Origin: Hydrolagus colliei
Lineage: Eukaryota
Reading direction: 5' to 3'
NCBI GenBank assembly: GCA_035084275.1
Contig: CM068749.1
Location: forward strand, 15,996,001-16,060,000
DNA: 64,000 nucleotides
Under the pieces are notes generated by a model. The model saw nothing but the letters and a program-made list of their open reading frames with translations. It did not search any database and was not told the origin of the DNA. Shown here one piece after another: positions 1-64,000 of this stretch (its first letter is position 1; every line of letters begins with the position of its first letter). Made by a program: the position numbers and the translations under genes.

Positions 1-1123
1 AGGGAAGTCCCTTTACAATGCATTGGGAGGTGACCTCTGACAGTACATTCACCTGTTACTGCATTTTATGACTTCAGTTGCGGTGCAACACAGCTGAACA
101 GTATGGAATAAATCACAGCTCCCAGGAACTAGGATTCGTGCGCACTTGAGCGTATTTTCCTATTTGTTGGGTCTCAGCAAGTAAGCACACATCTTTTAGG
201 AAGATTTACAGCAGGTATTTTAATTTAAACTGCTGCATATATTTTGGACCTTCACTACATATTGTCCTATGTTGATACACACACACACACAAATACAACC
301 TGGACAACATTAAGCTATTTGGTAAAGTCTTGGTCATCTTTACACTGCAGACAATAGTTGACATAACTTCACTGCAACGATGAATGTCAACATTGATGTA
401 CGTTCAGCCGCCACGTACTATCCTCTGCTGTTGGCATTAGGTTATTTCTGTTGAGCCGTGTGTCTGTGTCTTGACACATGCAGGAACCTTTGCTTACAAG
501 TATTCCAACCAAACAGAGAGTTCCAGGCGTCCCACCTAAACATGGAAATTCCAGAAATGTTTATTGGAATGGTATGTGCACCCTCTCCTTTTGCATTAGT
601 TTAGCACCCAGAATGGCAGAGCACCACTAACAAAGGTATAATGTAATTGGGGGCATTTAGGCAGTATGCGTGATGTGTTCTTTTCATTCATGTTACTTAA
701 ATAGCAAAATCTTTGTATTGCAGCTCTTTGTTTCCTCTAATTGAGGGAGATTTTCGGATTAAATCAATTACTAGAATAGCCAGTGTTTACACTTGAACTT
801 TGCATTCGGTTGAAATTTGCCCACTGGACAGAGTCTGCAGCAGTGCAGGTTGTGAAGTGCATCCCAGCGCAAGTGATGTGTGAGATAATGAAATTATTTT
901 GATGCTGAGGATGTCAACACTGTTTCTAATGTAGTGAATTGTCTTGTATGATCAATTAAGGAAAATTTATGAGAAGGCTGCAGCAAACCACGTGTGGTTG
1001 TTTGCCATCATGGTGATGATAATGGACAGATTCTTTTTACTTAGACATTTCTGGTTCCTCAGCCTAATCTAACTGACAGTGGTTGCGTGGAACCATGCAA
1101 TGGTTTGGGATGATTCAGCGAAT

Positions 1124-1190
1124 ACAACAAAATACAACAACAAAATTATACTTGTATAGCGCCTCTCATGTCGAGAGGACGTCCCAAGGC
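1124..1190 (-). mobile_element. L2-type 3' tail only (stem-loop + (TTG)n)
   Basis: Reverse complement reads gccttgggacgtcctctcgacatgagaggcgctatacaagtataattttgttgttg, the same tail that ends the longer L2 fragment at 59811-60018. Confidence 0.8.
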
Positions 1191-1545
1191 ATTAGATTAC
1201 CAGCAGGATTTAAAGGGATACAATTTTCCCAATCTGGTTTGGAAAACCATTTTTATTTTTGATTAAGTGTCGGTGTTAAATGATATTAATTGGTTTTGAA
1301 TAGACCGTTGAGTACACTCGTGTGCCATCAGAAGGCCTTTATCTGGCACAAAAATATTATAGTTTCCATTAACAAATGAAACCTTCTGAAAAAATAGTTT
1401 TGTGATTGCAACTACCGAAATAACAGACGACTTTTGCTTTCCTGGTTCTTCAGTTGCAATGACCGTTATTTCAGTTGCAATGATCTAGAAAATAAGGTTT
1501 AAAACAGGCCTAATGTATCTTGTGTCTTTACAACACTTACTCTAG

Positions 1546-1590
1546 CCCAACATCTATTCATTCTGGAGACTGAGATTCAGTGAGATTCAG
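1546..1590 (+). other. Candidate short exon (probably non-coding)
   Basis: Perfect donor CAG|GTAAGT at 1590/1591; weaker acceptor acttactctag ending at 1545. No recognisable coding content. Confidence 0.25.
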
Positions 1591-2016
1591 GTAAGTAAGC
1601 ACCAGGAAATCCAGCTACTTTTCCTTACGAGGTGTCTGCCTCTGCAATATGTCACATAAAAGGCAGATGATGTATTCAATTTCTCCTGTGTTAGCCCAGG
1701 GAAATAAAGTATTAGATACATGAGTATTTGCCAAGAAGTAAGGTTCTCTAAAGGCGTGCTTGAGAAGTGTGGCAATAAGTGTGTCTATGGAAAACTCCTT
1801 CCTCAACAAGTGCCTGTGGTTTAAATCATAAACAGATTTTCATAGTTAGTGCCAATATAAATTCAACATTCTTCAGACCTCACCAATGGAATATTTGGAC
1901 TAAAATAACAATAACGAAAGATAAATTAGAGCTCGTGAAAATTTGTTAAGAGTTCAGTGCTGTTTCATCATTCAAGAAGATTTCATTAAATAAGTTGTAT
2001 TTTTGTGTGGTGACAA

Positions 2017-2300
2017 AATAACAACAAAATTACACTTGTATAGCACCTTTCACATCAGGAGGATATCCCAAGGTGCTGGTCAATCATTGCTTCAGACACA
2101 AGCTGGGGTCGGGGATGGGGAGGGTGGAGGGAAAGGGGGAGATTTGGGGTGACCGATGGGACCGTCGAAGAGGAGGGTCTTGAGGTGGGACTCGAAGGAG
2201 GCAAGGGAGGGGTGAGGCAAACATTGACCAGTTGTTGCCACAATTTGACTCCTTCTCACTCCGTCCCTGACAGCTTTGAGCAGATCGGCGAAGAGCTGAA
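2017..2300 (-). mobile_element. L2 LINE 3' fragment
   Basis: Minus-strand translation contains SLASFESHLKTLLF (L2 ORF2 C-terminus), then a C-rich 3'UTR, the stem-loop tail and (TTG)n. Confidence 0.8.
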
Positions 2301-3395
2301 ATACTTGGGAGAAAACAGCAGAATCAGCACTCCTAACTGTATCTACAAGAGACAAGTTAGCATTATGACATTGGCAATGTCCCTGAATCATGTGTGAACG
2401 GTTTAGAAATGAACACCTTTTCTTAAATATAGTTAAAAAAATAAAGAATATGTAATAGCCAAGAATTCCCTGCAAAGTGTAACATTAATACTGTAGTTAC
2501 ATTATTAACCTGATGATTGCAGTAAATATTACCACATTATCCTGATCATTTCCAGACTTGCCAATTTATCACAGAAATCCTGGAATTTCTGGTAACCTCA
2601 CCACTCTCTGAGGCTGAGACAGATTTAATGTGGCAGACTGTAATTTGTTGCCTGTTTACAATAGAAGAAAGATGTGTACTGAAATGTTCTCTCCTGACCT
2701 GACCAAAGCTGATGTTAAGGTGTGAGGAATGAAATCACGCCAACCAGTCTAGCTCCTTTTAAAATGTTTTTACGCAGAAGCTTCTTCTGCTACATATACG
2801 TGAGTTCATTCCATAAATGTAATTTTAGCGTTGTTGTCCATTGAAGGGGAATTAATGCACTATTCTGCTCCATCGCTAAGTGTACTGACTTTGTCTTTAT
2901 GTGCTTGGAAATAGCAATAACCCCATTTGTATTTTTAAAGAACCACAATGCAAATGTAAATTTAAATTTTAAATTTTAAATAGAACTATGTTTTTTAAAT
3001 AAGCACCGAGGACTCACGAGCCGAACTGAACAGAATTGAATTACGCTTAACAAATATCAACTACAAAGAGCATGTAGAAGAGAATAACCATTAAATGGAG
3101 GGAAGAGAGAGGCTGAGGGAATTAAACTTTCTTATTCGCCCTGAGATTTGATATCTCTGGGTTGAATGCTATAGTTTGGCTTTTTGTTGTAGCCAATGGC
3201 TTTTTGTTTGTAGCCAATTTTGTTGTAGTTTTTCAAGCCTCATGTGGGCTGATTTAAAAAACAAGTTTGGTTTCCTTACCCTCACCCTAGCTCCCCAACC
3301 CCACCCCCTACACACACACACACACACAGGGTATGACCAAATGTTGGTTGGCTTTTAAAAAGTTTCCTATGAGCTAAAATGGACTTCAACATCTA

Positions 3396-3454
3396 AACTC
3401 AAAATTTACATTTATATAGTGCCTTTCACGTGGAGAGGACGTCCCAAGGCGCTG
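3396..3454 (-). mobile_element. L2-type 3' tail only
   Basis: tttatatagtgcctttcacgtggagaggacgtcccaaggcgctg is the reverse complement of the tail stem-loop. Confidence 0.75.
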
Positions 3455-5746
3455 CACAGTTAGGTAGGGACTTGTAATGACAGCTCCAGCACACAAACAC
3501 TCACACACAGGCAGGTCCCAAATGTTATGTGTTATCCATGCAATGGGGATTTCTTTTCACAAATATGGGCCAAATTATGTCACTGGGGCATTATTGGCCA
3601 TTGGCTCCTTCCCACATAAGTTTAAGCACTCCTGCTGGGCTACTGAAGAGCAGCACTAAGGATACATGTGAAAGATGGCCTGAGGTAGGCGTCTTCCAAA
3701 TGGGAGCATTAATTCTAACCCACATACAATCACTGCACTCTATACAAATTCAAAATAGTATCATGTCTAACCCAAAATAGAAATTGTGTTGCCTATCGCT
3801 TCAGGTTTGATGCTGACGTGAAACTGCCCCATAGGTTGCAAACTCAACCCTACCTCTGAGAACAATTCCTGCAGCGCAACTTGAATTATTTCTTTTTAAC
3901 AAAGCATTATTGAAAGAATCGGAGGGAATAGAACATGTTTGAAAGTAGAGTAGCTGCAGCCACTATACAGAGTGTGAGTTTGCCTGCAACAAACCATGCA
4001 GTGCCCCAACTCGGATCAAAGGACTTGCCGAGTTAGTATCCAATACTACGTGTGGTGAGGAAGCAACAACAAAGGAATGTATTCTAATTTAAGAAAAATA
4101 TGCCAAGTTTAAGATAGGATTAAGGAGATGAATTTTCAATTAGTGTAACAGCATGCTGTGGCATGCAATGGGTGGTGGGTAGGTGCTTCTTATAATATTT
4201 TGTTCACAAGGAGAGAATGATGCTTGGTAGGTATGATCCCTGGGTCTGGGATGCATTGACGACTTGGGAATGGCTCAACATGTTTTGCGGTTGGGGTGAC
4301 ATAGGACTCAAAACACTTGAAATGAAGGGAATGATAGGGTGCAAGCAGGTCCAAGAAAGTTTAAATCATCCTGGGCCCAACTGGTTTGGGTGCATACTTA
4401 TTCTTCAGCATGCATACAGTGTTGTTGAGACCAACACAATCTTTGCAGTGACTGTTCTATTAAAATGTCAGAAGTATTGTTTAATTGTTGTAATATTGGC
4501 CTGGCACTACAAAAAGAATGCATTATTTTAATTGCACAACAAAAAAATGGTTTAGTTCCATTTGTCCTTTTTTTTATCCCCTCTACTTTCTCTCGCTTGC
4601 TCTTATTGTGAGTAAGTCTGTTTGTTCACATGTCACTGTTGTACGGCAACTGCCGATGTAATTCAGCTGTTGTAAATGAAAATTGTGAATGTGTTCTGAT
4701 GGAGTTAACTTCGACGATTTCAGTAATGCAGAACCATGTTGAACTATCGGTCCTTACTGGTTATGCTCTTATTTGTATAATGACACACTAGAGATATCGA
4801 CAAGGCAAAACCCTTCCTCCGATTTTCTCCTCTCTTTTCCCGGAGAAGATGGCTCATTATGTGTTGCTGTTGCAGGGGTGTGGGGTAGTTTTCAACCATT
4901 GCAAAATGACCATACTTTACGTGGGAGCTCAGTCAGTGAGAATTCAGAATTAATTTCCTTCCGACATCTGTTTTCGTGTACTCATCTGCTATCTTTGCTC
5001 ACATCTTCTTGCATGTAGTTTTGCAATTCACCTCTGCTCAGTCACTTTGGCCTTTCAAAACTATCAGCAGAATTAATTTTCACTCGGCTATCTGGCTGAG
5101 CAGAACGGCTTGACAGCATGTTGAAAATGTGTGTTGCTGCATCAATCTGGAAACATAAGTTATGTGACCTACGCTCGAAATGCTTTTTCAAGCTTTTTTT
5201 TTCCAGGGTATGGGGAACGCCAAAGATGGTGTCATGCCATGCGAGCATTTGTCCGTTGTCATTGCTAAAGATGTTTATGAGCCATGTACTGTCCACATTC
5301 TTTGAAGTTCGATGAATTCTTTCCCAGGCCATGTTTTAAAGGAAAACAAATTTCGAAACCTACATTCGAGGCTAATGGAAAAAAACAACAGTCATTTTCT
5401 AATGTTATTTGAATTTGGAACATCGCCACACTTTTAATTTCCCCCAATGCCCATATCAGACACCACATTACTGTTATTAAAGAATTCTGGTGCAATCGAT
5501 ACAAAATATGCAACCCTTTTTCCGGGAATTATTATTGTGTTTCAAAAGTTAATTCCGTATTTCATGAAGTAAGACTTTAAACCGAGCTTGGGAGATTTTA
5601 TTTTCAACATAATTATCATTGTAAAGTCTGATGTACTGATAGAGATTTGAGGATTCAGCTATCTCTCTGATCTTTATAATGCAGTACTTCCTTTTTATTA
5701 TTTTATAAATAAGTTTTCCACATCCGTTCCCTGACCAGGACCGTTC

Positions 5747-6681
5747 TTTTCCACATCCGTCACATTATCCGCCTCCTTCTGTACCTCACAACCAATGCAG
5801 CAGAAATCATCTTCCCCACTTTTGTTACTTCCCAGCTGAACTATTTAGCTGTACTATTCAGAAGTCCTATAGCTCAGTGCTTAGACCACTCAACTTGCAA
5901 GTGAGTGACCTGGGTTCGAATCCAGGCAGGACAAAACCTTGGTCAAGTTTCCTTACTCCACAAGCTTAATAATAATCTGTCAAAAAAACAATAATAATTT
6001 GGTCACTCAATCCAAGACTGTTTGTGGACACTGCTGTGCGCAATTGGCTGCCACATTTGTTCCACAAATATACAGTCAATTCACTGTACAGTGTATTCTT
6101 TGAAGTGCTTTGAGACTTCTGGAAGACATGAAAAGTGCTATATCAAATGCAAGGATTATTATTACTATTGCTATTACAATGCCCTCCTTGCTGGTCTCCT
6201 CAGTACCAAACTACGCAAAATTTAATTAATTAAAAACTCCACCATATAAAACTCTGTACCCCCGTCACACCAGTCCTTGTCAGGCTCCATTGTTCTCCCG
6301 GTTACCAAACAGATCGATTTCAAGATCCTCTCACTCGTTTTCAAATCCCTTCATGCCCTTGCACCTTCCTACCTACCCAATCTGACTCCAGCATCTACTG
6401 GCGTACCTTCGGCTGGCTCTGCCCTCCTCTTTGTCCCTCGTCCCCTCTGCTACACTATCAGTGGCCGTGCCTTCAGCCACTGTGCACCAAAACTCTGGAA
6501 CTCTCTCCCTCAATCCCTCCACCTTGCTGTCTCCCTCCACTCTTTCAAATCCCATTTAAAGACCTTCCTTTTTTGATTGTGGGTATGTTCACCTCTCGCT
6601 TCCCTCTCTCTCTGTCAGACTCTGCAACTGTCGACGTTGCCCCACATGAAGGGTACTATATAAATGCAAGTTGTTGTTGTT
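5747..6681 (+). mobile_element. Degraded L2 LINE ORF2 C-terminal region and 3' tail, interrupted by a SINE
   Basis: 5747-5845 encodes a degenerate FHIRHIIRLLLYLTTNAAEIIFPTFVTSQLNY. After the SINE it resumes as YYNALLAGL...LPVTKQIDFKILSLVFKSLHALAPSYL...RAFSHCAPKLWNSLP...FKSHLKTFLF and ends in tatataaatgcaagttgttgttgtt. Confidence 0.9.
5861..6170 (+). mobile_element. tRNA-derived SINE with Deu-type tail (family A)
   Basis: A-box-like tagctcagtgcttaga and B box ggttcgaatcc; body ...tgctgtgcgcaattggctgcc...; tail aatgcaaggattattatt. Matches copies at 33150, 41420, 45016 and 59291. Confidence 0.9.
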
Positions 6682-7240
6682 AGGATGAAAACTTGAGTAA
6701 CACAAGAATATTGTGTTCCTATGCCAATTTTTGATGGTTAAACTGAATTGTTATAAAAAAGTCTGTAAAGGAAACATTTTACCAACCCTTTGTCTGAAGT
6801 TTAATGGAGGTCTGTTCTTTAATTTATGTTCAGCTAAGATGTTTTAAACTAAAGAGATAAGTTTAAAGCTTGCTTCTTCTCTCTCTCTCTATTTTTCTCC
6901 CTCCCCTAACTCTGTTCCCCCACAATGAACACACATTTTTTCCCCTAAAAGCTGCCTTGGCACAGTTTTGTAGTTGCCAAAACGACTTAGGTGCCTCTCC
7001 CACATGTTCATTCTTCTGTGTGAGTGAGACAGTTAATGGGGCAGAATTTCAATTGAGTCTATACTGTCTTCACTCAACTTCTGTAATTTCCAGTAGTAAT
7101 CACTGGTTATTGACCAGGAGCAGAAGCTCTAATGCTTATTTCTCCCTTGTCCAGGGCTCTGGGGCAATAAATCCAATTTTGGGACCCCAAATAAGATTTA
7201 CCAACTCAGCACACAGTGAAATTTAGACCCTCTTCAATAA

Positions 7241-7370
7241 GCAATTGGCCACAGTGTTTCGCCCACAAAATATAGAGTCAATTCACTTTACATTATAGTG
7301 TATTCTGTGAAGCGCTTGGAGATATCTCAAAGATGTGATAAGGCACTATCAAATGCAAGGATTATTATTA
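7241..7370 (+). mobile_element. Family A SINE, 3' half
   Basis: gtcaattcactttaca...gtgaagcgcttggagatatctc...caaatgcaaggattattatt. Confidence 0.85.
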
Positions 7371-10300
7371 ATACTTACTGTGCTGACCTCTGCTTTACTG
7401 TTACCTTAAAATAGGCTTCATTCTTCACATGTGTGTTGTATTATATGTTTTTTTTTAATCTTCATCCTGTGTTACTTTTAACCCAAACCTATTGAGAGAA
7501 CAATAGATTAAATGTGTCTGGCTGTTGCAGTTTGCTGCTGTAGCCAGGCGAAACAGTGAAAGATTCTCAGTTAGCTTTCTTTTAATTATACACCAGGATA
7601 CCTTAGAGCTGTGTGGTCTGGAAAAGGTCACTTGCCTGTGAAAATATGCTTGATCTTGAATGTATGTAACCAGATTGTTTTAAGGGATTCAGTTTGTGTG
7701 TTATGAGGCCTGACCTTTTATGTCATGAATTTTCAAATGAGTTTGGGGAAGGATTGTCACTGCTGGTATGTACACTCCGAATATCCGTGCAGAATGGAAA
7801 AAGCAGTGTAATCATGTCAATAATTCCATGAGGGATTGGCAGATGCGAATGACACCTTTTGCAGATACCTTGCACAACAGAGCCAAACTGCTGGCGTCAG
7901 ATAGCATATGTATTTTACTAATGGGATTTCATCTTTTCAGTAGAAAATGAGGTTGGTTTGAATTTTTTTTTAACTTATGACTGACAGTGTTATACAGTTC
8001 TTTGGCATGGCAAATGTGTTGAAACTTGATGCTGAATGTTACAATTCAATTTAATTCAAACTGTAGAGGTGTAGAGTTATTTGGTCAATCTTGCATATAA
8101 AGGATTACGATGGAATATATACTTGCTGTTCGGGTGTTGAGATACATATCCACCCAAATAGGCTGCTTCAAGTTTTAACTCTGGTTCAGCAGAGTTCCGA
8201 TGACGGAACATTTCTCTTCCATTCTCCAGTTTTCTGAAAGTGTTGATGCATTATTTGGATATGTCCCGATAGTTTTAAAGTTCAAATTCATCCAGAATTT
8301 TGTGGAAACTTCCTCAATTTTGAAGCTAGTTTTCTTTTTTAAGAATTGAAGAAAACTTTCTTCAAAACATTTATTTTTATTTGAGCAAATTTGAGAAAAT
8401 AATAATGATGAATAACAATATTATTAATAATAATAAACGGCTATTTGCAGTACTGGCTGCAATATGTTTTAACTCATGTGACAGACTGAGGGAGAGGACG
8501 ATTCAGTCTTGTGTCCTTGTTTCTGTCCGAGTGCTTGTTAGAACAACATTTGTTGCTACCACACTGCCCAAATGGAGGAGGAGTCATTCTTATTTCCAAA
8601 TTTCTTATTTTCTTGGTTATTACTTAAAATCCTGTGTTTTTTTAACTTGATATCTGAGGACCGATGTCATCCTTTGTGATGAAAAGGCTTGTCTGCTCTC
8701 TGAGCTTTATACAGTACTGCTGCTAGATCAATATTTTAGAAGACTTGTGCGAAAACGTCTGGTGTAAACCCCAGTGATCGTGTTCTGCTGCCTCATCAAT
8801 TCTTGGCTGGAGATCACATTTTGAACAGGTATCCTATGAATGTAAATGGGACTGCTTACCTCAGACAACTGCGGAATCTGCAGAAGCCCAATCGGGTTCT
8901 ATGGAATCACAAGGGATCAATAGGAGCACGCTTTCACACATGAAAACATAATTATGGGATGATCTGAATGTGACATTGCGTCAGAATTATTAAATGAACA
9001 CATCCTAATATAAAACAGCAATGTTGGATGTGCATGGCAGCGGCATTGGTTCAGGAGGTTGGGTTTGCACAGAGCTGAAGAGAAACTGCATCCATTGCGA
9101 TGTGCCTTAGATCTGGTGAGTAACTACAGCTAGTGCGCAATGAAGTGGACCAGTGGGGACTCTGAGAAAAGAGTTGAGTTGAAAGCATTATAAATAAATG
9201 TAGCAAGATAATTCTGATCTCTTCCTGACTTCACTTTTGGTTTTGTTCTGTATTTTGTTGCTTATTTTGTGCAAGAAGGAAAATTAGAGATCTCAGTCCT
9301 GGGAATGGAACAGTTCCCCTTTCCAATTATTTGAAAGCGTTTATATGCAAACTGTGTGTTGATGGCTCCATCTAGTACTTTAATCTGTTTCCAGTTTATT
9401 CCCCATTTTGTGGTAGATGCCCCTACGCTATAGTTTGAGTTTGTTTAATAATCCCCTGACAATGGTTTGACACCTGGGCAAACCTCTCTATTTCTAAATT
9501 TTGTTTTCATTTATGCTTTGTGCCTGTGTTATTTCAGCATCTTCTGTATAATTCCCTTTGAATGATCTGCTCTGGTGTATTAGTTCAGTGCTGTTCTGTT
9601 AGCAGCTTCCACTTTGGTATATTTCTCATAAAACTGTCACAAGTATATTGGAGATTTAATTTCGCTTGGAGTATTCTGAATGCTGCGGTGAATGTTGTGA
9701 AACCGATGTGCAATCTTAGGACAACGAAAACAAGGGCGTGTTTGGATCACATCTCCACTGAATACCCTCGGCTGGATTGATAATATAGAAACCCGTTTTG
9801 TACCACTTATGTCCCTGTCATGAGTGCATTATTTGTAGCAACTTAATAGAGCTGCAGGTTCTTATGCGTAATTACTTATATCTCCCCCTGCAGGATAAAT
9901 TAACACTTGGGACCTGAATAATGCTTGGTAAGACAATTTCACTGGAATTTACTTAATCAGTCTCATCATTTCCCCAGGTAGCTGTCTTTACCTGGTACAG
10001 AATGTGTGATAATCAGCAATAAGTCATTCTTAACTGTTGAGGGTTAATTAGGCAGCCCTTGTTGTTGGAAGTATGTGGAAAAAGCCTGACCTTCATTCTA
10101 AGGCTATGCAAAATATAATGGCATGCTTCACTGATATTACCCCCTACTGGGAATGGTTCGTTTTTTGGAGACAAAGCAGTTGCATGTTCTACCTTGGAAA
10201 ATATGTTATTATTAGCATACAGCAGAGGAATCACAATTTTCTAATAGTCTGGCTTTTGTCTATTCACATCACATCTACTCACTGCAATAAAAGAAGCAGA

Positions 10301-10691
10301 CTATTCAACTATGGAGGGCATCCGTGTCGACACACGTACAAAGCACACCCATGTGTACAGATGCACACAAAACACACATGCATGTACATCAGATAAACAC
10401 GATATGTACAATCACAAGCTACACACACTTAAGTTTTCTATCTGGATTCTCGTACGGGCGAATGGAAGTGGGTAGGTAATGCTCACTACCTTTGGAGAAA
10501 GTCGTAAACCATGGTGTGTCAAACAAATCTGTTGCCCCGAAATCTGTCCTGCAAGGTAAGGTTAGATTCCCTAACGCTGTGTCATGCTAGGAAACATGAA
10601 AAGGTTCAAAAGTACCCTCGGTGATACTTGCTATAGATGCAGGGGTCGAGGCCTTCTGCATCTACCTTCTGTTGACAAAGGGGTATTAAAT

Positions 10692-10800
10692 ACAACAACT
10701 TGTGTTTATATTGTACTTCCCTTGGGGTAACGTCTCAGAGCGCTTCACAACGCTGAGCAAGTGAGAAGGGGAAGAGGGTTGAGGGGAACGTGAGCGAGGA
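10692..10800 (-). mobile_element. Degraded L2-type 3' end
   Basis: acaacaacttgtgtttatat...aacgtctcagagcgcttcac followed by a purine-rich tract (complement of a pyrimidine-rich 3'UTR). Confidence 0.55.
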
Positions 10801-10810
10801 TACAATTCTA

Positions 10811-11010
10811 AGACAAAAACAGAAATCGCTGGGAACAACCAGCAGGTCAGGCAGCATTCATAGAGAAAGGAAACGTTCTGACGAAGAGTCACGGACCCGA
10901 AACGTTGACTCACTTTTCCTTTCTCCATAGATGCTGCCTGACCTGCTGGTTATTTCTTGTCATTTCTGTGTTTGTTTCAGATTTCCAGCATCTGCAGTAG
11001 TTTGCATTTC
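10811..11010 (+). mobile_element. Penelope-like terminal repeat with an inverted partial copy
   Basis: 10811-10873 (…aaccagcaggtcaggcagcattcatagagaaaggaaa) is the inverted complement of 10914-10978 (ttttcctttctccatagatgctgcctgacctgctggtt…). It ends in cagatttccagcatctgcag. Same family as 52113-52210. Confidence 0.75.
10875..10909 (+). ncRNA. Minimal type I hammerhead ribozyme-like motif
   Basis: CUGACGA (10878-10884) + A, stem II GAGUC-acg-GACCC (one mismatch), GAAA (10899-10902), palindromic ACGU helix III with U at the cleavage position, helix I GUU/GAC. Confidence 0.6.
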
Positions 11011-11893
11011 TATACAGTGCTAAGAGTTCATTTTTAGGCAAGATTAAAAACAGATAGTGGAGACAAGACACCTGAAGATTTAGCCTTTAATTGTGACTCA
11101 TAGAGTGTTTAGAGGCACTCAAACAAAGCAAATAAAGCTTTAATACAAACAATATTTGCAGAAAATCTAATAGCCATAGATGTACATAGCATGTGTGGTC
11201 TTTAAATGTGGGGGACAATTACATTTTAATGTGTGATTTAGGGTTGATACAAATCCATACCCGTGACGTTCCCTACAAATCCCCCCACAGCAGTGAAGAT
11301 ATCAATTTTTTTTCGCTTGTCTGAATTTATCTAAAATCTGCAAGTGGAAATTTGCATTAAAATGGACGAGAGTGACATTGAAACGATTGGGTGAAAATCG
11401 AGATTTAAACATTTACATATAAAATATATTTGACATCTCCGTGACTGGCTTTTGAGTGGATTTTGACTGTATATTTTTGTTCACTGAATAGCCATGTATA
11501 TTTTCTCTGGTGTGCGCACGGGGTCAATAAATGGGAGCAAAATCATGCACAGAGGGTTCTGGTATGAACCTGTGTTTAATATATGGTTCAGGTTGTACAC
11601 AGCAAGTGCTATTTATGGGCCTATTTTACATAATTGAAATGGTAGTGCTTGCCTCCACATCAGCAGGTCTGCACGGGCACAAATGTAAGGAATCCCCCAG
11701 ACAGGTAACTGCTGTACCACTTTCTGAGTTGAAAGTTTGCAGATGAATGTAATATGCTGGAACGTTGCCGTCAGTGGGCTGTGCTCTATTCAAAATGCCT
11801 GATTTTTCAACCGAGGTAGAACAAGCGCACATTGATTTGAATTGGTGACGTATCTCATTGGTCGTCATTGCAGATACAGCAGGTCAGGGCGGT

Positions 11894-11959
11894 ACGACGA
11901 CAACAACAACAAAATCCCATTTGTAGAGCGCCTTTCATGTCGGGAGGACGTCCCAAGGC
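11894..11959 (-). mobile_element. L2-type 3' tail only
   Basis: caacaacaacaaaatcccatttgtagagcgcctttcatgtcgggaggacgtcccaaggc. Confidence 0.8.
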
Positions 11960-13724
11960 AGTGAACAGTTTCAAATATCAAGGTGTAAACTTAATTTTTT
12001 TTCAGCCAAATCAAAATACCTTTTCACATCTCTTGGGTACATGAGATGCCCCTTCGGTCCAAAAATCCATCGGAAATCGTGCAGTGTGCATACCATTCTG
12101 TGAGTTCCATGTATGCCACCTGAACAGGTAAATTTTCGTTTGAAATGGAATGCTTGCTGTCACTCAAGGGACTCATCCCGGAGCGTATTAGGCACAGGTC
12201 AGTAAGATCATGGCTTGACATCCCAGTGTGTGCCTTGGGATATTGCTGGAATTTATCCAGCTAAAACCGCATCGCTTGCAATTGAATGCACTGTCTGGTG
12301 AGCTTTCTGCTGCTGGTCCAGCTAGGACCACCAAAGCCATTAGGGCTTTAATTTGCAGACTTAACAGGAACTGAGTGGAAAGAATCTCTTCCCCCAGTGA
12401 CGAGTCTGCCACTCCAAATCCTGCAGATGAGTAGGCTGTGTGTGATGAGGAGACATTCGGTTGAAGATAGCCCTTTGGTCCATTTGATCTGATACTTTGC
12501 AATGCTACATTTGCATCACCATAGTAACCATAGTGATTTCAGAACAGAGAGCTGCTGAATGCAACCCATTTTCTTCAAAGTCTTCTGTAGTTTGCTTGGG
12601 TTAACATTTATGGGAAGATTGACCACTCGCCAGATCTTGGGTTGCTGGAGTACGCAAATAGAATGTAAATGAGGAGACCAGTTGAAACTCTTCAGTTTGA
12701 TTTTTGACTGAGTCCTTGAAAAGTACTTCAGGGTCCACTGGGCAGTAAAGTAGCCGACTGTGGTTATCAGCCTTTACTCCAAACTTTCTCTTCTCCTGAT
12801 TCTTTGCAAGACAGCTGGTTGCAGGGAACCTTTGGATGACTCATGCTGCTTACCAGTATGTGGGCAACACACCCGATCTGTATTGCTCATCGTCTGGAGC
12901 TGATAGTCATGTACGCAATGGTCCGAAGGTCCAACTGTTGCTATTTCAAGAATGTATCTAATTAAACCCGGTTGAGTGCTCAGTGCTTTATGGGACAGCA
13001 ACTGATCTACGATTGTATTTGAATTCATTTGGGTGTTTTGTTTTAGTAAAAAAAAGCACAATACATCTGCTTCCTTTGAGTTATCAAACCTTACCTGCCA
13101 CGTCTGCTATTTTACACTTAGATCATCCATCAATATCTAACTTTTACTACTGGTTATTACCTGTCATTTGAAAATCTATTTTACATTGTTCCTGCAGCCA
13201 AAGAGGGGCCATAATAATAGAATTCACTACTAGGTTTCATAAATTCTTAGCAAATCAATACTTTTTTCACTGAGAATATATCAGTGTTTCACAGCTATGC
13301 ACCATTAAACCTTACCACTATTCTCATAGCCTCAGATTTGAGCTGATGGGTTAAGCTAATGCTGCTTGTTAATTGGAATGTTCCATTTTAGAGAATGCAT
13401 AGAGTCCATTGTGCTGAGAGTTTAAATTGAAGGCTTGTTTGTGTTACCCATTTGATTACTGCTGCTTTTGGGGGCCAGTTCATGACTATTAACCTAGCCC
13501 TAAAATAGCAGTCGAAATTCAGCTGAATGAATGTGGCATCCATGAAATTTCTGGGGTGAGATTAGAGAGAAATAACTGGTGTATTTTAATGTCAATCACT
13601 TGTCTCCTTTTAAGTTTTGTAACATCAATATGCTAATGGAAACGCCTCTGAACTTTTAGTGGGTAAAGTGAATGTCTGGTTCAACAATAAGTTGCAGTTT
13701 GCATCCTGAGCGGGCATAGTTTTC

Positions 13725-13915
13725 TGAGCTGGTGAGTGTTTCAGTGGCCTCTGTATCCTAGGTTCAGGAGGGGACAGTCAGGGTTCCTGCTCCTAATTTC
13801 TAGAAGGAGCACATGGTTGTTTGTCAGGTGAGGATAGGCTTGGCTCGGCTGATGTCTGTGGTTAAATGGCCTGTGAACACTCAATGTCAAGACATACATT
13901 TGAATAATAACTGCA
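13725..13915 (+). mobile_element. Ancient SINE-like interspersed repeat (family B) fragment
   Basis: Shares cagggttcctgctcct, ggctcggctg and acactca.tgtc with the copies near 55745, 42380 and 52440. Confidence 0.6.
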
Positions 13916-14699
13916 TGGAGGACTTCCCACAGGGTAACCACTTCTTGCACCTCAGAAAAAAGATAAGGAAGTCAAAGGCCTTCAGAGCAGCAAGAGGGGA
14001 GAGTGTTGGAGGAGACAGAATTGGTAAATAAAAAAATGATTCCAGTTTATCTCAGAATGAGAGAGCTGTTGAGCTGAGCTGTTTTAAACAGACAAGTGTC
14101 CTGTGTCATTTATTCACAGCAGTCCTGCCATGGCTGGGCATGGTGCATTGGAGAGTTTGTATTTTGTGCTATCTTGCTACTCTTTCTTAATGCAATGAGC
14201 CAGTTATCATTTACATCAAAAACAATTTTCAGTCACATGTGGTTGCTTTTTAACTCTCTGCTATTTAAATATCCCTGCTGTGCAGTTCAATGATTGCATT
14301 TCAGATGACACAGGAGACCACCTCCAGAAATCATGCTGAAAGGATGTTCCAGTTAGGTGCATGTTTTATAGCAGGTACTTTGTATAATTTCCTTATTAAT
14401 GAGGGATTAATAGACAGCAGATGTCAAAGATTGTGATCTATCTGAGAATCTTATAATGAAAAGCTGAGGCACTGGGTTATGTCTAGATGCTACACTGTCT
14501 GCATTTTCTTTCCGCAGATTCACACCTTCGGCAATATTATAAGTATTGGTGGCGATTGCTAACAAATGGACAAAAGCAGAAAATATACTTTGAACCTAAA
14601 TCCTGTATAACTGGATTTAGGTTTGATGCTTTTAATTTTGGGGGTTCTGAGCAGTGCCACCTAAAACTTCAATCTGTCTCTTTAGATAATACGGGACAT

Positions 14700-14755
14700 T
14701 CTGGCATTTTCCGTTTCTATTTCAGATTTCCAGCATTCAGAGTCTTATCTTTCTA
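14700..14755 (+). mobile_element. Penelope-like repeat 3' remnant
   Basis: tttcagatttccagcat is identical to the end of the 10811-11010 element. Confidence 0.45.
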
Positions 14756-14820
14756 ACTCTCTGTTCATTAATCATGTTATTTTCGACATATAAACTATGC
14801 AGGATGCAGATGTGTACTTT

Positions 14821-14882
14821 TAATAATAATTCCCCTATTCGATGTTGTGCCTTATCACGTCTTCGAGATGTCTCAAAGTGCT
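14821..14882 (-). mobile_element. Family A SINE tail remnant
   Basis: taataataat…gtgccttatcacgtcttcgagatgtctcaaagtgct. Confidence 0.6.
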
Positions 14883-16516
14883 GAAATGACACCTAGTTTT
14901 TAGATGGTGAGACCTGTTTACCTTCAAATTTAAGATAGCTCAAAATTGTAGAAAATTCTTCAATCCAGTTTTAATTTGGAAGCCAGTCAGTCATCCATGA
15001 TTCTTAAAAGAATTGTCTTCCTATTTAAGACTGAATTGAAGAATGCCCCACTAATCCACAAAGTGATGAATTCTAACACAGAATAATTTACAGGATAAAA
15101 ATAGGTTAAATTTCAGGCTGCATGTGTACATTTTATACTCTTAAAATTAGTTTCTGTAGATCTTAAAATAATATTAAACACAATCTGTTAAGTCTTTTGT
15201 ATTAATAGTCGAGTTAAATATTCCTTACTGGACTTGAGCCAAATCTGAAAAAATAAGTCACCTAAACAGTGTTGAAAAAAAATCAGCTTGAAACATTCGT
15301 CTTATGAGGCAACCTCACATCACAGCAATTGTGCTGCAGTCCTTGTAGTAGTTTTAATTTGCATCAGATATTCTACAGAAAAAAACCATTGCTATAGTCC
15401 CACTACAGGCTCTGTTCTGTAAGATCCACAAGAGAGAATTGGAACACACAAGCTATTGTTTGAGGCTGTGCTTGACGTCTCATGTTGGGGTGATGGTGAG
15501 CTTTTTTTTGTTATTAATTGCTAATCCAATTGAGCTGCTGTTGATGTGGTTGCAGTGGTATGCTTTAAAGTAAACCCTCAATCTTTAAATGAGATATATT
15601 TCTGATAGACTGCGGGGATTTTCTTAATCTTGGGTTGATTACTGGAGCTGGTATTTGTGGAGAATGAATGTGTCTAATCTAGTATAACGTATAGAGACAG
15701 GAAAGTTGTGTAAGCGGACCTGTCTACAGTTGATCTGAATGAAAGCGCAAAATTAGGAACAGAAGTAACTCATGATGGGTTGTAATCCAAAACAGATTTG
15801 CTTAGCAATGTTGAATGAAGAATTATTTTTGGAGCGATTCGCTTGCTTTCATAGTTAACCACTGTCGTCTGTTGTTGGTGTGCTGTCTGTGCAGTCAGAC
15901 AATTTGAGGTCATTAACCTGGAGGAGGTAAGGCTGTCCAACATATTCTGCTTGTAGCAGATTGATAACATGCAGCACAAACATTTCAAACCGTTAATCAG
16001 TTTGTCAAGGAACAGAGACTATTTAAACAAGATTGGTACCATTTACTTATACAGAACGTCAGAACGTCAGGAAGAAGAAAGGAAAAAAGAAAATGAAGTA
16101 AAACTACAAACGCTTGATTTGCTCTTGTGGCTGAGTAATGTGGCAGCTGTACAATTCTTCTCAGAGTTATCCGCTCTATCTTTGTAAAAAAAATACCATA
16201 CAGGGTGCGGAGTACTTATTTATTCAGAACAAAAAGAACCAACATTGAGACAATAAAATGTCTGAATGCCGCACACTAGATAAGAGGAATATTGGAAACC
16301 TAGGTAATGGAATGCAACAGTTTGAGTTATTACGTTTATTGAGCAAAGGTCAGTTATTATTCATATTCATTCATGGCTTATGACTGAATACAGTTTGTTT
16401 TATGAAGCTTGCGAGTGTTTCAGCACAACTCTTGTCAAAACAAAGTATAATTAATGACTGGGGATGAAACTGGTGTCTTGACAGTGGAATATCTCCGTAT
16501 TGCTGCAGATAACTGC

Positions 16517-16579
16517 AGTGACTTGGGATGTCCTCCTGACGGGAAAGGCGCTATATAAATGTAATTTTATTGTTGTTGT
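16517..16579 (+). mobile_element. L2-type 3' tail only
   Basis: cttgggatgtcctcctgacgggaaaggcgctatataaatgtaattttattgttgttg. Confidence 0.8.
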
Positions 16580-18334
16580 AGACCTAATGTGTATAATTCT
16601 AATGGGAATTTTTACGACGGAGCATCACAATGCGTTTACGTTTGAAACTTGGTCACACTTCACACTTCTCCAGTTTTGCAGCCCTCAGTCACAACCCTGA
16701 ATTTGAACATTTGTTCCTCGACTGATGATGGAGCGCAGTACTTGTACAGTACTTTTGAATTTTGTACTGATGTGGCGTAACATGCCTGACTCATAAAAAT
16801 GTTGTGGGATGGCTAAAAAAATACTAAAAAGGTGGGAGGGGGAGAGAGGGAAGCGAACAGCCTTCCCCCAAAATGCTTATGAAGGAGCTTTAAACACATT
16901 CCATAACCAAGACTAGACTTCAAAATTCAGTTCAAAGTCCGTTCAACAAAGCCCATGTTCCGCCATCATAACTTTGAACAAATAGTATCACCTTCCACCT
17001 GCGGTAGATAAATTCTAATCTATTTTGCCAGCAATGCATGATACGTCGAGGTAGAATTGCAACCAAACTTTAATTCAATTTAACACGCTTTACATTTCAC
17101 AGAAGTTTTTATTAAAAAAAAGTAATTTGAGGATGTCGCTGGGTTTATCTGATCCACTTGTTCTGAAAGGCTCATTCAGCCCGCAGGAACATCTGAGTAT
17201 GTTTTTTTTTCTAACTTTTGATTTACTGTCCCTCACAAGATATCTGTATCTCATTTTTGTGTACAAACAAATATCTTCTTAGGAATCTTTTCGGCTGGCT
17301 GTGTAAATGAAAAAAGTATTGATTTTCAGGGGGAAAAATAGTGCAACAGTAAAATGGACTATAGATCAAACACACACAGAACCAGAAAGGCTGTAGATGA
17401 TGAATGTTTCAATTCATGCAATGGGCTTCAAAGTTGTTGAAGAAAATATAGCAGCTCATTGAACAGCAAAGTTCAGGTCTTTTTTTGCAGATATAAATGT
17501 TAGATTCTATTTTCTGAGGCTTTCCTGATCCTATAGAGCTGAAAATCTCACTTCGCAGATGTTTTCCTTTCTTCTGCAGAAAGCATGTGGACATAGGATG
17601 TAGGTTTGTACGCGTTTTTTGCTTGCTGATGACTTGTAATTTAAACAAACTGGAAAAGACGGCAAAGAACATTTTAAATGCTCTCAGAAAATCTCGCTGC
17701 TCTAAAATCAGGTGCATTCATATGTTTGCTTTGACCTAAGAGTGCCTCCTCTGGAATTAATCTGCTAAGACTTTCTATTGTATTTTCAGTATTGTAATGT
17801 ATGACACGAAATAACTAATAGACTAATTTCACCCTGAAGACCTGTATTCTCCCAACTAACCATAGAGTCTTAGGTTCATGTTTCTTTTTACATGGCATTT
17901 ATTAGAAACCAGTCTCTTGAAGCATTGGGCATTTGTTCATTTAATTATATTTTTGCCTTTTTAATGTGTTTGAGATTTTTCCGATATGATTCTGCGTATA
18001 GTTTTTGGGTCAGAATACAATAGCATCATAATACAGCGGCAGTACCTTTGAAATCAAATTCTGATTTGATAAATATTTTGCCTTTCTATTATTTTAATTA
18101 AAAATGTGTTTGAGATTCAGGCAGTAAGAAAGTCTGATATACATATTATCCCTCAACATCCCCCTCCCATGCATATGACAACACTTTGTTGGTAGAGCAA
18201 TGCTTTGTGGACCAACTTGCAAGCCTGGGTGTTTCACTGTCTGTCCGGTCAACTCGTATAGTGTGAATGAAGTGCACGGTTTACATGTCAATTTCCCACT
18301 TCCTGTGTCTTGTGTTGTATACGCATATCACACG

Positions 18335-19295
18335 GAGCTCTGTCCTTGGTCCTCTCCTGTTCAATATTTACATGCTCAGTGATATCATTCATAGACATGG
18401 GGTTACCTTCCATATGATTCCCATCTCTATCTCTCTGCCTCCACCTTCGGCTCCAGGAACACTGGTGTCCTCATGGATTGTCACCATAGTGGCGGTCAGG
18501 CTCTCATCTCCTGGTCCCCCTATTCTTTTCCTTTTCCGGAACCTTCCCCTCCTTTGAGCACCTTAGCCTCTTACCACCCCTCCAGTCTTTCCCTCAAAAT
18601 CCTCTTCGACTACCATCTCACCAAACCTTCCCCCACCTTCCTCTTGGACACCTCCATCCTCCTATCTTCCATTTCACTCTTCTCTGAATGCCTCTTCTTG
18701 CTCTGCTTCTGCTGACTTCTCTCTCAACCTCTCTCTCCACATCCACTCCATCACCCACGTCCATGCCACCCCCTTGACCTGATGATCACCTGGGGGCTCA
18801 CTGTTTTGGACATCACCGTCACCAATAAAGCCATTTTGCGCCACTACTTAATCCCCTTAACACCTCCGTACGTACCCCTTCTCCCTCTACCATCACCTAT
18901 TACCCCTGTCAGAAATCAAATCCTGGATGAGAGCCAACTTACTCCAGTTGAATGTCGACAAGGTGGAGGTTTCCCTCCTTGGTTTCTGTCAGCATCTTCT
19001 CACCTCGGGCATTGGCAGCATCATTATTGATGGATGTACGTAAACCTTTCTTTCCCCACTCTCTGGAATTCCATTCCCAGAGTCCATCCTCCTCGCTCCC
19101 TCCCTTTGCCTCCTTTAAGGTCCGTCTCAAGACTTTCCTCTTTGAAAGTGCCTTTTGTCACCCTCCAACTGCCGCCACCTTTGCCCTCTTGGTTCCAAAC
19201 CTCAGTTCAGGTGGAAACCTTTGACTGTCCAGCACCTTGGAACATTTTCCCAATGTGAACGATGCTATACCAATGGACTGTAATTTGTTGTTGTT
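18335..19295 (+). mobile_element. Degraded, internally deleted and rearranged L2 LINE relic(s)
   Basis: RT-like SSVLGPLLFNIYML-SDIIHRHGVTFHM (18335-18417). Endonuclease-like THVH..LDLMITWGL..ITVTNKAI..HYLI (~18750-18855). C-terminal PTLWNSIP and FKVRLKTFLFESAF, ending in (TTG)n at ~19295. Confidence 0.8.
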
Positions 19296-20829
19296 TTTTC
19301 CTGTTTACTGTGTGTTCGTAGGATTTTTGCTGATATCACTTCAGAGGGTCATCCTATGCATGGGACACTTGTGCACAACTGTGCACAACTGTTATATACC
19401 TCAGCTGCTTATCAGGTGGAACGTAAGATCATTTAGGGATGCCTTACAGTTGATACAGTACATTTGACAACTGAGTTTATCTATGGTATGTGTATGTCAC
19501 TTATTGACATATATTGTATATATTTCACATTCTCCCACAAAATGTAATGTACATTGTCAAGTTGAAGGATTATTATGAAGAGACCTGTTTGGACATAGAT
19601 ATCTAGCCTGTACTTAGTTTTACTTCACTGTCTGAGCTTAACCAATGCTACAGCTATTATAATGTATTACCTATATCATTAAAAGCAATCAAAAAATATA
19701 GCCCCTGCTGTTTATCTTTGCATATCTTCTGAAGATGATTCTGTCATTGTTCCCAGTACAAAAGCTATGGCTTTCAAACCAACTGGGTTTCTTCCTAATG
19801 TCATCACTTAGAAAATTGGATTGTTTTTAAATGTCATCTTTTTCATTTCATTTTGCTCTGTAAGGCTAAAATGCTGCAGTATTGATGATAGAGACAGGAA
19901 GGATGAAGAGGAAACAAGTTGCTCTTGTTGTAAATTGTTGCTGTTGTTAGGGCGACCAACTTTGGCTGGTTGATAAGCCATTGCTCGATCCAGACGCACC
20001 AAGACTGTCATGTGGATAACTCTCTCTTTATTAAACTTGCTTTTCAACAAGAAGGCAGAGTAGCCTCAGAGCATTTACTGATAATATCACCACTCAACCA
20101 CTGTCTCTACGGTTTTGCACATTCAATGAATTCTGCGCAATAGAGGAACGTTTGCAGGAAATATAATGTTGATCAAATATATTTTATTATATAACGACGG
20201 TTCCTTTTCCTGTCAGCAAAATCTGAAAAACAGTCTGTGATTGTAAAGCAAATGCACCATTGACATTTATTTTGTTCCCTTTATATTGAAACAACAGCGT
20301 ACATTACAACCCAGTGTTTACGTCACCAGAGTAAAGTGCATCATCAATACAATAAATCAACCAGAAATAAGAATGGTTTGTAAGATTTGTTAAATCACAT
20401 GCGTAAATGAATACAAATTTGGTGTAAAAATGAAGAACATAAAGATTACTCTTATAAATTTTGTTCGAGTGACACTGTAAAAACCACAAACGGGTGTAAC
20501 ATTGGAACCTATCTACCTTGTCCAGACTTGGTACAGTTGTGGATCTTATACTGCTGTTAGTGTGGGAAGGACTGAGACTGGAGCATGGAATTGGCTTCAG
20601 CGCTGATCTCCGATAATTACAGTGTTTGTGCATAACACATTCCAGAAACTGTCCCTTTTGTTTTAGCTGAGGGTTTTTTTGGCCATGTTCACATTCGTAG
20701 ATTAATTGCAGTTGGTTTTCAAAAATGAAAGTATGCTTGAAACACAAATGATTATCAAAACAACAATTATAAGCACAGTTGCTAAAGGCATTGCCCAGTA
20801 TGGGGCTGAGTAATACAAATCAGGAATTT

Positions 20830-20950
20830 TACGGGTTTGATCCTTTGTCTGTTCTCAAATCCAGCCAGGATGGAATTTAGAGCACTACAATTGGCCTCGG
20901 TGCCCCTGGGCTACATAGAAGAAATATCAGCCAGTTCTTGCTTCTTGCAA
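20830..20950 (+). mobile_element. Family B repeat fragment
   Basis: ctacaattggcctcggtgcccctgggcta…aaatatcagccagttcttgcttct. Confidence 0.6.
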
Positions 20951-21784
20951 TGCAACCTTAACAAATTCAACGTGTCAGTACAGTACATTAATCAAGATAC
21001 AAATCACCCCTGAAGATACTTATCTTAGAGATGGATATCTGGAATTATCCATTATCAATATTGTAACAGTTGCGAGTCTAAAACTACCGTACCAATGGTT
21101 TCAGGCAAGTTCACTCGGAGCGATGAATAATATACAGAAAGAGTATAGCGAAGCCTGCATAAAGAGACTACCAGCCCATAGAGACCACTTGTTTTCAGTC
21201 CCACAATAAATGAATCACTTCACGATAACATAGCTTAGGAGACGGTTAGTCTATGGAGGCAAGGTAGATGCGCGCAATCTTAAATGTGAGAATTACAGGC
21301 AGTTTTCACTGTACCTCACTACCTTGTCCAGACTTGGTGTCTTGTTTGCAGACTTCATTTAGTCCATTATAAACACACGTGATGTAGCCTGGTGTAGAAA
21401 GTAAAAGTTTATTAAAAAGCTAGATTCCAGTCAGGGTTTACCTTTTATCTGTCTCGTAGCCACTACTGTTAATACTGGAAATCTGGATGAGTTGCGATTG
21501 GTTTTCCAAGAACAATGGTCCCTGCAGAGTAGAAGATACTCATTCCGCAGCAGATCACAGTCAGATTGCAATCAATCCTGTGATTGGCCCCCAGTGTTGT
21601 AAACCATTCGCTATGCTCAGTCAGTCTGTGACATTGCAAACACAGTTTTTTAAATATATATCTGAGTTCTCAATTTAAAGGATCTGTTATGACTGAAGGT
21701 TACTCAAATCTCTTTTTTCAAAAAGAAACCGTAACCTGTATTTATATTTCCAGTTCAATCAGTTTACTTATACTGTTAACAATT

Positions 21785-22140
21785 ATCCTTCACAGCGCTT
21801 CACAGGATTTATTGTATAGTGTAGTAACTATGTATTTTGTAGGCGTACGCAGCAGCCACTTTGTGCGTATTAATATCCCACAGAATTAATGAATGACTTA
21901 AGTTTATCTGGAGGATTGTAGGCTTGGACAAATGGTACAGTGGGGTCTTTAATGTTCACCTGAACAGGCAAATGGGACCTTATTTTAATATCTCACCCAA
22001 AGGCTGGCATTACTGATAATGGAGAATTCCCCCAGCTTGTACTGGAAAGGCAGCCTAGACTTTGAGTGCAGAGCCCTGACATGGGATTTGAAACTACAAC
22101 ATTCTGACTCCTGGGTGAGAGTGCAAACCAACTCAGCGAG
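21785..22140 (-). mobile_element. Old DeuSINE (SacSINE1/AmnSINE-like)
   Basis: Reverse complement has a tRNA-like head (gctgagttggtttgcactctcacccaggagtcagaatgttgtagtttcaaatccc), tctaggctg, cctgttcaggtgaacattaaagacccc and the tail gtgggatat…cgcacaaagtggctgctgcgt. Confidence 0.75.
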
Positions 22141-22279
22141 TCTGTCATCCGATCACACTATCAATGTCCTGGCATTGACTTGTACTGAGGTGCAGTTCCA
22201 AGTTCTTCAGGGGGTAAAACTAGACAGTTAACGTTGAGAGGCTATTCAAACATCGAAGGCACCAAAATTAATCACTTCA

Positions 22280-22400
22280 TATGCAGGTCACTGGATAGCA
22301 ATTACAAATGGGATTTCTAGAAGTTATGTTTTAACCCAGAGGCATTAAGGTCACTCATTGCACATCTCCCCAACTGAGACCATCTAAACTTATCAACATA
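22280..22400 (-). mobile_element. Family B repeat fragment
   Basis: aggtcactggatagc is identical to 52626-52640. Confidence 0.5.
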
Positions 22401-24571
22401 GCTCATTACCACACCACCTGATGCATTTACACACACAACCATCCTGTGCCTCAGCCGAAACATGCTTTTTGGGTCGTTATTGCCTGAGCAATAATCCTTG
22501 CAACGATCATATTGTCAAGTTGTAGGTTAACTGTACATTCGGTAGAATGCTGATAGAGTGCCACGTAATGAGAATAATGCTAAATGTGATGGCTTTGCAA
22601 ATATCTTTCTTGTATTGTCGCGTGAACTTCACCAGTTTTTAAAAGCATTTGGGAGCCATCCCATCCTTTCTCTGCCCACTGGCTGACGAAGGTAAAATCT
22701 TGCAATCAGTTTTGTGAAATGCCGCTATCTTTCCCAAATGCTGAGTGCACGGTCTCCTTGTGGTGCTCTCGGCAAGCATCATCCTACAATCAAATTGGCC
22801 ATTCAAAATAGTTCTTCCCACCAACTGATGCTTCTGTGTTTCTCATTGACGGAATCAACCTGTGCATCTGTTCATTTTGTGAAGAAATATTTCACGGTTA
22901 AGCTGCTTTTAAAACATTTCTGCTCAGACCTTGACTATTCTTTTGTGTTCACATTGTTCATCTCTACAGCCTCTGCCATAACTGTTGAAGTGCCCTAGCC
23001 TTTAACTGCAGTTTCAGCTGTACAATGAAATAGAGTGGTCCGAGAATTAAGATGAATTGATATTAAGCCATTTTGGAGTTTTGCTATGGGCAGCAGCTGC
23101 ACAATTTGGCAGGTCAGCCCCCTACCTGTGTGGGACCTTTTGCCCATTTGTGTGCTGCAATTCGTTGTTCTGAAATTGCTTGTTTTTTTTTACTGAAAAG
23201 CAGACTCTCGGTCCCAATTATGCTGTCAGTCACATCATTGCCTTTGAGAAGTTTGTGCAGCTACATTCAGGGGCTTGAAAAGGTAAAAGTGCATTTAGCA
23301 GATGATGTGGTGGAGCTATTTCAGATCTGTCTCCATTGTACTGTAGTAACTGCAGATATAACTGGAATTTTGGACTAATGCAGTTTCTCCAAATTGGGGC
23401 ATTGATAAACCTGTGCAGCGATGTTATTTTGGCACCATTTAAAGCAATGATGAACTCTGGAGAACTAAATGAATTCCTCTTCTCCCTCTTCTGGAGGTGT
23501 TTTACAGTTTCTGCAGGGAGCCACATAGTTCCAGTTTTCAAAGGTTGGGTGGTATTCTTGTAATGCATGAGAAAGTGCTGGTGTTACATTTATTCTGACA
23601 TGAGCAGCATTCATTTTATCTCTGCTGAAAGATGAGCTGTACTGATTTTATACACACGCAAAAAAATGAGTTTTTTTCACTGAAGAATTTCCAGGTATAT
23701 TCTAGAACATATTCTGCAGGATAAAGTTAGGAGAGAGAGTAACTAATTTATACGTTTTTTTTCAAGATAAATGCTCCTTGGCAGCTCCACAATTAATTAT
23801 CTGCCACACCTATGTTGGGAATTGGAATGGAATGCAAATGACTTTTGCACGCATTATTATCTTAATTTGCATCGTGTTTCAATGATTAATCTTGGATCTT
23901 GGAGAACAAAGTGTTACGAGGCGTAGACAACTAATTCAGGCTCAGACATGCAGTTGAAAGTTAAATGGATGGATCTAATAACAGCTGGGCTATTGCAGTA
24001 CCAGGTTCAGTACAATTCTTCGTTTTTCATCCAAGAGCTGTGGTGGGGGATTGTAGAATAAAAGTAGAATTTTTACAGCTTAAAAAGTAGTTGGTGCTTG
24101 CCACAGACTCCACCACTCTCCCATCTCCTCATAGATATCTCCTATGTATGCCAATCAAATTCTTGGTGAAGGGTGATGTGTTCCTGATGTTGGTAATGTC
24201 CTGAGAATCTGATTGCTAAAAGATAGACAATGAGTGCTATTGGATTGAAAATCTTTCTTGTGCTTTTTGTCTGCTACTGATGGTAATGAAGCCATCAGCA
24301 GCACCGCAGAAGGGTATGATGTCCCTGGCTCCAAGGATGCAGACAGCCATGTCCTGACTTTATTTTCTGAGACCCTCTGAAGGCAGCAGCAATTTTCCTT
24401 CCTCTTTAAAATTTATTTTAAAAAAACAAGTAAAACGTGATCATGTGTCTCTTTGCTAGGGTAGAGTAGCTGCCACCTCTGCTTACATACAATGATTATA
24501 TTATTAGGGAATGCCTGTTTTGAATGCAAAGTTATTTTTTTGTTATACATGACAGCCTAGCATGCTTTTAT

Positions 24572-24637
24572 AACAATACAACACCAAATTACATTTGTAG
24601 AGCGCCTTTCATGTCGGGAGCTCATCCCAAGGTGCTG
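24572..24637 (-). mobile_element. L2-type 3' tail only
   Basis: aaattacatttgtagagcgcctttcatgtcgggagctcatcccaaggtgctg. Confidence 0.75.
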
Positions 24638-24694
24638 GATGGTCAGGGATATGGATTTAATTATCCATTAATTGCGATTCATAATGAAAGAGGT

Positions 24695-25172
24695 ATAATA
24701 CTTTCACATAGCACCTTATCATGTCAAAAAGTTTCTTTTCTCAGAATTTTTTGGTAAAGTTTAGTGACTCTTTATTTGTAGATTAACATGCAGTCATTTT
24801 GCACACCGTAATGTCCTACAAACAGCTGTAAGGTAAATGATTTTAAACATAAATCTGGGGATAAAAATCCTTTGCAACGCTTTGAGACATCTCGCTGACA
24901 TGATATGAAATGGAAGGATTATTATTGTAAATGAGGACATCAGGCGGAACCTGCTTCACTTTTCCAATATTATCATGGGATCTTTAACATCAACCTTAAC
25001 AGGCAGTCGAGACTTCAGTTTAACTGTCTAATCCAAAGGAAGGTATCTCTGACAACCTGGCACTCCCCCAGGACTACAGTGGATTGTCAGCCTAGACTAG
25101 CAGTTCAAATTCCTGATGAGGAGAGGGGTTGAACTCATAAACTTCTGACTAAGAGTGCTATAAAGTGAACCA
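24695..25172 (-). mobile_element. Old DeuSINE (SacSINE1-like) with a family A tail fragment inserted at ~24872-24926 (+)
   Basis: catgggatctttaacatc…aacaggcag…cagcctagact…ttgaactcataaacttctgact parallels the 21785-22140 copy. The insert reads cgctttgagacatct…aaggattattatt. Confidence 0.7.
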
Positions 25173-27950
25173 GGGTGATACTGGAAAGGCTTTTAAAACC
25201 AATGCATCCAGCAGTTGTGTTGCATGGTCAGTTTTCACTTTTAACTTCCATCCATCTGTTATTTACAGTATACTCCTGCTCCTAATGCTACTAAACCCTT
25301 TCCCATCACAGATCACTTTGAAGGTTGCTGTCTGAACAAGATTGTCTATTATATTGGGAAGAACAAAACTATCTCCTATTATGTAATGGCCTTTTCTTAA
25401 CCTCCACAAGTGTGCTGCTGTGTGCAAGCGAAAGCTCTCATTAAACAGAAGCAGAAATGGCACCTTTCTGTATTACTAGTTTGATCAAAATATAGAAATG
25501 GGCTGATCTTATTCCACTACTCTAACAATTGCCTTTGTACTGTAACATACATAACTAACAAAATACTGTAGTATGTAACCCCTTAAAGGAAATTTGGGGC
25601 CGCTAAGCTACTCTGGCCTGTATTCATTTTACCGTTGAATTTATTTTTATAGGAAGTTCATAATGACCATAAGTATTTAGAAAGGTGCTTTTAAAATCTC
25701 CCCCTTTCAAAAGGATTTATTACAAGGGTAAGAAATATTGATATAGTTATTGATAGAAATGTTCAATATGTTGTACAGAGGATCAAATGTTGAATTCTTC
25801 ACCATGAGGGGCTGTGCTATCTGTAGTTTAATTTTAGATCATTGGGTTGTCAACTCTGATAGATTGAATGTAAATTAAATGTAGCTGGTTTTTTTTTTGT
25901 ATTTTGGTTGTTCCTTCTGCTTCCGCACAAAGCCTTTGCCCATCACTGTTGTGGTTAGCTGACTGTTTTAAATTTAAATTCTATTTGAAAAGCATTTAGC
26001 TCTGTAGTCGGAGGTTTAGACGGTTTAAAAAGTGCAATTTTAAAACCATAATTGCATTTTATTACAGTGAATAGGATGTGGGATCTGATGACAATAAAAA
26101 ACTCAAAAGGCTTGTGTATATCGGATGATTTATCACACCAATGATTATTTCAACATTCCACTTTGTCTAGTGCTAGAAAAAAAATCGTTGACATGCTTGT
26201 AAGAAAAAAATACAAATGTCCCCGAGTTCATTATTGCCTAATTAGCCTGTGAAGAATCCTCTGAGAAATGTTTCGAACTGCAAAGCTGTTAAAGCTCTTC
26301 TGCTGGTGGTGAGACTGGCTGAATTACAGTCATCGAGGCGTTCAGTACTGCATTTCATCTTTCACGAGGCACTCGTGGCTCAGGTCACTCAGTTAATATA
26401 GATCAGTGTGAAGGCCCGTCACATTAACACTTTAAGGAAAATTTGATCTTAATGTTTTAGGCACAATGTTACATTGTGAGCTGAAGAGTTGAGAATTCAG
26501 ATGACGACTGTATTGCTTATCAAATTCAATAGGAGTGCTCTATATTTCTTGCCAAAAAAAACTCTCCTTCGGCTTTTCTGTTAATTGGCGCTCCAAAATA
26601 GTTAAAAATTCCCTTAGACTCTAGTCTTGTGAGTACCAATTAAAACAACGTGACCTGTCCCCTTACTCTACCCCTGATTAACAACCATCGTGATTATCCT
26701 TTGAAGGGTTAAATTTGCTTCACGGTTCAGGTAATAGAGTTGCTTTATTTAATATTGGCTTTTTCGCCCGCCCGCTCGCCCATCCAGCCTCTGCGAACTC
26801 TGACCTTTTATAATAGTGGTGAACATAAGTAGTTACAATAAGTTAATTAAATTTGTATTTTTAGAAACTAAGGACAGAGTCCATCTCTGAAGGTTAATTT
26901 CTGTCCCTCTTGGTCACGTACAATATGTATCAGGATGACCCAAACTGAATCCAATCCCTCTGGATTTTATATGACAAGTCCTCTCTCTCTCTCCACCCCC
27001 CCCTTTCCTGTTGTTGGTATTAAATTACTTGCCCCATGCATTTGTTGTCTTTTGGATTTGCAGCTGATAGGAATTTTGCATTAGCTGTTGATAGTGGCCT
27101 GATTCAGAGCTTCAACTTTACACTCAGGGCAACACCAGCAGTGTTTTGGTGTGAATTAAAACTGTGCTGGTTTCTCCCAGAGCTGCTTTAAACTATAACT
27201 CGGACCAAGCAGACATTATAGATTTGCTCTTCACACAAATATTATATAAGAATCAGTTACTATTTGCACCCCTTGTCCTACCAGATCATTTGTGGACGAT
27301 ACTGTGGCGTGATAGACTTCAGTATGACCTGTTTTTAAATGAACTGATGAAGCTGTTGATTACTGTCTGCTGAAGGACATCATTGATGCTTATTGTTTTG
27401 ATTTCATGTGAGGGGACATCTTATTTTTGTGGCCTGCCAGGCATCTGTGTACCAACTGACCCTGCCATTTCAGCTGCGGAAAGACTTATCTCTGAAATGA
27501 GGTCTGATATAAACACGATAAGCTTATTTGGCGGCCCATTTCTGGACGATGAATAAAACATTTGACAACATCATTTGAGCTGAGGGGCTTGCAATCTGCT
27601 TGCAACAAGACCAGCTCGAGAGCTCACTTCTAGCAACCATCGCTGATGGCACTGCCGAGTGCCTCACTGAGAATGCAGAACTGTGAGAGATGTGGTTAAC
27701 CTTATGTATCTGCTCACCCTTTGGAATTGTTACGAATAGGAAAAGTACCAAGAATGAGTAGAGGAAGAGAGAATTTGTTCTTGATCAATATCTGTTGGTT
27801 CAGGTTAGCTCATTTTACATTTTGTATGGAAAATCTATATTGTTGGACAGATATCCCATCGTAATCATTTTTAAAACGTGTAAATTATTACCCAGAAGAT
27901 TTCATCTCCGTTAATTTGGCCTGGCCCGTTGCAGTTAATTGGACATCATA

Positions 27951-28078
27951 TAATAAAATAATAATAATAATAATAATCCTTGCATTTGATATAGCGCTTT
28001 TCACATCTTATCGACGTCCCAAAGCGCTTCACAGAATATAATGTAAAGTGAATTGACTGTATATATTTGTGGGCGAAA
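27951..28078 (-). mobile_element. Family A SINE, 3' part with (AAT)n tail
   Basis: (aat)n ccttgcatttgatatagcgcttttcacatc…gtgaattgactgtata. Confidence 0.9.
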
Positions 28079-28164
28079 AGTCCACATCATGCAAAATATA
28101 AATTGACTAAAGTAGAAGATTGTACCATCAGGAGTTAAACCTTCACTATTGTACCAACCATTAT

Positions 28165-28318
28165 GTCTGTGTCTCTTGTTGTTTCTCTCTACCTCTCTTG
28201 TTCTCTCTCTCTCTGCCTCATTTGCACTCTTTCCGCTACTCTCTCAGTGCCTATTTTTGTCTCTCTCGCTCTTCCAATACCCCTCTCTCTCTCTCTCTGA
28301 CTTTCTCTTTCTCTCTCG
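28165..28318. repeat. CT-rich low-complexity tract
   Basis: Interrupted (CT)n runs. Confidence 0.8.
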
Positions 28319-30704
28319 TAGTGTGGATCACTCATGTATTACTGTATAAGCGTCTAATTTGCAATGTTTTAAAGAGATCTCTTTCTTTTTATAATGAAAT
28401 CCAAAACACCCACATGGAGACAGCATGGACCAACAAGAACCCAGCTTCCATGCAATCTGTTTGGAATTCCAATTAAAAATCCTACAATTTAGAGAACCCA
28501 TAAAACACCAGCTTTTGACCTATTTTCATCAATAATATTTTTTAAACCACATTACAGAATCAGTCTGTCGTTTTATTTGAAAATATTGAGATTACTCTTC
28601 ATTAAAAATGACTGCAAGCTCACACTTGAATGTGTACACTGCATGACTAGGAATGTATTTAAAATAAAAATACCAAGAAAGGTAGATGGATTTAAATTAT
28701 ATTTGAAATTAGAGTTAAATGTTTAAATAATTATTAATTTAAGAGTTTTCCCATTTTAAAAAAATCACAGTCAATTGAGAAATACTATCTGTTAGAGTTA
28801 GTTTTCATATCCTAACCAGTGACAATTCTCTGCTGTTCAGTCTGCTTTGTCATAACGTTTTAGGAAAAAAATCAAATACTCGGGTATGTGTAAATCTTGG
28901 ATAGGAAGAAGTGACCATTTTGCTACACAAGGAAGTCTGGGGTTTGTGTTATCATCTTTGCTAGTCAGCCTTGAGTGAAGGATCCCCATGGTTTTAACAA
29001 AGCATCAGCTACAGAACTGGTCCATCAGTCCATTAACTCGCTGACTGGAATGTGAGGGTGGACTGGCAGGTCATTTAAATACTGTACGCTGTGGTGTTTG
29101 GGCTGTGTCCAGTGATCAATGCCTCAATAGCAGAAAAGTCCATAACTGTCCATGGGTATCATACACAGTGAAGTAATTGAACATAGGTCAAAGCAAAAAA
29201 AACTTGCAAGGAAGCATGCATGTTTTATTAACCCTTTATGCTCTGTGCTACGTTTACAGTTTGGTTTTTGTGTAAGACGGTATGCAAGAGTGATGTTTGT
29301 GGAGCAAAAATGTGAATTTGGTGACAATGTTGTCCAGTCAACTAGGGCTGGTTTGGATTTCTGTTAACTCTGTCACAGTACAGTTAAAGATGTATGTGCT
29401 GTGATGTGGGAGTCATAGAAGTAGAAGCAACATGCAATATTGCAATAGTGCAATATATCTGCCCTGTGTGGGACAAACAGGCTTTGCTTTGAATGTGCAC
29501 AATGTAGATGACCCATCCTTGTATGAGGATGATTGTAGACAGACCTATGATGTCGCTCATGACCGGTGCTTACTCTCTGTTTTTCGTAGACTTATAGATA
29601 AAGAACAGCTCGGGTAAAACAGTTCACATGTCCTGTAGGATCTTGTAGCATGAATCTGTGGTTTCAAAGCAAATAGGCACTTGTTTGGAAAGGGGGCTAA
29701 TGTAAATATATAATTTACTCCTTGCCCATTTTTGACTTTTCCAAAAAATAGAAGTTTGCCACTGCAATGTTGTATTGTGTCCCTGTATCCTTTTCCAAAT
29801 TGCACCTCAGATCGGTGCCTACGATTATCGGAGCTGGTTATCCGTGCAATATGCTGAAAGCTTTTCTACGAGCATCATGACAAGCAAATTGGCCCATCCC
29901 TGTGCTTTGTTACAAGCAGAGCCAGACTTACTGACTCTTCCGTGCATGCAAAGAGGAATGATGTATTAAAGACAGCACTCGGGATTGGATATTTCCTGCT
30001 TGCCTAGGTCAATCATAAGTGCCCTATATGCATCTGAACCTTGTACACCCAGGCAAGCTGCGCCGGCCGGTATAGATGTAAGAAAAAATTGCTCTGACAT
30101 TTCCTATGGTTGGGGTGATGCTTGTTAGCTGAATAGCAATTCAGCAGATCTCAATTCTTTTTTTATGTCTTAACACGCATTCTGTAAGTTCATCAGCGGA
30201 CAACTGTCAACTTTTTCCTCAGATTGCACAAAATCGTGCAATGTGTAAAACTTAGTTTATTACCCCAGAATGAATTTGATGTTTAAAAAAAATGAACGTG
30301 TGGTTTGAGCCACTTTTTGTTTGAGGTGGGGTGTGGGGGGGAAAGTATCGATCTGTGCATTGTGTGTATCGGGCATGCAGAAAATTGATTGACTGTAATA
30401 TTCAAATCTATGAAATCAAATGATTTAGGGATGAAGTTAGATTGGAGTATATGGAAGAAGTTTTGAAAGATATGGAGAGAGGGGAAGTGTAACTGCAGAA
30501 CATTTTTATAGAAGAGCTGGGAGAAAATCAGCCTCAGTGAACAACCAGCAGGGAAGGATCAGCATAATGAGGAATTATAGCGCAGACCGAATGAAAATCA
30601 GCAATGAATCTGGTGGAATTGAGAAGACACTGCACAAACTACACACATAACCACTGTTATTGAAAGGGTAACATGAGATTAAGATTCATAGTTTTATAGT
30701 TTAC

Positions 30705-30813
30705 GTCCACAAAATGCACAGCCAAATTTACTTTACAGTACATTCTGTGAAACGCTTTGAGGCATCTCAAACATGATAAGGCACTATATCAAATGCAAGG
30801 ATTATTATTATTA
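30705..30813 (+). mobile_element. Family A SINE, 3' part
   Basis: ctttacagtacattctgtgaaacgctttgag…tatatcaaatgcaaggattattattatt. Confidence 0.85.
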
Positions 30814-31268
30814 CATGTTTTTGCAGTCACAAATTTACAGAAGGCAAACAGTATTTCCCACTCTCCCCAAAGTTACATTACGTGATTTTTTTTGTAATTT
30901 AAAAGACATTCCAGGACCAATTTCTGTGCTCGAATAAAACTGCAAGTAAGACTGGAACATACAGCTCTTCAAGCATCTTTCTCCTCAATAGGAAGAACTG
31001 TAAATTTTGTATGTCACAATGTTTTTCTCCTTTGGTTAAGGGTGGGAGAGTCACACTAATTCCTCTCTTGGCCGCCAGAATGAGTGATGGATTGAGGATG
31101 TAACATGCTTTCCCTCCCCCACTCTTCCACTTCCTTGTCAAAAGATTATGGGGCAAAGTTATTTCTTGATGCTTTAAATAAAGTAAATAATCCCAATGGA
31201 AACATCAAGTGAAAGGTGGCTACATGGAAGGGAATTTCAGAGAAAGTATTCGGTCAACTGAGTGTCTT

Positions 31269-31430
31269 GGCTCAACTTGTAGTTCTCTCTCGCCTCTGAG
31301 ACAGAGGGTTGTGGATCCCAGTCCTGCGGTAGGACCCGAGCTTATTGTTTATAGACTGACATTTCAATTCAGTGCTGGGGGAGCAATGCATAGTCAGAGA
31401 TACTGTACTTCAGATGAGACATTGAACTGA
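31269..31430 (+). mobile_element. Old DeuSINE 5' part
   Basis: ctctcgcctctgagacagagggttgtgg…cttcagatgagacattgaactga matches the head of the 21785 and 24695 copies. Confidence 0.65.
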
Positions 31431-33149
31431 ATATGTGAGCAGCTCAATCACAAACTATTAAATAGAAAAGAAAATTCCTTGCATCGAAATATCTTAGTTT
31501 GATCTGTCCATTTCCTCAATGTTTATTGATTCGGAACTGAACGCAGATATGTGAAGTGAATATTTAAATATTCCCACTGCATTTTGCAAGACTTTAAAAA
31601 AAAAACTGATTTAACATTACGGTCCTTGTTACTTGCTTGGAAAGTTTTTGTTACAGATAATGCATCCACCACAGCTCGTACTATTGTTTGGGTTTCTATT
31701 CAATTGGCTGAAGTTTGTGGCATCTCATATTGTGTTCCCCAAACAAATTATTATGAATCACCATAAACTGTAAGCCTTTGTGTGATTTCCTTTTTATACA
31801 ACAGCAGGCGTGACCAGTGTTATGAAGTTTCATGATGGGAAGATGGTAGAGTGGTTATTCTGAAAGGATGAGATCAAATGGGCCAAAAGGGCTTCTTCAT
31901 TCAAACCGATCTTGTGATCTTGCCAAACAGGGTGTCACATTCTCTTCTATATAAAAACACATGAAGCCAATGTTTCTTTAAGTGCCAACAACCAGCCATC
32001 ACATTATAACATTTAACAGTGAGTTTAAAAAAAGTAGTGGAAGCCTGCAGCTATGAAAGCTCAGTGTATACACACATCAACATAAATAACATGCTCGGAT
32101 GCTACATTTAACCTTATCAACTAACATTTGTTTAGACAGTTAACAATGACATTCATCTATTTACATTATTATTAGAGATAATTGTGGGTTAAGAGCTTTA
32201 CAAATTACTGCTGCTTTAGTTTGGGTGCAAAATTAGTAAGAGTAAATTATATGCATCTATTAACTTTCAGTTTCTTTAAAGGCTTGCTTAATTTATTATT
32301 GTTCAGTGTTTGCATTGCGAAGAATGCTGGCAAGAAATACTGTCATCTTGAATATAAGGTGATGGCTTCATGCTAACACAAGACTGGGGATGTGACCAGT
32401 GTAAAGGCACAAAGAAATCAACCTTAATTAATGTGAGTGCCAGCACTGTGTACAATTACACAGCATGAGAGCTTGTATGCATCTTTTCAATAGCCGATTG
32501 TTTTCAGAGTTGCACATACTCATTAATACAAAGGAACTAAGCAGTGGTGGCACTGAGATACAGTTTGTAGTTGGAGTGATTTTCTCATGTTGATTTTCCT
32601 ACACGTTATATATATTTTTCTGAACAACACGCATGCATGTAATCATTTTTGTGTTGTGCATTTTTATAGCTGCGTTTCTTAAATTTATCTAATGTTTTCA
32701 TACAATGCTAATGCCGCAAATACGGCTTCAGAATTCATTCAAGTACAATTTGGGAATGAATATTATACCATCATTACCACATATATGAAAATAATGCTTG
32801 AGATATGTGCTAAAATATGCAAGAGGTTTCAACAGCAGCATAAGACATAAGGCAGCATAAGATGCCGATTCTCTCCCAAAGTATGCAGTCATCGTTAATT
32901 ATTTCAGATATGTATAAGGTTAGGCAGATGTTGCTATAACTGAAAATGTTAAGATAAATTCCAATTTTTTACATTTTTAAAAAGAAAATAACTTTTTGTG
33001 AAAAAGTTTTCAAACCACAAAATGATTTTCTGTTTTTCGTGTTTAAGACCAGATCTCAATTAATATCATAGATATTTCAACATGCCCAGAAGCAATAAAT
33101 GGTAATTGTGCACTTCAGCAGATAAATGCTCCATTCACTATTTACATAA

Positions 33150-33516
33150 ATAATAAAAACAATAATCATCCTTGCATTTGATATTGCACCTCATCACATC
33201 TAAGAGACTTCTCAAAGAACTTCTCAGAACATACTGTGAAGTGAATTGACTGTATATTTTGTGGGCAAAACATGACAACCATTTGCACACTGCAATGTCC
33301 CACAAATATTTGTGGATTGAGAGACCAAATTGTTTTTAAAAAAAGAGATTATCATCCCCGGAAAAGCGATCCGCCAATCGACTGACAACCAGGTTGCTAG
33401 GTTAACAGAGGCATGTGGGCTGAGGAAACTTGCCCAACGTTTCACCCTGCCCGGGAATCAAATGCAAGTCCTCTCACTCGTGAGGCAAATGCTCTAACCA
33501 TAAGCTACAGGACTCC
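33150..33516 (-). mobile_element. Family A SINE, longest copy in the window
   Basis: Head ggagtcctgtagcttatggttagagc on the - strand and tail caaatgcaaggatgattatt. Retains an extra central segment at ~33355-33420. Confidence 0.9.
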
Positions 33517-35374
33517 ATTAATTAAATATCCTCCTAGTCAGATTTTAATGCTTTAAATTTCAAGCTTTGTTCTACAACACACTCGATTTTATATGTTATA
33601 CATATTCAGTATACTGAAGATATAACCTTATTTCTGTATAAGGAGGCAAACTAATAATGATTTTGAGTTCTGTATGCGCACACTTCCTTGTACAGTTTAC
33701 CATGTCAAAATCTGAGCAGCATGCATTTCCTTTTATGATTCAATAAAATACATCATCTGCTTGTTGAACTTTATTTTTGACAAAAGCGTTCTCCCTAAAA
33801 TGAAAGAAAATACAAGCAAGGAGGCCTGCTGTGCTGCCTGCCCAAAGAACATGTTAAATCTGTTTTTTTTTGTTCGTAATATACAATGGAGCACTGAGGA
33901 GAACACTTTTAAATGACTAAGTGTTAAAAAAAATTGGCTGCTTTAGGGCATAAAAAGATGATAATCTGGTCTCGCTCCCCCCTCTCGCTTGGAGACTTTA
34001 GCTGTTTTGTATCCTTTTTCATTATCTCAGGAAGCATGAACTGTAATAGAATTTACATAAAATTCCTCTTGTATAGCAGGGCAGGTCCATCACAACTCAA
34101 CTGCCCCTCCTAATCCAATAATCTTGAATGTGGTTGGCATGGCAGTTGTCAAACTCAAACAGTAGGGATCTCTTTAGCAAAGAAAAGTATGAATTTGATC
34201 TTAAAAAAAAATGAGCAGAGGTCATTTATTTTACCCAGGATGCTTCCTCGTGCTGTGTTTACTTGGGAAGTCTAGTAGGAGGCTTTATTAAGCGGTTTCA
34301 GAAATCATCTCGAAAACCAATTATCTCGGTTTAGATAAGGAAAAAGCCACAAAAGAGCTTATAGAAATGAAAATGTAAATTCTCAGTGTTGAGTGTCTGT
34401 GGGATATCAATGGACCCTGAATCCCTTATGATTACACAAGGAACTCTCGCCAAGCTCTATATCCTTTGTCACCAGGGTACCAACCCCTTGATTGTGTATA
34501 AAATAAAAAAGCCAGCACTAAATCACTGGGAGTTATCGGTGGGATCAAGGCTCAGCTGTAAATTCGACCACATTGCTATAGTGCGGAGAGATGACTGGAA
34601 ATATCTGATTAAAGCGTGCAATGCTGCTGAGGTAGCTGTGTTTCCATAGCAATCGTGATGAAATGTGCAAGTTGTGAGATATTTAAATCTATCCCTTTCG
34701 TCATTTTTGACAGTCACTTTACAACTGATAGACATATTCCACAATGTTATTGATAAAAGCATACATGTTGTGGAACAAATATGAACTTGATTTTCTCCCA
34801 GCCCCTTTGTCTGGGAGCACCGCATTCCTTCCGGATGAGTTTCATATCACAAAAGATATAGGCTTATCCTTGGTATGACCTATAGTGTGCGCAGAAAATG
34901 TTTGCCTCTTTATTTCTTTTTCTCAGGGAAGAGCTGACTAAGGCACACTCTACTCCTAGTCCTGTTTGCATGTTGGTTCTTCAGTCAGAACTCGCTGCAG
35001 GCTTCCTACAGCAACAGGAACTAGCAGAAAGTACTGCCCTCTTCAGACCTTTGTAATAAATAACAGTTTTGTACCTGCGTTGCTTCAGTGGTTATATGCA
35101 TTAGTACGCAGCTACAGAGAAAACAGTGCAGACTGTTGCCACAGGTATATTTTTATTATAAGTAAACATCATGAAATTGTTGTCAAGTGTCTTCAAATTG
35201 CCCGGAAAAATCACTGTACCTTCAATAATTGACAAATAATTGCATTCTGATGTTTAATGCAGCACTGTGTGTCTCCTCAGAGCCTGCTGCTCTTTTGTTG
35301 TGCATTATATATGTGAATGTTTTCTAAATCCTCCTTGGCTAATCTTTTTGTTTTTTTCTGATTCTGTTTTGCAG

Positions 35375-35424
35375 GACTGTTTGATGTTGCAACAAGATGC
35401 TGAAATCCACATCTTTTAAATGCG
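35375..35424 (+). other. Candidate 50-nt internal exon (likely 5'UTR)
   Basis: Branch-point-like ctaat, long pyrimidine tract tctttttgtttttttctgattctgttttgcag, and donor GCG|GTGAGT. Confidence 0.55.
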
Positions 35425-37006
35425 GTGAGTTACAAACCTGTCTTGTTCTCTTTTTCAAAAAGCAAATTACTGTACAGTATTATGGAAATAAACTAGTTTT
35501 CACTGTTCCAATAATCATAAATGGGTGATTTACTCAGACGTAAAATATATTTTCTTTGTCTTGGTGGAAAATTGTAAAGCAATTATTCCTTAGGATTGTG
35601 GATCTCACTTGGGATTTTGGTGTCATGTAAGTTTTGGTTCATTTCATGAGAGTAATATTCATCTTAATTAGCAAAACAATTTATGATCTTTTCTTCCTTC
35701 ACAAGAGGGAGTGCATCTCCGGGCACTAATCATCAGCACTAGATTATCCTGACAAATGGAAATATCTCATTGTAGTTTGCGAGCACCGCTGTCCACCTTC
35801 AGATGGGTAACTTCACAGTTAGGCACCTACACGTCAAGTCAGGACAGCGTGGCGTTGATGAGTGGCCGCCCGATTGTATCTGTCACTGGAACACTGTACG
35901 ACACCATGCCAGCTCCAATGCCAATGAGATAAAATCTCATTGATGAACAGTCAATATCGCTGATTTATGTTTGCCGCACTTCCCAGATCACAGCCACCCT
36001 CGGCTGCAAGACTTAGAACCCGTTGTCCTATGCTTCATAAAATGAAATGAAAAGAACACAACACATTTACTGCTGGTAGTAAAGAGGAACACATGTTCAA
36101 GTCTCCTGCGAGGTGCATCAGAATTTGTACATGTACTGTTACGGCAGCACCCAAAAACCTTTTGCAAGCATTACAGAGTGAATGCAATCGATTGGTTAAC
36201 ACAGATTACGTTATTCTGTGTATGTTTAGATTGCAATATATTTTTCTCGTCTAGGCTGAAATAGTTAACTGCAATTCAAATGCTAGCATAGGTTCACAGG
36301 TTTATGGGCTGTGTTTTTAACATGATAGTCAAAGAATGATGCGCAGTAAATACGTTGTTGCTGTGCTTATTAGCCCAGAGGGAGTGTAGTTAAACAAAGA
36401 GCCAGCAGTCTTTTAATTGTGTTCAAAGTGACAAAGTATTGTAGTGTTTACAATAACCAGATCATGTTCAAAGTAAAACATAACTGGAGCACATGGCATA
36501 GCAAATTAGAATAAATGACATGGGCATTTTTATGTCCCAAAGTAACACATCTACAGATAAAACCTGTTAACACTGGGAGACTGTGAGTCTTTCAGTAATG
36601 TGATACCGTTCTTCCTTGGCTTATCAGCAGCATTAAAACCAGAATACTTGATAACTGGAAGGGGCCTACAAACAGTACAGGAAAATAAATGGGAGAGTAC
36701 AAATTAAGTAGAGAAATCTTTCTAGAATCGGAAGCGTTGAGTAAGATTTGACTATTTTTCAAATTGTTTTCACCCATTTCAAACCACTTAGCACAGTGAC
36801 ATAATCCTCGAGCTGGGAGGTTGGAAATAAGGAGAGGCTGGCCCATCTCCAGCTAGGAGGACAGGAGTGAAGACAGACTTCTGTGCTTGTGCTGTCAGGG
36901 GAGTGTTGAATGATAAGCCAGTGGTGAAGGCATACCAAACCAGTAGCTCAGAGCAATGGCAGCCCTTTTCATAAGCCCTGCAATTAAACCATGCCTGTTT
37001 TGGCCG

Positions 37007-37025
37007 CACTCCACCTAGTGGCTAA
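37007..37025 (-). promoter_or_regulatory. Possible CTCF motif
   Basis: Reverse complement ttagCCACTAGGTGGAgtg has one mismatch to the core CCASYAGRKGGC. Motif match only. Confidence 0.25.
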
Positions 37026-37661
37026 GACAAGATGTGGTGAGAAGCATCCAAATGAGACAGCTGGGTGTCAATGGCCTCCAGGTCGGGACCCAAGTACTTT
37101 CTCACGTGCAGCACCAGATTGTTGTTTTCTGAGGGCTTTCTATCGTTCGTCTTTTTTTGTTTCCATCAGTTGCTACAGTGGCTCTAGACTTCAGCTGTCT
37201 TATTGATTAAATTGTGAGTGTTTATTTTGAACCATGAATGAAGATTGATTTGCTTTCTGTGACTGCCTCTATCAACAAGTTCAGATTCTTTAGAAGCAAT
37301 TTTAAAATGTGTTCAGTTTTTCATACACATTTGAATGGAACTGAATGTATTTTGCTTTTATGTGCAACCAGCAGCATATCCATTAACCTCCTGAGGCCTG
37401 CAGTAACATTTCCAATCCGAAATACAAAATATAACGAGATTACAAGTTTGAACTTTTCGCAGTTAACCCTTTGAGGACCACTCTCGTAATTCCGCAGTCT
37501 TGAATGTGTACTTTGGCGATAGGTTCCAAACAAAAGGGAAATTTCTAATTCTGTTTCTCCAAGGCACTTTTTGTTGCCATGATCACAAGATCGGTTCAGA
37601 GTAGTGGAATCATTTTATTGCGCTTCCACCAGTGATTACACCATTGTTGGAGGGTATGAAG

Positions 37662-38661
37662 TAGGGAACGGCGATATGGGAATTTCCCGATATGGATATA
37701 TCGGTTGGCTCATATCGAGATATACCGAAATATCGATATTTTCAGTTTTTTCGTACTGCGCATGCGCGCGCGCATCGGAGTGCGCGCGCATTCCGGGCCA
37801 ATCTTCTCAGGAGGTAAATATCTTTCTCTCTATGTGTCTCTCACTCTCTCCATCTCTGTGTTTTTCTGTCTGTGTCTCTCTCCCTCTCTCACATCCCCCC
37901 CCCATCTCTATCTATCTGTATATTATCACATCCACCCCGTCTCTCCCCCCCCCACCCCCCGTCCCTCTCTCGCACCCCCCACCCCCGTCGTCTCTCTCCC
38001 CCACCACCCCCCCAGCTGTCTCTTTCTCCCTCCCCCCCACCCCCGCCGTCTCTCTCTCCCTCCCCCCCCAGCCGTCTCTCTCCCCCTCTCCTCCCCCCTC
38101 CCCCGCCGTCTCTCTCTCCCTCCCTCCCCCGCCGTCTCTCTCACCCTCTCCCCCCCAGCCGTCTCTCTCCCCCTCTCCCCCCCAGCCGTCTCTCTCCCCC
38201 TCTCCCCCCCAGCCATCTCTCTCCCCCTCTCCCCCCCAGCCATCTCTCTCCCCCTCTCCCCCCCAGCCGTCTCTCTCCCCCTCTCCCCCCCCAGCCGTCT
38301 CTCTCCCCTCTCCCCCTTCCCCCAGCCGTCTCTCTCACCCTCACCCCCCACCCCACCCCGGCCGTCTCTCTCCCCCTCACCCCCCCCCACCCACAGCCGT
38401 CTCTCTCCCCCCACCCCTTGCATACCTGTATATTGTATTCGAGGACGATGAATACAAGATGGCGGCTTTGCACCTCGGTCTGTGCATTGTGTATAGAGAT
38501 GAGCATTCTGGGTCTTGTAGTTGATTGTGCTCGCATCCCGATTTTTTACCTCGATATATCGTTTTTTCGATATATCGATATTTTTTAAATGCCTATATCG
38601 GCATATCGATATTAAAATTATATCGGGTTTTAGCGATATATCGATATATCGCCGTTCCCTA
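37662..38661. mobile_element. Young non-autonomous hAT-superfamily DNA transposon (MITE-like), 1000 bp
   Basis: Perfect 16-bp TIRs TAGGGAACGGCGATAT (37662-37677 / 38646-38661). Perfect 8-bp TSD GTATGAAG (37654-37661 / 38662-38669). Many subterminal ATATCG/CGATAT repeats and undecayed CpGs. Confidence 0.93.
37935..38415. repeat. C-rich minisatellite (~27-bp unit gccgtctctctccccctctccccccca) inside the hAT element
   Basis: Tandem units are directly visible and give the PSLSPSPPQ repeats in the ORF track. Confidence 0.9.
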
Positions 38662-39429
38662 GTATGAAGCAATGCCATTGCCTTGAAAAAGACTTATCAA
38701 AGAAAGCGCTGATCCATGTTGGAAAAATAGATCACTAAATGGAGCCGATACTTACTGTAAGCTGGTGATCTGAGTCACTCAGGAGCTTCGTAGAGACTAG
38801 AGAAGTGGTTTAATGCTTGTCCTTGGAACCTGATGTCATATCAAACGTATGATAACTGGTCTTTCAACGACACAATAACTTAGATACAGTATGCATAGCA
38901 CCCCTCATGCAGAGTAGCGGCCCAGAGTGCTTGAAAGCAATGACAGCACCTGGTGATCATGGAAGACTCAACCATGGTAGAACTAGATCATCACCAGATT
39001 CTCAAAGTAAGCTGGATGACTCATTTTGTTCATTATCGGCTACGTCCAATAGTGGAAACCAGCTCATAATGTAAACCTGGCAGATTCCACATTGATCCTG
39101 AGGGACTTACTGCAGAACTGCTTCCTGAAGCTAATTATGTAGTATGAATGTAGCATTGAAATATTGAGAGATAATCATCGTCACAGTGATTTAAAAAAAA
39201 CACTTTTGAGCATGTGCTAACCCCAAAAATGTATTCAGTGCTCAAAGGGTTAAAGTGGCGATGACTTGAAATCATTTCTTCTTCTGAAAAATCCAAACTA
39301 AAGAAATTACGTTTGTTGAGTGATCAATTTGACAACTGCTGCCTGTATGTTCATGTAGGTGGATGTTAAAAATGCTGTGAAGCTGTTCAAAACAAATTGG
39401 GAGATTCTTCCGATCATGCAGATTGTTCG

Positions 39430-39585
39430 TTCGTTCACCTTGTGGTTGTTTGTGAGACTTTGCTAGCGCAAATGGCTACCAGGTTTGTCTACAAAAACAG
39501 CCACGAAGCTTCAGCATAACTACCCATTAAGCACTTTGAGATACCTTGAGGTGATAAGGCACTGTGTAAAAAAAAATGCAAGTCC
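39430..39585 (+). mobile_element. Old DeuSINE 3' tail
   Basis: gtttgtgagactttgctagcgcaaatggctacc…aagcactttgagatacc…ataaggcactg…aatgcaagtc. Confidence 0.6.
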
Positions 39586-41419
39586 TTTCTTGTATTTCAT
39601 TTGCAATAGCACAGATCTAGATTAGAAACTGCAAGACACCTTCACTTATCTACTGTTGGCTCAACAATTCACAAGAACCACACTGGAAGAATCGGAGGTT
39701 ATTGCTCATATGTACAGATTGCAAAATTCTCTATCACTGAAGTGTGTCCTTCACCACTGAATATCTTTATGAATATCGGAACAGGATTGAGTTTGGAAGC
39801 TGTTTCAGAGGTGGACAAACTTCTTTAATTTGGATCATTACATGGACAAAAATGCAATTATGGGACACTGTAGCCTCAAGAAAGTTATCATGGTTTTGTC
39901 AGATTTTCCACCAAAAAATAAACCAAGGAGCTGTTGTGCAAGCACACTGGGGTAAATCCAGTCTTATTTTGAAAGTAAATTGAAAATTGTTGGAATTTAA
40001 TGGGTTAACAAAAGCTAACTGGTTTCTTAGTGTGGCCCGATAAGATAGCAGCGTTTTATCTCAATTTGTTGCAAAGTGTGACCAAATGGCTATTGATTTT
40101 TAAAGTTAATTTTTATAGAGATTATAACATTTACACTATATTTTACGATGAGCCGAATGACCATAGTTACCAGATAATGCTTCCACTTGATGTCAGTGAA
40201 GAATAATGGGTCCCTGTAGACAGGAATTTGGATTTGTTGTTATCAATTTCCATTGCACGCACCTCTGTCTTGCCTCATTCAGAGTTGAGATCTTCATAAA
40301 TAAAGTTGTCATTTTTGTTGGAGGGTGGAACAGTGTTGGAGAGGGAAATGCAGCAGCTTTCATTTTCATTGAAGTGTTGTGATGAAGAATCTTTAGTTAA
40401 ATCATCACATGTTTGCAAGCAAACATTTTAATAATTAGAGTGCCATTTGAATTTGCACAATTTGTTATCAAATTACATTTTACAGAATGGATACTGGGAT
40501 TGCACTTTAATACTATTAAATGACGTAATCAATTTGTTCAGGATTGTCTTGTTCCATCTTTGTAAACTTCAGCTGTGTAAATTTTGATGTGTGATGCATT
40601 TCATTATATGGTGCAGATTGGTATTTGCCTACCAAGTCCATCTTATGTGATTATGTGGATAATACGTTCCTTTTCAGTATTTCAATATGGTTAGTAATTG
40701 TAGTCCAGTGAATTCTGCAATATTAATATGAATACATAGCTGCAGAATGTATGCAACAAGTAGCAAATGAAATGACTTAACCTTGCTCCCAGTCTGATTT
40801 ATTAAATAAGGAGCTAAAGTATCTGATGGTTTATTTACACATCTATCTGAGGACAACAATTTATTCTTGCCTGAGAATTTTAGTTTTACCTGAAGTAAAT
40901 TGTCTTTTATTAGGCCTTTATTACTGGGTGATAATAAAACTGAGAGGTTTGAAATGTCACTGTGCTGATAAGATTTTGTGTGACACTTTGATATGCCAGG
41001 TGCAACTCCAGAGGTTAATATTTGAGTACCAGTGTTAAGATAAATATCCGCGAACATTGTGTGGAGCACGTTATTAAGTTAAATGTTGCAGGAAGGGAGG
41101 TGTAATTGTGTCCTCAAGTCAGAAGCTGCACCTAACTAAGATTAAATCTTTATAGCCCTTACTGACCCTATCTATTCCAAGACCCATTCTTATGGAATTA
41201 CTCTGCTGTTAATGTATCATAATTGCATGCCACAAGTGAAGTCTTTTGCTTTTCTCCCTGTTAGCCGGGGTTGAAACTATTAGTGAATAATCCAATTGCA
41301 ATGTTATGTTTAGAAGCTTGTGTTATTAGAATGAGTGAATGGCTAACATTGTCCAAATTACATTTCACATTTTGAAAGTAGTATTTCAACTATACTACTA
41401 TTATTTATTCAATAAATTT

Positions 41420-41727
41420 AATAATTATTATTATTGGATTTGATATAGCACTTTTCACATCTTCTAGACATCTTAAAGCACTTCATAGAATATACTGTAA
41501 AATGAATTGACTGTACATGTGGGAAAAACGCTGTGGCTACTTGCGCACAGCTGTGTCCCACCACCAATCGTGGATTAAGTGACCAAATTTATTGTTTATT
41601 TTTTTCTTGAGAGATTATTATCGGGTGTGTGGAGTAAGGAAACTTGCCCAATGTTTTGCCCTGCTGGGAACTGAACCCAGGTCTTTCACCAGAGGCGAGC
41701 GCTCTAACCACTGAGCAACAGGACTCC
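41420..41727 (-). mobile_element. Family A SINE
   Basis: Head ggagtcctgttgctcagtggttagagcgctcgcc…cctgggttcagttccc on the - strand, with the family tail. Confidence 0.9.
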
Positions 41728-42379
41728 ACATTTAGAACTTCAAATTTGGAAGGCAGATGCACACACTCTGGTTGTCCTGGGATACTGCCATGACCCAATA
41801 AATTTACTGCTGCCCCAGCCTTGACTTGAAACAGCTGTCCTATTTGCATCACACTGGTTCACCCATATTTCCAAATGATCTCTTGATCAATGATGTACTC
41901 CTAGTTTTTCTTTATGGTGCATCTCGACTTTCACACCATATGTTTATTCAGCTGAGTCGCACTGTGCTAAGAGTATAATGGACACACCCACACCCAGCAG
42001 CTAATCCTCTGTACTCTGAGTGCTTTGCTGGGTTGATATTGTGTATTTTACTGCACACCGAGCGACATCGAAGTGGTGATTGCGACACTCACACGACAGA
42101 CCCAACAGTTACACAGTATTTGAAAGTCTTGGTGATAGTTGGAGTAGCATCACTGGCAGATGTATAAATCCAGAACTCGTGTGGAAGTAGTTGTCTCCCA
42201 ACTACAGCAGCAGTGACAGTTAAAATACTGTACTTACAAATCCCAAAGTGCAGATATCCAACCATTGTAGTGAAGTATAGTTTTTTCACAAGTGAAAACA
42301 AAACTCACACTTTAAAATGGTGCTCTGATTATGGTTCATTAGCAATGACTCTGTACTGCATGCAATTGATTGACAGAGT

Positions 42380-42735
42380 TGGGTTCTATTCCTTGTCTGT
42401 GCTGTGTTGGCTGGGCTCATCTGGGAGTGGCACAGAGATGTTGTAATTGAATTCAACACCCAGAGCTAACAAGGGTTAATAAATTAGGCAACATGCCCAC
42501 TCCTGCTCACAAAGCAGTAGCCTCTCTCTCTCTCTCTCTCTCTGTAGAGTGTTTGTGCGTGTGCGAGAGAGAGAGAGAGAGAGAAGAGTGGCTAAGGATA
42601 TAAACAAGATTTGCACTGATGCCCCATGTCACACAAACTGACAGCACACACTGTCCTGATTCATAAATGAAGAATGGCCACTTCAGTGAACTCGGGGCGG
42701 TTGTTGCTGGTATTATCCTCTGGACCACATCAGCA
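42380..42735 (+). mobile_element. Family B repeat, diverged, with internal (CT)n/(GA)n expansion
   Basis: tctgtgctgtgttggctg…ctcctgctcac…tgatgcccc…cacactgtc…atgaagaatggccactt; the last motif matches the reverse complement of ~52463-52480 (atgaataatggccattt). Confidence 0.55.
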
Positions 42736-43178
42736 CCAACTGGAATGGAAGAGAGCGAGAGCAAGCGCACAAGGTTTTGTAATTATCTTCCGGTTTAAAT
42801 ATTCTGAGCAATCTCTCAGCACCTTTATGCACAATCATACTTTCACTTTGTGATTTACCTTGGCATTCTTTCCATCCTCAAATCCCCCCAAAATGTTTGA
42901 AAAATTGAAACCCATGGCATGATTGTGTAAAGAGAGTGCTGAATGCATGCCTGATAGATAGCATTTCTATCCAGCTATGAGCGGTGAACATTACTCACCT
43001 GCAACTTCAGTGCTTATGAATTATAAGGTCGACCTTGAAGATAAAGAAAGCATATCATTTGGTAACTTTGTTTGGTGTCAGTCTCCTCACTTACACTATA
43101 AATATCGCTTGAGCTGAGTACATTTTGCTATCACTGTGCAGACCCAACTTTTTAGAATGATGCTATTAACTCACTGGT

Positions 43179-43385
43179 TAATAATAATAATAATAATCCT
43201 TACATTTGATATGGTGCTTTTCACATCTTCTAGAGTTTCAAAGACTCACAGAATATACTGTAACGTGAATTGACTGTATATTTGTGGGCAGAAACGTGCC
43301 ACCCACAGCAGTGTCCCACAAACATTCGCGCATTGCTTGCCCAAGGTTTCACCCTGCCGGGAATCGAACCCAGGTCTCTTACATT
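43179..43385 (-). mobile_element. Family A SINE, internally deleted and 5' truncated
   Basis: (aat)n tail and B box ggttcgattcc on the - strand; the head is joined directly to the gtgggacactgctgtg segment. Confidence 0.85.
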
Positions 43386-43610
43386 AGAATACAAAAGAAT
43401 ATACATTATCATATACATGATACAGACCATTCGGCCCAACTGGTCTATGCCGGCGTTTATGCTGCAATATGAGCCGCCTCCTGTCCTTCCTCAACTAAGC
43501 ACACAAGCATAACCTTCTATTCATTTCTCGCTCATATACCTAGCTAGCTTCCCCTTAAATACATTTATACTATTTGCCTCAACTACTCCTTGTGGTAGCA
43601 TGTTCTCCAG
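43386..43610 (-). mobile_element. CR1-type LINE 3' end
   Basis: accattcggcccaactggtctatgccggcgtttatgct…ctagcttccccttaaat…actactccttgtggtagc is the reverse complement of a CR1 ORF2 C-terminus and 3'UTR. Confidence 0.7.
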
Positions 43611-43689
43611 AGATGCTCACAGTGCTCTGTGTACCTGCACAAAAGTGTTAGGAAGATCACACACATACAGCAGGCCTTAGGCTCTACTT

Positions 43690-43870
43690 AAGAAACCTAG
43701 GAAAATAGGAACAGGAGGAGGCTGTTCAGCCCATTACCCCTGTTCCACCACTTTTAGATCTTGTCAGGTCTTTCAAAACCAACAGCCCGCCCTTTCACTA
43801 TTCCCTTTAATACTCTGCTACCCAGGTATCTGACTATCTCTCTTTTAAACATCGCTATTGATTTTGCCTC
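43690..43870 (-). mobile_element. Second, older CR1-type 3' end
   Basis: aaataggaacaggaggaggctgttcagccc…cctgttccacc…tatctgactatctctcttttaaac. Confidence 0.55.
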
Positions 43871-43871
43871 T

Positions 43872-44100
43872 GTGGGATCAATCTGTCCATGCTGAGTTAC
43901 CTGATCTTGGTTGGGAGCAGCTATGAGGTAACTACAATTAGCGTCAACATCTTGGGGAAATCAGATAAGATGACTGCACCTAATCACTGTCCCAACAATC
44001 CATGTTGAAAAGGTCATCTGTGTTGATAAATGAGAGCAAGATCTGATTGAACTGTGATGCCTCCATCCCAATGGTTAAATAGCCTGCAGCATTCACTGAC
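43872..44100 (+). mobile_element. Family B repeat fragment
   Basis: tgctgagttacctgatct…actacaattagcgtca…ctgtgatgcc…ggttaaatagcctgc. Confidence 0.5.
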
Positions 44101-44271
44101 CAGCCTTGCACAATGACCAATGGTGATTTGGATGTACCAGTGTGAAATGCATCTTTCTGGAGAGAAGGCAGGTGGAGTTTGTGTGAATTGTTGTGAGTTG
44201 CAGTGACCCCCAAGCGTGTAACCATGCATAGAGTCACACTGAGTTAGGATTTAAAGGATTTGTGATAAAAC

Positions 44272-44333
44272 CAGCACTTTGGGAAGTCTTTCTGACATGA
44301 AAGGCGTGTTACAAATGTAATTTGTTGTTGTTG
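44272..44333 (+). mobile_element. L2-type 3' tail only
   Basis: cagcactttgggaagtctttctgacatgaaaggcg…aaatgtaatttgttgttgttg. Confidence 0.7.
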
Positions 44334-45015
44334 GAATCAGTCTCATGCTGTGAGCTCATTCTTATGATACTTCCAACTCCTCATTGTATCAAAGACTGTT
44401 GAATATATCAGCACCCAACATCCAAGTTCTGTGTCTGGGCAACTAACTGACATAGACGTTGACTGTTTTTAACTTGAGCTTTAATCATTCCTTTAAAGTA
44501 TTTGGGCCACCCAGAGTTTTCAAGGGAGCACGGGTTAGCAGAGCCTGTTTGATATCCACTGAGTAAACTGCTTCAACGAGCATCAGACTGCTGTTGGACC
44601 CACCTCTTCAAGCTGCTGTCAGCTTCAAGGTTCCTGCAAGATTCTCGCTGGCTCAGTGCTGGTTTACACTGCACTTTTCACGCTGATATGCCACGTAAGG
44701 TGTAGAATAAACTGAGCATTGCACTGTGTGCTCCAGGGCCACGTGCCAGACCTTCTCCATGGAAGCCACCATAAACACATCCAAAAGGCCACTCGCGAAA
44801 GGAAGGAGACATTTAACATATTTATAAACAAGCACAATATGCTTATGTTCCGTTTCAGCAAACCTTCCATTGTAACATTTGTTTTATTCACAAAATATTC
44901 AACGAATTCTCAGAGTTTAAAAAAAAACATGCACGGCACTCAACAGTAAGTATGCTCATAACTGAGAATACGACAAGGGAGAATATTGTTAAAGGAAACC
45001 ACGTCTGAACAAAAT

Positions 45016-45298
45016 CTCAGTAGTTAGAGCACTTGCCTAGCAAGCGAGAGACCTGGGTTCGATTCCCGGCAGGATGAAACCTTGGACAAGCTTCCTTACT
45101 CCTTATTATCCCTCAATATAAAACAATTTGGTCACTCAATCCACGACTATTTTTGCGACACTGGGGTGCATAATTGGCTGCTGCGTTTCGCCGACATATA
45201 TATAGTCAATTCACTTTACAGTATATTCTGTGAAGTGCTTTGAGACATCTAGAAGACATGAAAAGTATTATATCAAATGCAAGGATTATTCTTTATTA
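45016..45298 (+). mobile_element. Family A SINE
   Basis: ctcagtagttagagcac…cctgggttcgattcccggcagg…tatcaaatgcaaggattatt. Confidence 0.9.
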
Positions 45299-47179
45299 TA
45301 ACAAAACCTTTATAGGGCTTCAATGCTCAGTGAATATTCGGTATGTCAGAACAGTGCTGCAGGCCAGAGTCAGAGGAGGGGAGAGGTGGATGAGACCCAC
45401 CATACTCCAATAAGGTCACAAGTCTAAACCTGTGACTCTTATCTACTGCATACCACTAACAGAGCAGTTAAGGTCAGAATGCCGAGAGATATCAGTAATT
45501 GAACATGAGGGATTTTTTTTATCTTCCACAATGTATTAAAACCCAAAGAGTCACTTCACATCAGCTTAATGTTGCAGATGCCAGCTCCCCCGACAAGGGA
45601 CTCCAAAAAGAACAATGTTTCCCCCTCTTTCCTCAAATATGCTCAGCAGACATTTGAGATATCACTAAAGCCTATCTCAGATGTTGTTATAAAGGCATGC
45701 ACAATATTCTCCAGTGCGATGTTGGAAGGAAAGGCTCCTGCTTTGGGCAGAAGACATTTATTATGCATCCTGACTCGGTCTGTGCTATCTGTCTGTCTGC
45801 CTGCACCCTACAGCATTCAGATCCAGGTGGACTTGGATCTATGTTCCCCCCTGTTGCTTCATGAGTGACTGCACTGCCGACTAACATGAAAGCAAATCAA
45901 AGCAAGCCCTGAAAACCTGAAGCAGATTTTTTGCGGAGGCTCTGATAGCCATCCCACTCTGGTTCATAGTTGATGCCCAATCTGACAGGAATCGACCGAC
46001 CAGCCAATTCAACACCATTTCATAAATTCATCGATCTTGTATAATGTCACAAAGATATGTACCTCTATTGCAAAACTCCCCTTGCATGGTTGCATCTACG
46101 ATTACTTGTTTCACACACATCGGAGTTTGGAAAACGGTTCTTTTTTTCTTTTTCAGAACTGTCGCTGTCTTCTTAATAGGTAACCACCATGCTGTATCTT
46201 AACAATTTATTGCTTATTATTAAAAATTTCCCAACTTCCTTCCTTCGATTCACAAGATTCCCAAATGGGTTCAAACCTGACCCAAATTGTGACCCAAGTC
46301 AACAACCTATTAGGATTCGGATTAGTAATGGGTACCCAGGATACAGTTATAACACTGTTAGCACAACAGAGGCTTCAGATGGCGTGAGTGCAAAGCTTGA
46401 GTAGGTTACACAGCTCATCACAACTCTCCAGACGTGAGAGCTGGGGACGTGCAAGCTAATCCAGTTCACTTTGATTCAGTTAATAAACTTGCTGCTAATG
46501 CTGTCTATTTTTTGTTAAAAAAAATCTGCCTGGGGTGCACACATATGGGGAACCAGTGGCTATACTCTTCAATATTTAAAAAAATATATTATCTGGAATA
46601 AAAAATTCAAAATGGAACTTTTTTTGCGCCTTCCACAAGTGGCCAAAAATGCCACTGGTTCTTCACAAAGCTCCACACTTGCTAAAAACAAAACCCTATG
46701 CGAGCCAACCTTTAACTCAGCCAACAGATGTTTGGATTTGACTCGGTGAATTCCAGCCCCTGGAACTGGGGTGAACTTGGATTTCAGATTGAATTTAGAT
46801 GGGAGCCTTGAACTGCTTCCAAAGTATCCGTCATATTCCGTATCGTCGTGTTTCAGTTTAAGTGTCTGTTGGACCTGTGACCTATGGTACTGAAGTTGAC
46901 TGTGTGTTTTGGTTGGCTATAATGATACTCAACTCAAATCGTGCAACATTCTGCGTGCTTGGTGTTCGCAGTACGAAATCCATTCTCTCAGCACATTGTA
47001 TGCCTATTACTGATGGGGGTGGGGTTGGGTGGGGGGGGAATGAATAGCTGCAACCAGGTGAAAACAATGCAGATTTATTTTCCCCGCCTTTCTGTTTCTT
47101 CATACTTGCTTTTGCAGTTGACTTGCCCTGATCCGCTGGCACAGGGCTGATCTGCCTCAGTCACTTGAAGTTGTGTGGA

Positions 47180-47317
47180 CTAAAGACCTTTCTCTTCAAC
47201 CGCGCAGTCCATCACCTTTCCCCCCCCACCCCTCCCCGGCTCGGCCCTGGGATCCGTTATTGGGAAGCGCTCTGAGATGCCGTCCGGGGTGGAGGGCACA
47301 ATATAAATCCTTGTTTG
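47180..47317 (+). mobile_element. L2 3' end (variant tail)
   Basis: LKTFLFNRA codons, then a C-rich UTR and aagcgctctgagatgccgtccggggtggagggc…tataaat, closely matching 56017-56077. Confidence 0.7.
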
Positions 47318-48041
47318 CCCTCTCTTGGCTTCTCTGTGGGGAGACAGATGCCTGACTTTGCTGGAAACCTCTCTCTGTAAGCAGCAGCGGTAACATCAAT
47401 AGAGATGGGGGAAACTCAACAGCGGGGACGGGTTTTTTTTTTGTGTGAACCCAAGTCACCCCTGTTCCAATAATACAGCCTTTACAAGCCTATAGTCTAA
47501 TCGAGATGCAGATAGTGTCACGAATGGCAAGGCTGAAGGATGAGTGGTTTGCAGCCATTTATCTGAACTCTCATGATTAGATGGCAGACTTGAGCTCACT
47601 CCCCCCGACGACTGCGGGCGCACTTTTCGAAAGGGAAAATCCGCGTTTTGTTCGGCGTCCCTTTCCTTGGCCAGGGTTTGTCTCTGTTGTTGGGGCTCGC
47701 CCTTTGATGCCTTGTGAATAACAAGCCAAGGAGTGTTATTGAATGGCAATACATTTCTGTCTTGCTCGGTTTACAGTACAGTGTCGAGTGTCTCACCGCA
47801 CAACATGGTAACGTGGGGGGGCAAGATTGTGTTGTTGGTGGGGGTTGTTTTTTACAAGGCATGGCCCCTGTCCAACGAGAAAAGAGAGTTTTAGAAATTG
47901 GATGGGGGAGTGGGGGGGGGGGGGTGAGAAAGAATAATAAAACACCGGGATAGTAAGACAGATGGACAACAGTGAACGAGTTGGTGAGAGAGAGAGAGTG
48001 AGATAAAGAGACAACAGGGAGGGGAGAGAGCATCAGCAAAA

Positions 48042-48241
48042 NNNNNNNNNNNNNNNNNNNNNNNNNNNNNNNNNNNNNNNNNNNNNNNNNNNNNNNNNNN
48101 NNNNNNNNNNNNNNNNNNNNNNNNNNNNNNNNNNNNNNNNNNNNNNNNNNNNNNNNNNNNNNNNNNNNNNNNNNNNNNNNNNNNNNNNNNNNNNNNNNNN
48201 NNNNNNNNNNNNNNNNNNNNNNNNNNNNNNNNNNNNNNNNN
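48042..48241. other. Assembly gap (200 N)
   Basis: Run of exactly 200 N, typical of a fixed-length scaffolding join. Confidence 1.
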
Positions 48242-48614
48242 TCCCCATCTCACCAGAGCATGTATCAGAGCTGCGACCATTCTCCCAGTGACTGCCCGCC
48301 GTGTGCTGAGCTGCGGCGCAGTTCCCATTTGGAGAGAGAGGGTGCCCGCTGCCTTTCACTGGATTGACTTGAGAGAGAGAGAGAGAGAGTGACCAGCTTT
48401 ACTCTTCTTTCCTTCGCCCCCCCCCCCCTCCACTCCCTCCTCATCTCCTCCCATTCCCACTCCCGAGTCCAAGTCCAAAGAAAAAAGATCTGCAAGCTTG
48501 CAGGATTTTTCTTCTCTCTTTACACCCTCCCTTCCCTCCCTTTCCCTCCTGTCCCCCAGTCACTCCCCCCCCCCCCCCACCCCCCTCCCTTTCCCCATTT
48601 CTTTTTACAGCAAG
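48242..48614 (+). other. Candidate first (5'UTR) exon; start hidden by the gap
   Basis: GC-rich leader, (GA)n at 48370-48388, CT-rich tract and donor AAG|GTAAGC at 48614/48615. Confidence 0.55.
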
Positions 48615-48709
48615 GTAAGCAGACGCCGACATTTATAGTATGACTGTAAATGTTCTTAAGCAGACGGGGGAATCGAAATGTAACCAGATGTGGTGGTTTG
48701 GATGTGTCT

Positions 48710-48716
48710 CTGTGTG

Positions 48717-48750
<34 letters not shown>

Positions 48751-48782
48751 GGGGGGGGGGGTGTATGTGTGTGTGGGTGTGT
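48710..48782. repeat. (GT)n / poly-G microsatellite
   Basis: Directly visible. Confidence 0.9.
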
Positions 48783-51651
48783 TGCTTAAACTAGCATCTC
48801 TTTCAAGCCCCCGGTAGCCTGTGTTGAATGAATGGAATCAATTAACCAGAAACGGGTCGCTCTCATGTGGACTCCCCCCCCCAAAAAAATCAGTTCAAGA
48901 TCATTTTATTAGAATCTCTCTCCCTCTCCTGGTTTTTGTTTCCAAAAAAAGTTTGCGATTGTAGTAGCCTTTTGCTCGCACTAACAGTTTGTGTGTGTGT
49001 GTATAAATATATATATATATATATGTGTGTGTGTATGTTTCTGGTGTGAGTTAAATGTTTTAAACTGTTGTTGGTAAATGTAGCCAAGTGCGTGTGTTAC
49101 CCACTGGTGCTGTGTGTGTGTCTGTGTGTTTGTGTTGCTTGCGATGTGTGTGTTTTTTTTGGAAAAAAGATTGCTGTTCAAAAATCAGACCTTGTAGAAA
49201 CTAGGAGGTGAAGGGGGGAGAGGGGGGTGGGGAGTAAATCAACAGCAGAACAACATGTGGGAGATTTGATTTGATTCCCCCCCCCCTCCCCTTTTCGCGA
49301 GAATATCTTTGGCTGTTTTGTTGTTGTTGTTGTTTTTGCTTCTTTCATCAGTTTGGTAGTTTCTTTTCAAACGAGCAAAAGATTTACCATTGAAAGTGTG
49401 TGATGTCCAGTGGGGGTGGAACCCTCCCCCCCACACACATACACACACACAGTGGGTTCCACATGGTTTCATTAAGGAAAATAATAATCTGTATTTACCA
49501 GGGAATTGGAATGAAGGTGCATGTGAGGCAGGGAGAAAGGAATTGAATGCAGTTGGAACAAATGTTCTGTTGTTTGGTTTCATCAGATACTCGCGCAAAT
49601 TTGCCTCTTTTGTTCGTGGTTTTTTTGCCAAAAAGGAGTGCCATTTCACATCATTCTGCACAAATTGTTTGAATTAATGTGAGTGCAGATTTCTTGCTGT
49701 TTGAAGGGGGCATTACCATATCAAAGGGTTCACAGCGTTGGTTCAATTGAGAAAACGTCAGCCTGTCTCCCATTTGCTGTGAACTTTAGGCCTAAAGGCC
49801 ATCAGGGATTGTGAATGGGTAAAATAGGGAGGGGGGGGGGGAGATGTGTTTGTTCTGTTTTCTGTAGTTTTACTGTTTTGTAATTATGTCAGTTTAAAAA
49901 AAAACATGGTGTATTTGCTGCAACCCCCCTTTGCAAGCGCCCAGACTATTATTTGCTGCTGATTAATGGTTCGCTGTTAGAAAAATCAGTGACCTTCCTT
50001 GACAGGGAGAGTTACATAGTTTCTTCTGTCTTTGGTGAGAGTTCTTTTTCGTAGCCTTTCTCTTTTTGTGTCTCCCACTGAATTACATCAGTAGCCAGAA
50101 AATTGTAAAGGGCATAACCATAATTGAGGCAGTCTGTTCAAGAATCTTCACGAAATCATAATGGGAAATGATGTTTTTCTGGGTGTAGTGTCCATTAACA
50201 TCATATTTTCAAAACAGCGCTTGCAGAAATCCCTCTGAAAATTCAAACGCAAGATAACTGATGTTTTGTGCTAGTCATTATCGTAGTGTGTAAGATCCAT
50301 TTTGCGTTAACCTATTTGAGGTGCACTTTTGCCCTCTCAAAAGTTTGTTTGCCCAGAACAAACTGTTTGTTTCAATCAAAGCTATTTTAAATGGTTAAGG
50401 GTAAAATAGGATCTTTTGATTCTATCCTGTTTGGTTATTTTACTCGCGAGACACGGCTATGCACTTCTTTTAATCAATTCTTTCAACTTATGTAAAAATC
50501 GGCTGTTTATATAATAGACTTTAAATGCAGTTTTTCTTAATGCTTGGTTCCATTTTAATTTACCATAATATATTAGCAATATGGTCACAAAGTCCATCGG
50601 AATATTTCTTTATTCATTAAATATTGGTTGCCATTATCACGCTCGCGTCACCACTAAATTTTATGTTATGAACGCTGGTTGTTGTGAAGGACAAAAATCC
50701 TAGAAGCCATTTGCTGTTGGCATTAATATTCAGATTTTTCAAAGTGTTTCTCAATTGAGATTATATAGAACCGAAATGTTGTAAATCCTTTGAAGATACA
50801 GGATGATGTGGCGATAATACTTTGTACTCGAATAACAGAATCAGACTACTTGGAAGAAATTGAAGTGCCATAACAGCACTTCACCTGTCATTTTCAATCT
50901 TGTGCTTACTCTGTCAGAGACAGGAAGCAAACTGAAATGGGTGGTTTGCTCTGTAACTAGTGGGGATCCAGTAGGATATTGAATGAGCTCAGTCGTTGAG
51001 TACAATGCAGATCACATCAGTTTGGGCTGGTGAAACTCAATTAGACTTTTCCTGGTCTGCTGACTCCTGGGTTTTTCCTTTCATTGATGAACACATCAAA
51101 AGTAAGTAAACAAGATACTCTTGCAACAGAAGTAAACTGAAAAGCGCACACATCCCATAATGTAACAGTTTGTCCTAAACTTTGTCCAGCAAACCCCACT
51201 TTTATGGCTCCAATTTTCACCTTCACTGGTCAAGCTGAATGCACGAGAGGGTTTTGGGTGTTTCTGAGAACTCAAGTTGAAAGAAGAAACGGCTTCTCAT
51301 TAAATATTTGTTTCCATCCATAGCAAAGATTTATTCAGCGGTTGGGTTTTCTCATCTTACCATGACTAAAGCTTCCTGTACCCCTTATTAAGCTGCTGCA
51401 GAGGATGTGTTGCCTGAAGAAGGAGATTATATTGGATACTTTGCAGTGGCAGAGGTGCCAGTTTATTTCATCAATTCAATCTTGTAAACTTGTAAAGCTA
51501 CTGTGTAGATGTTTTCATTATTTTGAAAACAACTGCAATAATTGTCAATATTTGAGAATGGAAACCCCCTTTTGTTGTTTGCATCTCTCAACCACAATTT
51601 CATAATACAAATCGTAATATTTTGGTTGATTAGGCTACAAATTATAAAAGT

Positions 51652-51803
51652 AATAAGCCTCGTACTTGATATACGGTCGTGCTTTTCACGTCTTCTGGAC
51701 ATCTCAAAACCCTTCACAAGATATACCGTGAAGTGAATTGACCGTATATTTGAGGGAGAAATGCGGCCACCAATTCCGCACAGCAGTGCCCACAACAATC
51801 GTG
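51652..51803 (-). mobile_element. Family A SINE, 3' half
   Basis: gtgcttttcacgtcttctggacatctc…gtgaattgaccgtatattt…gcacagcagtgcccaca. Confidence 0.8.
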
Positions 51804-52053
51804 GTTCAAATTACTTATGGTGATTTCGTAAAAGTGCTGGATCAATTATAGCTCAAGATTTTGCTGTTTTATCATCACTAAGATCGTAAATTCTTAGACG
51901 TTCAATATTAAAGTTGACTTTTAGTAAAAAGTATTCAATTTCTTAGATATCTGGGGCCTAGATGGTGAGAAGTGATTGAAATAGTATTTAAAGCTGAAAA
52001 CTCAAGGTTCGCCAGTTAATTGTTTTCACAGATATCTGTATGGGTTATTGTAC

Positions 52054-52228
52054 AAACAACGACAATCACAAAATTACACTTGTATAGCGCCTTTCGTGTC
52101 AGGATGATGTCCTGACGAAGGGTTGTAGACCCGAAACATTGACTCTTTTTCCTTTCTCCATGGATGCTGTTTGACCTGCTGAGTTTCCCCAGCAACTTTT
52201 GTTTTTGTTTTGATGTCCCAAGGCGCTG
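52054..52228 (-). mobile_element. L2-type 3' tail split by a Penelope-like insertion
   Basis: acaaaattacacttgtatagcgcctttcgtgtcaggatgatgtcc [insert] caaggcgctg. Confidence 0.85.
52113..52210 (+). mobile_element. 98-bp Penelope-like repeat insertion with hammerhead core and 8-bp TSD
   Basis: TSD TGATGTCC at 52105-52112 and 52211-52218. Core CUGACGA-A-GGGUU-gua-GACCC-GAAA-CAUU. Downstream tttctccatggatgctgtttgacctgctg matches 10920-10948. Confidence 0.8.
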
Positions 52229-52439
52229 AAAAGCGGAACACACTCTTTTTTTTCTTTTACATTTGGAGGTTTCCATTGCCTGAGATCGAAGTCGCGTAGT
52301 AATTGTCATATAATTGTTATCCAGAATCAAATTAACTGTAAGTCTGTGACTTTCCTGTCACCGGTTTATCTCCGCCAACTTGTCCCACTGCCTCTCATGA
52401 AGGTGTTAATTCCTTCCTAGAGTTCAGATCTGCAGGCAC

Positions 52440-52860
52440 TGGTCACTCTTGAATGCCTCACTCAAATGGCCATTATTCATGTTGTGAGCCTTGAATATTG
52501 ACTGTCTTATCAATTGTGGAAGTGTGTGTATTTCTGCATGCGCGCGCGTGTGTGTATGTTTGTCTGCAAGGAATGGTTGGGGAGGGTTGTGCGGGGTGGA
52601 ATTTGTATGTGTGTACTTCAAGTCGAGGTCACTGGATAGCCATTAGGAGCAGGAATCTGCATTGATTTTCAGGTTCATTTCCCACCTCTACCCTTCTCCC
52701 CGCTGCTAACCCGCCAACCTGGGGTGTTGAGACCAGAGTAGGGTCTCTCCTGCCAACCCGCCTGCAATGATATGAACACAAACCGAGGGTCAAGCCTGGA
52801 GCACATTTCTGACATGTATAGCTAAACGGCTCACTGGATAAACTGAAGCTATAGGGGAAG
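52440..52860 (-). mobile_element. Family B repeat, longest copy
   Basis: aaatggccattattcat, aggtcactggatagccattaggagcaggaa and cctggggtgttgagacc match other family B copies in reverse. Confidence 0.6.
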
Positions 52861-55465
52861 GATATCTGTGAAATTCATAATTTAGTGTCAGTTGCATATT
52901 GTTCAGAAATAATAATCTGCTTCAATCGTGTCTTGGAGCAAACACTCCACAGACCGTGATTAATAATTCAGGTTGTGATTCGAAGGGGTCTTGCAGTGTA
53001 ACAAAATTGCTCGTGTTTTTTTTTACTTTCATCAAGCTTTATCGAAATGTGCCTGGAAGCAGTCTATTTACTCAATCCTGTTATTTACAAAGTGTTAGGT
53101 TGAAAAAGGTTGCTAATATCACCTAGACTATCTGAAAAATAAAATACAGTGGCTACCACCTGCCGATAGACTGCAGCCTACAGCAAATTGTCAATTGCTT
53201 AGAAAGCAAAACATTTAAGCTATTTGTACTAAGTATTGGCCAGTGGGTTAACACAGGGACATTTTTTATTTTTATAAAAATATGTAGAACTGCGTTCTAC
53301 ATGTGACGCCACTCTGACCCTGCATGTTGGGGAAGAGGCTACAATTGAACCCTGAGACGATGAAATGTATAACCGCTTTGGCATAAAACACTTAAACTAC
53401 TATTCAAGCAATGTGGCAACAAAAATGGGTCAGTCAGTTAGTCCATGTACCACCGCCTGCTGCAATCATTCATTCGGCAAATCAGGCTGAATAGAAACAA
53501 AAAGAAATATTTTACACAAAATTGATGAGGTTTTAAAGTGTGTTGCTGATTTTAAGGTATGATTCGGCAGTGGATTTGCCAGAGCAAAAGAAAACAGATG
53601 AATGACAACATGTTATGCTTGAATCAGGAATTCAACCTGATAGGAATGAATTAAGTTGTTCAGTACATAGGGATTCCAGCTCCGATTTGAATCATTCTGG
53701 TCTGTTGTGCTGTTATTTGGTGCGTGAAAAGGATCACTGAAATCAGTTTTTAAAAAACCTGTGTACGGATGCATGTGTTAAGCACAGAAAGTCATAAAGT
53801 GACTTAATTGTCCTTTAATTGTCATTCTGAATGTTCAGGTTTAATTCGTGACTTGGTTGGGAATCCTTATAACAACTGGACCCCGCACCTGCTGCAGAGT
53901 CTCCTGGTGTCAGCGTACTGAAGGCACAGTGTCTCAGTCTATTCACTGAGTGCAGACAATTCAGCCATAGGGATCAGAAAATGACAAGCCAGAACCAATG
54001 GGCCTTGCTTGGGTCATGAAGTCAACTCAAAGGAATTTCCAGGGAACTGCTTGAAAGCAGAGGACAAATGTCACTCTGAATAGAGATGTTTAAATCAGGT
54101 TTTCATCCATAGGGTGAGTTTTATTTCTGTTTTATCCCGGATGTATTGTCTGACTCTACACAGCGCAGCATTAATCACTAGTTGACAAGAGAACGTGTGC
54201 TGAACAAAATGGACCTCCATTGGTACTGTCATTGATTTCTTCCAATCTGTTTGGAGTACATTATTAACATTAAATTCACACAAAGGGATTCAGGCTTACC
54301 CTCTTATTTTGAAGTTAAATGTAGCTATCTCACCGCCAGACTTACCAAAGCTGAATTTCACTTGGGCCTTTTCTGACTTGGTGCCAAAGTGATGGCTTGC
54401 AGATGTACTTTTTGGTTTCCTGTCAATCAAGGTATTGCACAAGTGCATAGAATTCTTAGCAGTCAGGTCTTACTATATTCCACTGAGTTTTAAAACATTT
54501 ACTGAAAAAAGGCTAGCATTTCCATAAAAAGATAAGTGTAGCACTGGCATGTTAAACTAAGCTGCTTTGCTTCTAATAACCAAGTGATTCCATGTGTGTA
54601 AAATGAGATGGTTTGAATCTTGATGCAGCAGGTTTTCACTTTATTCAGAATTTTCTTGAATTTTGTCATATCATCGACTGAAAGCAGTCACCTTGACTAA
54701 GCCCTTTATTAATTGCTCTGTCATTCCATAGTACCGTACTACCTTTAAAGATGTGTTTCAGCACTATGCAGTAAACAGTGGCATCTTGTGGTCTTTCTTG
54801 TATTCAAAGCTTTATTATTTCCCAGCCAGCTGCCAGTTTTCACAACTTAAGGTATACAGTATTCTGAGAGTTGACCTAAGTAAGCACTGATGGCCAAGTA
54901 ACAAGACTGTGCCCTCAGACCAAAAATACCTTTCTATTTTTAATATTGATTCATCTGCAAAGGAAGCATTTAAATTAAGTCTGACTCCTGCAGATCGTGA
55001 GTTTTGAGAATTAATTTATCGGTCTCCAATTCTTCCGAAGTGGTAAAATGTTACAGTGACTTTTTTTTGCAGGGCTTTTTTTTTAAAAAAAAGACTGAAT
55101 TGATTTTTTGTTTGGAAAAAAATCAAGGAATAGGAGATTGTATAGATCACTTAGCGTTCACCTCTGAGTTTGAATGCAGCTCAGAGTGAAAGAGAGGTGA
55201 TTTCCTTGCTTGACCAGCTCAGGGAGGATCCTAATTGAAATGTGTTCAATATGAGTAGAATGTAGTTCCTGAAAGTTATGAATCTGTAGCATTAAATTGC
55301 CTATGATTGGTCCTAAATTATAAGACTCACTTAAAGAACACCCAAAATTTGGGAGCTGGAAATGTCAGTAGCAACCCTTATTTGAGCCTGCGCATCAAGG
55401 TACATTGATGGGGTTGTGCAGTGATGGCATTATTCTGCATCTAACATGTGCTCTCCCTTCTCTAG

Positions 55466-55500
55466 GTGTATTTTGTTGGTTGCGCGTGATACAAAGATGA
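55466..55500 (+). other. Candidate 35-nt micro-exon
   Basis: Branch point CTAAC at 55441, tract ctctcccttctctag, donor TGA|GTAAGA. Confidence 0.35.
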
Positions 55501-55744
55501 GTAAGACAGAAATTTTCCTGACCGTTCATTTGGTGGCTCCTTTACCATAACCTCATCTTGTAGAATATTAGCTTGGGATCAGCATGGAATTATGCAAAAT
55601 TATTTAATGAAACACCCGTGATAATTGATAAGTTAGAAATGCCGTCATTTTAAATCTATTTTGCATTTCCAAAATATGTGGCGGAAATAAGATTTGTCTT
55701 TATTGAAGTTTTTTTTTGGGGGTCATCCACAATCGCATGGTGGA

Positions 55745-55960
55745 TAACTGTAGCGGATCTCAGCTGTGGGTTGAATGCAGAGTGAAATTTGCCTCTGACT
55801 TTCTCAGACTTGGGAAGGAGCAAGTCAGCCAGGGTCCCTGCTCCTGGTCCCCCTTCAGCAGCTTGTATTGATTCTGAAGATGTGTGGCACTGGGGTGGGA
55901 AGAGATCAGGCTCGCTGTGACGCCCTCTACAGTCAACACTCACTGCCACCTTGAATAGTA
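55745..55960 (+). mobile_element. Family B repeat fragment
   Basis: gatctcagctg…tcagccagggtccctgctcct…gatcaggctcgctgtgacgccc…acactcactg. Confidence 0.6.
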
Positions 55961-56016
55961 GTCTCGTTGGCTGGTACGAGAGAGAATTCAGTGCTCGTGA
56001 AATTGCTTGTGAAATT

Positions 56017-56077
56017 AAGCGCTCTGAGACGCCATCCGGCGTGGAGGGCGCTATATAAATCGAAGTTGTTGTTGTTG
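56017..56077 (+). mobile_element. L2-type 3' tail only (variant)
   Basis: aagcgctctgagacgccatccggcgtggagggcgctatataaatcgaagttgttgttgttg, with stems agcgctct/agggcgct and acgcc/ggcgt. Confidence 0.8.
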
Positions 56078-56256
56078 CACCCCAGTAAGTGGAGGGACAG
56101 TTAGGTACAAAGCCAGTGGGGAGAAAATTAGCTAAAAATTGGACACTACATTTAATAAAAAATTAACTGGGCATTTGAAATACAGTACTGGGGAAATGCA
56201 AACAATTGCTCATCAGTATTGTATCACAATAAATGTTATTCCTTCGTATTCAAGTT

Positions 56257-56298
56257 ATATATGTATATATATATATATATAGATATATATATATATAT
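56257..56298. repeat. (TA)n microsatellite
   Basis: Directly visible. Confidence 0.9.
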
Positions 56299-57659
56299 GC
56301 AGCTAACCCTGACATGACCAGTGTATCGTTCCCATAGGGTGGAGAGTGCTGCGGTGGAGAGTGAAGGCGTCTGATTTCAGCGCTCTGCTGCATTTGTTTT
56401 GCTCCCTTGTTAATTCTAGGCAGGATTTAACATTGCGAAGGCTATGCCATAGGATTCTCAATGACGTCCTGGTTTATGTTGAGTGGTGGTGTTGGCACAT
56501 ATGCTATTAATGCCTGTACCCGTTTGCACATGTGGTCAAAATTTGACAAAGAGCTGGCACATTTGCAAGGTAAATGTACGAGAGGCAGGAGAGTGTCTCC
56601 AAGTGTCAGCACCACTTTCCTGCCTCCAAATGTACAAGCTAAATACGCCATTAACACCTTAAATAACCTACAAACTGATTTGAATTCAAAACCTAGCTCA
56701 CTGGCTATAATTAGGCCATGAATACATTAGTATGTAAATAATTTGAGCATTGTATTAATCCTCTAAATCGCTTTTTATAGATGGTTTCAAAATTTCTATT
56801 TTAAAAAAATGCATTTCACCTTGTTGCCTCCCTTTTGTCTTTCTTTTATTCCTCTTGAAGTGCGATTTCCCCGACTTTCGTTTTAAGATGACTCAATAGC
56901 ATTAATTTCTGAGCCCTGGTGTATTTCCTGATATAGAAAGAACTTGCATTTTTATTCCCCCACATCGCACCTCCCAAGCACTTCACAGATAAAGCGTCTC
57001 ACAATTTCTCCAGCAAGGTTGTGCAAACACCCTTGAAGTGGCCAATGTCTGGTCTGTAAACCGCCGCACTGAAGGCAGATAGTTGATGGGGGGAAACTCT
57101 GAGTCTTGGAACAACAGCTACCAGAAGCCATTACCTGGACTCTGGAGTTCGTGAACACGCATTCATATATCCAAGTAATGAAATATACTTTGATGAGCAT
57201 GCGGAAAGGTAAGAAACTGCTTCTCAATCTCCGTAATCCCCAACTGGTGAAACTGGTTCACCTTAATGGCTAGGGATTTGTGTCCGAGCTTCGGCCAGAA
57301 CATTGGTGGCAATGCTTTCAGGCATCTCATGCCGAGCTGTGCCGTTCACCAAAAAGGTTACAGATAGTTCCTGGTAACCCCCTCCCCCATCAACCTAGTG
57401 ACATGAGGCGTCCTCCCTATGTGATAGGTGTCATATAAATGTAAATTGGATTGTATGTGGTCTGCTGAGCAGTATAATGGAATCTGTAGTTGATAGTTTC
57501 TGTGTACTTCTACACAAGTCTGTGTCATGCTTAAGGGTCATCCTTTTTTTTAAAAAAAATGCAGTTCAAAAGATCAAACTCAGATCTGGATCATCCATCA
57601 AAAACATATTTGATTATCGGCACCACAGGATGGATTTATGAGCAGGAGAGCCTGCCGTA

Positions 57660-58440
57660 CACATTTATTGGACTTTTCGCCCCCCCCCCAGAGGATGTGA
57701 CAAACATTTATTGGAAGGGGTAATCTGGCAGATATTGGATATTTTTTGATACTGTGTCCTTTCAGAATCTAGCCCTGAAGGTGGGTACCTATAGAGTTAG
57801 CGAAGGTATAAAGTGGATTGACAACTGACTAAATAGTAGAAATAGAGGCAAAAATTTTAATAGGCGCAATAAGCTACGGGAGAAGTGTGGACCAGAGCTC
57901 AGCTATTTCTCTTTTGCAATGTGCATATATTAAACAGATGAGGGATTAAAAGACTACTTTTTACATTTGCTGATGACAGAAAATTGAGGCGATGGCAAAA
58001 TGCACAGTGGAGGTTGGTATTAATTAAAGGGATCTAAGGAGTCCCAGCAGTTTGTCTAATGATTGGAAAACACCCTTTAATGTCTGTGAATGCTAAATAG
58101 GTCCAGAAAACATTAACTCTGAGTTCAAGATGAATTAGCTTACCTTGATGAAGGTGGAGGAGGGAACTGATTTGAGAGTCAATGCAGACGGTTTTTTAAA
58201 AAAAATTGGCAGCATCGAGGTAATGATTAATAAGGCAAATAAATTGTTAGAAGTGTTGCCAGAAATTTGAAGTCCAAGTGCAGAGATGTGGTAATATTTT
58301 TATAGAATACGTTAATGAGCCCACACTTTAAATATTCCTGATACTGCCAGTGGCAGATTGATTCATTAGGAATAGAGCAGAGTAGAAACAAAATATGATT
58401 CCTGGACTTTCTAATAAAGCTGAGCCCAGGGAATTAACTG
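57660..58440 (+). mobile_element. Highly degraded CR1 LINE reverse-transcriptase fragment
   Basis: WIDN*LNSR, FADD at 57966-57977 followed by RKL, then W..PFNV..C, EE.TDL.V, KANKLL and LY..LM.PHF motifs in CR1 ORF2 order, with many stops and frameshifts. Confidence 0.75.
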
Positions 58441-59290
58441 CCTGTTTATACTGGCGATCTGAGGTCACATTGGAATGGAGGGCTCCACTGAAATCTGAAA
58501 TCCGACCTCTGACTGCAGTCCCAGTTTCGAATGAACTTGCCTCTGGGGTAGATTTCATCTTGGAACCAATTTGAAGGCAGAGCAGGCATTTGATGAATTC
58601 TTTCTCAGTGGCATTCCACTGACCAGATTGCGTTGGATATTATACATTGGATACCCAAAACACGAATGTGTACCATACATGTGTGTACTTCATGTCTCAG
58701 GTGCGTTTCTACCTAACTGCGTTTGGCATGCGCCTGCTTGATCCAATGTAGCCACGTGCTACTTGCCCTAACCGTTTGATGAAACTGTACAGGCAGTGTC
58801 TGGTGTACCTATGCACACAGTGCCTGAGGTCTGCCCATACTGCCTAATGTGTGCACATGCACAAGCATAGAACTGCCTGCTGAGAGCCAGAAACATACGC
58901 AAGGTAGCACCACTCATTCTGCCTGAGTGGATTCACGTACAGAGCCAGGTTTAAAAGGGAAATTCCAGGTTCCAACTGAAATAAATTTCAAAGTGGATAT
59001 TTTCAAATTACAGGGAGCTGTCATTGATCGCTCTGGAGAGATTCTTAGCAGTCTTTAGTCTCCAAACATTGTTCAGGAATTCAACGAGTAAATTATTTCA
59101 CTGGATTGCAGGATAACCATTATTATACCAACAGTACCCCATAATCATGAGTGCAGGTTTTCCATGAATCTGAAAGCCTTTAAAAGCCCAATTTATGTTA
59201 CCGTTGCCAGTTCCCTGGCTATTGTAAGGTGCCTTGGGACATCATAAACTAGGACGTCTTATTTTCTTTAAGTGGTACCATCTTGTCAGG

Positions 59291-59559
59291 AATAATAATC
59301 CTTGCATTTGATACAGCATTTTTCACGTCTTCTAGACGTCTCAGAGAGCGTCACAGAATATACTATAAAGTGAATTGACTGTATATTTGTGGGTGAAATG
59401 TGGATTGAAATGACCAATTTATTATAGTGTTTTTTGATGGATTATTATTGGACCCAAGGTAGAGTAAGGAAATTTGCCCAAGGTTTTGCCCTGCCTTGAT
59501 TCGAACATAGATCTCACTCTTGTAAGGCAAGTGCTCCAACCATTGAGCTACCGAACTCC
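59291..59559 (-). mobile_element. Family A SINE, internally deleted
   Basis: Head ggagttcggtagctcaatggttggagcac, B-box-like tgttcgaatc and the family tail; lacks the gctgtgcgcaattggctg segment. Confidence 0.88.
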
Positions 59560-59810
59560 ATGTAGTTTTAGGAAGTAGTCTTGACACTAGTAAGTAGATA
59601 CGAACGACTTTGAAACATGCATTTTTGGTGTTTGGAAGATGAAATAAGTATGAATCTGAAGCTGGGTGTTCAAAGATTATACCACAGTCTTGGTGCTTGT
59701 TTAGAGATGAATTCAACCAAGACCACATATTGTATTTCCCCGTTGGCATCAAGAAGAAAGCATTACAATTTTGTTGTTGGTACTCTATTGTACTGTGGGC
59801 TACCATATTT

Positions 59811-60018
59811 CTCCCTTTCCTCCTTCAAGGCCTGTCTCAAGACTTTCCTCTTCGACCGCGCCTTCGGCTGCCCCACTAACTCTTCCCCCTCTCCCACTCT
59901 CCTTCCCCCTGCCCCGACCCTCTCTTCTTCACCCCACCCCGACCTGACTGTTTAGCGCTTTAAGATGTCCTCCCGACGTGAAAGGCCCTATATAAGTGCA
60001 ATTTTGTTGTTGTTGTTT
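59811..60018 (+). mobile_element. L2 LINE 3' fragment
   Basis: SLSSFKACLKTFLFDRAF, then a C-rich UTR, stem-loop tail and (TTG)n. Confidence 0.88.
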
Positions 60019-61309
60019 CTCTGAAGAAGCAATACAAGTTACGATGCTGCTCCTCTGCATACCCTTTTCCCATACAATGGCGAGGGCACACAGACCAGAC
60101 CAGACACTTGTCTCAGCTCATAACCACCTTTGCCTGTGTTTGTTGATTCTGATGTTGCTTCTGCTGCTTTGGGCTCAGGACACAGAGAAAATGCAACTGG
60201 GTGTGAGCAACAGCAGCCTATGGCTTCAGAGCCAGTTCTACTTGAAGCAGTGTTAAATTTCCTGCAAGATCATCATGGCATTTCATGCCTCTGAGCAGCT
60301 AAATCAAGAGCGGCCCGGGTAACAGTTTGGAAGCAGGATGCAAAACAAGATATTTTGATGCTTTCAAACAAAAAGACGGGAAAATAAACCCTTCTGTCAC
60401 AATAAACTAACAGTTTAACTGAAAGAAATTAACCCCGAAAGGGAATAAAATGTACAGATGAGCTGCTGGCCATTTAGGGAGAAGAGAGTTGTAACATTTG
60501 TGTGCAGCAAGGAAGAAAAAAATAGAAAGGACTGGAGGTCAAATCTGGTGTTGCTGATAAGATGGGACGTTGCTCCTGGTAGTTTTGCTCAGTTTCCCCC
60601 CTTCCCCCATATATTTCTTGCCCTGTTTGTCCAATACATTCTTCAAGGTGATGGTTCTTGTTGTTGTTTGATTCCATGATGCAAGCAAGGCATTGGTACT
60701 TTGCCCAAATGATTTTTCGTCATGGTTGAATGCAGGCAATATGTATTGGCAGGAAAAGTGAATGTTGGTTGCAAATGAATATCATTTTAGCTTAGCCTAG
60801 TCCTGGGTTTACCCATTGATTGTGGAGAGAGTGTAGTCTTGGCCACTTTCTGTTGCCCACCCCTTCCCTGAATGTATTGCTTTTGTTGGGATGTAGTTCC
60901 TCAGGCAACTCATCTCGTGTGTTACTTAGACTGCAAGTGTTGGATGTGATTTTGCCATCTGGAGCACCAAATGGGAGTCTAATCTTGCCCTGACATTCAC
61001 ATTTTCCTGCAGGTTTAATCGGACAAGTGTCTGGAGCAAAACCACTGATTTTTGTTTTTGTTCCCCTCCTCCCTCTCCGTTTGAACAGAAAGATATAATT
61101 ACCAATCTTGGGAACAGAATTCAAGTGAATAACTGTGCCTTCTTTTCTTTAAGTGGTACCACCTTTCTCGGGTCTGTTCCAACTTTACGCTAATCAGTGC
61201 CCGATACTTAAACACATGAATAAACAAGCTTTCGCGCCTCCTGTTTAACTTTCCCTTCCTCAATCTGCCTGGTACCACCTGATCAAACCATTATCCAATT
61301 GCATTCCAT

Positions 61310-61491
61310 AATAAATTGGTCCACTCAATCTGTGACAGTTTGTGGGACGCTGCTGTGCACAATTGGCTGCTACATTTCCCCCACAAACTATACAGTCAAT
61401 TCGCTTTACAATATATTCTGTGAAGCGCTTTGAGACATCTCAAGGCATGATAAGGAGCAATATTGAATGCAAGTACAGTAGTATTATTATT
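61310..61491 (+). mobile_element. Family A SINE, 3' half
   Basis: gtttgtgggacgctgctgtgcacaattggctgc…tgtgaagcgctttgagacatct…aatgcaag. Confidence 0.85.
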
Positions 61492-61964
61492 CTACCTTGT
61501 ATGTAACTGCTTACTACATTCCCAATTTATTGTTCCTCCAAACACATCTAGTCACCAACTGATCCCTTACTCTACTTTTAATTGCCAGCTTCTGGAGAGA
61601 CCATCTGGTTCCACTTCGCCTTTCCACCCCTGCAACCAGACATGATCAACAATGTTAAAGTAATTATTGGACACATCCTTAATTTTAAGGATGCTGACAT
61701 TCCTATTTTTCAGAATCTAAGGCTACAGAGATTAGTTATTAGCAAGTTTTAATTTTAAGGCACAGCAGCATAAATGTTCCATAATTGTTTGTTGTAGCCA
61801 TAATGCAAAACTCTATATATCATAATACTCAACAGAGTTTTATTGGTCTACGATGTTAAAGTGATTCCAAATGCACGTTTCATGCTGGCAAAGCTTAGCA
61901 CTAATATATTCCCAAAATACATTATTCTTATGTCATAAACAACTTGCTGGGGTACTATTCGACA

Positions 61965-62090
61965 ACTCCCTCACCTCCTAACCCTGGGGTATCTGGGGCC
62001 ATTTTAAGCCATCCTTACAACCCTGGCTGGGACCAGCATACTTAGCATAAACAGGCATTCAAATCAGGATGCTCCTGGTCAGTAAAGCTG
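61965..62090 (-). mobile_element. Family B repeat fragment
   Basis: ctaaccctggggtatctggggccatttta…cttagcataaacagg resembles the reverse complement of 20830-20915. Confidence 0.4.
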
Positions 62091-62093
62091 CAA

Positions 62094-62150
62094 CTTTGGG
62101 ATGTCCTCCTGACATGAAAGGCACTATACCAATGTTATTTTGTTGTTGTT
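62094..62150 (+). mobile_element. L2-type 3' tail only
   Basis: ctttgggatgtcctcctgacatgaaaggcactatacc…ttttgttgttgtt. Confidence 0.8.
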
Positions 62151-64000
62151 TATCCATGGCATCATTTTAACTGTCCGTGGTGACTCTTCTGTTGCTACAT
62201 GTGCAGAAGGTGGTTTTTGCTGGAGATGTGACTGATAGTGTTTCAAATCCTTCGACACCCAATTCTGAGTGCTCCTCAGAACTGAGCTGAAAGGATAGCC
62301 TAACAGACATTAACATCAAACAAAATATTCTCGGCATCCGAGAGGCTGTGGAAAGTTGCACATTAGCCTACCGTTGCTTTGTTTTGGAAGTCTAATGGTT
62401 GCTGTGTTGTCACTGATAAGATCTGGTCTACTTGGAGGCGGTTTTGTGGCGGAAGGGTGTTGATACTCTGCCAGTGTTCAAGAGGTCTGAGAATGATCTT
62501 GGGTCTTGTGGCAGCTTGCCCTTTGGCCTTCGAGCAGACCCTACAGAGGAGAAACTTAACAATAGTACAAATTGCAGATGATGCATTAGTTGCCATTCTG
62601 TGAGAGTAATTGTTTTGTTTCATTGTGAAGATGTAGAACCTTGCTGTTTTACACGGTGGAGGGAAAAGCTTAAAGGAGAAACATAGACCTTTAATCTTGC
62701 ACAGTAAATGACATGGTAGTGCTCATTTTATTTGTTTGTTTTGAGAAAGAAAGATGAATCAAATTTCTACAAAGTAAAGGGCTCGTTTGAGTACCTGCTC
62801 TCGCCCTCAGTGGGAGTTTTTGTGGTATTGAACGGCTTAAGTATATTCTGCCGGCTGCATAGAGAAAGTAGGTAAAGTTAGGTCCTTTGTGTTTTAATTC
62901 CAAGTTTTTAAAAAAAATTAGCATGTTTGCTTTTATAGCACAGTATAAAGAATTTATATCAGTGTCTACTTAGTTTTGCCAATAGTTGACAGCATATTTA
63001 TAAGCAAAATGCAGTGTAGGGAAATGTGCATCGCACATTGTTTGATGCTGTATAGCTATTAGGTGAAAGGTTCAGAGAGGATTTGTTTTTACCCTTTAGC
63101 ACGTAATGGGATAGTTTAATAGAAATTTTTTTTTTAAAAAAGATTGGAATTAATAGGATTAGCAGTGTATTGTTTGGGCTGGATATCACTGTTCTGCTGC
63201 TGTGGAGTCTGACTCGAAGAGGAAATCTTGCTCAATACTGTAGTTTAGATAACCAGGGGAGGTAGAATGTGAAGTGCAGTAATTGATTTAACTCTTTAAT
63301 TGAACCAGATATGAGAATATTAATGCAGTCCCATTAAACGGGGGCATCGAGGTGGGGGGGGGGGGGGGAGACACTTTTGAGAGGAACAGAACAAGGGTCC
63401 AGGGATTGACGGTGCATTGGTTGGCGATTATGTCAAAGCTTGAAGCAATATGTTTTAAGCGTTAAATATCTGTGGCAGGATTAGTGAACCAAAATAAAAA
63501 TTACATGCAAAGTTGCAAAAAAAATTTCACGATGTATTCAGGGAATACAATGCTGTAATTGCAAAAATGGTTCCATAGATTTCATTAATTCCACTTCATT
63601 AAATAATCAGCATTACCAATTCACCGAAAACTAATTTCTGAAGATGTATGATAGAAAAGTGCATACTTTAAAATTACACAGAAATTCAGTTCTCAAAGGG
63701 GAGCTCATTTGCAAATGTACCTGAAGGTAGATGTTGAAATGCAGCTACACTTTATTATATATAATTACTCATTCCACTTATTAATAATCATTTTAGCTGT
63801 GACTCTATGAAGAAAAATGATTCTTTAACTTCTCTTTGGGTTCTGATACAACAATGTTCCTGTTAAGGAACGACGTTCTGTCTATTATTAATATAACTGT
63901 GCGTCTATGTGATTGTCTTTAATAATCGTTATATATTTAAAAAGTTGCTGATGTGAATTACGCGGAATTGTTGTGTGGTTGGGAAAAGGGAAGAAATAAT

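Follow-up and report, generated by a model that had tools for sequence, protein, structure and literature searches.

A head-to-head hammerhead insertion as the probable stub of a Penelope-like element

Within the window, i.e., the whole stretch of 64,000 nucleotides of DNA that was analysed, a hammerhead ribozyme motif lies inside a long inverted repeat. A preliminary description placed this structure at 10811-11010 and read it as a Penelope-type or retrozyme-like element in which the inversion lengthens helix I of the ribozyme. Is the hairpin part of a self-cleaving RNA, or does it record how the element was inserted? We consider the second answer the better one: with a probability of roughly 0.9, the insertion is a two-armed, decayed stub of an EN+ Penelope-like element (PLE) with a Neptune-type linker, in which the same short RNA stretch was likely copied onto both cut strands and in which the hammerhead is predicted to be inactive.

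Anatomy of the insertion

The insertion spans positions 10813-11011 (199 bp) and comprises only two end pieces of the element, without an open reading frame (ORF) between them; the earlier bounds had captured a real insertion but not its true extent. The first arm (10813-10873, minus strand, from the minus-strand self-match) is an inverted, 5'-truncated element end, a pLTR piece that carries neither the tail nor the ribozyme core, in agreement with the inverted terminal piece described previously. The second arm (10875-11011, plus strand) is a 5'-truncated end in sense orientation, starting 3 nt before the CUGA core, which is the modal start in the family. Its last ~34 nt (10978-11011, plus strand) form the PLE 'tail', which the inverted arm lacks; in L123, a near-full-length copy of the element, the same sequence continues towards the ORF start. 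Comparison of the flanks places the 13-bp TSD copies at 10800-10812 and 11012-11024 (plus strand), identical at 11 of 13 positions, and TSDs of the family are mostly 12-16 bp long.

The inverted-repeat arms, 10804-10876 and 10912-10984, are 73 nt long and 81% complementary, with a near-perfect stretch of ~22 bp inside the 73-bp duplex. Folding of the hairpin, the check proposed at the outset, gives -93.3 kcal/mol for 10800-10990 (z -11.8), a value equalled by none of 200 shuffles.

The hammerhead motif

The sense arm contains a minimal type I hammerhead (10875-10909, plus strand), read from the sequence, with a cut predicted after 10906 and misfolding predicted in this copy. The core starts with CUGACGA (10878-10884) and an extra A (10885); stem II is built from GAGUC (10886-10890) and GACCC (10894-10898), with a mismatch between A10887 and C10897; and the 3' core GAAA-C-G-U-U (10899-10906) ends with U17 at 10906. 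Helix I is limited to 3 bp between GUU (10875-10877) and GAC (10907-10909), and helix III is the loop-less palindrome ACGU. The letters of core, stem II and helix I are thus present as first described, and the CUGANGA/GAAA/UH signature, the extra base before 10.1, the G10.1-C11.1 pair and the palindromic 15.2-16.2 positions confirm the minimal type I identity. The mutated stem position is a G in 49 of 53 family copies, and the change was most likely gained after insertion.

The loose core pattern is near chance level in the 64 kb (2 matches against 0.78 expected, with 19 of 100 shuffles reaching 2), and both matches belong to one repeat family. An Rfam search of 8000-14000 returned no hammerhead match at E <= 10; its 9 matches, none of which reaches the gathering score, are mostly to generic miRNA-hairpin models. 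An identity as a miRNA was rejected, as these are generic hairpins far under the cut-offs.

A dispersed family and its parent element

Searching the same genome (1.0 Gb) turned up 2,304 preliminary candidates; the 40 that were scored are all dispersed, and the best of them matches the window copy at 91% over query positions 76-206. The copy-number check that had been called for finds an abundant family: a 22-nt motif downstream of the ribozyme has 7,579 exact matches, the 32-nt core with intact stem II has 356, and the core with free stem II has 2,027, while the reversed-pattern controls gave 0 in each case. As both arms match exactly in 11 of 42 head-to-head pairs (~0.4 per arm), rough arithmetic puts the family at ~18,000 arms. 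The second copy in the window (52112-52211, plus strand, right end approximate) is a sense piece only, without inversion or tail, and its helix III palindrome is broken; it appears to be nested in a copy of the abundant repeat that also occurs at 11880-11960, with GATGTCC on both flanks. Judged by the listing, none of the papers returned by our literature search is on this family; Repbase, Dfam and subscription journals lay outside its scope, and the family may be named there.

Extending copies that have longer 5' parts in the upstream direction led to the parent element, first to a pyrimidine-rich 3' UTR, next to a GIY-YIG endonuclease with a Cys-rich linker and finally to a PLE-type reverse transcriptase (RT). 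At seven of eight long loci, RT, GIY-YIG and 3' UTR follow one another on one strand and lead into a sequence that matches the window's sense piece at 76-82%; the eighth, L127, ends before the element end. The anticipated linkage to RT and GIY-YIG Penelope frames is therefore borne out, and with it the Penelope-type origin of the window hairpin. A single-frame PLE-type RT (DKG) followed by a C-terminal GIY-YIG domain is tied to the family end sequence, with DKG, YIDD and VVY..YIG motifs in L123 and the linker motifs CX4CxxC in L097 and CQCRRCxxC in L080. Related RTs carry RVT_1, some of them also GIY-YIG (PF01541); the closest, 67% identical, comes from a shark record, and others include marine invertebrates. 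The RT piece itself scores 20.8 bits against Pfam RVT_1, under the curated cut-off of 29.6 bits, and the endonuclease piece, which has no Pfam match, was recognised by its motifs. A Cys-rich CX2-5CxxC linker between RT and EN is described in PMC8557442 and PMC3846280 as a Neptune feature common to Nematis. Judged from the motifs, the linker would fit either clade, Neptune being the reading preferred here.

L123 (positions 3269-6450; G000:C2:104535268-104538449) is a near-full-length, Neptune-like copy with both pLTR pieces, its frame broken by shifts and deletions. Its end piece (3269-3344) runs through the tail into the ORF from 3381, and is repeated at 6312-6440, behind the ORF, i.e., as a partial-tandem pLTR; on this copy, the ORF would begin ~170 nt past the CUGA core. 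Every family copy seen is broken, and none offers an intact ORF. Most of the long linked copies fall in a sister subfamily, matching the window piece at 76-82% where the best short copy reaches 91%, such that the parent ORF is known mostly from that sister subfamily and not from the window copy's own.

Fold-back insertions across the family

The family was sampled by position: the first 96 of the 7,579 motif matches, covering 8.4 Mb of contig C1, represent 90 loci, five of which were dropped as second arms of the same insertion, and the arms of the remaining 85 insertions were mapped against three natural copies. These comprise 42 head-to-head pairs, 42 single copies and one other; pairs being sampled twice, our own arithmetic puts their true share nearer 40%. 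The same head-to-head design is found at kilobase scale in L126. The 3' ends of the arms cluster in two ranges, roughly +94 to +106 and +126 to +137 (counted from the C of CUGA). The longer end, with the tail, is confined to one arm in 34 of 37 classifiable pairs (p 1e-7; five unclassifiable pairs were dropped), and either arm can carry it (18 versus 16). TSDs were called in 25 of the 42 pairs, 24 of these being 12-16 bp, versus none of 42 shuffled-flank controls; in single-arm copies the calling succeeded in 8 of 26, and exact 5' junctions are thus known for few. The window copy and the family share an inverted 5'-truncated copy, a one-sided tail and a TSD, which is the pattern published for PLE insertions, with a tail of 30-40 bp, in PMC8557442 and PMC3846280. 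For the anole element, PMC11167929 traces the tail to a pair of internal sites at which the RT starts.

Most arms are 100-140 nt long with shared ends, and their junctions vary from copy to copy. Two independent fold-backs, L208 and L212, carry a similar ~23-nt patchwork insert at the junction, made of short pieces of the element, which suggests repeated template jumps there. We note also that the 3' flanks of L003, L012, L049, L063 and L085 lie next to a 34-nt motif of an abundant repeat, and that this motif occurs in 11 places in the window. A 3' flank match to the motif was counted in 4 of the 85 insertions, versus 1 of 338 control windows. Its offset varies, and a weak target preference for the repeat is possible.

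The 5' ends of the copies

The 5' ends of 49 of 126 arms fall within 10 nt, -7 to +2, at the 5' edge of the ribozyme, compared with 31 in the next 22 nt and 10 in the 20 nt upstream (p 4e-8 and 5e-15 for the pile-up); the placement of alignment ends carries an error of a few bases. The 9 nt around the cut site (+29) hold 8 of the 126 ends, i.e., no excess (p 0.29), and ends at this site would be visible, as the sampling motif lies downstream of the ribozyme. Because 5' ends pile up at the ribozyme edge and not at the cut site, the RNA that served as template had probably not been cleaved, and its 5' end may be located at that edge. The short form with its pile-up is seen in each of the three subfamilies tested (26/72, 15/39 and 8/17 arms), all of which also have longer copies. 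The pile-up site is initiator-like, CC-A-GTTC with the A at -4, and fits the consensus YYANWYY for initiators. An internal initiator is described for the promoter of the fly Penelope (PMC2377424).

At somewhat less than even odds, the copies would record the element's RNA template, most of them spanning the distance between an internal RT start and a constant 5' terminus in the first bases of the hammerhead. On this reading, an uncut ribozyme would open the transcript, and the 100-140 nt stubs, thousands in number, would be cDNAs of 'strong-stop' type whose transfer to the other end of the RNA did not take place. Judged by the listing, our literature search on this point returned only unrelated papers. 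The pile-up could instead come from pausing of the RT or from preferred microhomology at GTT. A spliced leader was considered as well, since the site is also acceptor-like (CAG|TT, after a pyrimidine tract), and a D. virilis intron is reported to end at helix I (PMC4209133). That cause was rejected: 26 upstream contexts share nothing, mutually or with the element body, beyond shuffled scores, and no common first exon was seen among them, a scan that an exon of a few bases would escape.

Folding and variation of the ribozyme

All folding values are nearest-neighbour equilibrium predictions at 37 °C for the RNA alone, without Mg, protein, partner or dimer. In the window copy, the predicted pair probability of helix I and stem II is 0.00, the hammerhead fold is disfavoured by 10.2 kcal/mol relative to the ensemble, and the mutated strand of stem II forms pairs with helix I's 3' strand that span the cut site. 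Three of three other inverted copies with intact stem II are likewise predicted to lose helix I, at a cost of 11-14 kcal/mol, and for three copies in their native context the hammerhead fold would cost 3.2-6.0 kcal/mol. When the hammerhead is imposed as a constraint, a 1x5 internal loop separates helix I from the long duplex, contrary to the idea that one runs into the other. The fold-back being a family-wide design (42 of 85) and helix I having no predicted probability, the proposed extension of helix I by the inversion finds no backing either; the inversion would rather bury the cut site, and the hammerhead is predicted to be inactive in its own copy.

Variation among subfamilies backs the structure of stem II and helix I. 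Among copies with A at 10.1, U is found at 11.1 in 27 of the 31 whose helix I strand is AAC, versus 15 of the 69 with other strands (p 1e-9; hand count of the first 100 listed of 120 matches). The older subfamily has changed the base of stem II from G-C to A-U together with U.G to U-A in helix I, i.e., the stem II change in this one subfamily is one event, and another subfamily has a one-sided change of C-G to U.G at the loop end of stem II. L221, L236 and L238 belong to the older, more diverged subfamily, with A-U at the stem II base and U-A in helix I. As to the conservation check, stem II covariation is seen, as one event; the core is not significantly better kept than its neighbours (non-CpG changes 14/468 versus 26/624, p 0.33, in 53 long copies), and no purifying selection on inserted cores was detected in these copies.

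Alternative explanations

That the inversion stabilises helix I, making the window copy an active self-cleaving RNA in a host transcript, is very unlikely, even though its conserved core bases and G10.1-C11.1 pair are all intact and the outer duplex is very stable. The predicted loss of both helices and the paired-over cut site speak against it, as do core bases kept not significantly better than their neighbours and the only other core in the window, which is 41 kb away with a broken palindrome. Minimal hammerheads are reported to lack activity as monomers and to have low activity as dimers (PMC4209133). We hold it equally improbable that a short non-autonomous element of the retrozyme, SINE or MITE type, with a fixed hairpin master copy of its own, produced the family. 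The short arms with shared ends would suit such an element, and retrozymes have been proposed as PLE derivatives (bioRxiv 10.64898/2026.07.22.740005); yet junctions that differ between copies, a tail on either arm, the short form alongside longer copies in every subfamily tested, TSDs of 12-16 bp and the lack of tandem units here all argue otherwise. The 'retrozyme-like' label was likewise not sustained: no matching direct repeat was found in 9000-13000, the two cores in the 64 kb lie far apart, and at least two direct tandem units with a hammerhead, the mark of a retrozyme, are absent from this arrangement.

Passive ADAR editing or Dicer cutting of the hairpin in host read-through would be a consequence compatible with its origin as a PLE stub. 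Duplexes derived from repeats commonly serve as ADAR substrates, and the long duplex with its near-perfect stretch would be a suitable one; no host exon was identified, like hairpins number thousands and this one is not special among them, and we regard this fate as rather unlikely. In the host-exon scan of 209-21206, none of 143 frames of 52 or more amino acids reaches the Pfam cut-off (three matches are sub-threshold), although short exons would escape. The window also holds a second very abundant repeat at 11880-11960, probably a LINE or SINE end, with an ACAACA-rich end followed by a conserved stretch of ~50 nt; contigs of run X1 accumulate here and on the hairpin alike, a depth that is not a copy number. 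A C-rich, tandem-like repeat at 37800-38500 gives long low-complexity frames, and a run of N lies at ~48040-48240.

Discussion

The PLE stub preferred here could have arisen as follows. On the biochemistry of Frangieh 2024 (PMC11167929), we infer that the endonuclease would cut both DNA strands ~13 bp apart; that reverse transcription would begin at one of two internal sites ~34 nt apart, leaving the tail on one arm; and that the two short cDNAs would join by their 3' ends, with a GTT microhomology in the window copy. The hairpin would then be a by-product of two-ended copying, a step deduced rather than observed, and not a part of the ribozyme.

As one fossil among many thousands, the window copy matters little in itself, and is likely an ordinary inactive stub. 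The family statistics provide in-genome support for two points shown in vitro with one lizard element, namely two internal RT starts and the dispensability of cleavage. If true, the uncut-template reading makes the role of the PLE hammerhead testable by mapping 5' ends, and the fixed 5' end at the ribozyme edge offers a clue to the copying mechanism of these poorly understood elements. The family also warns that hammerheads within fold-backs of such genomes are by-products of insertion and not riboswitch-like designs.

Like non-LTR retrozymes (PMC7229834; bioRxiv 10.64898/2026.07.22.740005), the insertion is non-coding, PLE-related and carries a type I hammerhead; unlike the direct tandem repeats with canonical hammerheads in the retrozyme examples, it consists of one inverted pair whose hammerhead is minimal. 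It resembles Adineta Pen2a_Av and other EN+ PLE insertions (PMC3846280; PMC8557442) in having an inverted, 5'-truncated piece at its 5' end, a tail of 30-40 nt restricted to one arm, a TSD and a hammerhead in the pLTR. It differs from the rotifer examples in the same sources in consisting of two end pieces only, and the family TSDs are 12-16 bp in contrast to 8-10 bp.

The family shares with the metazoan PLE minimal hammerheads of Cervera and de la Pena 2014 (PMC4209133) a short helix I (4 bp in this family), the extra base between 9 and 10.1, G10.1-C11.1, the palindromic 15.2-16.2 without a loop III, and the occurrence mostly as single dispersed motifs and close opposite-strand pairs. Stem II is 5 bp here and 7-8 bp in Schistosoma, and the window copy departs from that type by its stem II mismatch and the U at position 17. 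Such hammerheads are reported there from fishes, coelacanth, frog and reptiles, cartilaginous fishes not being named in the part seen.

A further parallel is to green anole Poseidon_Ac (Frangieh et al. 2024, PMC11167929), which belongs to another clade without the Cys linker, and whose ORF starts inside the ribozyme and not, as here, some way past the core. Self-cutting by the anole PLE hammerhead required addition of its protein; hammerhead cleavage is not needed in that system and no RNA ends were reported at the cut site, which compares with the lack of excess copy ends there in the present family. Both elements have two copy ends ~30-40 nt apart, and those of the anole match internal RT starts.
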